Shown piece after piece: positions 1 to 64,000 of a stretch of 64,000 bases of DNA. Position 1 is the stretch's first letter. Each line of letters opens with the position of its first letter. This stretch comes from a bacterium. GTDB taxonomy: Bacteria; Zhuqueibacterota; Zhuqueibacteria; Residuimicrobiales; Krinioviventaceae. A program made the translations under genes and the position numbers. The stretch spans positions 6,016,001-6,080,000 of the forward strand of contig OY843751.1 of NCBI GenBank assembly GCA_963693055.1, given 5' to 3'. The notes beneath the pieces were generated by a model that saw nothing but the letters and a program-made list of their open reading frames with translations, had not been told where the DNA came from and did no database searches.

Positions 1-233
1 CTGCCACCACGCATTCCGGCTTTGCCGAATTGATCATATTGACGGCGTTTCTGTGGGTCTGACAAAACCGCATAGGCTTCACTCAATTCTTTGAATTTTT
101 CTTCCGCTTCCTTGTTTCCCGGATTTTTGTCGGGATGGTATTGCATTGCCAACGAACGATATGCTTTTTTTATCTCATTCTGATCTGCATCTCTGTTGAC
201 ATTCAATATTTCATAATAATCTCTATCTGACAT
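1..233 (-). CDS. dnaJ: Chaperone DnaJ, N-terminal J-domain (runs off window start)
   Basis: Manual translation from ATG at 233: [39 protein letters not shown], with HPD motif; directly after grpE; absent from ORF track. Confidence 0.95.
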
Positions 234-253
234 ATGTATATTAACAACTCTTT

Positions 254-772
254 CTATTTACTAACTATCACTTTGGCATGACGGATAACCTGGTCGCGAT
301 ATAAATAACCTTTGATATGTTCTTCAATAACCGTATCCGGTTCATAACCTTCAACATCTACCTGCATCAAAGCGTCATGAAATTCCGGATCAAAAGGTTT
401 ACCCACGCACTCCATGTGCTTTAATCCATCTTTATTTAAAATTGTAAACATATTTCGGTAAATCAGGTTTATACCTTCTAAAAGAGATTCCTTGTCTCCT
501 TTTTCAGTATTGGTCTCAATTGAACGACCAAAATCATCCAGCACCGGTAATATTTGAGAGATCAACCGCATATTGGCACGTTCTGTCAATTCAAGTCTCT
601 CTTTTTCAGTACGTTTCCTAAAATTATCAAAATCAGCCGCCTGACGCATAAATTGTGATTTCAATTCTTCTATCTGCTGTACAGCGGCTTCAAGTTCTTT
701 TTTATAATTTCTACGCTTGGTCTTACTCGCTTCTTTTTTAGCAACAGTCTTTTCTTTGTTTTCTTTACTCAC
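254..772 (-). CDS. grpE: Nucleotide exchange factor GrpE
   Basis: [18 protein letters not shown] and [14 protein letters not shown] motifs; between hrcA and dnaJ. Confidence 0.95.
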
Positions 773-782
773 ATCTACCTTT

Positions 783-1811
783 TTATTTTTTTTGTGAAAC
801 CAGATAGCTCAGGGTTTCAGCCATAAATTCAACCAGTGATACAATTTTAGAATACTGCATGCGGGTAGGACCAATAATACCCAATGTGCCTTTGGCATTT
901 TCAAAGGAATAACTGGTTGTGATCATACTACAGTTTTTCATCAAATCTTCCTGGTTTTCATCTCCAATAACAATAGAGACACCTTCCGATTCCTGCTCAT
1001 CCAGGATTTTAATCAGAATATCTCGCCTGTCTAGCAATTCCAGAATTTTACCAATTTTCTCCCGGTTCTCAAACTCGGGTTGTTCTATAACGTTTTTGGC
1101 TCCTGCAAAATGAAATTTGGTATCCGTCTGGATTGTAAAATCCGCATTCATCTGAATGGTCTGAATCAACATTCGTTGTTCCTGATCCAGATCCCGGAAT
1201 CGGTCCGTAATCGTATTTTGCAGTTCCGCTAACGATAAACCATGAAGACGTTCATTTAACAACTGCGTTGTTGCTTCCAACAAACTTTGTGGTAACCGCT
1301 GATTGATTTCAAAGATCACGGTTTTAACAAGACCCGATTTTACATTCAAGAGCAGCAATAACTTGTTTTCTGATATCTGTATCAATTCAAGCTTTTCTAG
1401 CTGACCTCTGTTGAACCGGGGAGTTAGAACCACTCCGAGCTGACTTGATATTCTGCTCAACACATCGGTTGCATGTTGTACTATAGAGCTAACATCTTGG
1501 GAAAAACCTTCCATTTCTTGAACAATAGAATATTTTTCTTCCTCGCTAAGCGTCTGAACGCTCATCATACTGTTTACATATTGACGATACCCTACATTTG
1601 TAGGAACTCTACCTGCCGATGTGTGCGGTTGTGTTATCAGGCCCTTTTCTTCAAGATCCATCATTACATTACGTATTGTGGCCGGGCTAATATTCAGGTT
1701 ATAATTCTTTGACAAATAACGAGAACCCACAGGTTCAGCAGTTTGGATAAAACCATGGACTATGGATAAAAATACTTCTCGCTCTCGTTCTGTTAATTCA
1801 TCTATATGCAT
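783..1811 (-). CDS. hrcA: Heat-inducible transcription repressor HrcA
   Basis: PVGSR..SPATIRNVMMDLEEKGLITQPHTSAGRVPT and GIIGPTRMQY. Confidence 0.97.
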   Translation of the reverse strand: MHIDELTEREREVFLSIVHGFIQTAEPVGSRYLSKNYNLNISPATIRNVMMDLEEKGLITQPHTSAGRVPTNVGYRQYVNSMMSVQTLSEEEKYSIVQEMEGFSQDVSSIVQHATDVLSRISSQLGVVLTPRFNRGQLEKLELIQISENKLLLLLNVKSGLVKTVIFEINQRLPQSLLEATTQLLNERLHGLSLAELQNTITDRFRDLDQEQRMLIQTIQMNADFTIQTDTKFHFAGAKNVIEQPEFENREKIGKILELLDRRDILIKILDEQESEGVSIVIGDENQEDLMKNCSMITTSYSFENAKGTLGIIGPTRMQYSKIVSLVEFMAETLSYLVSQKK

Positions 1812-1844
1812 CTTGCTATTTATACATTCTTCTTTAAAAAAAGA

Positions 1845-1881
1845 TTAGCATAAAAATAACGATTTTTGACTGCCAAGTCAA
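1845..1881 (-). promoter_or_regulatory. Putative hrcA promoter overlapping a degenerate CIRCE-like operator
   Basis: Minus strand TTGACT-17 bp-TATTTT; TTGGCAGTC half-site and weaker TTATGCTAA half-site 14 bp apart (canonical spacer is 9). Confidence 0.45.
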
Positions 1882-1926
1882 GTAATATTTCCTCATGTTT
1901 ACTTTATGCAACTTTATAAGGAACAA

Positions 1927-2775
1927 TCACAAATAACGTTTTATTGCAACTAAACTTCCTATATATCCAAACATCACACCGGCCAACAACAATCCATAAA
2001 ACAGAAATTCTGGTGTTGTCATTAATCCCGGCCATTGCGAATCTACAAAAGCAAACAAACCCAGTGAAAACAAAAATGCAATTAAACCACCAAGCAAACC
2101 CTGAATGATTCCTTCCAACAGATATGGTAAACTGATAAAGTGCCTTGTTGCACCCACCAGTCTCATTGTTGTAATGATATCTTTGCGAGAAATAACAATT
2201 AGGCGGATAGTATTGGAAACTACAAATAAAGATCCAATAAACACCACAATTATCAACAACCCTGAAATAATTGTGGCAAAGCGGGAAAATTTCAAGAGCA
2301 GTCCCAGTGCTTCACTGTGATATTCTACTTCGTCTACTCCTTCAATTTTCATTATAGTATTGGCAAGCTGCTCAATATTTTCAATTGTTCGATATTCATC
2401 TTTGAGCATTATATTAAAAGAGGCAGGTAAGGGATTTTCGTCAAGTATAGAAAACAACTCTTCTCCAAACTCTTGCTGAAACATTTTTGCGGCCCGATCC
2501 GGAGATACAAACTCAAGAATCGCAACCTGATCCATACTGTTGATTGTGGTTCCCACCTGGGCAATTTCCGTATCATCTAAAATTGTAGAGAGAAACACCT
2601 GAATATCTATCTTGGCATTCAATACATCAATCAATTGATTTACATTCAACGCAAGAGTGAAAAAGATGCTGATAATAAACAACAAAAATGATATAGTAAA
2701 AACAGAGATTGTAAAAGACAATCGTGCTCGCTTGAATCCGGAAAAGGCTTCTCTTATACTGTATTTCAAACTCAT
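1927..2775 (-). CDS. ftsX: Cell division permease FtsX
   Basis: ENPLPASF, NTIRL..RKDI..MRLVGAT..I.LPYLLEG; hydrophobic segments; overlaps ftsE stop. Confidence 0.93.
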   Translation of the reverse strand: MSLKYSIREAFSGFKRARLSFTISVFTISFLLFIISIFFTLALNVNQLIDVLNAKIDIQVFLSTILDDTEIAQVGTTINSMDQVAILEFVSPDRAAKMFQQEFGEELFSILDENPLPASFNIMLKDEYRTIENIEQLANTIMKIEGVDEVEYHSEALGLLLKFSRFATIISGLLIIVVFIGSLFVVSNTIRLIVISRKDIITTMRLVGATRHFISLPYLLEGIIQGLLGGLIAFLFSLGLFAFVDSQWPGLMTTPEFLFYGLLLAGVMFGYIGSLVAIKRYL

Positions 2776-3425
2776 ACCTCGAGTACCCCCCCTTTTTTAA
2801 TTTTCACTACCCTTCCATTATAGCGGGATACCAGGTCAGTATTGTGAGTGGCGATCAATATTGAAGTACCTCTGGCATGAATTCGCTTAAAAATATCCAT
2901 AATACCTGCGGCAGTATCAGGGTCAAGATTACCGGTAGGTTCATCTGCCAGTAATAAATAAGGCTCATTAACAATAGCACGTGCTATTGCAACTCGCTGT
3001 TGCTCACCCCCTGAAAGTTCGTCAGGATATTTTCTGGATTTATGCGAGAGCCCTACATCAGCAAGAGCGCGTAAAACCCTTTTCTTGATCTCTTTATTTT
3101 TAACACCAATCACTTCAAGCGCGAATGATACATTTCTAAAAACATCACGATCATTGAGCAATTTAAAATCCTGAAAGACCACTCCCAATCGTCTTCGAAC
3201 AAATGGGATATCTTTTTTACGAATAAACAAGCTGTTATATTCACCCACAGTTACGTGACCTTCCTGTGGCAATTCTTCCATATAAACACATTTCAAAACT
3301 GTAGATTTACCAGCTCCACTGGGCCCTACCAGAAATACCATTTCTCCGGGTGCAACCTTGAAAGAGATGTGCTCTATTCCATCACCAGTGGGGTATTTAA
3401 TTTTTACATTTTGCAGTTCAACCAT
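2772..3425 (-). CDS. ftsE: Cell division ATP-binding protein FtsE
   Basis: GPSGAGKST, RRRLGVVFQDFKLL, LSGGEQQRVAIARA, LLADEPTGNLD. Confidence 0.93.
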   Translation of the reverse strand: MVELQNVKIKYPTGDGIEHISFKVAPGEMVFLVGPSGAGKSTVLKCVYMEELPQEGHVTVGEYNSLFIRKKDIPFVRRRLGVVFQDFKLLNDRDVFRNVSFALEVIGVKNKEIKKRVLRALADVGLSHKSRKYPDELSGGEQQRVAIARAIVNEPYLLLADEPTGNLDPDTAAGIMDIFKRIHARGTSILIATHNTDLVSRYNGRVVKIKKGGVLEV

Positions 3426-3427
3426 AC

Positions 3428-4186
3428 TTATTTTCTCAATACAAAATGAATGCGTTCAGACGTTTCTGAACCGGGATTAAAAGTAAAATCATGATAATAA
3501 CCAGACAATAAGAATGGAGATTGGTCAATAATTGACAGCACATTTTCAAGTGATCTGATTTTTTGCCGGTGTGTTTCACAATATATTGTTTTATTTTTAT
3601 GAAACCGAATCTCAAAATAATTGATTTGTATATGTTCCTTTTTATCAAACCGGCTCTTTCTAACATAACTTCCTTGAGCGTTCTTTTCCTTTTGTGTGAA
3701 GCCTGTAAACATTTCCAGGGAATTCTGTAATGTACTGACATCAAAAACAAATAAACCCTCTGGTTTTAAAGCAGAATGTACATTTTCCAAACACAATTTC
3801 CATTGTTTTGATTTCATCAAATAGTTCATACTGTCATATAATGATACGATCATATCCGGTTTGTGAGTAAAATTGGGATACATCATATCACCGCACCACA
3901 ATTGAACATTGGGCTGCTTTTTTAGTTTTCGTCTGGCTATACTAACCATTTCTGGTGTATAATCAAACCCGGTTACATGATAACCCAATTTTAACAATTC
4001 TCTGCTTAAACTCCCGGTACCACAAGAAATGTCAGTAATTGTTCGGGTTCCGTTGCCATGACGATGTGCTATTTGTGAAATATACCTGGCCCAGCGCTTG
4101 TAATTCACATGGTTCATTACAAAATCATACAAATACGCCAGTTGGCTGTATGGCGGTACGGTTATTTTTTCCTGAAATAAAGGCAA
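3428..4186 (-). CDS. Class I SAM-dependent methyltransferase
   Basis: DISCGTG motif I, GFDYTPEM, YDSMNY, LKPEGLFVFD. Confidence 0.85.
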   Translation of the reverse strand: MPLFQEKITVPPYSQLAYLYDFVMNHVNYKRWARYISQIAHRHGNGTRTITDISCGTGSLSRELLKLGYHVTGFDYTPEMVSIARRKLKKQPNVQLWCGDMMYPNFTHKPDMIVSLYDSMNYLMKSKQWKLCLENVHSALKPEGLFVFDVSTLQNSLEMFTGFTQKEKNAQGSYVRKSRFDKKEHIQINYFEIRFHKNKTIYCETHRQKIRSLENVLSIIDQSPFLLSGYYHDFTFNPGSETSERIHFVLRK

Positions 4187-4190
4187 ACAA

Positions 4191-4607
4191 TTAACCTTTA
4201 ATCAACTTTACAATAACCTTACGGGTACGTGCTCCATCAAATTCACAAAAGTAGATGGATTGCCAGGTACCCATAACCATTCTGCCATTTTCTATAATTA
4301 TTGTTAGTGATGGACTAAATAAAGATGATTTGATATGAGCTGCTGAATTTCCTTCCATGTGGTGGTAACCATCATTAAAAGGGACGATCTTGTTCATCTC
4401 CATGGTCATATCTCTAACAACATCGGGATCCGCGTTTTCATTAATGGTAACACCTGCAGTGGTATGGGGAACAAATACCACGCAAATACCACTCTCTATA
4501 CCACTCTCTGCAATTATTTGCTCTATCTGGCGATCAATATTTATAAACTGAACGGTTGTACGGGTTTGTACGGTAAAGGTTTTAATTGTAGACACTAAAC
4601 TCTCCAT
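4191..4607 (-). CDS. yjbQ: YjbQ/UPF0047 family protein
   Basis: VPHTTAGVTINENADPDV, HMEGNSAAHIKS, GTWQSIYFCEFDG. Confidence 0.92.
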   Translation of the reverse strand: MESLVSTIKTFTVQTRTTVQFINIDRQIEQIIAESGIESGICVVFVPHTTAGVTINENADPDVVRDMTMEMNKIVPFNDGYHHMEGNSAAHIKSSLFSPSLTIIIENGRMVMGTWQSIYFCEFDGARTRKVIVKLIKG

Positions 4608-5866
4608 CAGGTTTTGAGTTTCTTTTTCTTGGCCGCTGGAAACAATATATTGTTCAATATTAACCGGTATCCCGGTGAATTTTTATGTAATGACAATTGC
4701 GTATGCGGATCATAAACAAAATGCTGATAATCCTCGGGGTCATGTCCACCGTAAAAAGTAAAGGTCCCTTTGCCCAGGTTACCATGCAGATACTTGACCT
4801 GCCCGGTACCTTCAGCTTCACCCATTATTGTTATGGTCTTTTTAATCAGTGTTTTTCTAAATCCTGTTGTTTGTCCCATAAATCCTTTGATTGCCGATAC
4901 ATGATTTTGGGTCAACATGGTAGGTACAGGATCATATTTGGCAGAAAACTCGAATAATGTAAAATAATCTGCCTCTGCCCCTCTCAATACCGGTGCATTA
5001 CTGGGGGGAATATCAATATCAGCATATTCATATACCAGGGGATTTTCTATAACTTTGAAATTCTCAAACGCAAGGCACTGTGAATAATCCAGCTTTTCAT
5101 TTGCTGCAGGATCAGCAGGATCACCATCATAAACGTCTGCCGCAACATCAGTATTGTACGAAGCAAGAGCAATATCAAAAGTATCAGTAGCAGAGCACAT
5201 GGCAAATACAAATCCACCACCGGCAATGTATTCCTTGATAGAGTTCGCAACTGCCCGTTTCAATATCGTTACTTTAGGGTAACCCATTTCTCTTGCAATG
5301 GCTTCGTTCTTTTCCATCTGGTCCTGGTACCAATCGGTATTGTGATAACTGGCATAAAACTTTCCATATTGACCAGTAAAATCTTCATGGTGTAAATGTA
5401 ACCAGTCAAATTTGTTCAACTCTCCTTGCAATACTTCCTTGTCCCACAACAATTCATAGGGAATTTCCGCGTATTCTAATGCAAGCAATACGGCATCATC
5501 CCACACCTGTTTGCTTTTAGGAGCATAGATTGCAATCTTGGGGGGGGTTTCTAAAAGAACGATATCCATATTTTCCTGTTCTATCAACGCATGGATCTGT
5601 GACACGGCTGAACCATCTAGCAATTCAAAAGATACACCGCGAACCAACATCTCTCGCTCAAGCGCGGGATAATGATCAATTAAAAACGAACCACCTCTGT
5701 AATTAAGCAGCCATTCCACATTAACACCACGTTCAAGTGACCAAAATGCTATGCCATAGGCTTTTAAATGATCTGTTTGTTGGAGGTCCATATTGATCAA
5801 AACTTTTTGAGCATACAAACCGGAAACAGAAATCAATATGAGAAATATAATCAGTAATCTTTTCAT
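4607..5866 (-). CDS. Conserved exported protein of unknown function (FCB-type; often mis-annotated as asparagine synthetase B)
   Basis: Signal peptide; HLKAYG, WLLNYRGGSF, DWLHLHHEDFTGQYGKF, FAMCSATD and GHDPEDYQH blocks. Confidence 0.7.
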   Translation of the reverse strand: MKRLLIIFLILISVSGLYAQKVLINMDLQQTDHLKAYGIAFWSLERGVNVEWLLNYRGGSFLIDHYPALEREMLVRGVSFELLDGSAVSQIHALIEQENMDIVLLETPPKIAIYAPKSKQVWDDAVLLALEYAEIPYELLWDKEVLQGELNKFDWLHLHHEDFTGQYGKFYASYHNTDWYQDQMEKNEAIAREMGYPKVTILKRAVANSIKEYIAGGGFVFAMCSATDTFDIALASYNTDVAADVYDGDPADPAANEKLDYSQCLAFENFKVIENPLVYEYADIDIPPSNAPVLRGAEADYFTLFEFSAKYDPVPTMLTQNHVSAIKGFMGQTTGFRKTLIKKTITIMGEAEGTGQVKYLHGNLGKGTFTFYGGHDPEDYQHFVYDPHTQLSLHKNSPGYRLILNNILFPAAKKKKLKT

Positions 5867-7683
5867 TATAAATTTCTTACTTTTTTTCGTGTTTCTTCAA
5901 TATAAATACTTGATGGGAAATTTACCAGTAAAGATTCATATAATTCTTTGGCTTTATCTTTTTGGGCCAGTTGGTTTTGATATAGTCCTGCCATATTGTA
6001 CAAGGCCTTGTCTCTGTATAAATTATCTTCGCTTTCATACATTTGTTGTAACAAGACTATTGCATCACCATACCTTTGCTGTTCAATATAAATTTGAGAT
6101 CTAAACCAGTTTATAGCATCTAATAAAGGCGTGTCTGGCGTTTTCTTAATATATACGGATAATAGTGAATCACTCTGATTCAACTTTTGCTGATGGTATA
6201 ATAAGTTGGCCCTGCCAAAAACCACCAAACCGGTGGAATCCATAGTGTTTTCCTGCAAGAGCATGTTCAATTCTAATGCATCGTTTTCATACAAATCCGG
6301 TTGATTATCACGGATTTTATTATCAAAATACTCTTTAAGAAATTCAGCGCTCTCTGTAGGATTTCCATCCATAAAATTAACATTTGCCATAGAATAGAGT
6401 GCTTTTTTATAAAATATATCCTTTTTATTTTTTTGCTGCTGCAAAATATGTCTATAAAATCCTTTCGCACTATTCAGATCATTGCCTAGTATTTCACATT
6501 CGGCCAGTTTAAAATAAATATCGATTATTCTGGGAGAACGTCTATACTTTTTCTCAAATTGCTTATATAGCTCTCGTGCCTGGATATAATCATTCAATCG
6601 ATTAAAATAAATGTCTCCGCTTTTTTCAAGTGCATCCTGAGCTTCGGGCGATTTTGGGAATTGCTTTGCAAAAGCCTCATAAGATTGAATAGCCTCCCGA
6701 AACAATCCCTTTTGTTCAAGGATTAGGGCAAATCCCAACCTTGCGCGATGACTGTATTCACTCTTGGGATAATCTTTTAAAAGCGTCTCAAATGCAGTTT
6801 GAGAAATATCTAACACGCTGTCTTTGGCTGTCAGACTGGCAAACTGATACAAATATAAACCTATCCGGCTGTCACCCCGTTTTTGCAGTGTATCTTCCAT
6901 GGCAATAAACTGCTCCAGGGCTTTTTCGTATTGTGTATTTCTTGAATATACATTGCCCAAAATCTGATGCAGTTCCAAACCCAAATTGGGTTTTTCTTTT
7001 ATTGCATGTTCCAATGTATTTACTATCTCTTTATAGCTTCCTTCATTCTTTTCCATATTGGCAAAGCGAGTATCAATAAAATGAAACTGTTTAGGATTGG
7101 TTTCAATATATGCAATAAATTCTTTGGTTGCTTTATCATATTCAGCACGGTGAACATACAAAGATGATAATTCAAAAATAAATAATCTATTGTCTTTGAG
7201 CTTTTTTCTCCCCTTTAAATAGCATTCAACAGCATCATCTACTAATCCATGTACAGTTAACACCTGACCAACCAAAGCATAACTAGAGTGGGTCATTGCA
7301 TTATTGTCTAAAATCTCATCCCATCTTTTTTTAGCGTCATGTGTATTTCCAGTCAAAAACTCTACTTCCGCAAGATCAACCTGGTACCTCAAATCTCGCC
7401 GTTCTTTTTGCAGTTCAAGCACCAATCTTTTAAAGCGATCAAATTGCTGAAGCTTGAGCATGGTACGCTTGGCACCGGCATAGCTTGAAATATCCAAAGG
7501 ATTTTCCATGCTTAGCATATAATAAATATCGGCAGCTTGCTCTGTTTGGCCGTTTCTTTCAAACTCGGATGCCATGCGTTTGATCTGGCGCTGCTGTAAA
7601 TCTAGCGGGGTTTGCTGATTTTGGGCTAAAAGAGAAACTGCAGCCAATAATATAATAATAAATATATTTAACGACTTTTTCAT
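5866..7683 (-). CDS. Exported tetratricopeptide-repeat protein
   Basis: Signal peptide; repeated A..Y...L..YP.S TPR-like motifs. Confidence 0.8.
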   Translation of the reverse strand: MKKSLNIFIIILLAAVSLLAQNQQTPLDLQQRQIKRMASEFERNGQTEQAADIYYMLSMENPLDISSYAGAKRTMLKLQQFDRFKRLVLELQKERRDLRYQVDLAEVEFLTGNTHDAKKRWDEILDNNAMTHSSYALVGQVLTVHGLVDDAVECYLKGRKKLKDNRLFIFELSSLYVHRAEYDKATKEFIAYIETNPKQFHFIDTRFANMEKNEGSYKEIVNTLEHAIKEKPNLGLELHQILGNVYSRNTQYEKALEQFIAMEDTLQKRGDSRIGLYLYQFASLTAKDSVLDISQTAFETLLKDYPKSEYSHRARLGFALILEQKGLFREAIQSYEAFAKQFPKSPEAQDALEKSGDIYFNRLNDYIQARELYKQFEKKYRRSPRIIDIYFKLAECEILGNDLNSAKGFYRHILQQQKNKKDIFYKKALYSMANVNFMDGNPTESAEFLKEYFDNKIRDNQPDLYENDALELNMLLQENTMDSTGLVVFGRANLLYHQQKLNQSDSLLSVYIKKTPDTPLLDAINWFRSQIYIEQQRYGDAIVLLQQMYESEDNLYRDKALYNMAGLYQNQLAQKDKAKELYESLLVNFPSSIYIEETRKKVRNL

Positions 7684-10600
7684 TGACGGCCCTGTTCCTG
7701 TTCAGTTAGCGCTTCAAAATACTGTTTGATCAGTTCAAGATAATCCTGTGAAAAGCCCTGTTGTTTTGCATTCAATAACTCTTGCTGTAATAAAGATTTA
7801 CGTTCACCCATATCCTGCGGCAGCTCGGGAGGACTGTCAGCCATATAGTTTTTTCCACTTTGTGCTTTGCGCTTGCGGCTGTATTCACGTTGACGAATAG
7901 AACGTTGGGCATCCAGCATGCGCGACAAGATTCGATTCTGTCTCTGCAATGTCTCACGGCTGATATTCTGACTATTGAAATCTTTTTCAACCTCTTTCAT
8001 ATCTTTGGCAATATTGTCTAGATCTCCCATTACTTCTTTCATGCCACCTGCTTCCTGGGCCAACTGTTCCATAGATTTGCGTAAACGTTCCTGTTCAGCA
8101 GCCATTCTTGCCATCTGGGCCTGTTGTGCCTGAGACATTTGTTGACCCATGCCTACCTGCTGGGTCATCTGATTTAATTGCTGCTGTCCTTGGGCCATTT
8201 TCTGCATCTGCTGCATAAACTGCTCAAAACTCATACCGCTGCCCGATGCGTTCTGCATCATATTCTGCATGGATTGCTGCATTTGTAAAATTGCGCTGTT
8301 GATGGATTTCATGGCTTCTGCCTGGTTACGAGACGCCAGCTTATTGTTCCGGTTTTCCATTGCAGTCAGGGCATCCTGCATATTCATGGAAGCATTACCC
8401 AATGTTGCCTGCATTTGCGAGTTCATAGACATGGTCTCTTTGGATAATTCAAATATACTGTTAATTACCCGAGACAAACCGCTATTCATATTATTTTGAC
8501 GATCAGCAACACTTTGTATATTTGACGCATTAGAAGGCAATTCTTCTGTTTCCATCATCAGGTCTTCCTGATCCAGAGATAATTCTAATAACTGACGAAT
8601 ATTTCGCTTCATTGCCATCATGGCCTGACGCTGCATAGTGCCATTCATATTATCTTTGGCCTGCTGTAACTGCTGTGCAATGGATTCCATTTTCTGCTGC
8701 ACTTTTTTTGATTGCTGAGAAAAATTCTCCATTTGGCCACTATTGATCATTTCCTGCATCTCATTAAATGCCTGATCTAGACTGTCAGATTCAAGATCAC
8801 TCAAAGCTTTATCCATCTGATCAAGAGGCATTTGGGGCTGTTCTTCCATTTCCTTACGCAATTCTTTTAGCGCATCAGTCATGGCTTCTTTATCTTTATT
8901 AATATTGCTTTGCTCTTTTGATAGACGATTTTTATCATCACCTTGCTTATTTTCCAGATTCTGTTGACGTTCCGCAATATCATTTGCCATTTTAATCGCC
9001 TGATCAAGCTGTTGCTCCATTTTCAAGCGTTTTAACAGATTAATGGTTCTGTCCAGATTTTTTGACATCTGGTCTTCTGTCATTTTAAACTCTTCCATGG
9101 CTTTTTTAAGCATATTCTGGTCAACATTCTGCAAAGATTCTGACATTTGTTTCATCAGATTTTCCAGCTCGGGTGTCATGATATCTTTATACAGTTCCTG
9201 CAGCTCCTGATATTTTTTCAGGGTTTCAGAAGAAACAAGATCATTTTCTTCCATTTTATCAACCATTTCTTCAAGATTTTTCTCAAGCTCTTTTAGTTTT
9301 TGGTTGATCTCTTCTCTCTGTTGAAGGGCCTGTTCGGTTTCCTGCTGACGTTCCCAGTCGAGGTCTTTTTCCCGCTGCATTTCGCGTGACAACTCGTCTA
9401 TCTTTTCCTTAAATTCCTGGGATTTTTCATAAGCGTCTTCCATTTCACGAATGGCTTCATCCTGGGTTGATGTAATTTCCTCATACATTTCAAACATGGA
9501 CGGGAAACGTGCCCGATATGTTTTAGAAACGGAACGTTTAGGTCCGCTTACGGAATCATTATCCCAGGCTTCAACATAATATACTACAACCTCGGTTGGC
9601 AGCATGTCAGATTCTGACAGGTCCCAGTTGAGTGCTACACGCATTTTCTGCTCGTAATCAATGTCAACAAGTTCCTGATGAACATATCGGTTAGAATCGG
9701 GTTCCATTTCGGCAGAAATCACCTGATATGCTATTGATATTTTGTCAACTCCATAATCGTCTTGTGCATCTATTATGAGAGGAATAAGCATTTCCTCTCC
9801 CAGGTCGATATCTTTACCGGGTTGTATGATACGTACAACAGGATACTGGTCTGGTATAACTTGAAGGTTATAAGTAATGGGATTAATACTGGAAAACCCA
9901 TACATATCTGTCAGAAAAAAGCGATAAATATCGCTCTTTTTCATGGGAAACTCTAAATAGACTTTATCATTTTTTTTATCCATATAGAGTTCATTGTCAG
10001 AAAACTCTACTCTGACCGTATCCAGTTCTTTGTTGGGTTTACCCACAATATTAATTCGTGAGCCCTTTAATGCACTGACATCCCCAACATTATCTTCAAG
10101 GGCGTATTTATCAATCCCTGAATAAGCCGGAGGTGTTACGGTTACAGAAATGTTTCGCAATAATGGTCGCTCTTCTACATCTACTGTGAATTCCGGTGAA
10201 ACCTGTTCTTTGGACATAAACTGATAGGTAAAAGATTCATATACTTTGTCTATCTGATATCTAAAGGTATCGTCTGATGATTTTTCAAGGGGTATGGGAG
10301 ATTTGCCTGTATATGTCAAATCAAGAGTTTGTAAAGTACTATCAGAGACCCAGACCTTTATATCAAATTCAGAATCTTCAACGATGCGTGTGTTTCCCGG
10401 AAAAACTTTGAACGTAATTTGATTGGTATCCATATCTTGTTTTGGATGAAGCAATTGGGTTATGGCAGAACCCACATCCGGGAATTTTATTGCAATCAGC
10501 AAAACAAAAACAGAAAAAACCAGTGCTGAGGTTTTCAAGAGTTTGAAAAAGGGCTTTTTATTAACCAAGGGATAAAAATTCTGATCTGCAATGTCTGCTC

Positions 10601-11018
10601 TTACAGAATTTAATGCTTCATTAATTAATGAAATAGAATAACGATCATCATTATGATATCGCTGAAACAATTGCAGCGCGTTTGCCAACCGATCATCAAC
10701 CGTTTTATAATGGCTGCCTACTTTTAACGCAATTTCGTTTAATGTGGGTTGATCCCTTTTTAGCAGTAAATAAACCGGTTTAAATAAAATCGCAATAAAG
10801 CCAAGTATACCAATACTAATAAAACCCCATGATAAAGCTAATCGCACATTTACAGAGAGATCTATTGCCATCTCTATAACTGTTAATAAGGCTATCAAGG
10901 GTGCAATAACCAATACAAGCTTGATCAGTCTTTTATATAAAAAAAACCGTTTTTCAGTAGAGCGAAAAGCCTGCAGTTTATTCTGCAACTGTATATATGT
11001 GGATTTTTGGTCGTTCAT
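7680..11018 (-). CDS. DUF4175-like membrane-anchored coiled-coil protein
   Basis: N-terminal TM segments, PPAYSG, DDYGV, YYVEAWDNDSVSGPK, long Q/M/E-rich coiled coil. Confidence 0.7.
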   Translation of the reverse strand: MNDQKSTYIQLQNKLQAFRSTEKRFFLYKRLIKLVLVIAPLIALLTVIEMAIDLSVNVRLALSWGFISIGILGFIAILFKPVYLLLKRDQPTLNEIALKVGSHYKTVDDRLANALQLFQRYHNDDRYSISLINEALNSVRADIADQNFYPLVNKKPFFKLLKTSALVFSVFVLLIAIKFPDVGSAITQLLHPKQDMDTNQITFKVFPGNTRIVEDSEFDIKVWVSDSTLQTLDLTYTGKSPIPLEKSSDDTFRYQIDKVYESFTYQFMSKEQVSPEFTVDVEERPLLRNISVTVTPPAYSGIDKYALEDNVGDVSALKGSRINIVGKPNKELDTVRVEFSDNELYMDKKNDKVYLEFPMKKSDIYRFFLTDMYGFSSINPITYNLQVIPDQYPVVRIIQPGKDIDLGEEMLIPLIIDAQDDYGVDKISIAYQVISAEMEPDSNRYVHQELVDIDYEQKMRVALNWDLSESDMLPTEVVVYYVEAWDNDSVSGPKRSVSKTYRARFPSMFEMYEEITSTQDEAIREMEDAYEKSQEFKEKIDELSREMQREKDLDWERQQETEQALQQREEINQKLKELEKNLEEMVDKMEENDLVSSETLKKYQELQELYKDIMTPELENLMKQMSESLQNVDQNMLKKAMEEFKMTEDQMSKNLDRTINLLKRLKMEQQLDQAIKMANDIAERQQNLENKQGDDKNRLSKEQSNINKDKEAMTDALKELRKEMEEQPQMPLDQMDKALSDLESDSLDQAFNEMQEMINSGQMENFSQQSKKVQQKMESIAQQLQQAKDNMNGTMQRQAMMAMKRNIRQLLELSLDQEDLMMETEELPSNASNIQSVADRQNNMNSGLSRVINSIFELSKETMSMNSQMQATLGNASMNMQDALTAMENRNNKLASRNQAEAMKSINSAILQMQQSMQNMMQNASGSGMSFEQFMQQMQKMAQGQQQLNQMTQQVGMGQQMSQAQQAQMARMAAEQERLRKSMEQLAQEAGGMKEVMGDLDNIAKDMKEVEKDFNSQNISRETLQRQNRILSRMLDAQRSIRQREYSRKRKAQSGKNYMADSPPELPQDMGERKSLLQQELLNAKQQGFSQDYLELIKQYFEALTEQEQGRQ

Positions 11019-11722
11019 CAGTTTAACAATGCATAAATGATTATATTCAGACCCATTTTTAATGCAGTTTCACGGATTATAGGAGAATCTCCATGTACCT
11101 GCGGGTCTGCCCAGCCATCAGAGATATTTGTATTCGCAGAATAAAAGACGACTAGTCTATTATTATAAAAAATCCCATACGCTTTTGGCGGCCCACCATC
11201 GAATTCATGGATTTTTGGAAGTCCGTTAAAATCATATTGGCTGTGAAAAATACCGTGAGAAAAGGGAATCTCTACCAACTCATGGTCCGGAAAAACTTTG
11301 GAAATTTCCCGTTTGAAATGAACATCCATTCCATAATCATCATCTGCATAGAGAAATCCTCCACCCGTGAGATAGCTTCTTAGTCTTTTTACTTCGATAG
11401 GCGTAAAATTAATTCTCCCATGTCCTGTCATAAACAGAACAGGATACGAAAATAAGGTTTCATCCATTATGCCAATGCGTACCTCATCATCGGCTGTCGC
11501 TAGATTCGTATTCTCGGACAGAAATGTTAATAAATTGGGTATACATGATGGATTATTATACCAGTCGCCCCCGCCGGAGTATTTTAACCTGGCAATAGTA
11601 AACGCATTTTCTTTAATTTGGGCAAAAGAATTGTTGTGTATAACAAATCCGATACACAATAAAAATATGTATATACTTTTTCTATTCACTACATTATAAT
11701 GTATATGGCTCTTTAACTTCAA
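11018..11722 (-). CDS. DUF4159 family protein (probable start GTG at 11689)
   Basis: IARLKYSGGGDWY, YPVLFMTGHG, LTGGGFLYADDDYG, GLPKIHE, DGW. Confidence 0.85.
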   Translation of the reverse strand: MKLKSHIHYNVVNRKSIYIFLLCIGFVIHNNSFAQIKENAFTIARLKYSGGGDWYNNPSCIPNLLTFLSENTNLATADDEVRIGIMDETLFSYPVLFMTGHGRINFTPIEVKRLRSYLTGGGFLYADDDYGMDVHFKREISKVFPDHELVEIPFSHGIFHSQYDFNGLPKIHEFDGGPPKAYGIFYNNRLVVFYSANTNISDGWADPQVHGDSPIIRETALKMGLNIIIYALLN

Positions 11723-13001
11723 GATATATGTCTTTTTTGATCCTGTTTAACCATTCCTGATATTCCTGCTGCTTTTTATATTCAAGTGCCATTCCCTCAA
11801 TCATGTCCCAGTCTTTTTCAAGATCAAAATCTCTGGCTTTATCTCTTGAATTCACTTTTATTACATGATAACCAAACTGTGTTTTAATAGGATCTGAATA
11901 CTCTCCCGGCTGCACATTTTCAATTCCATAACTGAATTCTTTGGCCATTTGTTTCAATTGGTCTATTTCAAAACGACCCAGGTGACCATCTTGTTTGTTG
12001 GATGATTCATCTTCAGAATATTCTTTTACAAGTTCTTTGAAATCAGCTCCATTTTCAAGATCTGTATGAATTTTTTTGATCAGTTCCACAGTTTCAATTT
12101 CATCTTTTTCTGTGGGTTTGATTGAAATCAGGATGTGCTGAGTATGGATCTTTTCACCGCGCTTTTCAATCAATTTAATAATATGAAAACCAAACTGAGA
12201 TTCTACGATTTGAGAAAATTCTCCCGGTTCAAGCCTGGATGCAGCTTCAGCATATTCTCTAACCAACGTGGAACGTGAAACAAACCCCAAATCTCCACCC
12301 TTTTGAGCAGAACCAGGATCTTCTGAATATTCTTTGGCCATTTCAGCAAAATCATAACCTTTATCTACAACCAGTTCACGCACTGCCTGTGCCCGCTTTA
12401 AAGCATTTTCTCGGGATTCTTTTCCGGGTTTTGGTGTGACCAGAATATGGCTGATATCCACGGTTTCCTGTACGGAACCTAAAGAATCTTTTTTCGCATT
12501 ATAAAATTCTTTAACTTCGCGGCTTGATACCTTTAAATTGGCAAATTTTTGTTCTCTCACCATACTGACACGCATTTCTTTTTCTATTTCCTGGCGCCTT
12601 GTACGACGAAATTTTGACATGGGCATACCCAGAGATTCTTCAATTTTATCTTCACCACCAACCTGTTGAGTTACGCGTTGCAGATCCTGTTGCAAATAGC
12701 TGTCTACCTGACGTTCATCAGCAATAACTGTATCTTTATCAGCCTGAATAAGCATTAATTCTTTATTTATCAACGAGTTTAAAGTTTGCTGTTTCAAGTC
12801 CTGAAAATCCTGAGGATTTTTTGCAGGATCAATACCCATTTGTAATGCTGCATAATAAGCACCCTGAGTAACCTGTGACTCTAAAATAATATCATCGTCA
12901 ACAATAGCGATCATCCGGTCTAAAACCTGTTGAGCGGACAATTGACTATATGTAATAACAAATAATAAAATAATTCCAGATTTAATAAAACTCAATCTCA
13001 T
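11694..13001 (-). CDS. SurA-like chaperone with two parvulin PPIase domains
   Basis: Signal peptide; DRMIAIVDDDIIL; SHILV..FAEMAKEYSEDPGSAQKGGDLG; second domain YSED..DGHLG..TQFGYHVIK. Confidence 0.88.
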   Translation of the reverse strand: MRLSFIKSGIILLFVITYSQLSAQQVLDRMIAIVDDDIILESQVTQGAYYAALQMGIDPAKNPQDFQDLKQQTLNSLINKELMLIQADKDTVIADERQVDSYLQQDLQRVTQQVGGEDKIEESLGMPMSKFRRTRRQEIEKEMRVSMVREQKFANLKVSSREVKEFYNAKKDSLGSVQETVDISHILVTPKPGKESRENALKRAQAVRELVVDKGYDFAEMAKEYSEDPGSAQKGGDLGFVSRSTLVREYAEAASRLEPGEFSQIVESQFGFHIIKLIEKRGEKIHTQHILISIKPTEKDEIETVELIKKIHTDLENGADFKELVKEYSEDESSNKQDGHLGRFEIDQLKQMAKEFSYGIENVQPGEYSDPIKTQFGYHVIKVNSRDKARDFDLEKDWDMIEGMALEYKKQQEYQEWLNRIKKDIYLEVKEPYTL

Positions 13002-13016
13002 TCTTTTTCACCTCTT

Positions 13017-13859
13017 TTATTGTGCCCAGGTACTGTTCATGGTTTCCTGTATCAGTTCCCATTTTGCTTCTACCTGCGCATTTTCACCAAGATAGGTTAT
13101 ATATCGTTTATATTTGTTTTCCCTTTTCCAGGCCATTAATCGCCAGGAAATCATATCTTTTACTTCTTCAATTGTTTGAACATCTCCCTTGTTACGTTTT
13201 TCCAACAATTCAACAAGATAATATCCATGTATAGATTTAATGTTTTCAATCCTGTTTTGACGCATTCTGGGCAAACGATTAACAATTACTTCCGGAAGTT
13301 GTTCCAGTGTTACCCATCCCAATTCACCGTTATTTTCTTTACTTTCATCAAGTGAGTTTTCTCTCGCCAGAGTAGCAAACGACTCGCCTTGAACTAATTT
13401 TGCACGTATTTCTTCAGCTTCCCGATAAGTTTTTACCAATACAAGTCTGACTTTGTAATAATCATTTGGCCTTACAAATTCCTGAGAATGCTGTTCATAA
13501 TATTCTTTAATTTCTTCCTCTGTTACTTCAAGACCCTTATCAATCTTTTCAGTAATGTATTTCGATACCATTAAATCACGAACAGCTTTACGAATATCTT
13601 TTTCAAATTCCGGATTTTCATCAAATTTATATTCTTGCAACTCTGCATACCAAAGTTCCATTTCTATCCATTTTTTTACATAATTCTGAAGTTGAATTTC
13701 AGATAATTGAAAATCAGGATCATTTGGAATAACCTTTTTTAAATCATTTACAGTAAAAACCTGGTCTCCCACTCGTGCAATTACAGGTGAATCCGGTTTA
13801 TTGTCTTTTGCACAAGCAGCAAACAACAATAATAGGATTAGTAGTCCTTTTTTTAACAT
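13017..13859 (-). CDS. Parvulin-type PPIase lipoprotein
   Basis: Lipobox FAAC; FATLARENSLD..NNGELGW. Confidence 0.82.
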   Translation of the reverse strand: MLKKGLLILLLLFAACAKDNKPDSPVIARVGDQVFTVNDLKKVIPNDPDFQLSEIQLQNYVKKWIEMELWYAELQEYKFDENPEFEKDIRKAVRDLMVSKYITEKIDKGLEVTEEEIKEYYEQHSQEFVRPNDYYKVRLVLVKTYREAEEIRAKLVQGESFATLARENSLDESKENNGELGWVTLEQLPEVIVNRLPRMRQNRIENIKSIHGYYLVELLEKRNKGDVQTIEEVKDMISWRLMAWKRENKYKRYITYLGENAQVEAKWELIQETMNSTWAQ

Positions 13860-13873
13860 GAAATCAAAATATC

Positions 13874-15577
13874 CTATTTAATAAACGGTTTTAATTCTTT
13901 TTCATAGATAACAGCTTTGTATTTATTATCTAATTGTTCACGCCATTCTTTTCTTTTTTCATTGGCATATTGTTTCTTTACTTTAATTTTTGCATATGGA
14001 ACCAGATTTTCCCATTTTACTTTACCACCTTTTTCCAAATCAATCAGTTTAATGATTGAATAAGCATTGCCATTTTTTATGGGTTTTGAGAGCTCTCCCT
14101 TTTTCATAGTCGATGCGGTCTTGCCAACAATACCAAAATGCTGATCCGAAATCATACCCAAATCACCGGTTGTTTTCAGATATTCTTTACGTTCTGTGTA
14201 TTTTTTAGCAAGTTTACCAAAATCAGCTCCGTTCTTTATCTGCTCATAAAGTGATTCTGCCAACTTTTTATTGCTTACCAATATTTCCTGAACATGATAT
14301 CTGGAAATATTTTTATATTCATCTATATTCTGATCATAGTATTTTTCATATTCACTGTCTGGTATTCGTTCATCCACACATTTGGTTTCCAAAAGATCTA
14401 TCATATATTTATGTTTTATATTCTGCTTTTGTTCCTTTAATTCTCGTTTTAATTGATAATTTTTATCTAGAGCGTATTTGGGAATCAATTGCCTGATTAC
14501 TAATGTTTCCAAAGTATTCAAGACTTTATCTTTTTCAAAATGTGACGGTGTCGAGTCAATAAACATATTTTTTATATCATTGAAATATTGATCCAATGTA
14601 TATTCTCCGGAATCAAACTTAACCATTACACGTGTTGTATCATATTGGTTTTTGACTCGTTGAATATCAAAATCATAATCTTCATCATCAAAGTTTTTTA
14701 TTTGCTCTCTTGTGGTATCACAAAAATAATCAATATTTTCGTCGATCATTTGCATGTGATAATCTGATTCTAATTTCTTAATCCACTCCTGATATCTTTG
14801 TGATAGTTGGCTGGCCTTTTCACGAAAGAACCCCTTTTGTATTAACTCACGCATATAATCATACGGAACAACTGAAATGGATCTATCTTCCACCAGATTT
14901 AATAAATGATATCCCCTTTGAGTGGTAATAACTGGAGAAACCTCTCCTTTACTCAAGGAATATAATTCGTTAGAAAATTCTATTCCCCATTCTTTAACAG
15001 GCCATTTTACAAAGCCTAAATTTCCACCCTTGCCCGCGGTTAAAGAGTCTTGAGAAAACTTTCGGGCTAATAATTCAAAATCCGCACCTTTACTAATTTC
15101 AGATTTTAATGAATCTAGTGTAATTATAGATTGCTGATTTTTTATAGAATCTTTAGAAACATTTATAAAAATATGTCTTCCCTTCACTTCCCGAGACATT
15201 CTGTCATAACGTGTTTTATATTCCTGTTCAGGAATTACCGGATCTACAACACATTTGGTTATAACATAATTATGTAATACGTTTTTAAAAGTCTGATCTG
15301 TTTTAGAGACAATTATTGAATCTTTGTCCAGATTATTCTCGTATGCTTCGGTTAATTTGCGTTTGTTATCAATGACAATTTGTAATTGCTTTTGCAGATC
15401 AGCATTTGTAATATTTAGGAATTGAGCAGGTTTGGTGTTTTTATAAACATATTCTTTAAAATCTTTAACATATACGGGTCGGTTTCCCACCCGGGCAATG
15501 ATCTTGTTTTCTGTCAAGTTTGAGCAACCTGAAAAAACAAGTAAAAGTATCAAGATTATTTTATTACCTTTCATCAA
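13874..15577 (-). CDS. Parvulin-type PPIase lipoprotein with two rotamase domains
   Basis: Lipobox FSGC; FELLARKFSQD..KGGNLG and FGKLAKKYTE..GDLG. Confidence 0.82.
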   Translation of the reverse strand: MMKGNKIILILLLVFSGCSNLTENKIIARVGNRPVYVKDFKEYVYKNTKPAQFLNITNADLQKQLQIVIDNKRKLTEAYENNLDKDSIIVSKTDQTFKNVLHNYVITKCVVDPVIPEQEYKTRYDRMSREVKGRHIFINVSKDSIKNQQSIITLDSLKSEISKGADFELLARKFSQDSLTAGKGGNLGFVKWPVKEWGIEFSNELYSLSKGEVSPVITTQRGYHLLNLVEDRSISVVPYDYMRELIQKGFFREKASQLSQRYQEWIKKLESDYHMQMIDENIDYFCDTTREQIKNFDDEDYDFDIQRVKNQYDTTRVMVKFDSGEYTLDQYFNDIKNMFIDSTPSHFEKDKVLNTLETLVIRQLIPKYALDKNYQLKRELKEQKQNIKHKYMIDLLETKCVDERIPDSEYEKYYDQNIDEYKNISRYHVQEILVSNKKLAESLYEQIKNGADFGKLAKKYTERKEYLKTTGDLGMISDQHFGIVGKTASTMKKGELSKPIKNGNAYSIIKLIDLEKGGKVKWENLVPYAKIKVKKQYANEKRKEWREQLDNKYKAVIYEKELKPFIK

Positions 15578-15633
15578 CGCCTCGGTAGAATTGACCTATC
15601 CTTTTGATTTATAGTAATTAACAAGTTAGCCAT

Positions 15634-18600
15634 TTACTGAATAGATTGCAAGAAGTTTTTAGCTGTTTTTAATTGGTCCTCTTTTGGAGAGGTTTTGATC
15701 TCAAAATAAAGATCTTTTGATGTTTGCTTTAATTCAAATTTATAGGCTGACTTTGCTACAATATTACCAAACCATTCTCTAAATTGTTCCCCAATTGGAA
15801 GAAAATCTGTTGCAAAAAGACCAAAAATTTTATCTGGTAATAATCTCAATTTACTAACAAGCGCGTGCTCTGCATATATTTTTATCAATATATAATCAAC
15901 CAATACCTTGGCTGGTTCAGGTAACGGACCAAAACGATCTTTGATCTCTTTTTCCAAATTTTGAACAGCTTTGGGTGTTTCGGCCTCCGCAAGTCTTCGA
16001 TAGATATCCACGCGCTCTGATGGATTCATAATATATTTGCCTGGTAAAAACGCATCCATTCGTAATTCTATTTGCGGTTCAAAGAGAGGTTCTCGCCTTT
16101 CTTTTTGTTCAATGTTCATTTCTTTTTTAAGTTCATAGATTGCTTCCTCTATGATCTTCATATAAACATCGTATCCTAAAGCTTCAACAAAACCACTCTG
16201 TTGAGCACCAAAAATATTTCCGGTTCCTCGGATTTCCAGGTCACGCATAGCAACATTATAACCGGAACCTAAATATGATAATTCCTGTATAGTTTGTAAT
16301 CTTTTAATGGCGGTCTGAGATAATTTTCTCAATGGTGGTACCAATAGATATGCGTAAGCTTGTAAATCTGACCTTCCCACCCGACCCCTTAGCTGGTACA
16401 ACTGTGCCAGACCCAGCTTATCTGCCCTGTTAATAATCAGGGTATTTGTATTGGGCATATCAATTCCGGATTCAATAATCATTGTACAAACCAGACATTG
16501 AACTTTACCGCTGGAAAAAGCCATCATAACTTTTTCCAATTCGTGCCCCTTCATTTGACCATGAGCTACCGCAATACTCACCTCGGGTACAATTTCACGT
16601 ACAAGATTAGAAATACCATATATAGATTGAACGCGGTTGTGAACAAAGAAAACCTGTCCTCCACGATCAATTTCCTTTAAAATAATCTCGCGAATATAAT
16701 CACGATCAAAACGAGCAACTTCTGTCTTTATCGGTATCCGGTTTTGAGGCGGTGTATTGATTAATGACATGTCTTTTGCACCCATCAAAGACATGTGCAT
16801 TGTTCTGGGAATTGGTGTCGCTGACATGGAAAGTGTATCTACTGACGCCTTTAACAATTTGAGCTTTTCTTTATGCATTACTCCAAATCGTTGTTCTTCA
16901 TCAATAATGAGTAATCCCAGGTTTTTAAACTTTATATCTTTAGATAAAATTCTGTGAGTACCCACAAGCAGATCCAGTTCACCTTTTGATGTTTTTTCGA
17001 TAATGGCTTTTTGCTGATTAGGAGTTCTAAATCTGGAGAGCATATCCACAGATACAGGAAACGGTCTTAATCTTTCACTGAATGTATTTAAATGCTGTTG
17101 AGCTAAAATAGTTGTCGGTACCAGTACCGCTACCTGTTTTCCATCATTAATGGCTTTAAAAGCCGCTCTTATTGCAACTTCTGTCTTTCCGAACCCTACA
17201 TCTCCACAAATTAACCGATCCATGGATTTTTCAGATTCCATATCATTTTTTATTTCTTCAATAGCATTTAACTGGTCCTGGGTTTCATCAAATTCAAAAG
17301 ATGCTTCCAGTTCTTTTTGCCATATTGTGTCTGGCTGGAAGGCGTGGCCTTTTTGCATCTTGCGGGACGCATATAGTTTAATTAATTGGGCGGCAACATC
17401 TTTAATATTCTGTTTTGTGCGTTTTTTCAGCTTTTCCCATGAAGAAGTACCCAGTTTATTCAATTGAGGTACTGCACCATCTTTACCCGAGTATTTCTGG
17501 ACTTTATGCATTTTTTCAAGAGGTACATATAGCGAATCTTTATCCTGGTACTCTAAAAGCAGACATTCACGATCTTTACCATATGCTTTTATCTTTTTTA
17601 ACCCTCTAAAGATACCGATTCCATAGTCTTCATGAACCACAAAATCACCATAATTCATTGCAGACAAGTCCCGTAATGACACTTTTCTCCTATCAATCCT
17701 ATCCTGTTTTGGGAGTTTATTTCTACTATACAGTTCCTTATTGGTATATAAATAGAGTCCTGTCTCCGACCAAAGCATACCTTCTGAAATATTTAAAACA
17801 ACTGATTTTAATTCCCGGGGCATATCTTCCTGTACAAGTAGATCAGAAATACGACTTGCCTGGCTTTCTGAATCACAACAATACAAATATAGCGGCGAAT
17901 CTACAGAACAGGTAGATATTTGCTGATCCAGTTCTTTTTTAAACAGGTCGAACTTGCCTGCAAAAAAAGGTGCTGTTTTGATCTGAAAAGCCACTTTATC
18001 AGAAAATGTTTGCTGAAGTAAAGCGAACTCTATATTCAGAAAATCATTTGCCTGTTTTAACAGAGTCTTGTATCCTAAATAAAAATCGTGATATTTTAAC
18101 GATGCTATCTTGTGTTCATGCGCGAATCCCTGCATTCGATAGTTCATATCTGATTCATAATTATCCAGATCATTACTCACCGTTGCATAATCAGCAAAGC
18201 ATATAAGGGCATTCTCAGGCAAATAGTCTAAAAAAGCTGCATCAAACAGTACATGGTCCTCAGGATGGTCGTCATATGGACCGTACATTCCGGCAGCATA
18301 TAAAGGAAAAATATCTATTTTATCAATTCTTTTTGTGGATTTTTGAGTATCAATATCAATTTTACGAATAGAATCAACTTCATCACCAAAAAACTCGATA
18401 CGATAAGGCATCTCGCTTTCAAACAGAAATACATCAATCAGCCCCCCTCTTACACTCATTTCACCGGGGCGATCAATTCTATCTTCCCGTACATATCCCA
18501 TTTTAACCAGCTTTTGGATCAATGTATCAAAATCCATATCTTCACCGGTTTTTAATAGTATCTGTTCGGGTATAACAATATCAGGGTGCGAAACCTTTTC

Positions 18601-18981
18601 CAACAAGGCACCGGGCTGAGCCACCAGAATTTTATTTTCTTTAGAAACCAAAGATTTCAATACACGTAATCGATGTCCGACCAGCGTACTTGGTGGACCC
18701 AACTCATTCCACATTTGTCGATTATATGAAGGAAAAAAGAGTGCCTGATTTTCACCTAATAAAGATTGCAGATCCTGTGTAAATAATTTTACAGCCTTTT
18801 CGTCTGGCATTAAAAACAATATAGGTCGTTGTGTTTTTGTAAATAAAGACGCCGTTATAAGCGCCTGAGCAATAAAAGGAGTCCCCGTAACAGCAAAATC
18901 CCGTTGTTCATTTATTTTATCCAATACATGAACAAAAGGTTTACTGGACGAGACAATCTCGAGCAATTGTTTCGCAGTCAC
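15634..18981 (-). CDS. mfd: Transcription-repair coupling factor Mfd
   Basis: RGGLIDVF, VVHEDYGIG, CGDVGFGKTE, DEEQRFG, SATPIPRT, QLRGRVGR, DLEIRG. Confidence 0.98.
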   Translation of the reverse strand: MTAKQLLEIVSSSKPFVHVLDKINEQRDFAVTGTPFIAQALITASLFTKTQRPILFLMPDEKAVKLFTQDLQSLLGENQALFFPSYNRQMWNELGPPSTLVGHRLRVLKSLVSKENKILVAQPGALLEKVSHPDIVIPEQILLKTGEDMDFDTLIQKLVKMGYVREDRIDRPGEMSVRGGLIDVFLFESEMPYRIEFFGDEVDSIRKIDIDTQKSTKRIDKIDIFPLYAAGMYGPYDDHPEDHVLFDAAFLDYLPENALICFADYATVSNDLDNYESDMNYRMQGFAHEHKIASLKYHDFYLGYKTLLKQANDFLNIEFALLQQTFSDKVAFQIKTAPFFAGKFDLFKKELDQQISTCSVDSPLYLYCCDSESQASRISDLLVQEDMPRELKSVVLNISEGMLWSETGLYLYTNKELYSRNKLPKQDRIDRRKVSLRDLSAMNYGDFVVHEDYGIGIFRGLKKIKAYGKDRECLLLEYQDKDSLYVPLEKMHKVQKYSGKDGAVPQLNKLGTSSWEKLKKRTKQNIKDVAAQLIKLYASRKMQKGHAFQPDTIWQKELEASFEFDETQDQLNAIEEIKNDMESEKSMDRLICGDVGFGKTEVAIRAAFKAINDGKQVAVLVPTTILAQQHLNTFSERLRPFPVSVDMLSRFRTPNQQKAIIEKTSKGELDLLVGTHRILSKDIKFKNLGLLIIDEEQRFGVMHKEKLKLLKASVDTLSMSATPIPRTMHMSLMGAKDMSLINTPPQNRIPIKTEVARFDRDYIREIILKEIDRGGQVFFVHNRVQSIYGISNLVREIVPEVSIAVAHGQMKGHELEKVMMAFSSGKVQCLVCTMIIESGIDMPNTNTLIINRADKLGLAQLYQLRGRVGRSDLQAYAYLLVPPLRKLSQTAIKRLQTIQELSYLGSGYNVAMRDLEIRGTGNIFGAQQSGFVEALGYDVYMKIIEEAIYELKKEMNIEQKERREPLFEPQIELRMDAFLPGKYIMNPSERVDIYRRLAEAETPKAVQNLEKEIKDRFGPLPEPAKVLVDYILIKIYAEHALVSKLRLLPDKIFGLFATDFLPIGEQFREWFGNIVAKSAYKFELKQTSKDLYFEIKTSPKEDQLKTAKNFLQSIQ

Positions 18982-19002
18982 AATAATATCCGATAATTTC
19001 AG

Positions 19003-19641
19003 TTAATCTTTAATAATCTCTATAAAGTATCTCTGTTCGCTCGCATCTAGTCCAGGTACAAGCATTTTGTTAATATTTTTATATTGATTTATCTCTTTCA
19101 ACTCTTTATCTATATCTCCCCCCTTGTATGTAACAAGAGAACCGCCATTTTTCAAAAATGGCATACCCCATTCACACAAACGGGATAATGAAGCTACAGC
19201 TCTTGCCATAACAACATTCACGGGTCCTGAAACAGATTCCAGAGTTAAATCCTCAACTCTTTCAGGAAATACATTCGTTTTATCTAAGCCTAATGTATCA
19301 CAAACCTGTTGTAAAAATACCGCTTTTTTCTTTCTGGATTCAACAAGGTTCATATATATATCAGATATCATTATAGCAACCGGAATACCTGGAAAACCTC
19401 CTCCAGAACCAACATCCATTATTTTTTTTGCATTTTTCACACAATCCAGAGAAAGTATCTGTAATGACTCATAAATATGCCGGGAAACCAGTTTAACCAT
19501 ATCATTTTTGGATACCAGATTCGTATGGATATTATACTCTTCTAATAATAGAGTATATTGAGTAAACTGATTAAATTGTTCTTCTGTGAGGGTAAATTGA
19601 TCTTTTAAACGTATTAATGCATCATGATTTTCTATTAACAT
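19003..19641 (-). CDS. rsmG: 16S rRNA m7G527 methyltransferase RsmG (GidB)
   Basis: DVGSGGGFPGIP, ESRKKKAVFL, ARAVA, YKG; follows mnmG. Confidence 0.95.
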   Translation of the reverse strand: MLIENHDALIRLKDQFTLTEEQFNQFTQYTLLLEEYNIHTNLVSKNDMVKLVSRHIYESLQILSLDCVKNAKKIMDVGSGGGFPGIPVAIMISDIYMNLVESRKKKAVFLQQVCDTLGLDKTNVFPERVEDLTLESVSGPVNVVMARAVASLSRLCEWGMPFLKNGGSLVTYKGGDIDKELKEINQYKNINKMLVPGLDASEQRYFIEIIKD

Positions 19642-19652
19642 ACCATCCTCAA

Positions 19653-19668
19653 TGTTCCACGTGGAACA
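19653..19668. promoter_or_regulatory. parS centromere-like site 1
   Basis: Perfect palindrome TGTTCCACGTGGAACA matching parS consensus TGTTNCACGTGNAACA. Confidence 0.9.
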
Positions 19669-19699
19669 TTCATAATTAATTCATTATATATTATAGAAA

Positions 19700-19715
19700 T
19701 GTTCCACGTGGAACA
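19700..19715. promoter_or_regulatory. parS centromere-like site 2
   Basis: Identical TGTTCCACGTGGAACA, starting 47 bp after site 1. Confidence 0.9.
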
Positions 19716-19717
19716 TT

Positions 19718-21598
19718 CTATGCTTTTTTCCATTTACTTAGGTAAACCATGAGAATTGAAATATCAGATGGTGAAACACCCAATATTCTGGAAGCTTGTC
19801 CCAATGTTTTGGGTTGTATACGTGCTAATTTTTCTCTTCCTTCTGTAGAGATGGATAAAATTGAAATATAGTCAAGACCTTCAGGTATTTTCATTTCCTC
19901 AAGGTTTTTCATTTTTTCTATCTGATTTTTTTGTCTATCCAGAAAACCTTCATATTTTGTTTCTATCTCAACCTGTTCCTGGACTTTTAGCCAGAATTTA
20001 TCAGCTTTATTTGAAAAAACCGGGTGTGAATGAATATCGACAAAATCTATAATTGATATTTCGGGTCTCTTTAAAAGACGTTCAAAAGTCTCAACTTCTT
20101 TTATTAATGAAGATCCTTTTCTTCCTAAAACTTTATTTGCATCTTCAATAGATGGGCGTTGCTTAAGTAATGTCATAGATTCTATGATTTTTTCTTTTCT
20201 TTTCAATAGATCAGAATGTGTTTCAGAATCAATCATACCAAATTTAAATCCATATTCCATTAAGCGGATATCTGCATTATCCTGTCTTAATAAAAGTCTA
20301 TATTCAGCTCTTGAAGTAAACATCCGGTAGGGTTCTTCTAATTCTTTTGTTACCAGATCATCAACAAGAACTCCCATGTAAGCTTCTGATCTTTCCAGAA
20401 TAAAAGGTTCTTCATTTCTTATTTTTAGAACAGCGTTTATACCAGCTATCATACCCTGGGCTGCAGCTTCTTCATAACCTGATGTGCCATTAATTTGTCC
20501 GGCGAAAAACAGATTTTTAACAAGTTTAGTTTCCAATGTGGGTAATAGTTGAGTGGGTGGAAAATAATCATATTCAATAGCATACCCTAAACGTGTTATG
20601 ATTGCGTTTTCCATACCAGGAATTGATTGTACACCTTTTATTTGAACATCCTCAGGAAGACTGGTTGCAAAACCATTTAAATAATATTCTGTTGTATTCC
20701 TGCCTTCAGGTTCAAGAAATATCTGATGATTAGGTTTATCGCTAAAACGATGAATTTTATCTTCAATAGACGGACAATATCTGGGACCTATTCCCTGTAT
20801 CACTCCTGTAAATAAGGGTGATCTGTCAAGTCCGGAACGTAGAATATCATGTGTTTTTTGTGTGGTTCTGGTTAAATAACAAGGGATTTGCTGTGTCTCG
20901 ATTTTATCATGTTTATGAGAAAAAGGAACAGGTATTGGGTCACCATCTTGAATTTCCATCATATTAAAATCTACGGTACGTCCATCAATTCTGGGAGGGG
21001 TACCGGTTTTCAATCTACCAATAGTAAATCCTAAATCTCTGAATTGTTGACTTAGATGATTGGAAGCAAGTTCGCCAGAACGGCCACCAGGGTAATGCGT
21101 AAGACCAATATGGATTAATCCTTTTAAGAAAGTACCGGAACAGAGAATGACAGATTTTGAATATATTTTTGTTCCTATATCTGTTACAATACCTTTAATC
21201 TCATTTTTTTCAACTATTAATCCCTGAACATCATGCTGTCTGAGAAAGAGATTGGGTTCTTTTTCCAAAGCTGCTTTCATAAACATTGTATATTCAAGGC
21301 GGTCATTCTGAGATCTAAGTGACCAAACTGCCGGACCTTTTGATTTGTTCAGTACTTTGAACTGTATTCCTGAATCGTCAGAAATTACACCTATCTCCCC
21401 ACCCATTACATCAATTTCTCTTACAAGGTGTCCCTTTGCTAATCCGCCAATAGCAGGATTACAAGACATTTGGGCTACTGTAAACAAATTCATTGTAATG
21501 AGTAATGTTTTAGAACCCATTCTTGCAGCAGCTAAAGCAGCTTCGCAACCAGCATGACCTGCGCCTATTACTAAAACATCAAAATTATCAGTATTCAT
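19718..21598 (-). CDS. mnmG: tRNA uridine modification enzyme MnmG (GidA)
   Basis: GAGHAGCEAA, MSCNPAIGG, GPRYCPSIEDK, GQINGTSGYEEAAAQG, YRMFTSRAEYRL. Confidence 0.98.
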   Translation of the reverse strand: MNTDNFDVLVIGAGHAGCEAALAAARMGSKTLLITMNLFTVAQMSCNPAIGGLAKGHLVREIDVMGGEIGVISDDSGIQFKVLNKSKGPAVWSLRSQNDRLEYTMFMKAALEKEPNLFLRQHDVQGLIVEKNEIKGIVTDIGTKIYSKSVILCSGTFLKGLIHIGLTHYPGGRSGELASNHLSQQFRDLGFTIGRLKTGTPPRIDGRTVDFNMMEIQDGDPIPVPFSHKHDKIETQQIPCYLTRTTQKTHDILRSGLDRSPLFTGVIQGIGPRYCPSIEDKIHRFSDKPNHQIFLEPEGRNTTEYYLNGFATSLPEDVQIKGVQSIPGMENAIITRLGYAIEYDYFPPTQLLPTLETKLVKNLFFAGQINGTSGYEEAAAQGMIAGINAVLKIRNEEPFILERSEAYMGVLVDDLVTKELEEPYRMFTSRAEYRLLLRQDNADIRLMEYGFKFGMIDSETHSDLLKRKEKIIESMTLLKQRPSIEDANKVLGRKGSSLIKEVETFERLLKRPEISIIDFVDIHSHPVFSNKADKFWLKVQEQVEIETKYEGFLDRQKNQIEKMKNLEEMKIPEGLDYISILSISTEGREKLARIQPKTLGQASRILGVSPSDISILMVYLSKWKKA

Positions 21599-21622
21599 CT
21601 TTTCTATTTCAATATATTAGAG

Positions 21623-22987
21623 TTATTTTCCAATACAAAATTTACCAAAGATATCATTTAAAATATCATCTGTTGTAACCGTTCCTGTGATTTCTCCTAT
21701 TTGATCAAGAGCAGCTCGAAGATCAAGTGCAATAAATTCAGGAGACAAATTTTGCTCCATTGATTGAATTGCATGATCTAGAAAAGATGCTGCTTTAACC
21801 AATGCATCTCTATGACGAACTTTGGTAATAATATTAGGTGTTTCAGGAATTTCATTTTTAGAAATAAAATTCAAGAGTTGTTTTTCTATTTCTTGTATAC
21901 CTATTCCCTGTTTAACAGAGGTAAAAATAATGGGATGAGGTTCAAATTTATTTATAATACTATTTTTATTATAATCTTGTAGAGTATCAATTTTATTAAT
22001 AACAATTATATGGTATTTATCTTTATCAAACTTAACATCTTGAGGCATTTCAAGTTTATCATTAATATCAATCAAGTGTAAAAGAATATCTGCTTGATCA
22101 ATTAACTTGTGGGTGCGTTTGACTCCCTCCTGTTCTACAACATCAGAAGATTGTCTTAAACCTGCAGTATCGGTTATTTTAAACAAGTAACCCTGAATAT
22201 TCAAAGACTCTTCAATTGAATCACGTGTAGTACCAGGAATATCGGATACAAGAGCTCGATCCTGATCTAATAACTTGTTTAATAAACTAGATTTACCAAC
22301 ATTTGGTTTTCCTGTTATTACTATATGAGCACCATCACGAATTATACGACCATAATTAAATGTTGAAATAAAGTTATTAATTATTGTAAATATATCTTTT
22401 AATTTTAAATATAATTCGTCTCTTTTGGCGAATTCTATATTTTCATCTGAAAAATCAAGCTCAAGTTCTAAAAGAGCTGTATTTTCTTTCAAAGTGTCTG
22501 CAATATAATTAAATTTTTCAGACAATTGACCAGTAAGTTCATTCATAGAAGATTCAAGTGCAGACTGGGTCTGTGCATGTATAACATCAATAATTGATTC
22601 AGCCTGAACAAGATCTATTTTTCCATTTAAAAAAGCTCGTGTAGAAAATTCACCTGGTTCTGCAAGTCTAGCTCCATGATCCAGTATTTTTTGTAATAAA
22701 GATTGAACAACCAAAGGTCCACCATGACAGCTAATTTCTACCAGATCTTCACCAGTAAAGGAATTAGGCCCCTTGAATAAAGTCACAACAACCTGATCTA
22801 GTATACTATTATTATCTTGAATTATCGAACCGAATGTAGCTCTTGCATGTGATAATTTATTATTATTTGAAACAAAGATTTTATCAACCAGATCTAAACT
22901 GTGATTACCATTTATTCTAACTATTGCTATTGCACCGGTTCCACGAGGGGTTGAAATTGCCGCTATGGTATCTTTATATGTTTTCAT
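21623..22987 (-). CDS. mnmE: tRNA modification GTPase MnmE (TrmE)
   Basis: MKTYKDTIAAISTP start at 22987; FTGEDLVEISCHGG, GKPNVGKSS, GTTRD, DTAG, NKID, C-terminal FCIGK. Confidence 0.97.
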   Translation of the reverse strand: MKTYKDTIAAISTPRGTGAIAIVRINGNHSLDLVDKIFVSNNNKLSHARATFGSIIQDNNSILDQVVVTLFKGPNSFTGEDLVEISCHGGPLVVQSLLQKILDHGARLAEPGEFSTRAFLNGKIDLVQAESIIDVIHAQTQSALESSMNELTGQLSEKFNYIADTLKENTALLELELDFSDENIEFAKRDELYLKLKDIFTIINNFISTFNYGRIIRDGAHIVITGKPNVGKSSLLNKLLDQDRALVSDIPGTTRDSIEESLNIQGYLFKITDTAGLRQSSDVVEQEGVKRTHKLIDQADILLHLIDINDKLEMPQDVKFDKDKYHIIVINKIDTLQDYNKNSIINKFEPHPIIFTSVKQGIGIQEIEKQLLNFISKNEIPETPNIITKVRHRDALVKAASFLDHAIQSMEQNLSPEFIALDLRAALDQIGEITGTVTTDDILNDIFGKFCIGK

Positions 22988-23003
22988 AGATGCTCTAAAA
23001 GTA

Positions 23004-23029
23004 AAGCCCTGCTTTTTAAGGCAGGGCTT
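23004..23029 (-). terminator. Hairpin between yidC and mnmE
   Basis: AAGCCCTGC-8 nt-GCAGGGCTT just after the yidC stop. Confidence 0.55.
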
Positions 23030-23034
23030 GGTAA

Positions 23035-24816
23035 TTAAATCTTTTTCTTTTTGGTTGTGGTTACAACAGCCTCTGCAGCCATCTTTCTGGGTACCAACCA
23101 CTTTTGTTGTATTATAGATAAAATATTAAACAATGCATAATATAAATTCAATCCCGAGGGGAATTGATTAAATAACAATGTCAGAAATATAGGCATGAAA
23201 TATACCATCATTTTTTGTTTAGGATCTGTGATAGTCATTTTTTGCTGAATTAACATTGTTGCACCCATAAATATTGGGAGAATATTAACAGAATCACCAT
23301 ACATGGGTATCATGAATGGCAAAGTAGCAATAGTATCAGGATTAGCAAGATCTTTAATCCACCAAATAAAGCCCTCTCCTCTTAATTCAATTGTGGTTCT
23401 AAAAACAATAAATAATCCCCATAATAGAGGCATTTGTAACAACATGGGTAAACAACCACCTAAAGGATTAACTTTTTCCTCTTTATAAAGATTCATGGTT
23501 GCTGCATTTAATTTTTGAGGATCGTTTTGATATTTTTCTTTCAACTCTGTAAGTTTGGGCTGTAATGCCTGCATTTTTTGCATTGACTCATAACTTTTAT
23601 GAGTTAAAGGATATACAATAATCTTGATAAGTATAGAGAATAGAATCAGTACAAATCCATAATTAGGAATAATAGTGTGAAGCTTTTTAAAACTCCATAA
23701 AATAGCAATACTAAAAGGTTGAATGATCTTGGCACCAAAATCCATAAATTTTTCTAAATGAATATTATAAGATTTTAAAATATCATTATCTAGAGGACCA
23801 AGATAAATTTTATAAGTATCTACAGTGTTTGTTTGGTTAAAGAACGGCATTACAAGAGAAACAGAAAACTTTTTCCATTTAGCTTTTGTTTTAGAATTTG
23901 GAACAGGTATTTCCTGACCGGAAATCAGTGCAGCTTCCCCTTTAACACTTTCAGGAATGATTGTAAAAGTGAAATATTTTGTTCTTACACCTAACCAATC
24001 AATTGCTGCAGATTCCTTATTCACTTTATCATTTGGTTTAAATTTTTTATTAACCTCACCGCCGGATGCATAACCAGCTTTAGCATATTGCATATCATCT
24101 TTTATACGTTCTTCCGTACTGGGCATACCATCCGGAGCTGTTAAAATATAAGCCTTACCGGCAATCATCTGGTCCATATTTACCATATGTACTTTGAGAT
24201 CCATATGATATGTATTATTATAAAATATATACTCTTTTATCAATTGTCTGGATTCACCAAAATCCAAAATAAATTTTACAGATTTTGATTCATTACCTGA
24301 TAAAGAAATAGATTTACTTCCTTCAATTCTGTAATTGATATGAGAAGTATTTAAGGTATCTCCTTCTTTGGTTGCAAAAAGAATTCCCAGGGTTTCATCT
24401 GCAAAATCAGGTAACAATTCAACATTTTCATCATTATGATTTTTAAAGGTCTTTAAAGACCAATGTGTTAAAACAGCACCTTTAGAAATTAACTGAGCAG
24501 AAAAATAGTCTGTTTCAACAGTTACTGTTTCTTCAGGGATGGTATCGTTTACAGAATAAATAGTAGGCAAAGGTTCTGTTTTTGCTTGTTCTAGATCAAT
24601 TTGAGTTTGTCTAATAATAATTTCAGTCGAATCCGGAGTAATAACAGTAGAATCAGGGACAATACCCATTTTTTGAGTTTGTCTTTGTTTCAACATTCTT
24701 TGTTTGGCTTCATACCCTTTTGGATTAAATGTTTTTTGATAAAAAGGAGTATTAACTAAAATCAGTACCATACCAATCAATAAAAATGCAAAAATTGTTT
24801 TTTTATCCATATTCAT
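23035..24816 (-). CDS. yidC: Membrane protein insertase YidC
   Basis: NYGFVLILFSILIK, SMQKMQALQPKL, NPLGGCLPMLLQMP, PSGLNLYY. Confidence 0.97.
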   Translation of the reverse strand: MNMDKKTIFAFLLIGMVLILVNTPFYQKTFNPKGYEAKQRMLKQRQTQKMGIVPDSTVITPDSTEIIIRQTQIDLEQAKTEPLPTIYSVNDTIPEETVTVETDYFSAQLISKGAVLTHWSLKTFKNHNDENVELLPDFADETLGILFATKEGDTLNTSHINYRIEGSKSISLSGNESKSVKFILDFGESRQLIKEYIFYNNTYHMDLKVHMVNMDQMIAGKAYILTAPDGMPSTEERIKDDMQYAKAGYASGGEVNKKFKPNDKVNKESAAIDWLGVRTKYFTFTIIPESVKGEAALISGQEIPVPNSKTKAKWKKFSVSLVMPFFNQTNTVDTYKIYLGPLDNDILKSYNIHLEKFMDFGAKIIQPFSIAILWSFKKLHTIIPNYGFVLILFSILIKIIVYPLTHKSYESMQKMQALQPKLTELKEKYQNDPQKLNAATMNLYKEEKVNPLGGCLPMLLQMPLLWGLFIVFRTTIELRGEGFIWWIKDLANPDTIATLPFMIPMYGDSVNILPIFMGATMLIQQKMTITDPKQKMMVYFMPIFLTLLFNQFPSGLNLYYALFNILSIIQQKWLVPRKMAAEAVVTTTKKKKI

Positions 24817-24845
24817 GAAAAAACTCGTGTCTTTTATATTATATA

Positions 24846-25076
24846 TTATGCCGGATCGTGTCCGCCCGGATTAAATGGATTACACCTTAAAATTCTCCAA
24901 ATGGATTTAATTAATCCTTTGAAAAAGCCATACTTTTCAAATGCTTGAATTGAATACGTTGAACAGGATGGATAGAATCTACAAGTATTAGGAAAAAGAG
25001 GTGATATAGCAATTTTATAAAAACGAATTAATAAAACTGATAACTTTACTATAATTGTGTTGATTGTTTTTAACAT
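24846..25076 (-). CDS. yidD: Membrane protein insertion efficiency factor YidD
   Basis: [31 protein letters not shown]. Confidence 0.95.
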
Positions 25077-25450
25077 GTTTTAATGTTGTTTTTTTCACAA
25101 TTCAAACTAGATGAATTTTGTTGGATTTTATTTAACAAGATTTTGAAATCATTTTCAAGAATATTATTTTCTATTCCAGAAACAGATAATTTAGTTACAA
25201 GTACCATATCAAAACTAAAATTAAATTCTTTATAGTTTAATCTCCACAATTCACGGGTAATACGTTTTAACCGATTTCTATGTGGTTTATTCTTGTATCC
25301 TCTTTGAGCAGCAAATCCAACATGTAAAGATTCAGATGGAACGAGATAAGCCATAAAAAATTGTGAAGAAAATTTGTCTCCCTTTTTAAACACTTTATTA
25401 AAGGATTTATTCTTTTTTAATATAATCTTTTTCGGGAGACTTTTCTTCAC
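25070..25450 (-). CDS. rnpA: Ribonuclease P protein component
   Basis: F..VFKKG and RNRLKR..RE motifs; between rpmH and yidD. Confidence 0.9.
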
Positions 25451-25464
25451 AAAATTTATTACGA

Positions 25465-25608
25465 CTATTCATCACTAACGGTTAAACGTTTTCTGCCTTT
25501 GGCTCTTCTTCTCTTCAATACCAGGCGTCCGTTTTTACTGCTCATTCTTTCCCGAAAACCATGTTTGTTAGCACGTTTTCTACGGCTCGGTTGATAAGTG
25601 CGTTTCAT
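25465..25608 (-). CDS. rpmH: 50S ribosomal protein L34
   Basis: Manual translation [47 protein letters not shown]; too short for the ORF track. Confidence 0.97.
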
Positions 25609-25703
25609 TAAGACTTCTCCAATTTAAGGTTCTAAATTAAAACTCATATAATTAATGATTTTTTGGGTAAAATGCAAGTCTTTTTATTGAAAATAAAATA
25701 ATC

Positions 25704-25743
25704 AAAAAAAAAACCGGCTTATTTTAAAATAAGCCGGTTTTTT
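25704..25743 (-). terminator. Intrinsic terminator after the DHOD-like gene
   Basis: Perfect 36-bp palindrome AAAAAACCGGCTTATTTT/AAAATAAGCCGGTTTTTT (25708-25743), with a T10 run on the minus strand. Confidence 0.8.
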
Positions 25744-25765
25744 AAAAACATATATGAATTATGAA

Positions 25766-26770
25766 TTAACGAACGTATTCGTTTTTGAATTCATTCAAAG
25801 CTTTCATATAATTTGCTCTTTCAAAAGCACCAGGATCAGCAACAGCTTTTTGGCTCATACTTCCACGAAGAATATCAAGAGAAGCATATTCTTTTTCTTC
25901 GAGCCATTTTTCCATATTAGTTAATATTGTTCCTAAATAAGAAGGACCATTAACCAATAATGATGCACACATTTGAGTAACATCTGCACCTGCTGCGATC
26001 AATTTTAAAGCATCCATAGCAGTATGAACACCGGTTGTTCCTGCGAGAGAAATATCCATTTTATCTCTTAAAATAGCAATCCATCTCAATGGTACTCTAA
26101 GATCGTTTGATGAAGAAAGTACAACACCAGGTTTTACTTCAAGTTCATCAAGATCCAGATCTGGTTGATAAAAACGATTAAACATAATCAAAGCATCTGC
26201 ACCATTGTCTTGTAATTCAAGAGCAGTTCTTGGAATAGAACTGAAATTTGAACCTATTTTAACAGCAACAGGAATATTAACATTTGCTTTAACAGCTTTT
26301 AAAATAATATTGTATTGATTTTCAATCTGACGACATTCCATTCCGGAGTCGGTTGCTAAAAAGTAAATATTTAATTCAAGAGCATCTGCACCTGCATCTT
26401 GCATTTTTTTAGCATAGTCAATCCAACCACCTGTTGATACACCATTTAAACTGGCAATTACAGGAATATTGGTTGATTTTTTTACAGCCTGAATATGTTC
26501 CAGATATTCTTCAGGACCTCTGTAATAATCATCAGATTCAGGAAAATAAGATAAAGCTTCAGCAAAACTGTGAGTTCCTCTTGTCAAAAAGTAATCCATT
26601 TCACTTGCTTCAAAATTGATCTGTTCTTCAAATAAAGAGTATAAAACAATTGCAGATGCACCCGCATCTTCAAGTTTCTTTATGTTATCCAAATCTTTTG
26701 ATAGCGGAGAAGCAGATGGTACAAGAGGATTTTTTAAAGTTAATCCCATATATTTGGTTGTTAAATCCAT
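25766..26770 (-). CDS. Dihydroorotate dehydrogenase-like flavoprotein (nifJ-associated type)
   Basis: LKNPLVPSASPL, SLFEEQI, PVIASLNG, ALELN, FNRFYQPD, LRWIAIL, FERANYMK. Confidence 0.88.
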   Translation of the reverse strand: MDLTTKYMGLTLKNPLVPSASPLSKDLDNIKKLEDAGASAIVLYSLFEEQINFEASEMDYFLTRGTHSFAEALSYFPESDDYYRGPEEYLEHIQAVKKSTNIPVIASLNGVSTGGWIDYAKKMQDAGADALELNIYFLATDSGMECRQIENQYNIILKAVKANVNIPVAVKIGSNFSSIPRTALELQDNGADALIMFNRFYQPDLDLDELEVKPGVVLSSSNDLRVPLRWIAILRDKMDISLAGTTGVHTAMDALKLIAAGADVTQMCASLLVNGPSYLGTILTNMEKWLEEKEYASLDILRGSMSQKAVADPGAFERANYMKALNEFKNEYVR

Positions 26771-26807
26771 ATTTCGCTATCCTTTCGAAATTTCGTGTTT
26801 AAAGATA

Positions 26808-26832
26808 ATTGCAGCGCTTGATGCGCTGCAAT
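26808..26832 (-). other. Intercistronic hairpin between nifJ and the DHOD-like gene
   Basis: ATTGCAGCGC-TTGAT-GCGCTGCAAT, weak U-tract. Confidence 0.5.
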
Positions 26833-26845
26833 CTAAACAATTCAA

Positions 26846-29800
26846 TTATTCTTCATTACCGTTACTATAATCCATTGCTGCCCATTCCTGGTAAATTTTA
26901 ATGCGTTTGGTAATATCTTCCTGTGCAAGACCCAACAGCATTTTTGCGCGTTCAGGTTGTGATTTGGTCAGCATCTTGAAACGATTTTCACGGTAAGCAA
27001 AATCTTCAAAAGTAATTTTCGGAGGTTTAGAATCCAATGTTAATGGATTTTTTCCTTCAGCAGCGTTTTCTGGATTGAAACGGAATAATTGATAATGACC
27101 GCTTTCAACCGCAGCTTTTTGCTCTTCCATACCTTTTGCCATATTTATACCATGAGCAATACAGTGAGAATATGCAAAAATGATACTAGGACCATCATAT
27201 GCATCAGCTTCCATCATTGCTTTAACAACCTGGAGATCATTATAACCCATTGCAACGCGTGCAACATAAATATTTCCATAAGTCATAAAAATCATACCGG
27301 CATCTTTTTTCGGTAATGGTTTACCAGCTGCTGCAAATTTTGCTACTGCTCCAAGAGGAGTTGATTTTGACATCTGGCCACCAGTATTTGAGTAAACTTC
27401 GGTATCCATAACCAAGATATTAATATTACGTCCGGAAGCCAGTACATGGTCTAAACCGCCATAACCAATATCATAGGCCCATCCGTCACCACCTAAAATC
27501 CAAACACTCTTTTTAACCAGTTTATCTGCAAGTGAAAGCAAGTGTTTAGCTTCCTGTGAAGAATTACCAGCCAGTTTATCTTTTAGTGTTTTTACACGTT
27601 CGCGTTGATCATGAATTCCGGCTTCATCAGATTGGTCAGCTTCTAATATTTCTTTTACTAATGTATCACCAATTTCTGAAGAAAGCGTTTGAACCAATTC
27701 ACGTGCAAATTCATTTTGTTTATCAAGAGTCATTCTGAAACCCATACCAAATTCGGCATTATCTTCAAATAATGAATTTGACCATGCGGGTCCGCGACCA
27801 TTTTGATCCTTGGTATAGGGGAAGGTTGGCAAGTTACCACCATAAATAGAAGAACAACCGGTAGCATTTGCAATAACACTGCGATCACCAAATAATTGTG
27901 AAAGCAGTTTTACATATGGAGTTTCACCACAGCCAGCACAGGCACCTGAATATTCAAATAATGGACGAAGTAATTGTGAACCTTTAACAGTTCCAACTTT
28001 GATTTCTCTTCTATCCGGTTCCGGAAGATCGAGGAAGAATTTATAATTATCACGTTCTGCTTCTCGAATAGGTGGTTGTGGAACCATGTTGATTGCTTTT
28101 TTACCAACTTCTTTTTTATTCTTAGCAGGACAAACTTCAACACAAAGCGTACAACCGGTACAATCTTCAGGAGCAACCTGGAGTGTAAATACCCAGTCTT
28201 CAGGAAAATCTTTACCACGTGCTTTTACAGATTTGAATGTTTCCGGAGCACCAGACAAGTTTTTAGGATCATAAACTTTGGGTCTAATTGCTGCATGAGG
28301 ACAAACCATAGCACATTTATTACATTGTATACATGTTTCCGGATCCCATTCCGGAATATCAAGTGCAATATTGCGTTTATCAAATTGAGTAGTGCCACTT
28401 TCAAAAGTACCATCTACAGGGAAAGCACTTGTTGGAACATCATCACCTTTATTAACAATAATTTTAGAAACAACATTTTTTACAAATTCAGGTGCATCAT
28501 CAGGAATCAGTTGTGGCATATCTTTATCGCTTGTTACTGAATCCGGAATTTTTACTTCATGCAGATGAGCAAGGGTTTCATCAACCGCTTTATAGTTCAT
28601 CTGAACAATTTGATCACCTTTTTTGCTATATGTTTTTTTAATAGCTCCCTTGATGTATTCAATAGCTTCGTCTTTTGGAAGAACGCCTGAAATTGCAAAG
28701 AAACAGGTCTGCATAATAGTATTGATTCTTACGCCCATACCGGTTTTTTTAGCTACATCATATGCGTCAATTACATATAATTTCATTTTTTTATCAATAA
28801 TTGTCTTCTGAATGGGTTTAGCAAGGGTATTCCAAACTTCTTCAGGGCTAGCCAAAGAGTTTAACAAGAATGTTGCACCATCGGCCGCTTTTTCAACAAC
28901 ATTGAATTTTTCAATAAAAAATTGTTGATGGCAAGCTACAAAATTAGCTTGATTAATTAAATAAGTAGAATGAATTTCTTTGGGACCAAATCTAAGGTGA
29001 GATACGGTAACTGAACCGGCTTTTTTAGAATCATATACAAAATAGCCCTGTGCAAAATTTTCAGTTTCTTCACCAATAATTTTAATAGAGTTTTTATTTG
29101 CGCCAACAGTACCATCTGAACCCAAACCATAGAAAATAGCTCTAACTACATCATCACTTTCAGTAGAGTAGTTTGGATCGTAATCGAGACTTGAATGAGT
29201 TAAATCTTCATTAATACCAACAGTAAAATGGTTTTTAGGTTTATCTTGCGCCAAATTATCGAAAATACCTTTAACCATTGCAGGAGTAAATTCTTTTGAA
29301 GAAAGACCATAACGGCCTCCTATAACCTTAGGTAAAGCAAAAGGTAATTTACCATCCTGGTTCATTTCACCAAGCACTGTAAGTACATCATTATAAAGAG
29401 GTTCACCAGTTGAACCGGGTTCCTTTGTACGATCAAGAACACCCAGTGTTTTTACAGAAGCAGGAATTGCTTTAATAAAATGTTCAGCTGAGAAAGGACG
29501 ATACAATCTTACTTTGATCATACCCACTTTTTCACCTTGAGAATTCATATATTCAACAGCTTCCTGAGCTGCTTCTGCACCTGAACCCATAAGAATGATT
29601 ACGCGTTCTGCATTGGGATCTCCAACATAATCAAAAAGATTATATTGACGACCAACAATTTTTGCAAATTTATCCATTGCAGTTTGTACTTTTTCAGGAC
29701 AAACATCATAAAAAGGATTTACAGTTTCGCGAGCCTGAAAGAAAACATCCGGATTTTGTGCAGTACCACGAATTACAGGATTATCAGGAGTTAAACCACG

Positions 29801-30415
29801 TGAACGATGTTCCAATACTTTATCATCATCGATCATTGCTTTAATATCATCAACTGTTAATTGTTCAACTTTTTGAACTTCATGAGATGATCTAAAACCA
29901 TCAAAAAAGTGAATAAAAGGAACACGTGTATGGAGAGTTGCTGCCTGCGATATTAATGCAAAATCCATAATTTCCTGAATTGAATTAGAAGCCAGCAAAG
30001 CCCAACCAGTTGAGCGAGTGGCTAAAATATCACTATGATCACCAAAAATTGAAAGCGCATGAGTAGCAACTGTACGTGCTGAAACGTGAAATACGGTTGA
30101 TGTTAATTCACCGGCAATTTTGAACATATTCGGGATCATCAGCAGCAATCCCTGAGACGCAGTAAATGTAGTGGTTAAAGCACCAGTCTGCAATGCACCA
30201 TGAACAGCACCTGAAGCACCACCTTCACTCTGCATTTCTACAACCTGGGGGACAGTACCCCAGATGTTCTTTTGCCCGGCGGCTGAAAAAGCATCAGACC
30301 ATTCACCCATCGGAGAAGATGGAGTAATTGGATATATTGCTATAACTTCATTCACCTTATGGGCCACATAGGCGGCAGCTTCGTTACCGTCTAATGTTAC
30401 CATTTTTCTTGACAT
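26846..30415 (-). CDS. nifJ: Pyruvate:ferredoxin (flavodoxin) oxidoreductase, single-chain
   Basis: YPITPS, QSEGGASG, GLGSDGTVG, CIQCNKC..CP and CTGCTLC..CP ferredoxin motifs, GACAGCGE, GDGWAYDIG; start at 30415 preceded by GGAGG. Confidence 0.97.
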   Translation of the reverse strand: MSRKMVTLDGNEAAAYVAHKVNEVIAIYPITPSSPMGEWSDAFSAAGQKNIWGTVPQVVEMQSEGGASGAVHGALQTGALTTTFTASQGLLLMIPNMFKIAGELTSTVFHVSARTVATHALSIFGDHSDILATRSTGWALLASNSIQEIMDFALISQAATLHTRVPFIHFFDGFRSSHEVQKVEQLTVDDIKAMIDDDKVLEHRSRGLTPDNPVIRGTAQNPDVFFQARETVNPFYDVCPEKVQTAMDKFAKIVGRQYNLFDYVGDPNAERVIILMGSGAEAAQEAVEYMNSQGEKVGMIKVRLYRPFSAEHFIKAIPASVKTLGVLDRTKEPGSTGEPLYNDVLTVLGEMNQDGKLPFALPKVIGGRYGLSSKEFTPAMVKGIFDNLAQDKPKNHFTVGINEDLTHSSLDYDPNYSTESDDVVRAIFYGLGSDGTVGANKNSIKIIGEETENFAQGYFVYDSKKAGSVTVSHLRFGPKEIHSTYLINQANFVACHQQFFIEKFNVVEKAADGATFLLNSLASPEEVWNTLAKPIQKTIIDKKMKLYVIDAYDVAKKTGMGVRINTIMQTCFFAISGVLPKDEAIEYIKGAIKKTYSKKGDQIVQMNYKAVDETLAHLHEVKIPDSVTSDKDMPQLIPDDAPEFVKNVVSKIIVNKGDDVPTSAFPVDGTFESGTTQFDKRNIALDIPEWDPETCIQCNKCAMVCPHAAIRPKVYDPKNLSGAPETFKSVKARGKDFPEDWVFTLQVAPEDCTGCTLCVEVCPAKNKKEVGKKAINMVPQPPIREAERDNYKFFLDLPEPDRREIKVGTVKGSQLLRPLFEYSGACAGCGETPYVKLLSQLFGDRSVIANATGCSSIYGGNLPTFPYTKDQNGRGPAWSNSLFEDNAEFGMGFRMTLDKQNEFARELVQTLSSEIGDTLVKEILEADQSDEAGIHDQRERVKTLKDKLAGNSSQEAKHLLSLADKLVKKSVWILGGDGWAYDIGYGGLDHVLASGRNINILVMDTEVYSNTGGQMSKSTPLGAVAKFAAAGKPLPKKDAGMIFMTYGNIYVARVAMGYNDLQVVKAMMEADAYDGPSIIFAYSHCIAHGINMAKGMEEQKAAVESGHYQLFRFNPENAAEGKNPLTLDSKPPKITFEDFAYRENRFKMLTKSQPERAKMLLGLAQEDITKRIKIYQEWAAMDYSNGNEE

Positions 30416-30699
30416 TACTTCCTCCATAAGATCATGAGACAATTGAAAAATTATATAAAATTTAAATAATGGTACTAATTAAAAATATATCTGAGAGAGA
30501 TAGAGGCAATTAGTACGGGTCAAATTAAACAAAATTTACATCTTTTGCAAGGAATTTAAAAGGTGGCTGGCTTATATTACATGACGATAAATTTCTATAA
30601 ATTAACGAGTTAAAAAAAATATAAATTTTCTTTTTAAGGTTTATGTATCTTTTTACTTGACTTTTTGAAAAAATTTGCTAACTTGATGTCTGTCTTTGT

Positions 30700-30772
30700 G
30701 GCGCTTTAGCTCAGTCGGTAGAGCAAGGGACTGAAAATCCCTGTGTCCCCAGTTCGATTCTGGGAGGCGCCA
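30700..30772 (+). tRNA. tRNA-Phe(GAA), CCA not encoded
   Basis: Acceptor GGCGCTT/AGGCGCC, D-arm GCTC..GAGC, anticodon arm AGGGA-CTGAAAA-TCCCT, T-arm CCCAG-TTCGATT-CTGGG. Confidence 0.97.
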
Positions 30773-30777
30773 CTTTT

Positions 30778-30808
30778 AAACCCTGTCTATTAGATAGGGT
30801 TTTTTTTT
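30778..30808 (+). terminator. Intrinsic terminator of tRNA-Phe
   Basis: AAACCCTGTCT-ATT-AGATAGGGTTT followed by a T run. Confidence 0.85.
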
Positions 30809-31184
30809 ATCCATACCTTGACTAAATAAATTTTTTTTAAATTCTATATCTTGATTAACATTCTATGTATTCTTATACATATCTTTCCTTCAAAAAGATC
30901 ATTCCATATTATATATAATATATATATATATTATAAAAGATTAGTTATAGTAGGTAACGTGGATATGTTGATAACTTTTAAAACAGGACGTATATCCTTA
31001 AAAAATAGTTGGAGAATACAATATTTATTCACATTTTGATGTGAATGGATTGTGGATCATTCTTGCTTTACTAACCAATGTGTAAAAGTATTTTTAGCTA
31101 TGTGGGTTGTTTTTGAGTAATTCACATACTATACACTTGTTTTCGGGGATAATCAAGAGTTATCCATATTTCAAGTGTTAATAA
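30807..31184. other. Probable chromosomal replication origin (oriC)
   Basis: AT-only tract 30906-30938; TAG trios 30942-30953; tandem boxes CGTGGATAT/TGTTGATAA 30958-30974; further DnaA-box-like 9-mers at 30807, 31025, 31051, 31118, 31144, 31160; gene orientation flips here. Confidence 0.75.
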
Positions 31185-31222
31185 GTTAAAATATAATTTA
31201 AATTAAAGAAAAATATATAGTT

Positions 31223-32482
31223 ATGAATAATAATTTTTACAATAAATTTGACATTGAAACCTTTGAAAAACGTGATACTGATTATCGAACACCTTTTCAA
31301 ATTGACCGTGACAGAATTATCCACAGTTTTGCTTTTAGAAGGCTGCAGGCAAAAACTCAGGTTTTCTTTTCCGGTGAATATGATTTTTACAGAACGCGTC
31401 TGACACATTCGATCGAAGTTGCTCAAATTGGTAGATCCATTTGTAATTCTTTAAAAAATTCCAGCAAATATCTTGATGATACTTTTTATATAGATGCGGA
31501 TTTGGTAGAAGCTGCGTGCCTGGCACATGATCTGGGCCATCCGCCTTTTGGCCATGCTGGTGAAAGTAAGCTGAATTTGCTTATGCGCCCTTATGGTGGC
31601 TTTGAAGGTAACGCCCAAACGTTACGGTTTTTAACTGACACTATATATTCCAGTCATGGGCACCGAAAAGGAATGAAACCAACACGAGCATTTATAGATA
31701 GTATATTAAAGTATAAAGAATTATTCAATGAAAAAAAGAAACCCAAAAACCATTTTCTTTATACGGACCAGCAGGAAATACTGGATTTTGTTTTTAATCG
31801 GTCACCATTTCCGGAAGATATTACTCCGCGAATAAATAAATTCCGAAGCATTGAATGTCAGATCATGGACTGGTCTGATGATACTTCGTATTCTTTGAAC
31901 GATATGGTTGACAGTATAAAAACCGGTTTTATTACCCTTGAAAAAATAGAAAAATGGGAAAATGATCAACAACTGTCAGATCCGGATGAAATAGAAATAG
32001 TAAAGAGTGTTAAAGAGATAATCCGTTCCGGAAGTATTGAAAGTCGATTCGGTATGAAAATCGGCGAGTTTATTAAAGCTTGTCACTTGCAGGAAAAACA
32101 AGGCTTTATGAGTGATAAAACCAATAGATATAAATTTGATCTGGTGATTGATCCCGCGGTTCAAAAAGAGTGTAATGTATATAAAAGAATTTCTAAAGAT
32201 ATTGTTTTTGATTCTCCACAGATAAGTCAGCTCGAATACAAGGGGCACTTTATGCTGGAGCGCATTTTTGAAGCGCTTTTAAATAATTATATTGAAAAGA
32301 AAACTGAATTTCTTTTGCTGCCTGATGATATGGAAAGAGTGATACATGCTGATATATTGGATAATGTGAAAAAAATTAGAATGCTTTGCGATTATATTGC
32401 GGGTATGACTGATCGATATGCTGCCAGATTTTATAAACGGTTATTTGATCCGGATTTTGGCTCGATTGTAGATTTGGTCTAG
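31223..32482 (+). CDS. dgt: Deoxyguanosinetriphosphate triphosphohydrolase (HD family dGTPase)
   Basis: DRDRIIHSFAFRRLQAKTQVF, RTRLTHSIEV, HDLGHPPFGHAGE, FEGNAQ, CDYIAGMTD. Confidence 0.93.
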   Translation: MNNNFYNKFDIETFEKRDTDYRTPFQIDRDRIIHSFAFRRLQAKTQVFFSGEYDFYRTRLTHSIEVAQIGRSICNSLKNSSKYLDDTFYIDADLVEAACLAHDLGHPPFGHAGESKLNLLMRPYGGFEGNAQTLRFLTDTIYSSHGHRKGMKPTRAFIDSILKYKELFNEKKKPKNHFLYTDQQEILDFVFNRSPFPEDITPRINKFRSIECQIMDWSDDTSYSLNDMVDSIKTGFITLEKIEKWENDQQLSDPDEIEIVKSVKEIIRSGSIESRFGMKIGEFIKACHLQEKQGFMSDKTNRYKFDLVIDPAVQKECNVYKRISKDIVFDSPQISQLEYKGHFMLERIFEALLNNYIEKKTEFLLLPDDMERVIHADILDNVKKIRMLCDYIAGMTDRYAARFYKRLFDPDFGSIVDLV

Positions 32483-32638
32483 TTTATTAAAACAGTATAT
32501 TTGAGAATTTCTATCCTATAATTACTATTCCTTTGTCATAATATTATATGTTTATATAATTGAAAAGTTTTGTATTTTTATAACTCTTGTTTAGACAGAT
32601 AAATATAGAAAATGTCAGATTTATGAATTGGAGTTGAT

Positions 32639-33838
32639 ATGAGAAAATATATACTTTTTTTACTGATATTCATCGTATTATTCTCGTGTGAAAAAAAGTA
32701 TCCTTATGGAACTGCCTGGCAATGTCACATTGTTGATAATGATTCAAGAGGAGCAGATGGGGTGCGTCTTGATGATGTGAATAGTGATGGATTAATGGAT
32801 ATTACGACTGGCTGGGAAGAAGGGGGTATTACCAAAGTTTATCTTCACCCCGGAAAAGAAAAAGCAAAAATGCCCTGGCCTTCGGTTCAGGTAGGTCGTA
32901 CCGGATCCGTAGAAGATGCGGCGTTTGTTGATTTGGATTCTGATGGTAGTATAGATGTAATTTCCTGTTGTGAAGGTAAAAATAAACGCGTGTTTGTTCA
33001 CTGGGCACCAAAAAATAAAGAACAATATCTGGACAGCTTGAAATGGGAGTATAAAAGTATACCTGTTACTGAAAACAGAATGCAATGGATGTTTTGTATG
33101 CCCATGCAAGTGGATGATGTGAATGGAATAGATTTGATATGTGCTGGAAAAAATGAAAATGCAGAACTAGGGTGGCTCGAATCACCCGTAAATCCGCGTA
33201 ACCTGGACGATTATAAATGGCATCCTATTACACCGGTAGGATGGGTTATGTCAATCATCTCCCGAGATATGGATGGAGATGGAGATGAGGATATTCTAAT
33301 ATCGGACCGCAGGGGTGAACGGAGAGGCATTCGCTGGCTGGAAAGACCAAATGATCCACAAAAAAGAGTACAGCTCTGGCGAGATCATCTGATAGGAGCC
33401 TCTGATGTTGAAGTAATGTTTATTGATGTAGTGGATATTGATAATGACAAGCAAGAGGAAATTTTAGCAACAGCAAAAAAAGATCAGATTATTATATACA
33501 AGAACCTGGGCAGTAATATTTGGGCTGAACAAAAAATATCATTTCCGGAAAATACAGGTACTGCCAAAGCAGTATCTGCTGCAGATTTTGATAAAGACGG
33601 AAAAATGGATTTAGTGTTCACGTGTGAACATGCTGAAGGAAATCGCTCAGGTGTTATGTGGTTAAAAAAAGTGGATGATCAATGGCTGCCTAATGAGATA
33701 AGCGGTCCCAAGGGAATAAAATTTGATCGTATGGAAATAATTGATTTGGATAATGATGGTGATATGGATGTTTTGACCTGTGAAGAACGTCAGGATGATA
33801 AGGGCTTGGGTGTTATATGGTATGAAAATCCGGGATGA
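32639..33838 (+). CDS. FG-GAP/VCBS-repeat beta-propeller lipoprotein
   Basis: Lipobox LFSC; repeated DxDxDGxxD motifs (DVNSDGLMD, DLDSDGSID, DMDGDGDED, DFDKDGKMD, DLDNDGDMD); ends WYENP. Confidence 0.85.
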   Translation: MRKYILFLLIFIVLFSCEKKYPYGTAWQCHIVDNDSRGADGVRLDDVNSDGLMDITTGWEEGGITKVYLHPGKEKAKMPWPSVQVGRTGSVEDAAFVDLDSDGSIDVISCCEGKNKRVFVHWAPKNKEQYLDSLKWEYKSIPVTENRMQWMFCMPMQVDDVNGIDLICAGKNENAELGWLESPVNPRNLDDYKWHPITPVGWVMSIISRDMDGDGDEDILISDRRGERRGIRWLERPNDPQKRVQLWRDHLIGASDVEVMFIDVVDIDNDKQEEILATAKKDQIIIYKNLGSNIWAEQKISFPENTGTAKAVSAADFDKDGKMDLVFTCEHAEGNRSGVMWLKKVDDQWLPNEISGPKGIKFDRMEIIDLDNDGDMDVLTCEERQDDKGLGVIWYENPG

Positions 33839-33934
33839 AAATAATTATTTATTTATTATAACGTTTATGAAATTTTATACTATATTTAGTTGTTAACTTG
33901 GTTTCATACAATTAAAAAAAATCAGGACGGTAAT

Positions 33935-35158
33935 ATGCATATTGCATATATACATCAGTATTTTCATACTCCGGCAGGTGGTGCGGGAACGCGTTCATAT
34001 GAATGGGCACTCAAACTCATTCAAGCAGGTCACAAAGTAACCATGATCACGTCGGCAAATCATAAAGATTTTAGTCACATTGATACCCAGTTAAATATAG
34101 TAGATGGTAAAGATACGGTTGAAATTGATGGAATAACAGTCAAATTGATTGATTCACCTTCATCTAATTATTATAATCTTGTACAGAGAGCTAAAGCTTT
34201 TTTTAGTTTTGCGAATGCGACATATATAAAGATTATGGAATGTAAACCCGATCTTATTTTTGCAACTTCAACGCCATTGACCGTGGGTTTACCGGCAAAA
34301 AAAGCGGCAAAAAAATTGGGTGTTCCTTTTGTATTTGAAGTAAGAGATCTTTGGCCGGAATTGATATTTGCCTTGGGGGCCGTGAAAAATCCACTTGCCA
34401 GACGCTATCTGATCAATATGGAACATTCCATTTACAACGCTTCAAAACATATAGTTGCGCTTTCTCCGGGAATGAAAGATGGAATTGCAAGAACAGGTTG
34501 CCCAAAAGAAAAAATAAGTATAATTCCAAATTGCTGTGATCTGGATTTATTCAAGCCTCATGAAGGAGATAAAAAGGAATTGCCTTATGGTAATTCCGGA
34601 GATGTGAAATTTGTTTTTTCAGGAGCGCACGGACGTGCCAATGGGCTTGATGCGGTATTGGATGGAATTGCTGAATTGAAACGCCGGCAGTTCAAAGGGG
34701 TACATTTTGTTTTTATTGGTACAGGTAACCAAAAAGAAAGATTGATTCAACGTTCAAAAGATGAAGAATTGATGGATTATATTACCTGGGTTGGCAGGAC
34801 AGTGAAAACAGATCTTGCTGAATTATTACCACAGTTTGATGTTGGAATGATGATTCTGGCCAACATACCTGAATTTTATTATGGAACGTCACCCAATAAA
34901 TTTTTTGATTACATATCCAGTGGGATACCGGTATTAAATAATTATCCGGGTTGGCTTGCGGATATGATCAGTGAAAATCAGTGTGGAATGGTCTGTAAAC
35001 CCGATGATGCTGTTGATTTTGCAGATACGGTAGAAAAATTTGTAAAATCAAATGATAGAAAAAAAATGGGTATGAATGCAAGAAAATTGGCAGAAAGTGA
35101 ATTTTCGAGAAATAAACTTGGCGATGTATTTGTCCAAGTATTAGAATCGAACAGATAA
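33935..35158 (+). CDS. GT4 family glycosyltransferase (WbuB-like)
   Basis: QYFHTP..GTRSYE, ATSTPLTV, FEVRDLWPE, SPNKFFDY..G.PV; ATG at 33935 with upstream AGGA. Confidence 0.88.
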   Translation: MHIAYIHQYFHTPAGGAGTRSYEWALKLIQAGHKVTMITSANHKDFSHIDTQLNIVDGKDTVEIDGITVKLIDSPSSNYYNLVQRAKAFFSFANATYIKIMECKPDLIFATSTPLTVGLPAKKAAKKLGVPFVFEVRDLWPELIFALGAVKNPLARRYLINMEHSIYNASKHIVALSPGMKDGIARTGCPKEKISIIPNCCDLDLFKPHEGDKKELPYGNSGDVKFVFSGAHGRANGLDAVLDGIAELKRRQFKGVHFVFIGTGNQKERLIQRSKDEELMDYITWVGRTVKTDLAELLPQFDVGMMILANIPEFYYGTSPNKFFDYISSGIPVLNNYPGWLADMISENQCGMVCKPDDAVDFADTVEKFVKSNDRKKMGMNARKLAESEFSRNKLGDVFVQVLESNR

Positions 35159-35191
35159 AATACTCTATTCCGGAATATTAAGGAGCAAAAA

Positions 35192-36538
35192 ATGTCATGG
35201 GACGAGGAATTAAGAAGCAATGCTTTTTGGTTTATTGATAGATTCAAAGGACGAGGTGTTTATAATCATTTAACAGAAATGGAACAAGCCTTTAAAGATC
35301 CGCTGTCTTTTGAAAAAGTCAATCAACAACGATTAGAAAAATTGCTTGGCCATGCCTGCTCAACAACAAAGTTTTATAATCAATTTTCCGGTTTTAATTC
35401 TATACATGATTTTCCGGTAATCACCAAAAATGAACTCAAAGCCAATTACGATGATCTTTTTTCTTCCTTGTACAAAAAAAATGATCTGGTAACACGTACC
35501 ACAAGTGGTTCTTATGGTATTCCTTTTACCTATTATATGACCCGTGAAAAATACAATAAGCGAGTTGCGGAACTTTTGTTTTTTAACGGTTGGGCAGGAT
35601 ACAAGCTGGGTATGCGGTATGGGCATATTCGTCCACAATATCTTCCCAAAAAACAACGGTTATTTAATAATACTTTATATATTGATCCCAGCAGAATTGA
35701 TGAACAATGGCTTGAAACACAGCGAAAGAATTTAAAAAATCACCGCGTCAAATTTTTGGTATGTTACCCCATAAATCTTTCTTATATCGTACAGTATTGT
35801 GAATCCAAAGGTGACACACCGGATATGTTTCATTTAAAAGGAGTTATTTGCAGTGCCGAAAAACTTACATCGTCTGTTAAAGAACGGGCTCAACGGATTT
35901 TAGGTTGTACTGTATTGGATAGATATTCTTCTCAGGAATTGGGTGTTATTGCACATCAAAATCGAGATCAGGAAAGTTATTCTGTAAATTTCACTTCACA
36001 TTTTATTGAAATTTTAAAATTTGACAAGGATGAACCCGTAGATCCCGGAGAATCCGGTAGAATTGTAGCAACAGACATGTTCTCATATGCTATGCCGCTT
36101 GTGCGATTTGAAGTTGGAGACAGTGCACAATTGTATGAAAAAACGGATAATCCCATAATGCAGATAAAAGCTATTAACGGGCGAATTGTTGAGGCGGTTT
36201 ATACTCCAAAAGGAGAGAGTGTCAACCATTCTGCATTGTATGGTGTTATTGACAAGGACGAAATCCTTCCGGATAAAATCTTTCAATACCAGTTTATTCA
36301 GGAAACACGTGATGGATATCGTGTAAAATTACAACCCAAACCGAATTATGATAACGAAACGGAAAGACACCTTCTTCAGCGATATAAAAACCTGTTTGGG
36401 GAGGAAGCAAATTTTACCATCGAATATGTGGATTCAATACCGCCTATGCGTTCAGGCAAGCGCAGTATATTTATTAATAATTATAATAAAGGTAACCTGG
36501 AGAGAGATGGAGAGGTTTTACCCTTTCTTGAAAAATAG
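35192..36538 (+). CDS. Phenylacetate-CoA ligase/CapK-like adenylate-forming enzyme (copy 1)
   Basis: FPVITK, TTSGSYGIP, YSSQELG, YAMPLVRFEVGD, GR, SGKR. Confidence 0.82.
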   Translation: MSWDEELRSNAFWFIDRFKGRGVYNHLTEMEQAFKDPLSFEKVNQQRLEKLLGHACSTTKFYNQFSGFNSIHDFPVITKNELKANYDDLFSSLYKKNDLVTRTTSGSYGIPFTYYMTREKYNKRVAELLFFNGWAGYKLGMRYGHIRPQYLPKKQRLFNNTLYIDPSRIDEQWLETQRKNLKNHRVKFLVCYPINLSYIVQYCESKGDTPDMFHLKGVICSAEKLTSSVKERAQRILGCTVLDRYSSQELGVIAHQNRDQESYSVNFTSHFIEILKFDKDEPVDPGESGRIVATDMFSYAMPLVRFEVGDSAQLYEKTDNPIMQIKAINGRIVEAVYTPKGESVNHSALYGVIDKDEILPDKIFQYQFIQETRDGYRVKLQPKPNYDNETERHLLQRYKNLFGEEANFTIEYVDSIPPMRSGKRSIFINNYNKGNLERDGEVLPFLEK

Positions 36539-36551
36539 ATAGATTTACCAT

Positions 36552-36585
36552 AAAAAAGCCGGATAGTTAATATCCGACTTTTTTT
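36552..36585. terminator. Bidirectional terminator between convergent genes
   Basis: AAAAAAGCCGGATA-GTTAA-TATCCGACTTTTTTT. Confidence 0.75.
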
Positions 36586-36627
36586 GTTTAAACTAAATCT
36601 CAAGTAGTGTAGAAAAAGTATGTCAAA

Positions 36628-37335
36628 TTATGTTAATAGATTATAAGCAAATGCTGCAAGCAAGGCACCGGTAACAGGACCAGCAATAGGAACCCAGGCA
36701 TATGCCCAGTCACTATTTGCTTTATTTGGGATGGGTAGTATAGCATGCATAATACGGGGTCCCAGATCACGGGCAGGATTTATTGCATATCCTGTTGTTC
36801 CACCCAAAGATAAACCAATTGCAAAAACCAACAGAGCAACTGGAAGCGCACTGAGAGCGCCCAAGCCAACATCAGGTGCGGCAATATAAATTACTGCAAA
36901 CACCAATATAAATGTTCCAATGGCTTCTGAAATAAAATTATCAAAATAGTTACGATATTGAGGGGCTGTAACAAAGACATAGAGTTTGAGATCTTTTTCT
37001 TCAGTATTTGCAAAATGTTGACGGTAATGGATCCAAACCAATGTTGCACCAATCATGGCACCAATCATTTGGGCAAGAATATATTGCGGTACCAGTGCCC
37101 ATGAAAATTTTCCGGCTGCAGCCAGACCAATTGTCACTGCGGGATTTATGTGCGCTCCGCTGAATGAGGAAACTGTAAAAACCGCTGTAAAAACACCCAT
37201 TCCCCAACCAAAGGTTACAACAATCCAACCGGCCTTGTTTCCTTTGGTATTGTTTAGCAATACATTGGCACAAACACCACCACCCAATAAAATTAAAATC
37301 GCTGTACCAATGATTTCCGCTGTAAATGCAGACAT
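36628..37335 (-). CDS. MIP family aquaglyceroporin (GlpF-like)
   Basis: SGAHINPAVT and GYAINPARDLGPR NPA boxes. Confidence 0.92.
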   Translation of the reverse strand: MSAFTAEIIGTAILILLGGGVCANVLLNNTKGNKAGWIVVTFGWGMGVFTAVFTVSSFSGAHINPAVTIGLAAAGKFSWALVPQYILAQMIGAMIGATLVWIHYRQHFANTEEKDLKLYVFVTAPQYRNYFDNFISEAIGTFILVFAVIYIAAPDVGLGALSALPVALLVFAIGLSLGGTTGYAINPARDLGPRIMHAILPIPNKANSDWAYAWVPIAGPVTGALLAAFAYNLLT

Positions 37336-37636
37336 TTCTGGACCTCCACTTTTGAATAGTATAATAAGAATAAAATATTTTGATATGGATCCGAATAATA
37401 ATTGCGATTTTGAAGGAACGGGTTTAGAATATTATATACAGGCAGTGAAATAAATAAAATCTAAACAGGTATACATTTTTAACTAATTTATAATAATTTT
37501 ACAAGATATTGGTTTGCGACTATTTTCGCAAGCAAAAAGAATACTGTTTTTAATAAAAATCTATTGAATATCTATTTTTGTAATGTTGTTGAAAGTGATG
37601 TAAAAAGTTGATATATTTTGCAAAAACGGAGGCCTA

Positions 37637-39661
37637 ATGAAACGTCTTTTTTTCGTACTGATTATATTTTCATTATCTATTCAGTTATGGGGAGGAGTAG
37701 TGAATAAAACCCAAATTCAAAATACGGTTGATGCTATTGTAAAAACACATGGTGCTGATCAACAGCAGCGGGCACAAACAGGTGTTCAGCAGGCAGCTGC
37801 TTTATGGATGGAGCAGGATGGCACCCCTGAACAATTTAAAGAGTTTTGTGTAGATAATTTTATTTCTGACAATAAAACGCTTGATCAAACTTTTCAACGC
37901 TTTCAAAACAATATGGAGATGTTGTGGGGACACAATCATGAAATTAATCGCTTTTGGTCAAAACCTATTACTCTTCAAGTCGGAGAGGTATTACCTGTTG
38001 ATTATCTGTTCGCTGAATATGATCCTTTTGCTCATATAGAAGATGATTTGTTTAAAACCAAACTGGCGTTTGTTGTTCTTTTGAATTTTGAACAAAAGGA
38101 TCTAAATACCAAACTTGAGCAAGGTGATCATTGGGACCGTAAAGAATGGGCTATGGCCCGTCTGGCAGAATTAACCGAAACCCGGGTACCTGCTGAAGTA
38201 AATCAGTCTCTTGCAAGCGCTTCTGTTCAGGTGGATGATTATATTGCAAATTATAATATTGTGATGAACAGTTTGGTGAATGATAAAAATGAGCGTTTGT
38301 TTCCCACAGGATTAAAGTTGATCAGCCACTGGGGATTAAGAGACGAGTTGAAATCTCATTATGGTCAAAAAGACGGGCTCCCAAAACAAGAGATGATTTA
38401 CAATGTTATGCTACATATTATCCGTCAGGATATTCCTAAACAAATCATCAATAGCGATGCAATGGACTGGAATCCGTTTACCAATACGCTTTATAAAGAG
38501 GGTAACGAAGTAACAGCAATACCAGAACCCGATACACGCTATCAACATTGGTTAAATGTTTTCCATGCCCAGCAAAAGGCTGATCCCTATTATCCTAATT
38601 ACCCAACACAAATTGATCGGCGTTTTAACCGTTATCGTGAAATTCCTGAGGAAAAAGTAGAGGCGTTGTTGCATTCGGTTTTGACAGCACCCATTGCTCA
38701 AGAAACAGCAGCGTTTATTAAAACCAGATTGGGTAGAGATTTACAGCCTTTTGATATCTGGTACGATGGATTTAAAGCACGAAGCGGCATTGACCAGGCA
38801 GAACTGGACAGGATAGTTGGTGAAAAGTATCCGTCTGTTGCCGCATTTCAGGCAGACCTGCCAAATATTTTGCAAAACCTTGATTTTGATAAAGAAACTG
38901 CCGAATATCTGGCAAGCAAGATTACCGTTGATCCTTCACGTGGTGCAGGACATGCATCCGGAGCAATGCGTAAAGATGATAACGCGCATTTGAGAACACG
39001 CATACCCGAAACGGGAATGAAATACAAGGGATACAATATTGCAATACATGAACTGGGCCACAATGTAGAGCAGGTATTGTCTCTGAACAAGATGGACCAG
39101 TATATGCTTTTTGGTGTACCCAATACCGCTTTTACAGAAGCATTTGCTTTTGTGTTTCAATCTCGTGATTTGGAATTATTGGGTGCAGCTAAAAATGATC
39201 CCACTACCAGATATTTAAAAGCGCTTGATACCTACTGGTCTACCTGTGAGATATCAGCGGTGAGTCTGGTTGATATGCGGGCATGGCGATGGTTGTACGA
39301 TCATCCACAAGCATCACCCGCGGAATTTAAAGTGGCAGTTATTGATATTGCTAAAGATGTTTGGAACACTTATTTTGCCCCGTTAATTGGTGTTAAAGAC
39401 AGTGAGATTCTGGCTATCTATTCACATCTGGTTGCATATGGATTATACACCCCGGATTATGCTTTGGGACATATGATCATGTATCAGATAGAACAATATC
39501 TTGTGGGAAAACAGCTGGGTGTTGAAATGGAACGCATGTGCCGTATTGGTCGAGTAGCGCCAGACACCTGGATGAAACAGGCAGTTGATAATCCCTTATC
39601 CGCACAACCCCTCATTGAATCTGCAAAAGAAGCGTTACAGGTTCTAAAACAACAGATATAG
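37637..39661 (+). CDS. Exported putative zinc metallopeptidase (gluzincin-like)
   Basis: Signal peptide; HELGH followed by FTEAFA as candidate third ligand. Confidence 0.6.
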   Translation: MKRLFFVLIIFSLSIQLWGGVVNKTQIQNTVDAIVKTHGADQQQRAQTGVQQAAALWMEQDGTPEQFKEFCVDNFISDNKTLDQTFQRFQNNMEMLWGHNHEINRFWSKPITLQVGEVLPVDYLFAEYDPFAHIEDDLFKTKLAFVVLLNFEQKDLNTKLEQGDHWDRKEWAMARLAELTETRVPAEVNQSLASASVQVDDYIANYNIVMNSLVNDKNERLFPTGLKLISHWGLRDELKSHYGQKDGLPKQEMIYNVMLHIIRQDIPKQIINSDAMDWNPFTNTLYKEGNEVTAIPEPDTRYQHWLNVFHAQQKADPYYPNYPTQIDRRFNRYREIPEEKVEALLHSVLTAPIAQETAAFIKTRLGRDLQPFDIWYDGFKARSGIDQAELDRIVGEKYPSVAAFQADLPNILQNLDFDKETAEYLASKITVDPSRGAGHASGAMRKDDNAHLRTRIPETGMKYKGYNIAIHELGHNVEQVLSLNKMDQYMLFGVPNTAFTEAFAFVFQSRDLELLGAAKNDPTTRYLKALDTYWSTCEISAVSLVDMRAWRWLYDHPQASPAEFKVAVIDIAKDVWNTYFAPLIGVKDSEILAIYSHLVAYGLYTPDYALGHMIMYQIEQYLVGKQLGVEMERMCRIGRVAPDTWMKQAVDNPLSAQPLIESAKEALQVLKQQI

Positions 39662-39667
39662 ACTTTG

Positions 39668-39696
39668 AGCGTGACAGAAATACTTTCTGTCACGCT
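39668..39696. repeat. REP-like palindrome copy 1 (also plausible terminator)
   Basis: AGCGTGACAGAAA-TAC-TTTCTGTCACGCT, perfect 13-bp arms. Confidence 0.7.
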
Positions 39697-39709
39697 TTTG
39701 ATAAATAAC

Positions 39710-39777
39710 TTGTAAAAACGAAAAAAATGGTTTATATTGACCTATATAATAGGTCATAAAACCTATATAGTAGGTCG
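39710..39777 (+). promoter_or_regulatory. Promoter with two tandem palindromic operators
   Basis: TTGTAA-17 bp-TATATT; TGACCTAT-ATA-ATAGGTCA (39738-39756) and second ACCTA-TATAG-TAGGT (39761-39775), 21 bp period. Confidence 0.7.
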
Positions 39778-39779
39778 AT

Positions 39780-40109
39780 ATGCTAGAAGTATTATTGGGG
39801 TCTAAAAATAGAGAGCGAATTCTGTTGTATTTGGTTTTTCGTAAGGAAGGTTATGCAAGAGAAATTGCACGATATTTTCATACGGATGTAAATCAAATCC
39901 AAAAGCAATTGGAACGTCTTGAAACCGGAGGTATCTTGTTTAGTCGCACTGTTGGTAAAACCAGATTATATGCGATGAATCCCAGATATCCATTTTTAAA
40001 AGAACTTGAAATTCTTTTTGAAAAGTCCTTAGAATTTTATCCAGAGCAGGAAAGAGAATCTTTGCTGATGATTCGTAAACGTCCTCGTCGTAAGGATAAA
40101 CCATTATGA
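39780..40109 (+). CDS. Winged helix-turn-helix protein (putative antitoxin/regulator)
   Basis: LLGSKNRERIL, EGYAREIA, QIQKQLERLE.GGIL.S..VGKTRLY..NPRYPF. Confidence 0.8.
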   Translation: MLEVLLGSKNRERILLYLVFRKEGYAREIARYFHTDVNQIQKQLERLETGGILFSRTVGKTRLYAMNPRYPFLKELEILFEKSLEFYPEQERESLLMIRKRPRRKDKPL

Positions 40110-40637
40110 AGAAAATTGAAAACATGACATTGGGAGAGTTTGCAGCTTTTGTTCAATCTCATTTGAGAGAAAATGAAATAGAATGTATTTTATCCGGAGG
40201 TGCATGTGTTTCAATTTACACAGAAAACAGATATCAATCTTTTGATCTTGATTTTATAGAGAATTTTTCTACAAATACTGATCAATTAGAAAAGGTAATG
40301 AAAAAGTTAAATTTTATTAAAGAAAACAGATATTTTAAACATCAAAATTCAACCTATTTTGTAGAATTTCCACCAGGACCATTGTCCATTGGTGATGAAG
40401 CTATATTTAATTATAATTAAATTCGAAACCGGTGAGTTGAAATTATTAACTCCAACAGATTGTGTTAGAGATAGATTATGTGCATATTATTATTGGAATG
40501 ATCTTCAAACACTAGAACAGGCAGTCATGGTTTCAAAGAAACATAAAGTTGATTTGGAAATTATAAAACAATGGTCAGCTTTAATAAACCAAGAAAATAA
40601 ATACCTGACTTTTAAAGAAAAAGTTGATTTATACTAA
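40106..40637 (+). pseudogene. Frameshifted nucleotidyltransferase-like protein (ORFs 40106-40420 and 40389-40637)
   Basis: LSGGACVSIY..YQSFDLD (GG..DxD NTase motif); EFPPGPL continues after a frame switch near 40410-40420 into KFETGELKLLTPTDCVRDRL; ATGA overlap with the wHTH gene. Confidence 0.7.
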
Positions 40638-40787
40638 ATCTATTTATTATTGTTTTCGGGGAATCTACTTTATTAACCACTTTGCATTTTACTGCTAATT
40701 GTAATATAAAATGTATTTTCAGAAATAATTGACGAATGCGGTGTGTATTCTATATTACTATCCGTATTCATTTTAAGGAAATACTAC

Positions 40788-42131
40788 ATGTTTAACAGAG
40801 CTTTGCGAAGTAGAGCATTCTGGACACTTGATTTTATTCGGGGTGCAAATATAAGAAACCACTTGAATGAATTAAAAAATGCATTTGATGATCCTGTTTC
40901 ATTCAAAAAAGTAAATCAACATCGTCTTGAGGCCATGCTTGATCATGCATGTACAACCACACCGTTTTATAAACAATTTGCCAATTTTAACTCTTTAAAT
41001 GAATTTCCGGTGATTGATAAAAAAGTATTAAAAGAACAAGGTGAAGATATGTTTTCAACTTTGTTCAATCGGTCTGATCTGGTTACACGCGCAACAAGCG
41101 GTTCATCCGGAGTTCCGTTTACATATTATATGACACAGGAAAAATATAAAAAGAGACTTGCAGAAGTTTTGTTTTTCAATAATTGGGCCGGATATGAACT
41201 GGGTATGAAATACGCACATATTAAACCACAGACAAGATCCCGGTGGAAACAATTTTACAACAATGTTCTGGATATTAACCCAACCACCATTGATGAAAAG
41301 TGGCTGGCAGAACAGCGAAAGAATCTAATGGATCCTAAAATCAAGTTTTTGGTCTGTTATCCAACTCCATTGTTATATATTGCTGAATATTGTAAGAACA
41401 TGGGAGATTCTCCGGATCAATTCCATTTAAAGGGAATTGTATGCAGTGCGGAAAAATTGACACCCCAAGTCAGGAAAAAAGCAAATTCTGTATTTGGTTG
41501 TATGCTATTGGACCGCTATTCTTCGCAAGAGCTGGGAATTATTGCGCACCAAAATAAAAATAATGAGAATTATTCTGTAAATCATGTATCACATTATTTT
41601 GAATTATTGAAATTTAACACTGATGAGCCTGTAAAACCGGGAGAACCCGGAAGGGTAGTGGTAACGGATCTGTTTTCTTATGCTATGCCTTTAATAAGAT
41701 ACGAGGTGGGAGACAGCGCGGAATTGTGCAAAGATTTCAATTCAGAAATTCCTCAAATACAATCTATACATGGCAGAATTGTAGATACGGTATATTCAAC
41801 GAGTGGAAAAAGTATAAATTACTCTTCTTTGTATCAGGTTGTGGATCAAAGTTTTGTATTACAAAGCGGAATCTTGCAATTTCAGTTTATACAAAAAGGT
41901 AAAAATATATATGTTGTCAAGTTAAAGGTAAAACCCGCATTTAATCATTCTGAATTGTTGATAAATCGATACAAGGAATTGTTGGGATACGATGCAAATA
42001 TAAAACTGGAATATCTGGATGTTATCCCTCAAGCACAATCTGGTAAGCGGGCAATCGTAATTAATGAATACAAGAATGCGTCATTGTCCAGTGAAACGGA
42101 ACTGTTACCCTATATAAATCAGGCGAATTAA
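40788..42131 (+). CDS. Phenylacetate-CoA ligase/CapK-like enzyme (copy 2)
   Basis: Collinear paralog of 35192-36538 (ATSGSSGVP, YSSQELG, YAMPLIRYEVGD); ATG at 40788 with AAGGA. Confidence 0.82.
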   Translation: MFNRALRSRAFWTLDFIRGANIRNHLNELKNAFDDPVSFKKVNQHRLEAMLDHACTTTPFYKQFANFNSLNEFPVIDKKVLKEQGEDMFSTLFNRSDLVTRATSGSSGVPFTYYMTQEKYKKRLAEVLFFNNWAGYELGMKYAHIKPQTRSRWKQFYNNVLDINPTTIDEKWLAEQRKNLMDPKIKFLVCYPTPLLYIAEYCKNMGDSPDQFHLKGIVCSAEKLTPQVRKKANSVFGCMLLDRYSSQELGIIAHQNKNNENYSVNHVSHYFELLKFNTDEPVKPGEPGRVVVTDLFSYAMPLIRYEVGDSAELCKDFNSEIPQIQSIHGRIVDTVYSTSGKSINYSSLYQVVDQSFVLQSGILQFQFIQKGKNIYVVKLKVKPAFNHSELLINRYKELLGYDANIKLEYLDVIPQAQSGKRAIVINEYKNASLSSETELLPYINQAN

Positions 42132-42208
42132 TCGTATTCTGTTTCTGCGAAATACACATTTATTTTGTATTTAGAATTAGTGTAGATTAGTAGATGTGAG
42201 GTGTTGTT

Positions 42209-42577
42209 ATGCATCCGGATATTGAAAGTGATTTAATTAAGGATGTAATTTTATCATTCTATCACAAGGGGCATGAAGAATCTGATCCCGATAAATTTGA
42301 TCAGATCCTGCATGACCAGTGGAAATTATTTTATCTTGATGAAGAAGGGGACCTTCAGGTTGCGGACAAGCGTACCTATCTTTCCTGGTATGATCCCAAA
42401 TTTGCGGATAAGAAACTGCAATGGAACACTAATTTTCATTCAATCGATATTGATGGTCATTTGGCAACTGTAAAGTTGAACATAGAAAACCAGAAATTTG
42501 GATACCTGGTTTATTTTACACTGATGAAATTAGATACCAAATGGTGGATCATGAACAAGATATCCAGACGATTATAG
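42209..42577 (+). CDS. NTF2-like (putative lumazine-binding) protein
   Basis: Size and pattern: FY..GH..D, SIDIDGHLATVK, YFTLMKLD.KWWI.NK. Confidence 0.65.
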   Translation: MHPDIESDLIKDVILSFYHKGHEESDPDKFDQILHDQWKLFYLDEEGDLQVADKRTYLSWYDPKFADKKLQWNTNFHSIDIDGHLATVKLNIENQKFGYLVYFTLMKLDTKWWIMNKISRRL

Positions 42578-43954
42578 TGTTTTAATCGGATAATCTTTAC
42601 TCGGCACTAAAGCCTCTTTCATGAATTCTTCAAGCTGTTTAACCACATCCGGGTGTTGGTCGGCAATGTTATTTTCCTCACCCAGGTCTTTTTCCAGATC
42701 GTACAATTCGAGTGATGCATGGGCGCTTTGTCGTATGCCTTTCCATTTACCGGAACGTACGGCCTGCATGAAATTGTCGCGAACGTGACCGTAATCCCAG
42801 TATAGATATTTGTGTTGTTGTTTTTGTTCTTTACCGAGCAGGGTCGGAAGAACGCTGAAACCGTCAATGTTTTGGGGCGGTTCAATTCCCACCAGTTCCG
42901 CAAAGGTTGGTAACATGTCCCAAAAGGCAAAGATCTGATCCGATGTTTTTCCGGCAGGGACTTTGTTTTTCCATCGCGCAATAAAGGGGATGCGGATTCC
43001 ACCTTCGTACATGTCACGTTTATATCCTTTCAGAGGACCGTTACTGCTAAAAAATTCTGCATCATGTAAACTGCTGCCGTTATAGGGGCCATTATCGCTG
43101 GTGAATATGATCAGTGTATTTTCTTCAAGACCCAGGGATTTGATCTGTTCCATTATTTTACCCACATCTTTATCCATACGCGTGATCATGGCGGCATAGT
43201 TTTTCTCAATCTGCGGCCAGTCTTTGTTTGTATAGGGTGCGTCGTCGGGTACGATGTAATGTTCCGGCGTATCGTCGGGGTAATCTGAATAGTGCGGAAT
43301 GGTATAAGCCAGGTAGAGATAAAACGGGTGCTGCTGATGTTTATCTATAAAGGACTGTGCATGTTCAGTAAACAAATCATGGGTATATTCTTTTTTCTCT
43401 TCAGCGCGATTGCCAAAGAGAAGACGGATCTTGTCATTTTCCCAAAGGTAATCGGGGTAATAGAAATGCGCCTGGTCCTGGTTGAGGTGCCCCAGGAAAT
43501 CATCAAAGCCCTGCATATTTGCAACACCCCATGAACCGGGATTGCCCAGGCTCCACTTGCCTATTCCACCGGTACGGTAACCTGCCTGTTTCATTAGTTC
43601 CGCAATGGTAAAATCATCCGGCTGTAAAAATACACCGTGGGGTAAATTGTCTCTGACGCGATTATGTCCGTTATGTTTTCCGGTCATTAAACTACAGCGT
43701 GAAGGTGCGCAAACTGTTGATCCGGCATACGCCTGGGTAAACCGTGTGCCCTGTTGTGCGAGTTTGTCTATGTTTGGGGTCTTGATCATTTTCTGACCAT
43801 AGCAACCCAAATCGCCATAGCCCAAATCATCTGCCATGATAAAAATGATATTGGGTCGATTAATTGGAGGAGTAGATGCTGCTTTTGCAATTGCAGGAAT
43901 GGTAGACATCGCCAGACCTGCACCAATTGTTTTCATAAAGTGTCTGCGGTCCAT
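42572..43954 (-). CDS. Arylsulfatase (Cys-type, Tat-exported)
   Basis: MDRRHFMK Tat signal at 43954; PNIIFIMADDLGYGD, CAPSR, GKW, FTSDNG, YEGGIRIP. Confidence 0.92.
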   Translation of the reverse strand: MDRRHFMKTIGAGLAMSTIPAIAKAASTPPINRPNIIFIMADDLGYGDLGCYGQKMIKTPNIDKLAQQGTRFTQAYAGSTVCAPSRCSLMTGKHNGHNRVRDNLPHGVFLQPDDFTIAELMKQAGYRTGGIGKWSLGNPGSWGVANMQGFDDFLGHLNQDQAHFYYPDYLWENDKIRLLFGNRAEEKKEYTHDLFTEHAQSFIDKHQQHPFYLYLAYTIPHYSDYPDDTPEHYIVPDDAPYTNKDWPQIEKNYAAMITRMDKDVGKIMEQIKSLGLEENTLIIFTSDNGPYNGSSLHDAEFFSSNGPLKGYKRDMYEGGIRIPFIARWKNKVPAGKTSDQIFAFWDMLPTFAELVGIEPPQNIDGFSVLPTLLGKEQKQQHKYLYWDYGHVRDNFMQAVRSGKWKGIRQSAHASLELYDLEKDLGEENNIADQHPDVVKQLEEFMKEALVPSKDYPIKTL

Positions 43955-44076
43955 TTGTAAATCCTCTGTTTTTTTCAAGTGCGTCGCCTTTATATGATAA
44001 AAGTTATTTAGTTCATCATATAAAGGCGGTTTAATCACTCGAAAATTTTTAAGAATATGTTTTGGTTTGTTTTTTA

Positions 44077-45354
44077 TTAAAACCGGTTGTGCGAACCGGG
44101 AAGCTCTCCATGTACTGATATCGCGATTAGTGCTAGTATTGCAATGATAGCGATCATTACCGGTATGATGATTCCCCAGCGAAGAGCTGTTTCTTTGGGA
44201 TAGTGCTCAAATTCATATATTTCAGCCTTGCCTTTGATCTTCCAAATCAGCAGCGTAATGAACAAGACAACCCAATACAAATAATGATTCAAGCCAGTCA
44301 TACCATAGAAAAAACCGGTAACAATATGACTCATAAGTATATATGCTATTGAAGTAATTAAAAACATTGTAAAGAGATATTCAGGATTCTTCTCGGTCTG
44401 TTTTTCATAGCGTTTCCAAAGGATAACTGCAATTATGGTAGAGATAACAACAATATCCCATCCCAGAATGCGTTGGCCCATAACAAAACCGCTAATATCG
44501 GTTTTCTGTAATTGTTCTGCCATGTTTACCAGACGGTTCCAGTGAAAAGCATGAATAATATTAATTCCCGGTAGAATACCCACCATACCAATTAGTGCCC
44601 ACATGTTTACCCGTTTTGAAAGAGGAGGGATTTCCGGCCATTGTCGCCGGGTTACACCATAGGCCATGCCCAATCCACCGAAAAAGCCCAGTGAAAATTC
44701 CATAACGTTCCACCAGTTAAAAGAAATACCAGAAGTGGCTCCAAGCACCTGTAAAAAGTTGCCAAAGGCAAAACCAAAACCAGCACCCAAAGCAGAATAC
44801 CCGGCTACTACCAAAGCATTACCAAAACCATTACGTTGACAATACCATGCGAGTGCAAGAGCGGCACCCAGAGTCATAGCCCATGCTTCGGAACGGGGAG
44901 GAGTCATATTCCATTCAAACTGGTAAATAATGATGGCCCATACCAATAATCCGATAGCTACCATTTCGGCAATTAAAGTAGCCCAGTTGGGCTTGTGGTC
45001 TTTACGGGTTTCCAATCCTAATCCTAGCAGACCACCACCAATATATCCATACAAACCACCAATAACACCCAACATTACCAGTCCGTACCAGGCGTTAAAA
45101 AAATCTGTGCTGCGGCCATAACCTACAACAATGCCATAACTCATCATACCGCCTACACCCCAACCAAGTCCTGCCAATAGTGCAATAGCCGGAAGATTTT
45201 GCAGCCAGTCTTTACGACGGGTAGCGATGATCAGTGCCATGGCACCAATACTGCCGGCCCAGGCAGCTCCATATTCATGACCAAAGTGACCGCGCAACGC
45301 CCATGTGAGTCCCAGTGCTAAAGCAGTAATTAATAGTATGTAAGAACGTTTCAT
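44077..45354 (-). CDS. Polytopic membrane protein of unknown function
   Basis: About 12 Gly-rich hydrophobic segments; WALRGHFGHEYGAAWAG, GGMMSYG, NWWNVME. Confidence 0.75.
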   Translation of the reverse strand: MKRSYILLITALALGLTWALRGHFGHEYGAAWAGSIGAMALIIATRRKDWLQNLPAIALLAGLGWGVGGMMSYGIVVGYGRSTDFFNAWYGLVMLGVIGGLYGYIGGGLLGLGLETRKDHKPNWATLIAEMVAIGLLVWAIIIYQFEWNMTPPRSEAWAMTLGAALALAWYCQRNGFGNALVVAGYSALGAGFGFAFGNFLQVLGATSGISFNWWNVMEFSLGFFGGLGMAYGVTRRQWPEIPPLSKRVNMWALIGMVGILPGINIIHAFHWNRLVNMAEQLQKTDISGFVMGQRILGWDIVVISTIIAVILWKRYEKQTEKNPEYLFTMFLITSIAYILMSHIVTGFFYGMTGLNHYLYWVVLFITLLIWKIKGKAEIYEFEHYPKETALRWGIIIPVMIAIIAILALIAISVHGELPGSHNRF

Positions 45355-45456
45355 GTTTTATCTCCTCTACGAATAAATATAGTATAATTGTTACAAGTAA
45401 AGGATGCAATAGAAAAATAAATAAAGAGAGAAATATAAACAGAAAGGAATGGATAA

Positions 45457-45497
45457 AAACCGTGGATGAAATGGGTTAAATAATTCATCCACGGTTT
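45457..45497 (-). terminator. Hairpin downstream of the beta-barrel gene
   Basis: AAACCGTGGATGAA-13 nt-TTCATCCACGGTTT. Confidence 0.65.
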
Positions 45498-45517
45498 GAA
45501 AGGGGTAAAAGGATGTT

Positions 45518-46027
45518 TTATTTTAAAAAGCCGGTAATTCCCATTTGAATACCAAAAACATTGTCATCTGATCCGTCTGAAGAAACATTTGAAAAATACA
45601 ATTCTGGTGACAGAGCTATTGCAGAGTTGAGCATATATGCAATACCTGCAGAAAGGCTTAGGTTTGTAGTTGTATTATCGTTGTTAGAATTACCGTTAAC
45701 AGTTATACTGCCACTGATATAGGGATAGGTTTTATCGGGAGTCCGTTCCCAGAAAATGTAAAGGATTGGTCCCAGACCATAAAACGTATAATCCCAGTTT
45801 TTTTTGGTATGGTACTCAATATTTGCTATTCCACCCAAAGCGACCTGATCATTTATAAAAGATGCAATCGAAGTACCCAAATTAATATTCGTGTAATCAT
45901 CGTTAATGCTAAAACTGAGATCGCTTTTTCCATCTATGAGTTTAGATGATTTTGAAAATGGAGCCGAAAAAGCCATGGTAGAGACGAGTAAATATGTACC
46001 CATACAAAGAATTATCGTGTTTCTCAT
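45518..46027 (-). CDS. Small outer-membrane beta-barrel protein
   Basis: Signal peptide, alternating amphipathic strands, near-terminal Phe (GITGFLK). Confidence 0.7.
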   Translation of the reverse strand: MRNTIILCMGTYLLVSTMAFSAPFSKSSKLIDGKSDLSFSINDDYTNINLGTSIASFINDQVALGGIANIEYHTKKNWDYTFYGLGPILYIFWERTPDKTYPYISGSITVNGNSNNDNTTTNLSLSAGIAYMLNSAIALSPELYFSNVSSDGSDDNVFGIQMGITGFLK

Positions 46028-46113
46028 TTTATTCCCCTGATTGTAATTATTATGGAATTATAATGGATTAAACTTTTCAAGTAGAAAATTGTTCCGAAAA
46101 ATATAATAGTATT

Positions 46114-46144
46114 TTGTGAGACAGAAAATAATTCTGCCTCACAA
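46114..46144. repeat. REP-like palindrome copy 2 (plausible terminator)
   Basis: TTGTGAGACAGAA-AATAA-TTCTGCCTCACAA, one mismatch. Confidence 0.55.
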
Positions 46145-46162
46145 TTAAAGATGAAAATTCTC

Positions 46163-47515
46163 TTATACTGCTAAATCTGCTCCGCGAGCGGTCACAATTT
46201 TTATGACATCTTGAGGGTCAATGTCGCGGGGATTGCAATTTTTTTGTACGCACAAGGCAGCGGTTATGCCGGCAGCCTGACCCATCATAGAGCCGGAGGT
46301 ACTGACTCTTGCGGAGGATAATGCCAACTGATCAGCGGAAAAACACCGTCCTGCCATCATCAGGTTTGTTCCGTCTTTAGCGACAAGGCTACGCAAAGGG
46401 ATCTGATAGGGAGGCACCTCTAGTTCGTCTTTAGGAAGAATGTAGGTGCGTTTGTCATCATCGGGTTTATGACCGTCCAAATAAAAAGTGCCTCGAGCCA
46501 CACCATCGTCAAACGCACGACCGGCACGCAGGTCATCCACATTTAAAACATAGTCACCTTTGATTCGACATCCCTCACGCGTACCAATAATAGGACTGCA
46601 ATGGTCAAGGCGCCAGGGTTTGTTTTCAACACGTTGATGGTAATCCATCACCTCCATCATACGCCGACGTCCCTGAATTTCGGCAGCTGTCATGGATTCT
46701 GTATCTGTAGAATCGAACATGGGGACCTTTATCTTGATGGCGTTGCCTCCGGGGCCATCGGGCCAGATGCTGGTCATGGGGAGGTCGTCTTTGGTACGCA
46801 CAGGATTCAAACAACCTTCGGGCAAATGCGGTGTTGCAAGTTCCGGTTTAACATGGCGTACAAAATACATCATTGACATGGGGAGTTGGTAGCCGCTGGG
46901 ACCGCCCTTAATCGTCTCAAATCCTGCATAGCGGGCAACATCAGCTTCGCCAGAGCAATCGATAAATTGTTTCGCTCGAATGGCTTGCATACCGCTTTTT
47001 CCGCAGATGATGCATTCTTTTATGTGCCCTTTATCGTTTACATTTACATCTACAAAGCGGGTGTGAAGCAGCAGTTTTACATTGCGCTTTAGCAGCATTT
47101 CCTGCAATATAACAGCAAGTATCTCGTAATGGAATACACTATTTTTAGTCTCGTTTCCCAATGCGTTAAATTGACGCAGATTGGTGAGGATGGATTCAAA
47201 GACTTCGCCCTGCTTTTCCATCTGTCCGCAAAAGTTTGCAACACCACCCGTAGTAAGCATACCACCGGTTACGGCAAAACGCTCAACAAGCAGAACGCTG
47301 GCACCGGATTTAGCTGCGGCGCATGCCGCCGATACCCCGGCTATCCCGCCACCAATAACAGCAATGTCTACATCATATTTAACCGGGATTTGCCTTGACA
47401 TTGTAACAGTTTGATTGTTTTTACGGGTATTTGCTAAAAGCTTTTTACTACCGGGAACGGTTAATGCCGCCGCAGCGGGTACTCCCAGAGATTTAATAAA
47501 TTGTCGTCTTTTCAT
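46163..47515 (-). CDS. FAD-dependent oxidoreductase, Tat-exported
   Basis: MKRRQFIK Tat motif; VIGGGIAGVSAA; IDCSGEAD; YQIPLRSL; AGRCFS. Confidence 0.85.
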   Translation of the reverse strand: MKRRQFIKSLGVPAAAALTVPGSKKLLANTRKNNQTVTMSRQIPVKYDVDIAVIGGGIAGVSAACAAAKSGASVLLVERFAVTGGMLTTGGVANFCGQMEKQGEVFESILTNLRQFNALGNETKNSVFHYEILAVILQEMLLKRNVKLLLHTRFVDVNVNDKGHIKECIICGKSGMQAIRAKQFIDCSGEADVARYAGFETIKGGPSGYQLPMSMMYFVRHVKPELATPHLPEGCLNPVRTKDDLPMTSIWPDGPGGNAIKIKVPMFDSTDTESMTAAEIQGRRRMMEVMDYHQRVENKPWRLDHCSPIIGTREGCRIKGDYVLNVDDLRAGRAFDDGVARGTFYLDGHKPDDDKRTYILPKDELEVPPYQIPLRSLVAKDGTNLMMAGRCFSADQLALSSARVSTSGSMMGQAAGITAALCVQKNCNPRDIDPQDVIKIVTARGADLAV

Positions 47516-47605
47516 AATTACCTACTCTACGATTGTCTTTTTTGAAACATAGCAAATTAAAAACTAAATTTCAATATTTTTCGAATACGCGAATTTCGAC
47601 AATAC

Positions 47606-47800
47606 TTGTTAGCTGCATGTAGTGATGATCCGATATCCAGTGGAAACGCTCCTTCGGACCATACGATAAACAAGGATGGAGTTAAGCATGAAACCGGACT
47701 TTCGAATTCTCCCCAGAACTGTGTCTCATGTCATGGTTCTGATCTCAAAGGGGGAGATGTGGGCGTATCCTGCTTTTCGTGTCATGGCAAAAAATGGTAG
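47606..47800 (+). pseudogene. 5'-truncated small diheme c-type cytochrome lipoprotein
   Basis: CVSCH and CFSCH motifs; lipobox LAAC with no preceding signal peptide; in-frame TAA at 47558 and no ATG before it. Confidence 0.6.
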
Positions 47801-47811
47801 AGTAACGATAA

Positions 47812-47839
47812 TAGCAGTCCGGGGATAACCGGACTGCTA
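47812..47839 (+). terminator. Hairpin after the cytochrome remnant
   Basis: TAGCAGTCCGG-GGATAA-CCGGACTGCTA. Confidence 0.55.
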
Positions 47840-47911
47840 AATAAAAGGATTGAATTCCTGCCAATATTCTCTTATCTTTTTAATTCATGACCAGATAGAT
47901 AGGAGACTATA

Positions 47912-49915
47912 TTGAAAAATACCCTGAAAAGTATTATTCTTTTTTGTATGGTTACTGCAAGCTTGTATGCATCAGATAGTAAAAAACTTGTGATTGAACG
48001 ATACAGAGAGCTGCTTTTAAAAAACAGTACTGCTCCTGATAATCAGTTAATTGCAGGATATATGGATACTCTATTACCTGATGGAACCTGGTCGGATATT
48101 GATTATACGAATCAATCCCGTGCTGATTGGAAACCCTCTCATCATTTAAGACGAATCTTGACTACTTCTTATGCTTTAGCCAAAAACAGCCTTCCTGATG
48201 AAAAACGCAAGGAATATCTTGAAAAGGTAGAGCTGGCATTAAAACACTGGACGGATGAGCGTTACCAATGTGATAACTGGTGGCACAACCGCATCGGCGT
48301 TCCAAGAAATATGCGAGATATTATTATCCTTTTGGGTAAAGATCTATCAGGAGAGCAACGAAAAGCGTGCCTTGAGGTAGTGAATCAATTGAAAATATAC
48401 AAAACCGGGGCCAACCTGATATGGAGTTCTGAACTGGCTTTGCACCATGGTTGTATGACAAATGATGAAGAACAGATAAAGCATGCCCTATCTACAGTTG
48501 AGGGCGAAATTGTGAATACAAAGCCAGAAGGGATTCAACAGGATTGGAGCTTTTTCCAGCACCATGAGCGATTACAAATTTTTCACTATGGCTATGTGTA
48601 TCTGGATATTATTGTCAAGATTGGCTGGCAGGTACAGGGAACAGACTGGGATATACCTGACGAAAAAAAACAGATCATTACAAATTATATTTTAAATGGG
48701 ATACAATGGATGTGCCGGGGAGAATATACGGTTCCATCTACTATGGACAGAGGGGCGAGTCGAAAAGGCAGTTTGTATATACCCTACTTGAAGACTTGTG
48801 TTGATATGTGGAAACAGGTAGATCATAAAAATACAGCGGTATTGGAATATTTCATTGAGGCTAGTAAAGCCGGCATCTCTGCAGTACAGGGATATAAGCA
48901 TTTTCCGGATGCGGATTTTAGTGTTTATCATTTACCGGAGAGCAGTATCTTTTTAAAAACCGTTTCTACCCGCACGCTTTTAACCGAGACTACCAATAGT
49001 GAAAACCTTATGGGTAAACCCTATCTCAATTGCGGAGATCATTATGTGTTACAGTCTGGTAAAGAATATAACAACATTCAACCCCTTTGGGATTGGCAGC
49101 ATTTACCCGGATTAACAGTAGTGGATGACAGTACAAAGCAAATACAAACAGATTTTTGCGGAGGTGTTGGTAGAGAAAAAGACGGAGTAACTGCAATGCA
49201 GTACCTGCGTAAAGGTGAAAACGGTGAATTGTCTGTTAATAAATTATGGGCTTTTCACGAGGGGATAATGATTTGTCTAATTGGCGGTCTAAAAGCAGAT
49301 AATTTATCCAATCCGGTTACTTCACTTGAGCAAAATTGGCTCAAAGACGACTTGGTATATGCAGTAAATGGAAAAGTAAACCGACCGGTCAATTCTGAAA
49401 TAATCGTTGAACATGTTGATTGGGTGCTGCATAATGGCATTGGTTATATTCCTGTAAATGGTAATTTGTCAATTCACGCGGGCGAGGTAGACGGATCTTG
49501 GGGTAGAATCAATATCCAGTATGATTCTTCCAAAGTAACGGGAGATGTGTTTAAACTGCAGCTTTTACATGGTGATAATCCTCAGGCATCAGGATATTTA
49601 GTTATCCCCAATACGGATGAAGCGTCTATGAAAATGTGGATAACTCTGCCGGACTGGCAAGTGCTGCAAAACGACGATACCGCCCAAATCCTCAAATTTT
49701 CTGATGGAACCTATATGGCAGCGGTGTATGATCCTGCTTTTTGCAGTAAATTATACCCTTGTGTGGAAAAGTCCTGTATAATGATTTGGGATGAGAATAA
49801 TTTGTGGATAACTGATCCTACACAAAAAGGCGGCAAAACAACAATAACCTATCAAGGTAAAAGTTATCCACAAGTTTTACCGGAAAAAGGGCGGGCTGTA
49901 CAGATCAAGTGGTGA
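47912..49915 (+). CDS. Polysaccharide lyase family 8 (chondroitinase/xanthan lyase-like)
   Basis: DGTWSDIDY, NWWHNRIGVP, TGANLIW, GIQQDWSFFQH, WDWQHLPGLT, WVLHNGIGY. Confidence 0.88.
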   Translation: MKNTLKSIILFCMVTASLYASDSKKLVIERYRELLLKNSTAPDNQLIAGYMDTLLPDGTWSDIDYTNQSRADWKPSHHLRRILTTSYALAKNSLPDEKRKEYLEKVELALKHWTDERYQCDNWWHNRIGVPRNMRDIIILLGKDLSGEQRKACLEVVNQLKIYKTGANLIWSSELALHHGCMTNDEEQIKHALSTVEGEIVNTKPEGIQQDWSFFQHHERLQIFHYGYVYLDIIVKIGWQVQGTDWDIPDEKKQIITNYILNGIQWMCRGEYTVPSTMDRGASRKGSLYIPYLKTCVDMWKQVDHKNTAVLEYFIEASKAGISAVQGYKHFPDADFSVYHLPESSIFLKTVSTRTLLTETTNSENLMGKPYLNCGDHYVLQSGKEYNNIQPLWDWQHLPGLTVVDDSTKQIQTDFCGGVGREKDGVTAMQYLRKGENGELSVNKLWAFHEGIMICLIGGLKADNLSNPVTSLEQNWLKDDLVYAVNGKVNRPVNSEIIVEHVDWVLHNGIGYIPVNGNLSIHAGEVDGSWGRINIQYDSSKVTGDVFKLQLLHGDNPQASGYLVIPNTDEASMKMWITLPDWQVLQNDDTAQILKFSDGTYMAAVYDPAFCSKLYPCVEKSCIMIWDENNLWITDPTQKGGKTTITYQGKSYPQVLPEKGRAVQIKW

Positions 49916-49940
49916 TGATATTGCGAATATAAACTAAATG

Positions 49941-49969
49941 AACGTGATGGAGATTATCACCGTTACGTT
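49941..49969. repeat. REP-like palindrome copy 3 between convergent lyase genes
   Basis: AACGTGATGGAGATTATCACCGTTACGTT, imperfect palindrome. Confidence 0.55.
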
Positions 49970-49985
49970 ATTATTGATTAAAGTC

Positions 49986-50924
49986 TCACTCCGGTATAGG
50001 ATCACACCCTAACCCTTCAGGACAAACCTGGGTTTCCGATAACACAAAGTCGTCGAACAGAATCACCTCATCTTTAACGGGCATATAACGCTCGTCACGT
50101 CCGCCATAAAAGGTGGAAAAATACGCACCATCAATCAAAAGCTTGTCTGTGGGAACGGTAGATGCTCTGAATTCGAATCCCCGCAGATCTACAACCAGCT
50201 TGCCATCGTACCAGGCCTGTGCAATACCATTTTTTGCACCAATATTGTTTACTACTACCCTAACAGTGATATGATGCCACTCGCCTTTGGTTAAATGAAT
50301 ATAATCTTTTTTATCCACTTTAGGCATTACACCGGTACTGACATCATGCGGTTTGGGGTTATGCTGGAAATAGTAAACATCTCCCCATTTACCTATCTGA
50401 TCTTTGTGATATACATAGAGTTTAATCTGGTCTTCCGGTCCCCAGTGCATACGACAGCTCCATCCATCTGTACCTGTGGGTTTATTGCCCCCGGTGTTTG
50501 CTTTGCCGCCCACCAGGCCATGAAGTTTCCCACCTGCACGAAATTCGAGCGTATCTGGGAAAAATACCCAATAGCTTAAGAAAGCTTCATAGGCGGGTTC
50601 AATGGGTTTCCAGAACCAGGATGCACCAGAGCGTAAGGACCGAACCTGGCGATGTGGATATTTCACCATCAAGACTTTATCTCTGGCAGGATCTTTATCC
50701 TGAATAATCTGTGCCCGCTGAAACGGCCAATAGGTACCCCACGATTTTAACGATCCAAAATCCCGTTTTACATCAGCATTGCCATACGTTTCATCATCAA
50801 TATGCCGGTTAAAATCAACCCGGGCCTTTACTTCCGGGGGATCAGTATCTTGCTTAACCGGTTGATAACTGCATGAAAAAAACAGAAGAGAAATAGATAA
50901 CAATATTAGAAATCTGACTTGCAT
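49986..50924 (-). CDS. Polysaccharide lyase family 14-like lipoprotein
   Basis: Lipobox FFSC; LSYWVFFP..F..GGKLHGL.GG; GWSCRMHW; YFSTFYGG. Confidence 0.8.
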   Translation of the reverse strand: MQVRFLILLSISLLFFSCSYQPVKQDTDPPEVKARVDFNRHIDDETYGNADVKRDFGSLKSWGTYWPFQRAQIIQDKDPARDKVLMVKYPHRQVRSLRSGASWFWKPIEPAYEAFLSYWVFFPDTLEFRAGGKLHGLVGGKANTGGNKPTGTDGWSCRMHWGPEDQIKLYVYHKDQIGKWGDVYYFQHNPKPHDVSTGVMPKVDKKDYIHLTKGEWHHITVRVVVNNIGAKNGIAQAWYDGKLVVDLRGFEFRASTVPTDKLLIDGAYFSTFYGGRDERYMPVKDEVILFDDFVLSETQVCPEGLGCDPIPE

Positions 50925-51180
50925 ATGTCACTCCCACAATGGATTAAAAATTCTTGGTTAATAACAAAGTCGAATAAAGTTTTGTTCCAATCTATTTCAA
51001 AAATTGAGAATGAAATATTTTCATTCTCAAAAAATATTAGGATAATTGAGATACAATTAATATACTATTTTAGCAATTGTGGGTATTTGCATGGGCAAAG
51101 TTTTCTTTTTGTATAAAACATATATTTGAGTATATCTTTATTAAAATAGAAATATCTATAATTTTTTGAAAGGGGATATT

Positions 51181-52506
51181 ATGTTATTTTATTTAATGCT
51201 TGGAGTCTCGATTATTCAACTAATTATTCTAATGTTTATCTTAATATTAAATTCTAAACACTCAAATTTAATAAGGAATATTGAAGAAATAAAAAGTAAT
51301 ACTATTAGTAACCTAAGAGAAGAATTGCGAATTGCGAGAGAAGAGTCAGGAAGAATATCTCAACAATTAAGACAGGAAATTATTACTTTACAAAATTCTA
51401 ATGCTAAAACTTTAGTTACTACAATAAGTGAAATGGGAAAATCACAAAACACATCTCTAGAATCAGTTACCAAAGAAATAAAAGCTTTGAATTTATCAAA
51501 TGAAAATAGATTAGAAAAACTTAGACAAACAGTAGATGATAAATTAACACGACTTCAAGAAAACAATGAAAAAAAACTAGATGAAATGAGGTTGACTGTT
51601 GATGAAAAGCTTCATAATACATTAGAAAAAAGATTAGGGGAAAGTTTTAAACTTGTGAACCAGCAACTCGAAGCTGTGCAGTTAGGTTTAGGGGAGATGA
51701 GAAGCTTAGCTACAGGTGTTGGTGATTTAAAAAAAGTTCTTTCAAATGTAAAAACTCGAGGAACCTTTGGAGAAGTTCAATTAGGTGCAATATTAGAAGA
51801 AATTTTATCTTCTGAACAATTCGAAAAAAATGTTAGAATAAGGGAGACTTCAAGAGAAATTGTTGAATATGCAGTTCGTTTACCTGGAGCATCTAACGAA
51901 GTGGGAGAATGTATTTATTTACCTATAGATTCTAAATTTCCACAAGAAGATTATCAAAGACTTGTTGATGCTTCAGAAATAGGGGATATAGATAATATCA
52001 AAAATTTTAAAAATTCTCTTGCAAATAATATTAAAAAGAATGCAAAAGACATACAAACAAAGTATATAGTACCTCCCAATACTACCGATTTTGCAATAAT
52101 GTTTCTACCGACAGAGGGATTATATGCTGAAGTTTTAAAATATCCTGGGCTTGTAGATGAGTTGATAAGGAATTATCATATAGTGGTTGCTGGTCCAACA
52201 ACTTTAGCTGCTATATTAAGTAGTCTTAGAATGGGATTTAAAACACTGGCAATTGAAAAAAGATCAAGTGAAGTTTGGAAAATTCTAGGAGCAGTGAAAA
52301 CAGAATTTAGTAAGTATGGTATTGTTTTAGATAAGTTAAAATCTCAGTTAGCAACAGCATCTAAAACAGTAGAAGAAACTGGTAAAAGAACACGTGCTAT
52401 GGAAAGAAAATTATCTGATGTAGAAAAATTACCGGAAAACGAAACATCAAAATTATTAAACATTACTGAAAAATTTATTTCTAATGAAGAGGTTGAATCA
52501 AATTAA
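51181..52506 (+). CDS. rmuC: DNA recombination protein RmuC
   Basis: N-terminal TM, coiled coil, KTRGTFGEVQL, LPIDSKFP, TTDFAIMFLPTEGLYAE, GPTTL; ATG at 51181 after GGGG. Confidence 0.93.
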   Translation: MLFYLMLGVSIIQLIILMFILILNSKHSNLIRNIEEIKSNTISNLREELRIAREESGRISQQLRQEIITLQNSNAKTLVTTISEMGKSQNTSLESVTKEIKALNLSNENRLEKLRQTVDDKLTRLQENNEKKLDEMRLTVDEKLHNTLEKRLGESFKLVNQQLEAVQLGLGEMRSLATGVGDLKKVLSNVKTRGTFGEVQLGAILEEILSSEQFEKNVRIRETSREIVEYAVRLPGASNEVGECIYLPIDSKFPQEDYQRLVDASEIGDIDNIKNFKNSLANNIKKNAKDIQTKYIVPPNTTDFAIMFLPTEGLYAEVLKYPGLVDELIRNYHIVVAGPTTLAAILSSLRMGFKTLAIEKRSSEVWKILGAVKTEFSKYGIVLDKLKSQLATASKTVEETGKRTRAMERKLSDVEKLPENETSKLLNITEKFISNEEVESN

Positions 52507-52578
52507 GTTAGAATCTATTATTTTCAATTTAAATATTTTACACGGATGAATATATTGAATTCAAGGATTTAAAAAAAT

Positions 52579-52603
52579 CGTGACAGAGATTATCTCCGCC
52601 GCA
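52579..52603. repeat. REP-like palindrome copy 4 (degenerate)
   Basis: CGTGACAGAGATTATCTCCGCCGCA, shares GAGATTATC core with copy 3. Confidence 0.5.
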
Positions 52604-52609
52604 TCAGTT

Positions 52610-52708
52610 GGAAGTGTAAAGATTTTTGTGTAAATCATGAACAAGGGTTCAATAACCCGTAGGGTTATTGAATTTCGATCGCTGATTGATTTGCACACAC
52701 TTTTCCAA
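52610..52708. mobile_element. Putative IS256-type MITE or orphan end
   Basis: IR-like GGAAGTGTAAAGATTTTTGTGTAAATCA; hairpin TTCAATAACCC-GTA-GGGTTATTGAA; partial opposite IR TGATTTGCACA at 52687. Confidence 0.5.
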
Positions 52709-54040
52709 GGGACTGTAAATTCGCTTGTGTTTTAAAAACAAATATTACATTTTATTAAATACAGGAGAATTTACCAATGAAACTTACACCTGAAATTATT
52801 AAACAACTTGAAAAAGATTTTGAAAATTGCAAGACAGCAGACGATCTGCTGGGCAAAAATGGTCTGGTCAAGAATTTGATTAAGGGCATATCAGACCAAA
52901 TTATGGAAGCTGAAATGACCCAGCACTTGGGCTATGAGAGACATTCTTCAGAAGGTGATAACAGTGGCAATAGTAGAAACGGTCACAGCAGCAAAACAGT
53001 GAAGACAGATTTTGGTGAAATTGACATCAAAATCCCCCGTGATCGGAATGGAGAATTTGACCCGGTACTTGTCAAAAAGCACCAGCGTGATCTGGGCAAA
53101 ATAGATGAAATTATCGTTGCCTTATATGCCAAAGGTCTGAGTACAAGAGACATCAAAGACCACCTGGAAACACTTTACGGCCTGGACGCTTCCCCAACAT
53201 TTATTTCCAATGTTACCGAACGGGTACGCGAGCTTGTCGTTGAATGGCAGTCAAGACCGTTGGATAGCGTTTATCCTATTGTTTATTTGGATGCTATCCA
53301 CTATAAGATACGTGACGAAGGGCGTATTATAAACAAGGCCGCCTATACTGTACTGGGAATCAATGGTGAAGGCTTTAAGGATTTACTTGGTATTTGGATC
53401 GACCAGTCCGAGGGCGCCAATTTCTGGCTGTCTGTTTTAACCGATATACGAAACCGTGGGGTTGAAGATATTCTGATTGCATGCGTAGATGGGCTGAAAG
53501 GCTTTCCGGATGCTATTGCCAGCATTTTTCCCGATACTGAAGTCCAGCTTTGTATCATCCATCAAATCCGTAACTCGCTTCGTTATGTTGCATCAAAACA
53601 TCAAAAAGAATTTATCAAAGATCTGAAGCTGGTTTATCAAAGCACAACTAAAGAAAACGCTGAACTGCAACTGGATCGCCTTGAACAAAAATGGGGGGTC
53701 AAATATCCCATTGTTATCAATTCCTGGAGAAAAAACTGGGACAACCTGTCCAACTATTTTAAATATCCCGAAGAAATTCGGCGAATGATCTATACCACAA
53801 ATAGTGTAGAGGCTCTGCACCGACAGCTTCGCAAAGTCACTAAAACCAAATCTCTGTTCCCCCACGATGATGCGTTGAAAAAAATGCTGTTTCTGGCCTA
53901 CAGGGATATTGCTAAAAAATGGTCGCAGCCCATCAGAAACTGGGCCTTTGTTGTTTCTCAATTTTCTATTATATTTAAAGACAGGATGAAAATCCAAATA
54001 TAGCACTACTATTCATTTACACAAAAAAGTTTACAGTCTC
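52709..54040 (+). mobile_element. IS256 family insertion sequence
   Basis: Left IR GGGACTGTAAA..TTGTGT, right IR (rc) GAGACTGTAAA..TTGTGT; no target duplication found; left end could alternatively be 52610. Confidence 0.85.
52777..54003 (+). CDS. IS256 family transposase
   Basis: HLGYERH, NSRNGH, PRDRNGEF, YLDAIHYK, DGLKGF, QLCIIHQIRNS, IYTTNSVE. Confidence 0.96.
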   Translation: MKLTPEIIKQLEKDFENCKTADDLLGKNGLVKNLIKGISDQIMEAEMTQHLGYERHSSEGDNSGNSRNGHSSKTVKTDFGEIDIKIPRDRNGEFDPVLVKKHQRDLGKIDEIIVALYAKGLSTRDIKDHLETLYGLDASPTFISNVTERVRELVVEWQSRPLDSVYPIVYLDAIHYKIRDEGRIINKAAYTVLGINGEGFKDLLGIWIDQSEGANFWLSVLTDIRNRGVEDILIACVDGLKGFPDAIASIFPDTEVQLCIIHQIRNSLRYVASKHQKEFIKDLKLVYQSTTKENAELQLDRLEQKWGVKYPIVINSWRKNWDNLSNYFKYPEEIRRMIYTTNSVEALHRQLRKVTKTKSLFPHDDALKKMLFLAYRDIAKKWSQPIRNWAFVVSQFSIIFKDRMKIQI

Positions 54041-54399
54041 TTCTTAAACGTAATTTTCAAACTGAGGAAAAGACGATTTAATTTACTTAATTTATTGAAT
54101 TTTAATAAAAGTTCAAATACACCTATTAATTAAAAAATCTAAAAATTAAAAAACTTCTTTTTCAATTTTAACCTATAAAGATTACCTAAATACCTTATTT
54201 TTTTTATATATTCAATATATTATTTAATCTTTCAGTTAGTTCAATTTTCCTTTGAAAAGGTATCTTGTTTTCATAATAGAATTCAAAATTATCAATAGCT
54301 AATTTTTTTTGTTGAATAGAATTGTTGTAATGCTTATCTTTGAATTTGAGAAATGGGCCAAAATTATTAAATTAGATAAAACAGAACAAAGGAGGCCCA

Positions 54400-54705
54400 T
54401 TGAGTACCCGACAACGATTTACAGCCGAAGCCAAAGTACAGATACTACGTGAACATTTGGAAAATAATGTCAAGATATCCGAATTAGCTGAAAAATATAA
54501 AGTTCATCCTGGTGTGATCCAGCGATGGAAAAAAGAACTCTTTGAAAACGCACTTGATGGTTTTTCCGGCCAGCATAAAAATCGTAAAGATAAAACCCGC
54601 AAAGAAGAACAACTTGAGCATAAAGTGATCAAAATGCAGGAAGTGATTACCGAGCTGTCAACAGAGGTGATTGATTTGCGAAAAAAGTATTTTGGGGCCC
54701 CCTGA
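54400..54705 (+). CDS. IS3 family OrfA (HTH)
   Basis: RQRFTAEAKVQIL..ISELAEKYKVHP..IQRWKK; GGAGG SD before TTG. Confidence 0.88.
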   Translation: MSTRQRFTAEAKVQILREHLENNVKISELAEKYKVHPGVIQRWKKELFENALDGFSGQHKNRKDKTRKEEQLEHKVIKMQEVITELSTEVIDLRKKYFGAP

Positions 54706-55673
54706 AAGATCGTTGGGTAGCCCCTGACATACGCGATGACATTATCACTACATTTGACCGGTTAAAAACACAAACCCATGTGCCAGTTAACACCTTGCTC
54801 AACGCGGCAGGATTATCGTGGGCCAGGTACCATGACTGGCAAAAACGATTTGGACAACCCAATAGGCACAACAGCGATACGCCGCGCGACTTTTGGCTTG
54901 AGCCGTGGGAAAAACAGGCGATAATTGATTACAAAAAAGATCACATGGAAACCGGATATAGACGTTTAACCTATGAGATGCTGGATAACGACATTGTTGC
55001 CGTCAGCCCGTCAACAAGCTACAGGATATTGCGTCTGGCAGGCTTGACAAGTCGTTGGAATAACAAGACCTTAGAGGTAAAACGGAAAGGATTCGTGCAG
55101 CCAAAGAAACCTCATGAGCACTGGCACATGGACATATCCTATGTCAACTTTCATGGATCACACCTGTTTTTGATCTCTGTACTTGACGGATATTCCCGCT
55201 TTATTGTGCACCATGAGCTCAGAACACATATGCAGGAATACGATGTGGAGATCGTACTTCAACGGGCTCTGGAAAAATATCCGGACAAGACACCAAGGAT
55301 CATTTCAGATAATGGCACCCAGTTCATTGCCAACGATTTTAAATCCTTTTTGAGATTGAACAATCTGACACATGTACGAACATCGGTCAATCATCCACAA
55401 GCAAATGGAAAACAGGAAGCATTCCACAAGACAATCAAAAATGAATGTATTCGTGTTAAAAGCTTTCTGGGTTTGGAGGATGCGAGAAAAATAGTTGCTG
55501 AATATGTTCATGAATATAACCATAAACGACTGCATAGCGGCATAAACTATATCGCTCCGTATGATATGTTATGTGGCCGGGCTGAAATCATTTTCAAAGA
55601 ACGTGATTTGAAACTTGAACAAGCACGACAAAGACGAAAGGAAAAGGCACAACTTGAACGAAAAGCAGCTTAG
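54687..55673 (+). CDS. IS3 family OrfB (DDE core), reached by -1 frameshift
   Basis: A-AAA-AAG slippery site 54681-54687 followed by a GGGGC..GCCCC stem; WHMDISY, LDGYSR, SDNGTQF, HPQANGKQE, YN..RLHSGI.Y. Confidence 0.9.
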   Translation, partial: VFWGPLKDRWVAPDIRDDIITTFDRLKTQTHVPVNTLLNAAGLSWARYHDWQKRFGQPNRHNSDTPRDFWLEPWEKQAIIDYKKDHMETGYRRLTYEMLDNDIVAVSPSTSYRILRLAGLTSRWNNKTLEVKRKGFVQPKKPHEHWHMDISYVNFHGSHLFLISVLDGYSRFIVHHELRTHMQEYDVEIVLQRALEKYPDKTPRIISDNGTQFIANDFKSFLRLNNLTHVRTSVNHPQANGKQEAFHKTIKNECIRVKSFLGLEDARKIVAEYVHEYNHKRLHSGINYIAPYDMLCGRAEIIFKERDLKLEQARQRRKEKAQLERKAA

Positions 55674-57732
55674 AGTTTTTTTTCGAATCCCTTCTCACAA
55701 GTGTTGGAAGGGTGAGGAGAAAAAACTCGGACTATAACTTATTTTAAAGTGGCCTTTTCTCAAATTTTCCTTGAACCATTACATTGTTTAATAATCGGAA
55801 GAATAAATCATTTACCCTTTTGTCTTTTTCAAATGTAACTTTTTTAAATTTATTAAGAACCGAAAACCAATTTCTACATAAATCAATATCTGTTTCCTTC
55901 TCTAATTCAATTACTTTTCTTTCTAAATAAAGATTTCTTAAATCTTCGTTAATAGATTGCTTTAAATATTCTAAAATATTTGCGTAAAATGTTCTTTTCC
56001 TTTCTGTTCCTTTAAATAATAAACCCAAATTGTCAAGCGTTTTAAATAAAGTATCTTTTGGCAAAATATTTATCTCATTAACTATTAATGGTAGATACTT
56101 ATTTTGGCTATCAATAGAAAGGTCAGATGTTTCATTTATTAGCGAATTGACTATTTTTACTTTTTGTTCAAAATCAGTAATATTGCTCCAATTATCAATT
56201 AGTAATTTATTGCTTTTCTCAACAGTTTTAACACAAATTTCAGAAAAGAGTGATATACATTTCTCAGATTGGGTTTCATCCAACATGTCAAAATAGAAAA
56301 AACAAATTTCTGTCATTTGAAATTTGGTTGTTATTGACAACTCTAGTTGTGAGTTTTGTAAAATTTTTGTAAGATGACTTAAAGTTATCGTATCCTTGTC
56401 TAAGTCTTTAAATATTTTATATAAATAGTCAATAGCTAAAGAAATTGTTTCAACATTGGGAGGTACAAGTAAATTATAAAGCAAATTTAAATATTCTTTT
56501 TGTTTGTTTACAGATAGTTTATAAAACACCAAGGATAAAATAGCACAAAAAGATGAACGTTCTTGAATAGATACTGTAGAATTGTTTGCATTTAAAATGT
56601 TTTGTGGATTATTTGGTTTAATAATTAAATCAACAAAACTGTTATTTGTATATTGTATATAATAGGTTAAAAAGCTTATTACAACATTAACAAATTCTTC
56701 ATTTTGTAATGTGATAACATTGTTTATTACGTTTGCAATCTTCTGAATAAATGATTCTTCAACTGACTCATTTATAATTGTGTTGTTGTCATTAACAAGT
56801 TTAAATATATTTTTTGTAAATTCTATTTTTTCTGGTGTAACATGATTTGACAAATTTTCAAATATATCATTATTGTCATCTGATGAAAATGTTGTTATAA
56901 AACTATTAAAAAAAGAAAGAGAGTATATTATAATTTGATCGTCATCGTTTTCAAATAGTTTTATTAATTCTTCTTTGAGTAAAGTTTTATTTTCATCTAT
57001 AAGATTATTGTGCTGAATGTTCAAAAAATTTAATATTTCATGAGTTCTTTTTATATCTTCAATATTAGAGTAATGAGGTATTTCTTTTATTAATGCTTTG
57101 ATTATATTGTTATTTAACTCTTTTGGTATTTCACTTTTTATTCTTTCTAAATCATCAAGAACATTGCTATAATAAGAGCTTGTTTTCATTAATTTTGAGT
57201 AAATAGGAATCAATTTACTAAAATTGTTTTTTATGATTCCTACCCGTAGTATTTCAAAGGCTTCCATGACTTTTTTATATTCTTCATTTTTATCCTCTTC
57301 TTCACCATCTAACTTTAACAAGTATTCCAATATATAATCAAGTATTTCGCTAAAGAAGATTTCCAAAATATCTTTATTATCTCGAAATTGAATTATTTTT
57401 TCAATAAAATATATTATATCAATAAACTCATGCTCTTCGATTTCATCCCCAGCTTCTATTTCAACATTTTGATCCAAATTTTGTTTTATAAAGGAACAAA
57501 TATATCCAATGTGTTCACTTGATGTGATCAATTTATAATTTAATAATACTTTTTCTAATATAATTTTATTGTTTTCAACATTATTTTTAATAATTAGAAA
57601 CATCTGAAATATTGGATTTTTTCATATTGAACTAATAAATTGAGTTCAATTTTCCAAAGAGAATGAAATATTTATAAAATCTATAACATTTAAAATTGTT
57701 CTTTGACAAAATTTACTATCATTACTCTAATA

Positions 57733-58783
57733 CATAGGTTATATACCTACGAAATGGCTCAAGTGGTTAATGTAACCATACGCCTGATATTATAAACCCA
57801 TGCTGCAATCACAAATTCAAAACGATTTCGGCCCATATCATAATAACTGCACCGATCATAATCTAATACTTGCTTCATAAAGGCAAACGGTCTTTCAACT
57901 GCATTCCGAACTTTAGATAATTGCTTATTTCTTTTTACCTGCTTTGATGTCAAATTTCGGTTTCTATATCCTTTATCAAGAATGCCGCAATAGACTCCTT
58001 TGCCTCGCAGGTTGCACTTGCGGGCTTTGTTCGTGTAACCTTTATCTGCGAACACCGCATTTTCTTTTTCTGTTATCAGATCCGGAAAAAGATTTGTGTC
58101 GTGAATACTTGCGCTGGTAAACTCTACAGAATGAATAATATCACTGTCCAAATCTGTACCAATATGGCCTTTGTAGCCATAATGCGTTTTGCCACGTTTC
58201 TTTGTGAAATCTGCATCACGATCACGCTTGCTTCCTGGTTTCGCTTGTGCTTGTTTTATAGTTGCATCAACAAGTGTTCCTTTGCCAACGATCAGACCCA
58301 TTTTTTCAAGCTGTTTGTTGAATTGCCGGAACAGTATTTTATCAAGACCAAGACGGGCAAATAGTTCACGATATCGGCAGATAGTGGTTTCGTCAGGGAT
58401 TGCATCCGCACTGGTCAGTTCCAGAAACAATTGAAAACTACGTCGATCCGCAATCTCTTCTTCCAGGCGAGGATCGGATAAACCATAGATACGTTGTAAT
58501 AAAAAACAACGAACAATAACTAACAAATCAAATGACGGCTTGCCTGCATTTGATTTTCTGGTTTTTGATTGTTCAATACGTTCTTCAATGGGTTCAAGTA
58601 AATTTTGCCAATCAATTTTTTCTTTGATAATTTCCAGAGCTTGTTTGCTTTGGGTTTTTATATGCTTTTTGAAATTTTCATTTGCTGCTGTGGTAAACAA
58701 GTCTTCATTGTTTATTCTATTGCGACCCATGTAAAACTCCAGTTTTTTTTATCATACAGCAAATTAGTAAATTATTACCTTTG
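57733..58783 (-). mobile_element. IS5 family insertion sequence
   Basis: Short imperfect IRs CATAGGTTATA / CAAAGGTAATA (rc); flanking 9-bp near-repeat ACTCTAATA (57724) / ATTCTAATA (58784); ends uncertain by a few bp. Confidence 0.75.
57759..58730 (-). CDS. IS5 family transposase
   Basis: LQRIYGLSD, IPDETTICRYRE, LVDAT, YGYKGH, FADKGY, R..VERPF. Confidence 0.95.
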   Translation of the reverse strand: MGRNRINNEDLFTTAANENFKKHIKTQSKQALEIIKEKIDWQNLLEPIEERIEQSKTRKSNAGKPSFDLLVIVRCFLLQRIYGLSDPRLEEEIADRRSFQLFLELTSADAIPDETTICRYRELFARLGLDKILFRQFNKQLEKMGLIVGKGTLVDATIKQAQAKPGSKRDRDADFTKKRGKTHYGYKGHIGTDLDSDIIHSVEFTSASIHDTNLFPDLITEKENAVFADKGYTNKARKCNLRGKGVYCGILDKGYRNRNLTSKQVKRNKQLSKVRNAVERPFAFMKQVLDYDRCSYYDMGRNRFEFVIAAWVYNIRRMVTLTT

Positions 58784-60659
58784 ATTCTAATAATATTTCA
58801 GAGGTTTCAATTAATAAGTTAATAATTATTGTTAATATTTGATTATCTAAGTGGTTATTTAAAACATTAGCACAAATAAATAACCCATTTAAATCATAAT
58901 TAATACCATCACGTATATTTTCTTTTTGAAAATTTCTATAAAAAGTTATACAAGAATTATATAACTTGTTTTCAGGGCAAATATTCAAATTTTTTACTAA
59001 AACTTGGATTGCTTTTCTTCTCTCAGTCCCAACTAGTTTATTATCAATCATAAAATTAATATGTTCGAATAAATGCTCCATTTCTGTCGATTCAGCATTT
59101 GTAAGGATTTGTTCAACTTTGGATTCAATACCATTTTTTAAAGCAATATCTAAGTCTTGTAAATAATTATTACCTACAGAGTAGCTTGTTGAATCAATTT
59201 CTAAAAATATAAATGGGGTCAAGTCCTTAACATCAATGAATTCACGAACAGATTCAAGATATAATAATAAATTTTGAATTTCTAAATCTTTTGGTTTGGA
59301 AAAAATAAGATTATCAGAATCTGTTTCAAAAAATGATTTCAATACGATCAGCTGTGTTTTACTAAAATTTTTATTGTTTTTGCTTATATCAATCATCCAA
59401 AACAATAAATCTTGATTTTTTAACAGATGATTATAAAATGTATTAAAATGTATTCTAATACTAATTATTATTGCAAGCACTCTTAAATTTGATGATACAA
59501 CATTTTCATGCATTTGTGAACGAGTGTTTTTTTCTCGATCTTTAGCTATCAATAACGCAGAAGAGAACTGATTTATTGTTGAAATAGCATTTCTCGGATT
59601 ACGTACATATTGATTGATTAAAATAAATATTACATCTTCTAATTCATGATCTGGTAGTTGAGTTAATGAATTTTTCTCATTTACCAACAAATTTTTTATA
59701 TATTGTCGCATATCGGGTATCATAAATGGTGGGATATGGATACTGAATTGAAAAAATTTTTCTAAATACTCCGCACCTTCATTATTATTTCTAGTTTTGT
59801 AAATTTCATTTGCTCTATTTATCGAGTCTTTTATGATTTCATCATCACATGCAATTATAAAAATACAACCGTTGACATCTAAAAATGTTTTTATTGTTTC
59901 AAGTGTGTTGATTACTTTTTCTTTAGAACATCTGTCTAAATCATCAATAAATACAATTTTAGTGCTTGGATCTTTTTTTATTAATTCAATGAATTCACTT
60001 TCAAATTGTTCTTCTGAATCATATTTACTAATCTTTAATTTGTATCTAGCAGTTTTTATAATATCCAATAACCAATTTATTATAGCAAGTAACAAAGGTA
60101 AAACAATGAATTGATCAAGTTTTGCAATGATATTATTCAAATTCAAACCCAAAAATTGTTCTGGAAACGAAATAATATTTAAAATTCGAATTATAATAAA
60201 CAATAAAAAAACAAAGGAAACTAGATAAAGAGGAAATCCTTTTCTAAAAAAAGTATTTTGTATTTCTTTAACATTTAGGAGTGCTGTATCAAATTCTTGA
60301 TCATGATATATTTTTCTATATAAATCATCAATAGGGATTTTGAGTTGTTGGGCAATTGTAAGAATAAATTTTCTTTTTAATGAATTTTGATCATACTTCC
60401 AAACTTTCATTTCAATAAAGTGAAAGCTTTTTCTTTTTATATCTTTTTCAAGACGTTCTCTAAGTAGATTAACAATGGATGATTTTCCAACACCCCATTT
60501 ACCAAAAACACCTATATTAAAAGGCGTTTGTTGTTTACGAATAATTTGTTCCAAAAGTGTAGTATAACTTTTGTGGTCAAACTCATCTTGATTTGAATGT
60601 TCTAATGCTTTATCAGTTAAAAAATAATTTTGTTGATCACCCTGCTTTTTATTATTCAT
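58764..60659 (-). CDS. KAP family P-loop NTPase with two inserted TM helices; last codons come from the IS5
   Basis: D.F.H..Y, IGVFGKWGVGKSS Walker A, WKYD, TM pair, IVFIDDLDRC Walker B, YLEKFFQ, NPR. Confidence 0.9.
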   Translation of the reverse strand: MNNKKQGDQQNYFLTDKALEHSNQDEFDHKSYTTLLEQIIRKQQTPFNIGVFGKWGVGKSSIVNLLRERLEKDIKRKSFHFIEMKVWKYDQNSLKRKFILTIAQQLKIPIDDLYRKIYHDQEFDTALLNVKEIQNTFFRKGFPLYLVSFVFLLFIIIRILNIISFPEQFLGLNLNNIIAKLDQFIVLPLLLAIINWLLDIIKTARYKLKISKYDSEEQFESEFIELIKKDPSTKIVFIDDLDRCSKEKVINTLETIKTFLDVNGCIFIIACDDEIIKDSINRANEIYKTRNNNEGAEYLEKFFQFSIHIPPFMIPDMRQYIKNLLVNEKNSLTQLPDHELEDVIFILINQYVRNPRNAISTINQFSSALLIAKDREKNTRSQMHENVVSSNLRVLAIIISIRIHFNTFYNHLLKNQDLLFWMIDISKNNKNFSKTQLIVLKSFFETDSDNLIFSKPKDLEIQNLLLYLESVREFIDVKDLTPFIFLEIDSTSYSVGNNYLQDLDIALKNGIESKVEQILTNAESTEMEHLFEHINFMIDNKLVGTERRKAIQVLVKNLNICPENKLYNSCITFYRNFQKENIRDGINYDLNGLFICANVLNNHLDNQILTIIINLLIETSEILLESKVIIY

Positions 60660-60780
60660 TTTTTGAAGACCCCTAAAATTTTTATACTAAAATTATATAT
60701 AAAAATTTACGAATAATCAAGTTAAAAAAATATATAGTTTACTTTTTGTCTGGCACTTGAAAAGTACTTGGTAAAGTCCT

Positions 60781-60811
60781 GATCATGACAGAGGTAATCT
60801 CTGTCATGATC
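60781..60811. repeat. REP-like palindrome copy 5
   Basis: GATCATGACAGAG-GTAAT-CTCTGTCATGATC, perfect 13-bp arms. Confidence 0.65.
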
Positions 60812-60943
60812 GTATTTAGAATTAACAATATTCATATAAACAATTAATATGTTAAAATTTTGTCACAGCACAATTTCCGTGACCATTCGTGTAATCCGTG
60901 GGCAATGTTTTCGTTTAATTTTGAGTACTTCGAGGGCAAGTAT

Positions 60944-60981
60944 TTTGCAGCCCATCTGCCAATAGACAGACGGACTGCAAA
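60944..60981 (-). terminator. Hairpin after the aspA-like gene
   Basis: TTTGCAGCCCATCTG..CAGACGGACTGCAAA, imperfect stem, no U-tract on the minus strand. Confidence 0.5.
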
Positions 60982-60986
60982 GCAAG

Positions 60987-62387
60987 TTATTCTAATCCCG
61001 GAACACCCGGTTGGGTGAGTTTTTCAGCGGTAAAGATCTTGTCGATTTGTTCTTTGGATAGTATCCCGTCTTCTTCCACAACCTGTAAAATGGTTTTCCC
61101 CGTTTTAAGCGATTTCTTCATCACTTCCGCTGCCTGATCATAGCCAATGATCACGTTCAGCACCGTGGCGAGTCCCAGCGTGTTTTCGAAAAAGTGACGT
61201 GTCTGGTCCTCATTGACTTTGATGCCCTTGACCGCTTTTTCCGTAAACGCGGTGACGGCATTGGTCAAAATCTCCATGGAGGTGATTATGTTGTGAACAA
61301 TCACCGGCATCATTACGTTCAGCTCCAACTGTCCAGCCTGAGCTGCCATGGTAACGGTAAAATCATTACCAATGACCTGAAAACAAACCATATTCAGCAT
61401 TTCTGCCATCACGGGATTCACCTTGCCGGGCATAATGGAAGATCCGGGCTGAACCGCTGGAAGTACAATCTCGTTCATACCGGTATTGGGCCCCGAACTG
61501 AGCAATCTGAAATCGTTTGCAATACGCGTCAGTTCCAACGCGCAGGTTTTCAGCGACGCGGAAAACTGGGCGAACGAGCGCATACTCTGCATAGACTCGA
61601 AAAGGTTGGCGCTGGCACTCAATGGCGATCCCAGAAAAGCTGCCAATGCCATGGTCACCTGGTGCCGGTAATTGGGGTGCGTATTCAGACCCGAGCCGGC
61701 AGCACTGCCGCCAATTCCAAGCTCGCGCAGTTCGTCCGATGCAGATTTGACATGACGAATACATCGGTTCACGGTGCGCGCGTACGCGGCAAATTCCTGC
61801 CCCAGTGTCACAGGTACGGCATCCTGCAAATGGGTTCGGCCGCTCTTGATCACATTCTTAAACTCGTTGGATTTTTGTCCCAGTTCTTCTCCCAGATCAT
61901 ACAATCCTTTGATCAACATGGGCAGGGAACGGAGAATTGCCAAACGCATGGCAGTTGGAAACACATCGTTAGTAGACTGACCAAAATTGACATGGTCATT
62001 GGGGTGCACCTTGGCGTATTCTCCTTTTTTTCCACCCAGCAGTTCTATAGCGCGGTTGGCAATCACTTCATTCGCGTTCATATGATGCGAGGTACCGGCC
62101 CCCGCCTGGTATACATCCACCACAAACTGCTCGTGATGCTTGCCTTCCATCACTTCAATAGCGGCTTTTTCAATGGCGTTTCCCAGTTCCGGCTTTAACA
62201 ATCCCAGATCGGTGTTCACCCTGGCAGCAGCGGCTTTAATCGCTGCCGTAGCCCAGATAAAATTGGGATGCGCGTGCAGCCCACTGATGGGAAAATTGTC
62301 CACTGCGCGTTGGGTTTGTACGCCATAATAAGCGTCAGCAGGGACCTCCACAGGCCCCAGTGAATCTTTTTCGGTACGGGTTTTCAT
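60987..62387 (-). CDS. aspA: Aspartate ammonia-lyase / class II fumarase family lyase (AspA-like)
   Basis: GSSIMPGKVNP signature; QAGAGTS and QDAVP are AspA-like rather than FumC-like. Confidence 0.75.
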   Translation of the reverse strand: MKTRTEKDSLGPVEVPADAYYGVQTQRAVDNFPISGLHAHPNFIWATAAIKAAAARVNTDLGLLKPELGNAIEKAAIEVMEGKHHEQFVVDVYQAGAGTSHHMNANEVIANRAIELLGGKKGEYAKVHPNDHVNFGQSTNDVFPTAMRLAILRSLPMLIKGLYDLGEELGQKSNEFKNVIKSGRTHLQDAVPVTLGQEFAAYARTVNRCIRHVKSASDELRELGIGGSAAGSGLNTHPNYRHQVTMALAAFLGSPLSASANLFESMQSMRSFAQFSASLKTCALELTRIANDFRLLSSGPNTGMNEIVLPAVQPGSSIMPGKVNPVMAEMLNMVCFQVIGNDFTVTMAAQAGQLELNVMMPVIVHNIITSMEILTNAVTAFTEKAVKGIKVNEDQTRHFFENTLGLATVLNVIIGYDQAAEVMKKSLKTGKTILQVVEEDGILSKEQIDKIFTAEKLTQPGVPGLE

Positions 62388-62396
62388 GTATCCCTC

Positions 62397-63668
62397 CTAT
62401 TTGTCTTCCACCTGGTAACCGGCATCCTGTACGGCGGTTACCAACTGGTCCCATGCTACCCCATTATCATGATAGACAACAACATTTTTGCTTTTCAGGT
62501 CCACTTTTACCTGTTCAACACCCTCTACACCCTCGAGCGCTTTTTGAACATGGCTGACACAATTGTTACAGGTCATATTGGGTACACTGAAATCGCTTAG
62601 TTTTTCTGAATGCGGCATGGAAATATCCTCTTTTTGTTTATTAAAAAATCTACTGAATTTTAAATTAATATATACCAGCAATCCAATCAACAGCGCTGCG
62701 GAAACCAGCTCTAACCAGTGCGGCAGCATTTGATGGTGCATGTGCTCGGTAAAGGTATACCCCAACTGCCAGCGCGACCAGATAAAGTCGAGCAGCAAGC
62801 CCAATCCCAAACTGGACAAAATTAAAGTTACCAGATATATAGCTGTTGTCTTTTTCCCCAGATACTGGCCAATTACCGTTATAGTAACAGCATTGGTTGC
62901 CGGACCCGCCAGCAATAATACAAACGCAGCACCGGGATTCAAGCCCTTCATCATTAATGCGGCGGCAATGGGTATAGAGCCCGTGGCACAAACATACAAC
63001 GGTACACTGAACGCCAGCACAATCAACATGGACTGCCAGGGAGCTGTAAATTTCTCCTGAAAAAAATCTGCCGGAATGAAATACGAGATTAAACCGCCAA
63101 TTAAAATACCAATCATTAACCATTTGCCAATTTCGCTGAGCAGATCAATAAACGCGTATTTAAATACCCGTTTGGCTCGTCCGACAAATGAGAGCTTTTC
63201 AGGTTTAATTTCTTTACCAGTGCTGCCCATTGCCTGACCTTCTTCCGGACTTTCAAGCAGGTTCGCCGTAAATCCGGAAAAAATACCGGCGAAAAAACTG
63301 GCAATAACCCGGTACACGGCAAACACCGGTCCCAGCAAGGAGTAGGTGGCAAAAATGGAATCCACTCCCGTAGTTGGCGTAGCAATGAGAAAAGACAAAA
63401 CCGATCCTCTGCTTGCACCGGCTTTACGCAATGCCATGGTAGGTGGAATAACTCCGCACGAACACAGGGGAAGCGGTATTCCAAACAATGCGGCTTTAAC
63501 TACCGATCCCATCGAACTTTTACCCAAATGTTTTGCTATCTGTTCCGCAGAAATAAACTCTTTGAGCAAACCTGCAGCCAGAAATCCGAAAATTAAATAC
63601 GGTCCCATTTCCGCAAGCAAATCAAAAGAGCTTTTTAATATGCCATATACAAATTCAAAAACTATCAT
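62397..63668 (-). CDS. Permease (ArsP/SO_0444-like) with C-terminal heavy-metal-associated domain
   Basis: PLPLCSCGVIP, SFLIATP, PLYVCATGSIP, His-rich EHMHH linker, MTCNNC HMA motif. Confidence 0.85.
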   Translation of the reverse strand: MIVFEFVYGILKSSFDLLAEMGPYLIFGFLAAGLLKEFISAEQIAKHLGKSSMGSVVKAALFGIPLPLCSCGVIPPTMALRKAGASRGSVLSFLIATPTTGVDSIFATYSLLGPVFAVYRVIASFFAGIFSGFTANLLESPEEGQAMGSTGKEIKPEKLSFVGRAKRVFKYAFIDLLSEIGKWLMIGILIGGLISYFIPADFFQEKFTAPWQSMLIVLAFSVPLYVCATGSIPIAAALMMKGLNPGAAFVLLLAGPATNAVTITVIGQYLGKKTTAIYLVTLILSSLGLGLLLDFIWSRWQLGYTFTEHMHHQMLPHWLELVSAALLIGLLVYINLKFSRFFNKQKEDISMPHSEKLSDFSVPNMTCNNCVSHVQKALEGVEGVEQVKVDLKSKNVVVYHDNGVAWDQLVTAVQDAGYQVEDK

Positions 63669-63672
63669 TTTA

Positions 63673-64000
63673 TTATAAACCTACTTGTTTTATTGCTTCT
63701 TTTAACGTTTCTGCCGAACGTTGTAATCCCTTTAATTCGGAATCATCAAGCGGCAGTTTAATGCGTTCAACCACGCCATTGCGGTCCAATTTTGTGGGCA
63801 CGCTCAAACACACATCGCCAATACCATAATAATCATCAATCAAGCTCGAAACGGTCATGATCGAATTCTGGTCACGCACAATACTCTCTAAAATAGTCAA
63901 TGTTGCCATTCCAATTGCGTGATATGTGGCGCCTTTTTTCTCAATCAAGTGATACGCGGCGGTCCGTACCTGTTCAAAGATCTCATTTCGTGGTATACCT
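63673..64000 (-). CDS. ldh: L-lactate dehydrogenase, C-terminal part (runs off window end)
   Basis: AAYHLIEKKGATYHAIG..I..DQNSIMTVS..YGIGDVCLSVP. Confidence 0.85.
   Translation of the reverse strand, partial: GIPRNEIFEQVRTAAYHLIEKKGATYHAIGMATLTILESIVRDQNSIMTVSSLIDDYYGIGDVCLSVPTKLDRNGVVERIKLPLDDSELKGLQRSAETLKEAIKQVGL

Follow-up and report, generated by a model that had tools for sequence, protein, structure and literature searches.

Identification of a Very Likely Chromosomal Origin of Replication 123 kb from dnaA in a Member of Family f1

Anatomy of the Locus

The window analyzed here (the whole stretch of 64,000 nucleotides) corresponds to positions 6,016,001–6,080,000 of a single 6,535,007 bp contig, which represents a complete 6.54 Mb genome (G000, a member of family f1). 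From left to right, it carries a gene cluster of the kind that usually flanks origins, a pyruvate:ferredoxin oxidoreductase (PFOR) gene, a tRNA-Phe gene, an intergenic region with an AT tract and a series of DnaA boxes, and a dGTP triphosphohydrolase (dGTPase) gene. The features are listed in window coordinates unless otherwise stated, and the identities given are over four non-congeneric relatives.

19003–25608, minus strand: rpmH-rnpA-yidD-yidC-mnmE-mnmG-rsmG, the usual origin-flanking cluster; the start of rpmH is 5.3 kb from the AT tract
19653–19668: parS-like perfect 16 bp palindrome, copy 1, between mnmG and rsmG
19700–19715: parS-like perfect 16 bp palindrome, copy 2, between mnmG and rsmG
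25766–26770: DHOD-like gene that accompanies the PFOR gene
26846–30442, minus strand: PFOR, between rpmH and the putative origin
30700–30773, plus strand: tRNA-Phe(GAA), transcribed towards the AT tract
30778–30812, plus strand: intrinsic terminator-like hairpin (30778–30802) plus T tail; one found, compared with a shuffle mean of 0.2
30906–30938: AT-only tract of 33 bp, predicted duplex-unwinding region; identity 0.74, compared with a background of 0.39
30936–30941, plus strand: in-phase extension of the trios, AAA-GAT, read from the sequence
30942–30953, plus strand (the 3'-GAT-5' strand is the plus strand): DnaA-trio array TAG-TTA-TAG-TAG; identity 0.85
30954–30957: 4 nt spacer between trios and boxes, GTAA in G000 and often GC-rich in relatives
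30958–30974, minus strand: two overlapping, tandem, co-oriented DnaA boxes, predicted anchor of a basal unwinding system (BUS)
31025–31033, plus strand: distal DnaA box TTATTCACA; identity 0.86
31040–31059, minus strand: two distal boxes, at 31040 and 31051; identity 0.72 and 0.75
31079–31087, minus strand: distal box with 1–3 mismatches in relatives; identity 0.64
31118–31126, plus strand: distal box TAATTCACA; identity 0.67
31144–31152, minus strand: candidate box CGGGGATAA, with 5–7 mismatches in 4/4 relatives
31160–31184: two distal boxes, at 31160 (plus strand) and 31176 (minus strand); identity 0.81 each
31223–32482, plus strand: dGTPase gene (TIGR01353, 328 bits, over the cut-off), transcribed away from the putative origin
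52610–54040 and genome positions 6,118,656–6,120,082: inverted pair of repeat copies

An earlier note on this DNA, made from the letters alone, had named nine motifs, and direct reading of the sequence showed that all of their letters and coordinates are exact. It had also described minus-strand protein genes to the left of the site and mostly plus-strand genes just to the right. The long open reading frames on the left are all on the minus strand; on the right the description does not extend beyond about 36 kb, where the strands become mixed. The predicted terminator would end transcription of the tRNA approximately 95 bp before the AT tract. In an Rfam scan of 30400–31300, only the tRNA passed the gathering score (four weak matches were below threshold), and therefore no RNA gene explains the conservation of the element. 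A sigma-70 scan gave 7 sites, compared with 6.3 expected by chance. The dGTPase scored 371 bits against the anti-phage dGTPase family NF041026, which is below the cut-off of 400.

The intergenic region (30774–31222) is rich in DnaA boxes. Five sites lie within one mismatch of TTATCCACA, and none of 1000 dinucleotide shuffles (mean 0.22) reached this number; 11 lie within two mismatches, again a number reached by no shuffle (mean 2.4). The tandem boxes differ from TTATCCACA by two mismatches at 30958 and one at 30966, and they contain 10 of the 11 invariant columns in an alignment of 18 sequences. No box in the G000 element is perfect; the earlier note had described the boxes as mostly degenerate. 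Across 42 modules, the central A of the trios is kept in 40 cases for trio 1, 36 for trio 2, and 28 for trio 3; in G000 the third trio (TTA) is the one without a central adenine. The AT-only tract alone is not rare, because 16 AT-only runs of at least 33 bp occur in the genome.

Over the four non-congeneric relatives that share this gene context, identity was 0.75 in the distal boxes, 0.85 in the trios, and 0.74 in the AT tract, compared with 0.39 elsewhere. Comparison with relatives also revised the set of boxes. The box reported earlier at 30807 sits in the T tail of the tRNA-Phe terminator and is altered in all three relatives that keep the same tRNA context; it is likely to be a chance match. 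The one reported at 31144 has an identity of 0.31 over the four relatives, under the background value, and CGGGGATAA is probably not a functional box. Three conserved boxes had been missed, at 31040 (degenerate in G000, with 1–3 mismatches in relatives), 31079, and 31176 (perfect in 3/4 relatives), and the conserved distal boxes between 31025 and 31184 thus total seven.

Genome-Wide Searches and Chromosome Landmarks

The gene for DnaA is present in a single copy (5,922,984–5,924,333), 122.6 kb from the element, and is followed by dnaN, recF, gyrB, and gyrA. The dnaA-dnaN spacer of G000 is 94 bp long and contains no boxes. Upstream of dnaA are four perfect boxes, one tandem pair among them; nowhere else in the genome are perfect boxes so densely clustered. 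When we searched the genome with an HMM made from 17 dnaA-dnaN origins outside family f1, the window site matched with an E value of 4.7e-9, the profile segments having first been found via the window query or via dnaA, so that they are independent in content and partly not in selection. The next match, the pair at the dnaA promoter, had an E value of 0.35, and in an ungapped matrix search the window site scored 66.6 and the next site 15.9. We thus found no module of boxes and trios beside dnaA; a stronger one there would have counted against the earlier proposal of an oriC-like region uncoupled from dnaA. The joint pattern of two trios, 4 nt, and two boxes each with two mismatches or fewer occurs once in 6.54 Mb, at the window site, although this pattern was defined after the site had been seen and is not an independent test.

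The model search gave one match per genome in each of the 16 of 21 genomes with a match and missed G008, G012, G015, G030, and G064. In G008 a degenerate module is present at the expected site (E = 0.27; the second of the gene contexts described below), the G030 module is cut by a contig end, and the G015 contig stops short of the expected site. No module was found by the model search in G012 and G064, which are 86% and 79% complete. A single-sequence DNA search across the class, which has low sensitivity, matched 24 of 125 genomes (a false match in G025, at L029, was dropped) and gave no match in families f6–f8, f10–f12, f14, and f15.

Three other groups of boxes are present in G000. Three perfect boxes (window 49635, 49803, and 49864) lie within 240 bp of each other, 19 kb from the putative origin and in the 3'-terminal part of a gene of polysaccharide lyase family 8; they may be a titration site or a chance occurrence, and the profile found no trios there. 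At 5,884,804–5,884,844, in intergenic DNA, two perfect boxes are inverted relative to each other at a distance of 32 bp, and a five-box cluster is in apparent coding sequence at 6,186,136–6,186,500.

The raw cumulative GC skew of the whole chromosome has its minimum at 6,046,425 (window 30,425, approximately 0.5 kb from the element), in agreement with the earlier expectation of a minimum near 31 kb, and this position, together with the distance to dnaA, supports the view that the region is oriC-like and uncoupled from dnaA. The maximum is at 2,806,059. Using what we take to be the dif consensus, we found one dif-like match in the genome (2,806,076–2,806,103), within 50 bp of the skew maximum. 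The two arms to this site are in a proportion of 50.4/49.6 when measured from the module and 52.3/47.7 when measured from dnaA.

The two parS-like palindromes are the sole matches within two mismatches in the genome, and Table 1 of PMC4368675 gives the same 16-mer for parS2 and parS3 of P. aeruginosa. The distance from the pair to the module is 11.3 kb, and to dnaA it is 112.7 kb. Relatives carry parS-like copies at one or both ends of mnmG, and in all nine displaced genomes with both elements on one contig these sites are 9–24 kb from the module. Because parS rides with mnmG, it is not fully independent of gene order. The parB gene (5,832,579–5,833,112) is near neither the module nor dnaA; the parS-like pair is 203 kb away from it, and the putative origin 214 kb.

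As raw skew is confounded by gene direction, we also used a codon-corrected skew, in which fourfold-degenerate positions were scored as leading- or lagging-like after training on far genes (80% accurate there). The signal was minus-leading to 6,046.4 kb, plus-leading to approximately 6,074 kb, minus-leading to 6,134.8 kb, and plus-leading beyond. Without further correction, the best single change point was at 6,134,847, 43 log-units above the module and 187 above dnaA, as would be expected if the origin were near 6,134.8 kb and the window site were an inverted fragment. We regard this as extremely unlikely. Near 6,134.8 kb there is no profile module, no top box cluster, and no intergenic tandem boxes. 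Moreover, the block from 6,076.8 to 6,118.6 kb has the opposite orientation in the congener G001, whose skew is monotonic on that side, and it is bounded by two inverted 1,431 bp repeats (99.6% identical) with a Mutator-family transposase. The secondary skew minimum is explained by this apparent inversion: when the block was sign-flipped or omitted, the change point moved to 6,046,427, and dnaA was then 144 log-units worse than the module. The replichore switch at the module, opposite the terminus, is thus seen in the codon-corrected skew only after one inversion is undone. By codon bias, 56 of the 73 genes between dnaA and the module are minus-leading, including 26 of the 32 on the plus strand, and 13 of the 15 genes to the right of the module are plus-leading. 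The minus-leading bias between the two loci implies that dnaA is transcribed towards the origin.

We examined raw skew on eight contigs from relatives. The minimum was within 3 kb of the module in G001 (where only 20 kb could be read on the dnaA side), G013, and G004, and 12–22 kb away in G003, G006, G007, and G014. Raw skew was uninformative in G010, where a cruder codon-corrected minimum fits the module. In G014 the same cruder measure gave a minimum at 274.6 kb, near dnaA (285 kb; the module is at 174 kb), on a contig with several rearrangements relative to G000.

This G014 minimum is one of the observations that would be accounted for if the true origin were the cluster of perfect boxes upstream of dnaA and the window element a relic or an auxiliary DnaA-binding site. 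That cluster is the densest in perfect boxes, with four where the window element has none, and its tandem pair is the second-best profile match. However, neither trios nor an AT tract adjoin the pair, and from one to four perfect boxes are also found upstream of dnaA in genomes whose module is still in the dnaA-dnaN spacer; it is established that dnaA promoters can carry autoregulatory boxes (PMC8203912). The skew continues minus-leading for 120 kb past dnaA, and a change point at dnaA fits much worse once the inversion is corrected. A relic, in addition, would not be expected to retain trios and nine boxes conserved across three genera. We therefore consider an origin upstream of dnaA very improbable. 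Judged from the sequence, the 280-base element at 30906–31184, which is present in a single copy and near parS, is very likely to be the chromosomal oriC of G000.

Coupled and Displaced Origins within the Class

In genomes outside family f1, the measured dnaA-dnaN spacers (22/22) have lengths of 313–455 bp and contain 2–8 boxes, and rpmH/rnpA are divergent upstream of dnaA wherever the locus shows them. G067 and G030, in which a module is visible between dnaA and dnaN, are absent from this script-measured set. Among the 19 genomes of family f1, 14 spacers are 77–178 bp long and contain no boxes, and that of G004 is 327 bp long and contains the module; those of G007, G009, and G012 are outside the measured set, and G002 has a dnaA that is not followed by dnaN. 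In total, the module is between dnaA and dnaN in 26 genomes, and it is displaced from this position in 15 of the 16 family f1 genomes in which it was found. As kin share states, these counts are not independent samples. Within 300 bp, displaced modules have 3–7 boxes, compared with 2–8 in coupled modules with full flanks. A module beside unrelated genes was also seen in G022, which belongs to another family and is 80% complete, and in which dnaA was not found.

The displaced modules lie near rpmH-yidC-mnmG-parS in all nine cases in which the contigs allow this to be checked, and they fall into two gene contexts. In the first (G000, G001, G002, G005, G014, and G017, from three genera), the boxes face the dGTPase gene; G002, G005, G014, and G017 have four consecutive trios. 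In the second (G003, G006, G007, G009, G010, G011, G013, G016, and G018), the module is beside an rpmH-linked block, in most cases with carbamoyltransferase-SxtJ-like genes at its end. The tRNA adjoins just 4 of the 15 displaced modules, and we rejected as unsupported the idea that the origin was brought by an element integrated at tRNA-Phe.

The first context raises the question of whether the element serves the dGTPase gene, as a DnaA-controlled promoter or as a titration or reactivation site (datA- or DARS-like), and is not an origin. Sites of the latter kind are box clusters that lack an unwinding element, have IHF/Fis sites, and are apart from oriC. The boxes at 31160 and 31176 are 40–60 bp ahead of the dGTPase start codon, the link between module and dGTPase is kept in six genomes of three genera, and in E. 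coli the nrdAB operon for dNTP supply is under DnaA control (PMC8203912). Against this, the module is beside unrelated genes in the nine family f1 genomes of the second context and between dnaA and dnaN in 26 others, its trios and AT tract are present and conserved, and the profile finds no other unwinding module in G000. It is thus highly doubtful that regulation is the whole function of the element, and a secondary effect on the dGTPase gene is possible. Proximity to the origin, through gene dosage or DnaA control, may also bear on dGTP pools in the three genera in which the two adjoin.

An unwinding region separated from the boxes at the dnaA promoter could also be half of a long-range, two-part origin, which would require the upstream boxes, 123 kb away, to act through looping. 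In C. difficile, oriC1 and oriC2 are both needed for unwinding in vitro, and the ancestral gene order of the class (rpmH, boxes, dnaA, unwinding region, dnaN) is identical to that of the bipartite oriC1-dnaA-oriC2 origins of C. difficile and H. pylori (PMC7561715). Consistent with a lasting need for both parts, the upstream clusters retain 2–5 perfect boxes in displaced genomes, and the displaced modules have not gained boxes. In coupled relatives, as in bipartite origins, the clusters are parted by the dnaA gene alone, whereas in G000 they are 124 kb apart. Unlike the known bipartite origins, those of family f1 have clusters 2–123 kb apart and re-oriented: the distance from module to dnaA varies freely (2 kb in G006, 17 kb in G010, and 111–123 kb in G014, G001, and G000), and the relative orientation flips. 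Furthermore, the module carries proximal and distal boxes of its own, both of which are needed in incC of B. subtilis (PMC6669920). Dependence on the distant boxes is therefore unlikely.

We observed directly the anatomy of the element, its single copy, its conservation, its homology to origins located between dnaA and dnaN in related families, a dnaA-dnaN spacer that has been emptied, and the landmarks provided by skew, the dif-like site, and the parS-like pair. Taken together, they lead us to the reading, to which we assign a probability of roughly 0.9, that 30906–31184 is the single chromosomal oriC, that it is predicted to open by the basal unwinding mechanism, and that it is 123 kb from dnaA, likely since the dnaA-dnaN-recF-gyrB-gyrA operon was copied away from oriC in family f1. 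The origin is thereby placed for a complete genome in which the usual rule (that the origin is beside dnaA) would err by 123 kb.

Origins away from dnaA are known: such unlinked origins arose long ago in E. coli-like and some cyanobacterial genomes, and the E. coli oriC is beside gidA. Our search of the literature, which covered few subscription journals, found no description of the origin of this lineage. As with the gidA-linked origins described alongside cyanobacterial ones in PMC4009838, the G000 origin is near mnmG (gidA). Unlike those dnaA-distal origins, the family f1 case has surviving coupled close relatives, including one member of the family, its origin is still alignable, and the split between origin core and dnaN promoter can be read directly.

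Movement of the dnaA operon fits the data better than the appearance of an origin in an unrelated place, because the element shares ancestry with the origin that related families have between dnaA and dnaN and is still in the ancestral rpmH-yidC-mnmG-parS neighborhood. The operon from dnaA to gyrA likely left the origin and took the dnaN promoter with it. Of 26 coupled modules, 22 have a −35-like WCTTGH within the AT tract or next to it, compared with 1 of 15 displaced ones; in coupled origins a TAWYTT-like hexamer directed towards dnaN often follows at a distance of 17 bp. A similar promoter element is present in 15 of the 16 listed post-dnaA stretches of displaced genomes (by a loose pattern, without a shuffle control). 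The reciprocity fits a history in which the dnaA-origin-dnaN block was duplicated and its two copies then underwent complementary losses. G004 resembles the layout from which the G000 context may have started: its order is rpmH, the DHOD-like gene, PFOR, and dnaA-origin-dnaN-recF-gyrB-gyrA, with PFOR upstream of dnaA and the origin still coupled, and 16 kb further on is tRNA-Phe, on the opposite strand. One inversion from this layout would orient tRNA-Phe and the module as they are in G000.

On balance, we lean towards a history in which the ancestral rpmH / dnaA-origin-dnaN block was duplicated; one copy would have retained the boxes of the dnaA promoter together with the dnaN promoter but not the origin core, the second would have retained the origin, beside rpmH-yidC-mnmG-parS, but not the genes, and later inversions would have given the two present gene contexts. 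The base of family f1 is not resolved in a DnaA tree of 41 rows, and in an RpoB tree of 25 rows (which left out G007, too short, as well as G012, G015, G016, and most outgroups) the coupled G004 is nested among displaced lineages without starred support (83/74, 89/86). A single displaced clade was not rejected (p-AU 0.09), and one displacement event or several are both compatible with these results.

Predicted Unwinding Mechanism and Trio Recognition

In B. subtilis, domain IV of DnaA binds tandem boxes, the strands are separated by ATP-DnaA that oligomerizes along the trios, and looping from distal boxes increases the local concentration of DnaA (PMC6669920, PMC8287927, and PMC10721633). The G000 element has each of the DNA parts of the BUS in the same order and polarity, and the earlier statement that its order of AT-rich tract, DnaA-trios, and tandem boxes matches that of the B. 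subtilis oriC is borne out. We compared it with the features set out by Pelliciari et al. (2021; PMC8287927). For the box pair (the better box within two mismatches of TTATCCACA and the other within four), we found one and two mismatches. For a run of three or more consecutive NAN trios no farther than 16 bp from a box, we found that TAG-TAG adjoin the boxes and are followed by TTA; the in-phase run AAA-GAT-TAG (30936–30944) starts 13 bp from the box and agrees with the three-trio rule formally, and the third trio is a borderline point. The trios are on the 3'-GAT-5' strand, the boxes are co-oriented, an AT-rich tract lies beyond, and seven conserved distal boxes are present besides the proximal pair. 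The element also resembles incC and the BUS (PMC6669920, PMC8287927, and PMC10721633) in that the trio-distal box of the pair is nearer the consensus and the spacer is short, and in families related to f1 the module is between dnaA and dnaN, as incC is. It differs from incC in being 123 kb from dnaA and the dnaA-promoter boxes, and from the BUS of B. subtilis in having two consecutive canonical trios only and no perfect box.

The step from this anatomy to unwinding activity is one that we infer by analogy with B. subtilis. DnaA would bind the tandem boxes at 30958–30974, and ATP-DnaA would polymerize leftwards on the plus-strand trios and stretch them. The opening would spread into the AT tract, where the helicase would be loaded, and the seven distal boxes (31025–31184) would supply more DnaA, possibly by looping.

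The G000 DnaA (L002:10985–12334) has B. subtilis DnaA (8btg) as its best PDB match (E = 1.4e-127), and the nearest named DnaA records are from Latescibacterota (54%) and Calditrichia (48%). It retains Glu183, Ile190, Ile193, Asn196, Lys222, Glu223, Glu228, Arg264 (B. subtilis numbering), and the domain IV signature. In contrast to the B. subtilis protein, in which Asn187 and Arg202 contact the adenine and guanine of the trio, it has Met and Ser at these positions. Across 41 DnaA proteins of the class, Ile190 is present in 41, Ile193 and Asn196 in 40 each, and Glu183 in 39, whereas Asn187 is present in none (Met in 28, Ile in 8, Ala in 3, and Gln in 2) and neither is Arg202 (Ser in all 41). Among the 66 readable sequences from 80 loci of distant DnaA proteins, Asn187 is found in 57 and Arg or Lys at position 202 in 57.

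According to PMC10721633, none of these residues is universally conserved, and we therefore do not count the absence of Asn187 and Arg202 as a failed feature of the BUS. The DnaA proteins of coupled origins share this absence, and so it is no argument against the window site. Judged by these alignments, the DnaA of the class may mark a variant of trio reading, and Supplementary Figure 13 of PMC10721633 may already show such variants.

A broader reading, which we offer tentatively and with more doubt than confidence, is that family f1 captures an origin in the course of being cut from the dnaA operon, through a duplication whose copies lost complementary parts, and that this may have happened more than once. 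Between dnaA and dnaN, all that would remain is the dnaN promoter, which formerly served as the unwinding tract as well, and the stand-alone origin would have kept boxes, trios, and AT tract and would work without the dnaA-promoter boxes. The DnaA of the class would read the conserved TAG trios through a pocket that has neither of the B. subtilis base-contacting residues (Met187 and Ser202 are in their place); the chemistry of recognition would differ, and the basal unwinding code would be the same.

That Asn187 and Arg202 are lost across the class while the trios are conserved provides a direct test of the generality of the base-capture model. Family f1 is also a natural experiment on whether the unwinding site needs to be close to the boxes upstream of dnaA, as it is in two-part origins. 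It likely preserves a record of the separation of an origin from its initiator gene, and it informs the steps by which origins unlink from dnaA.
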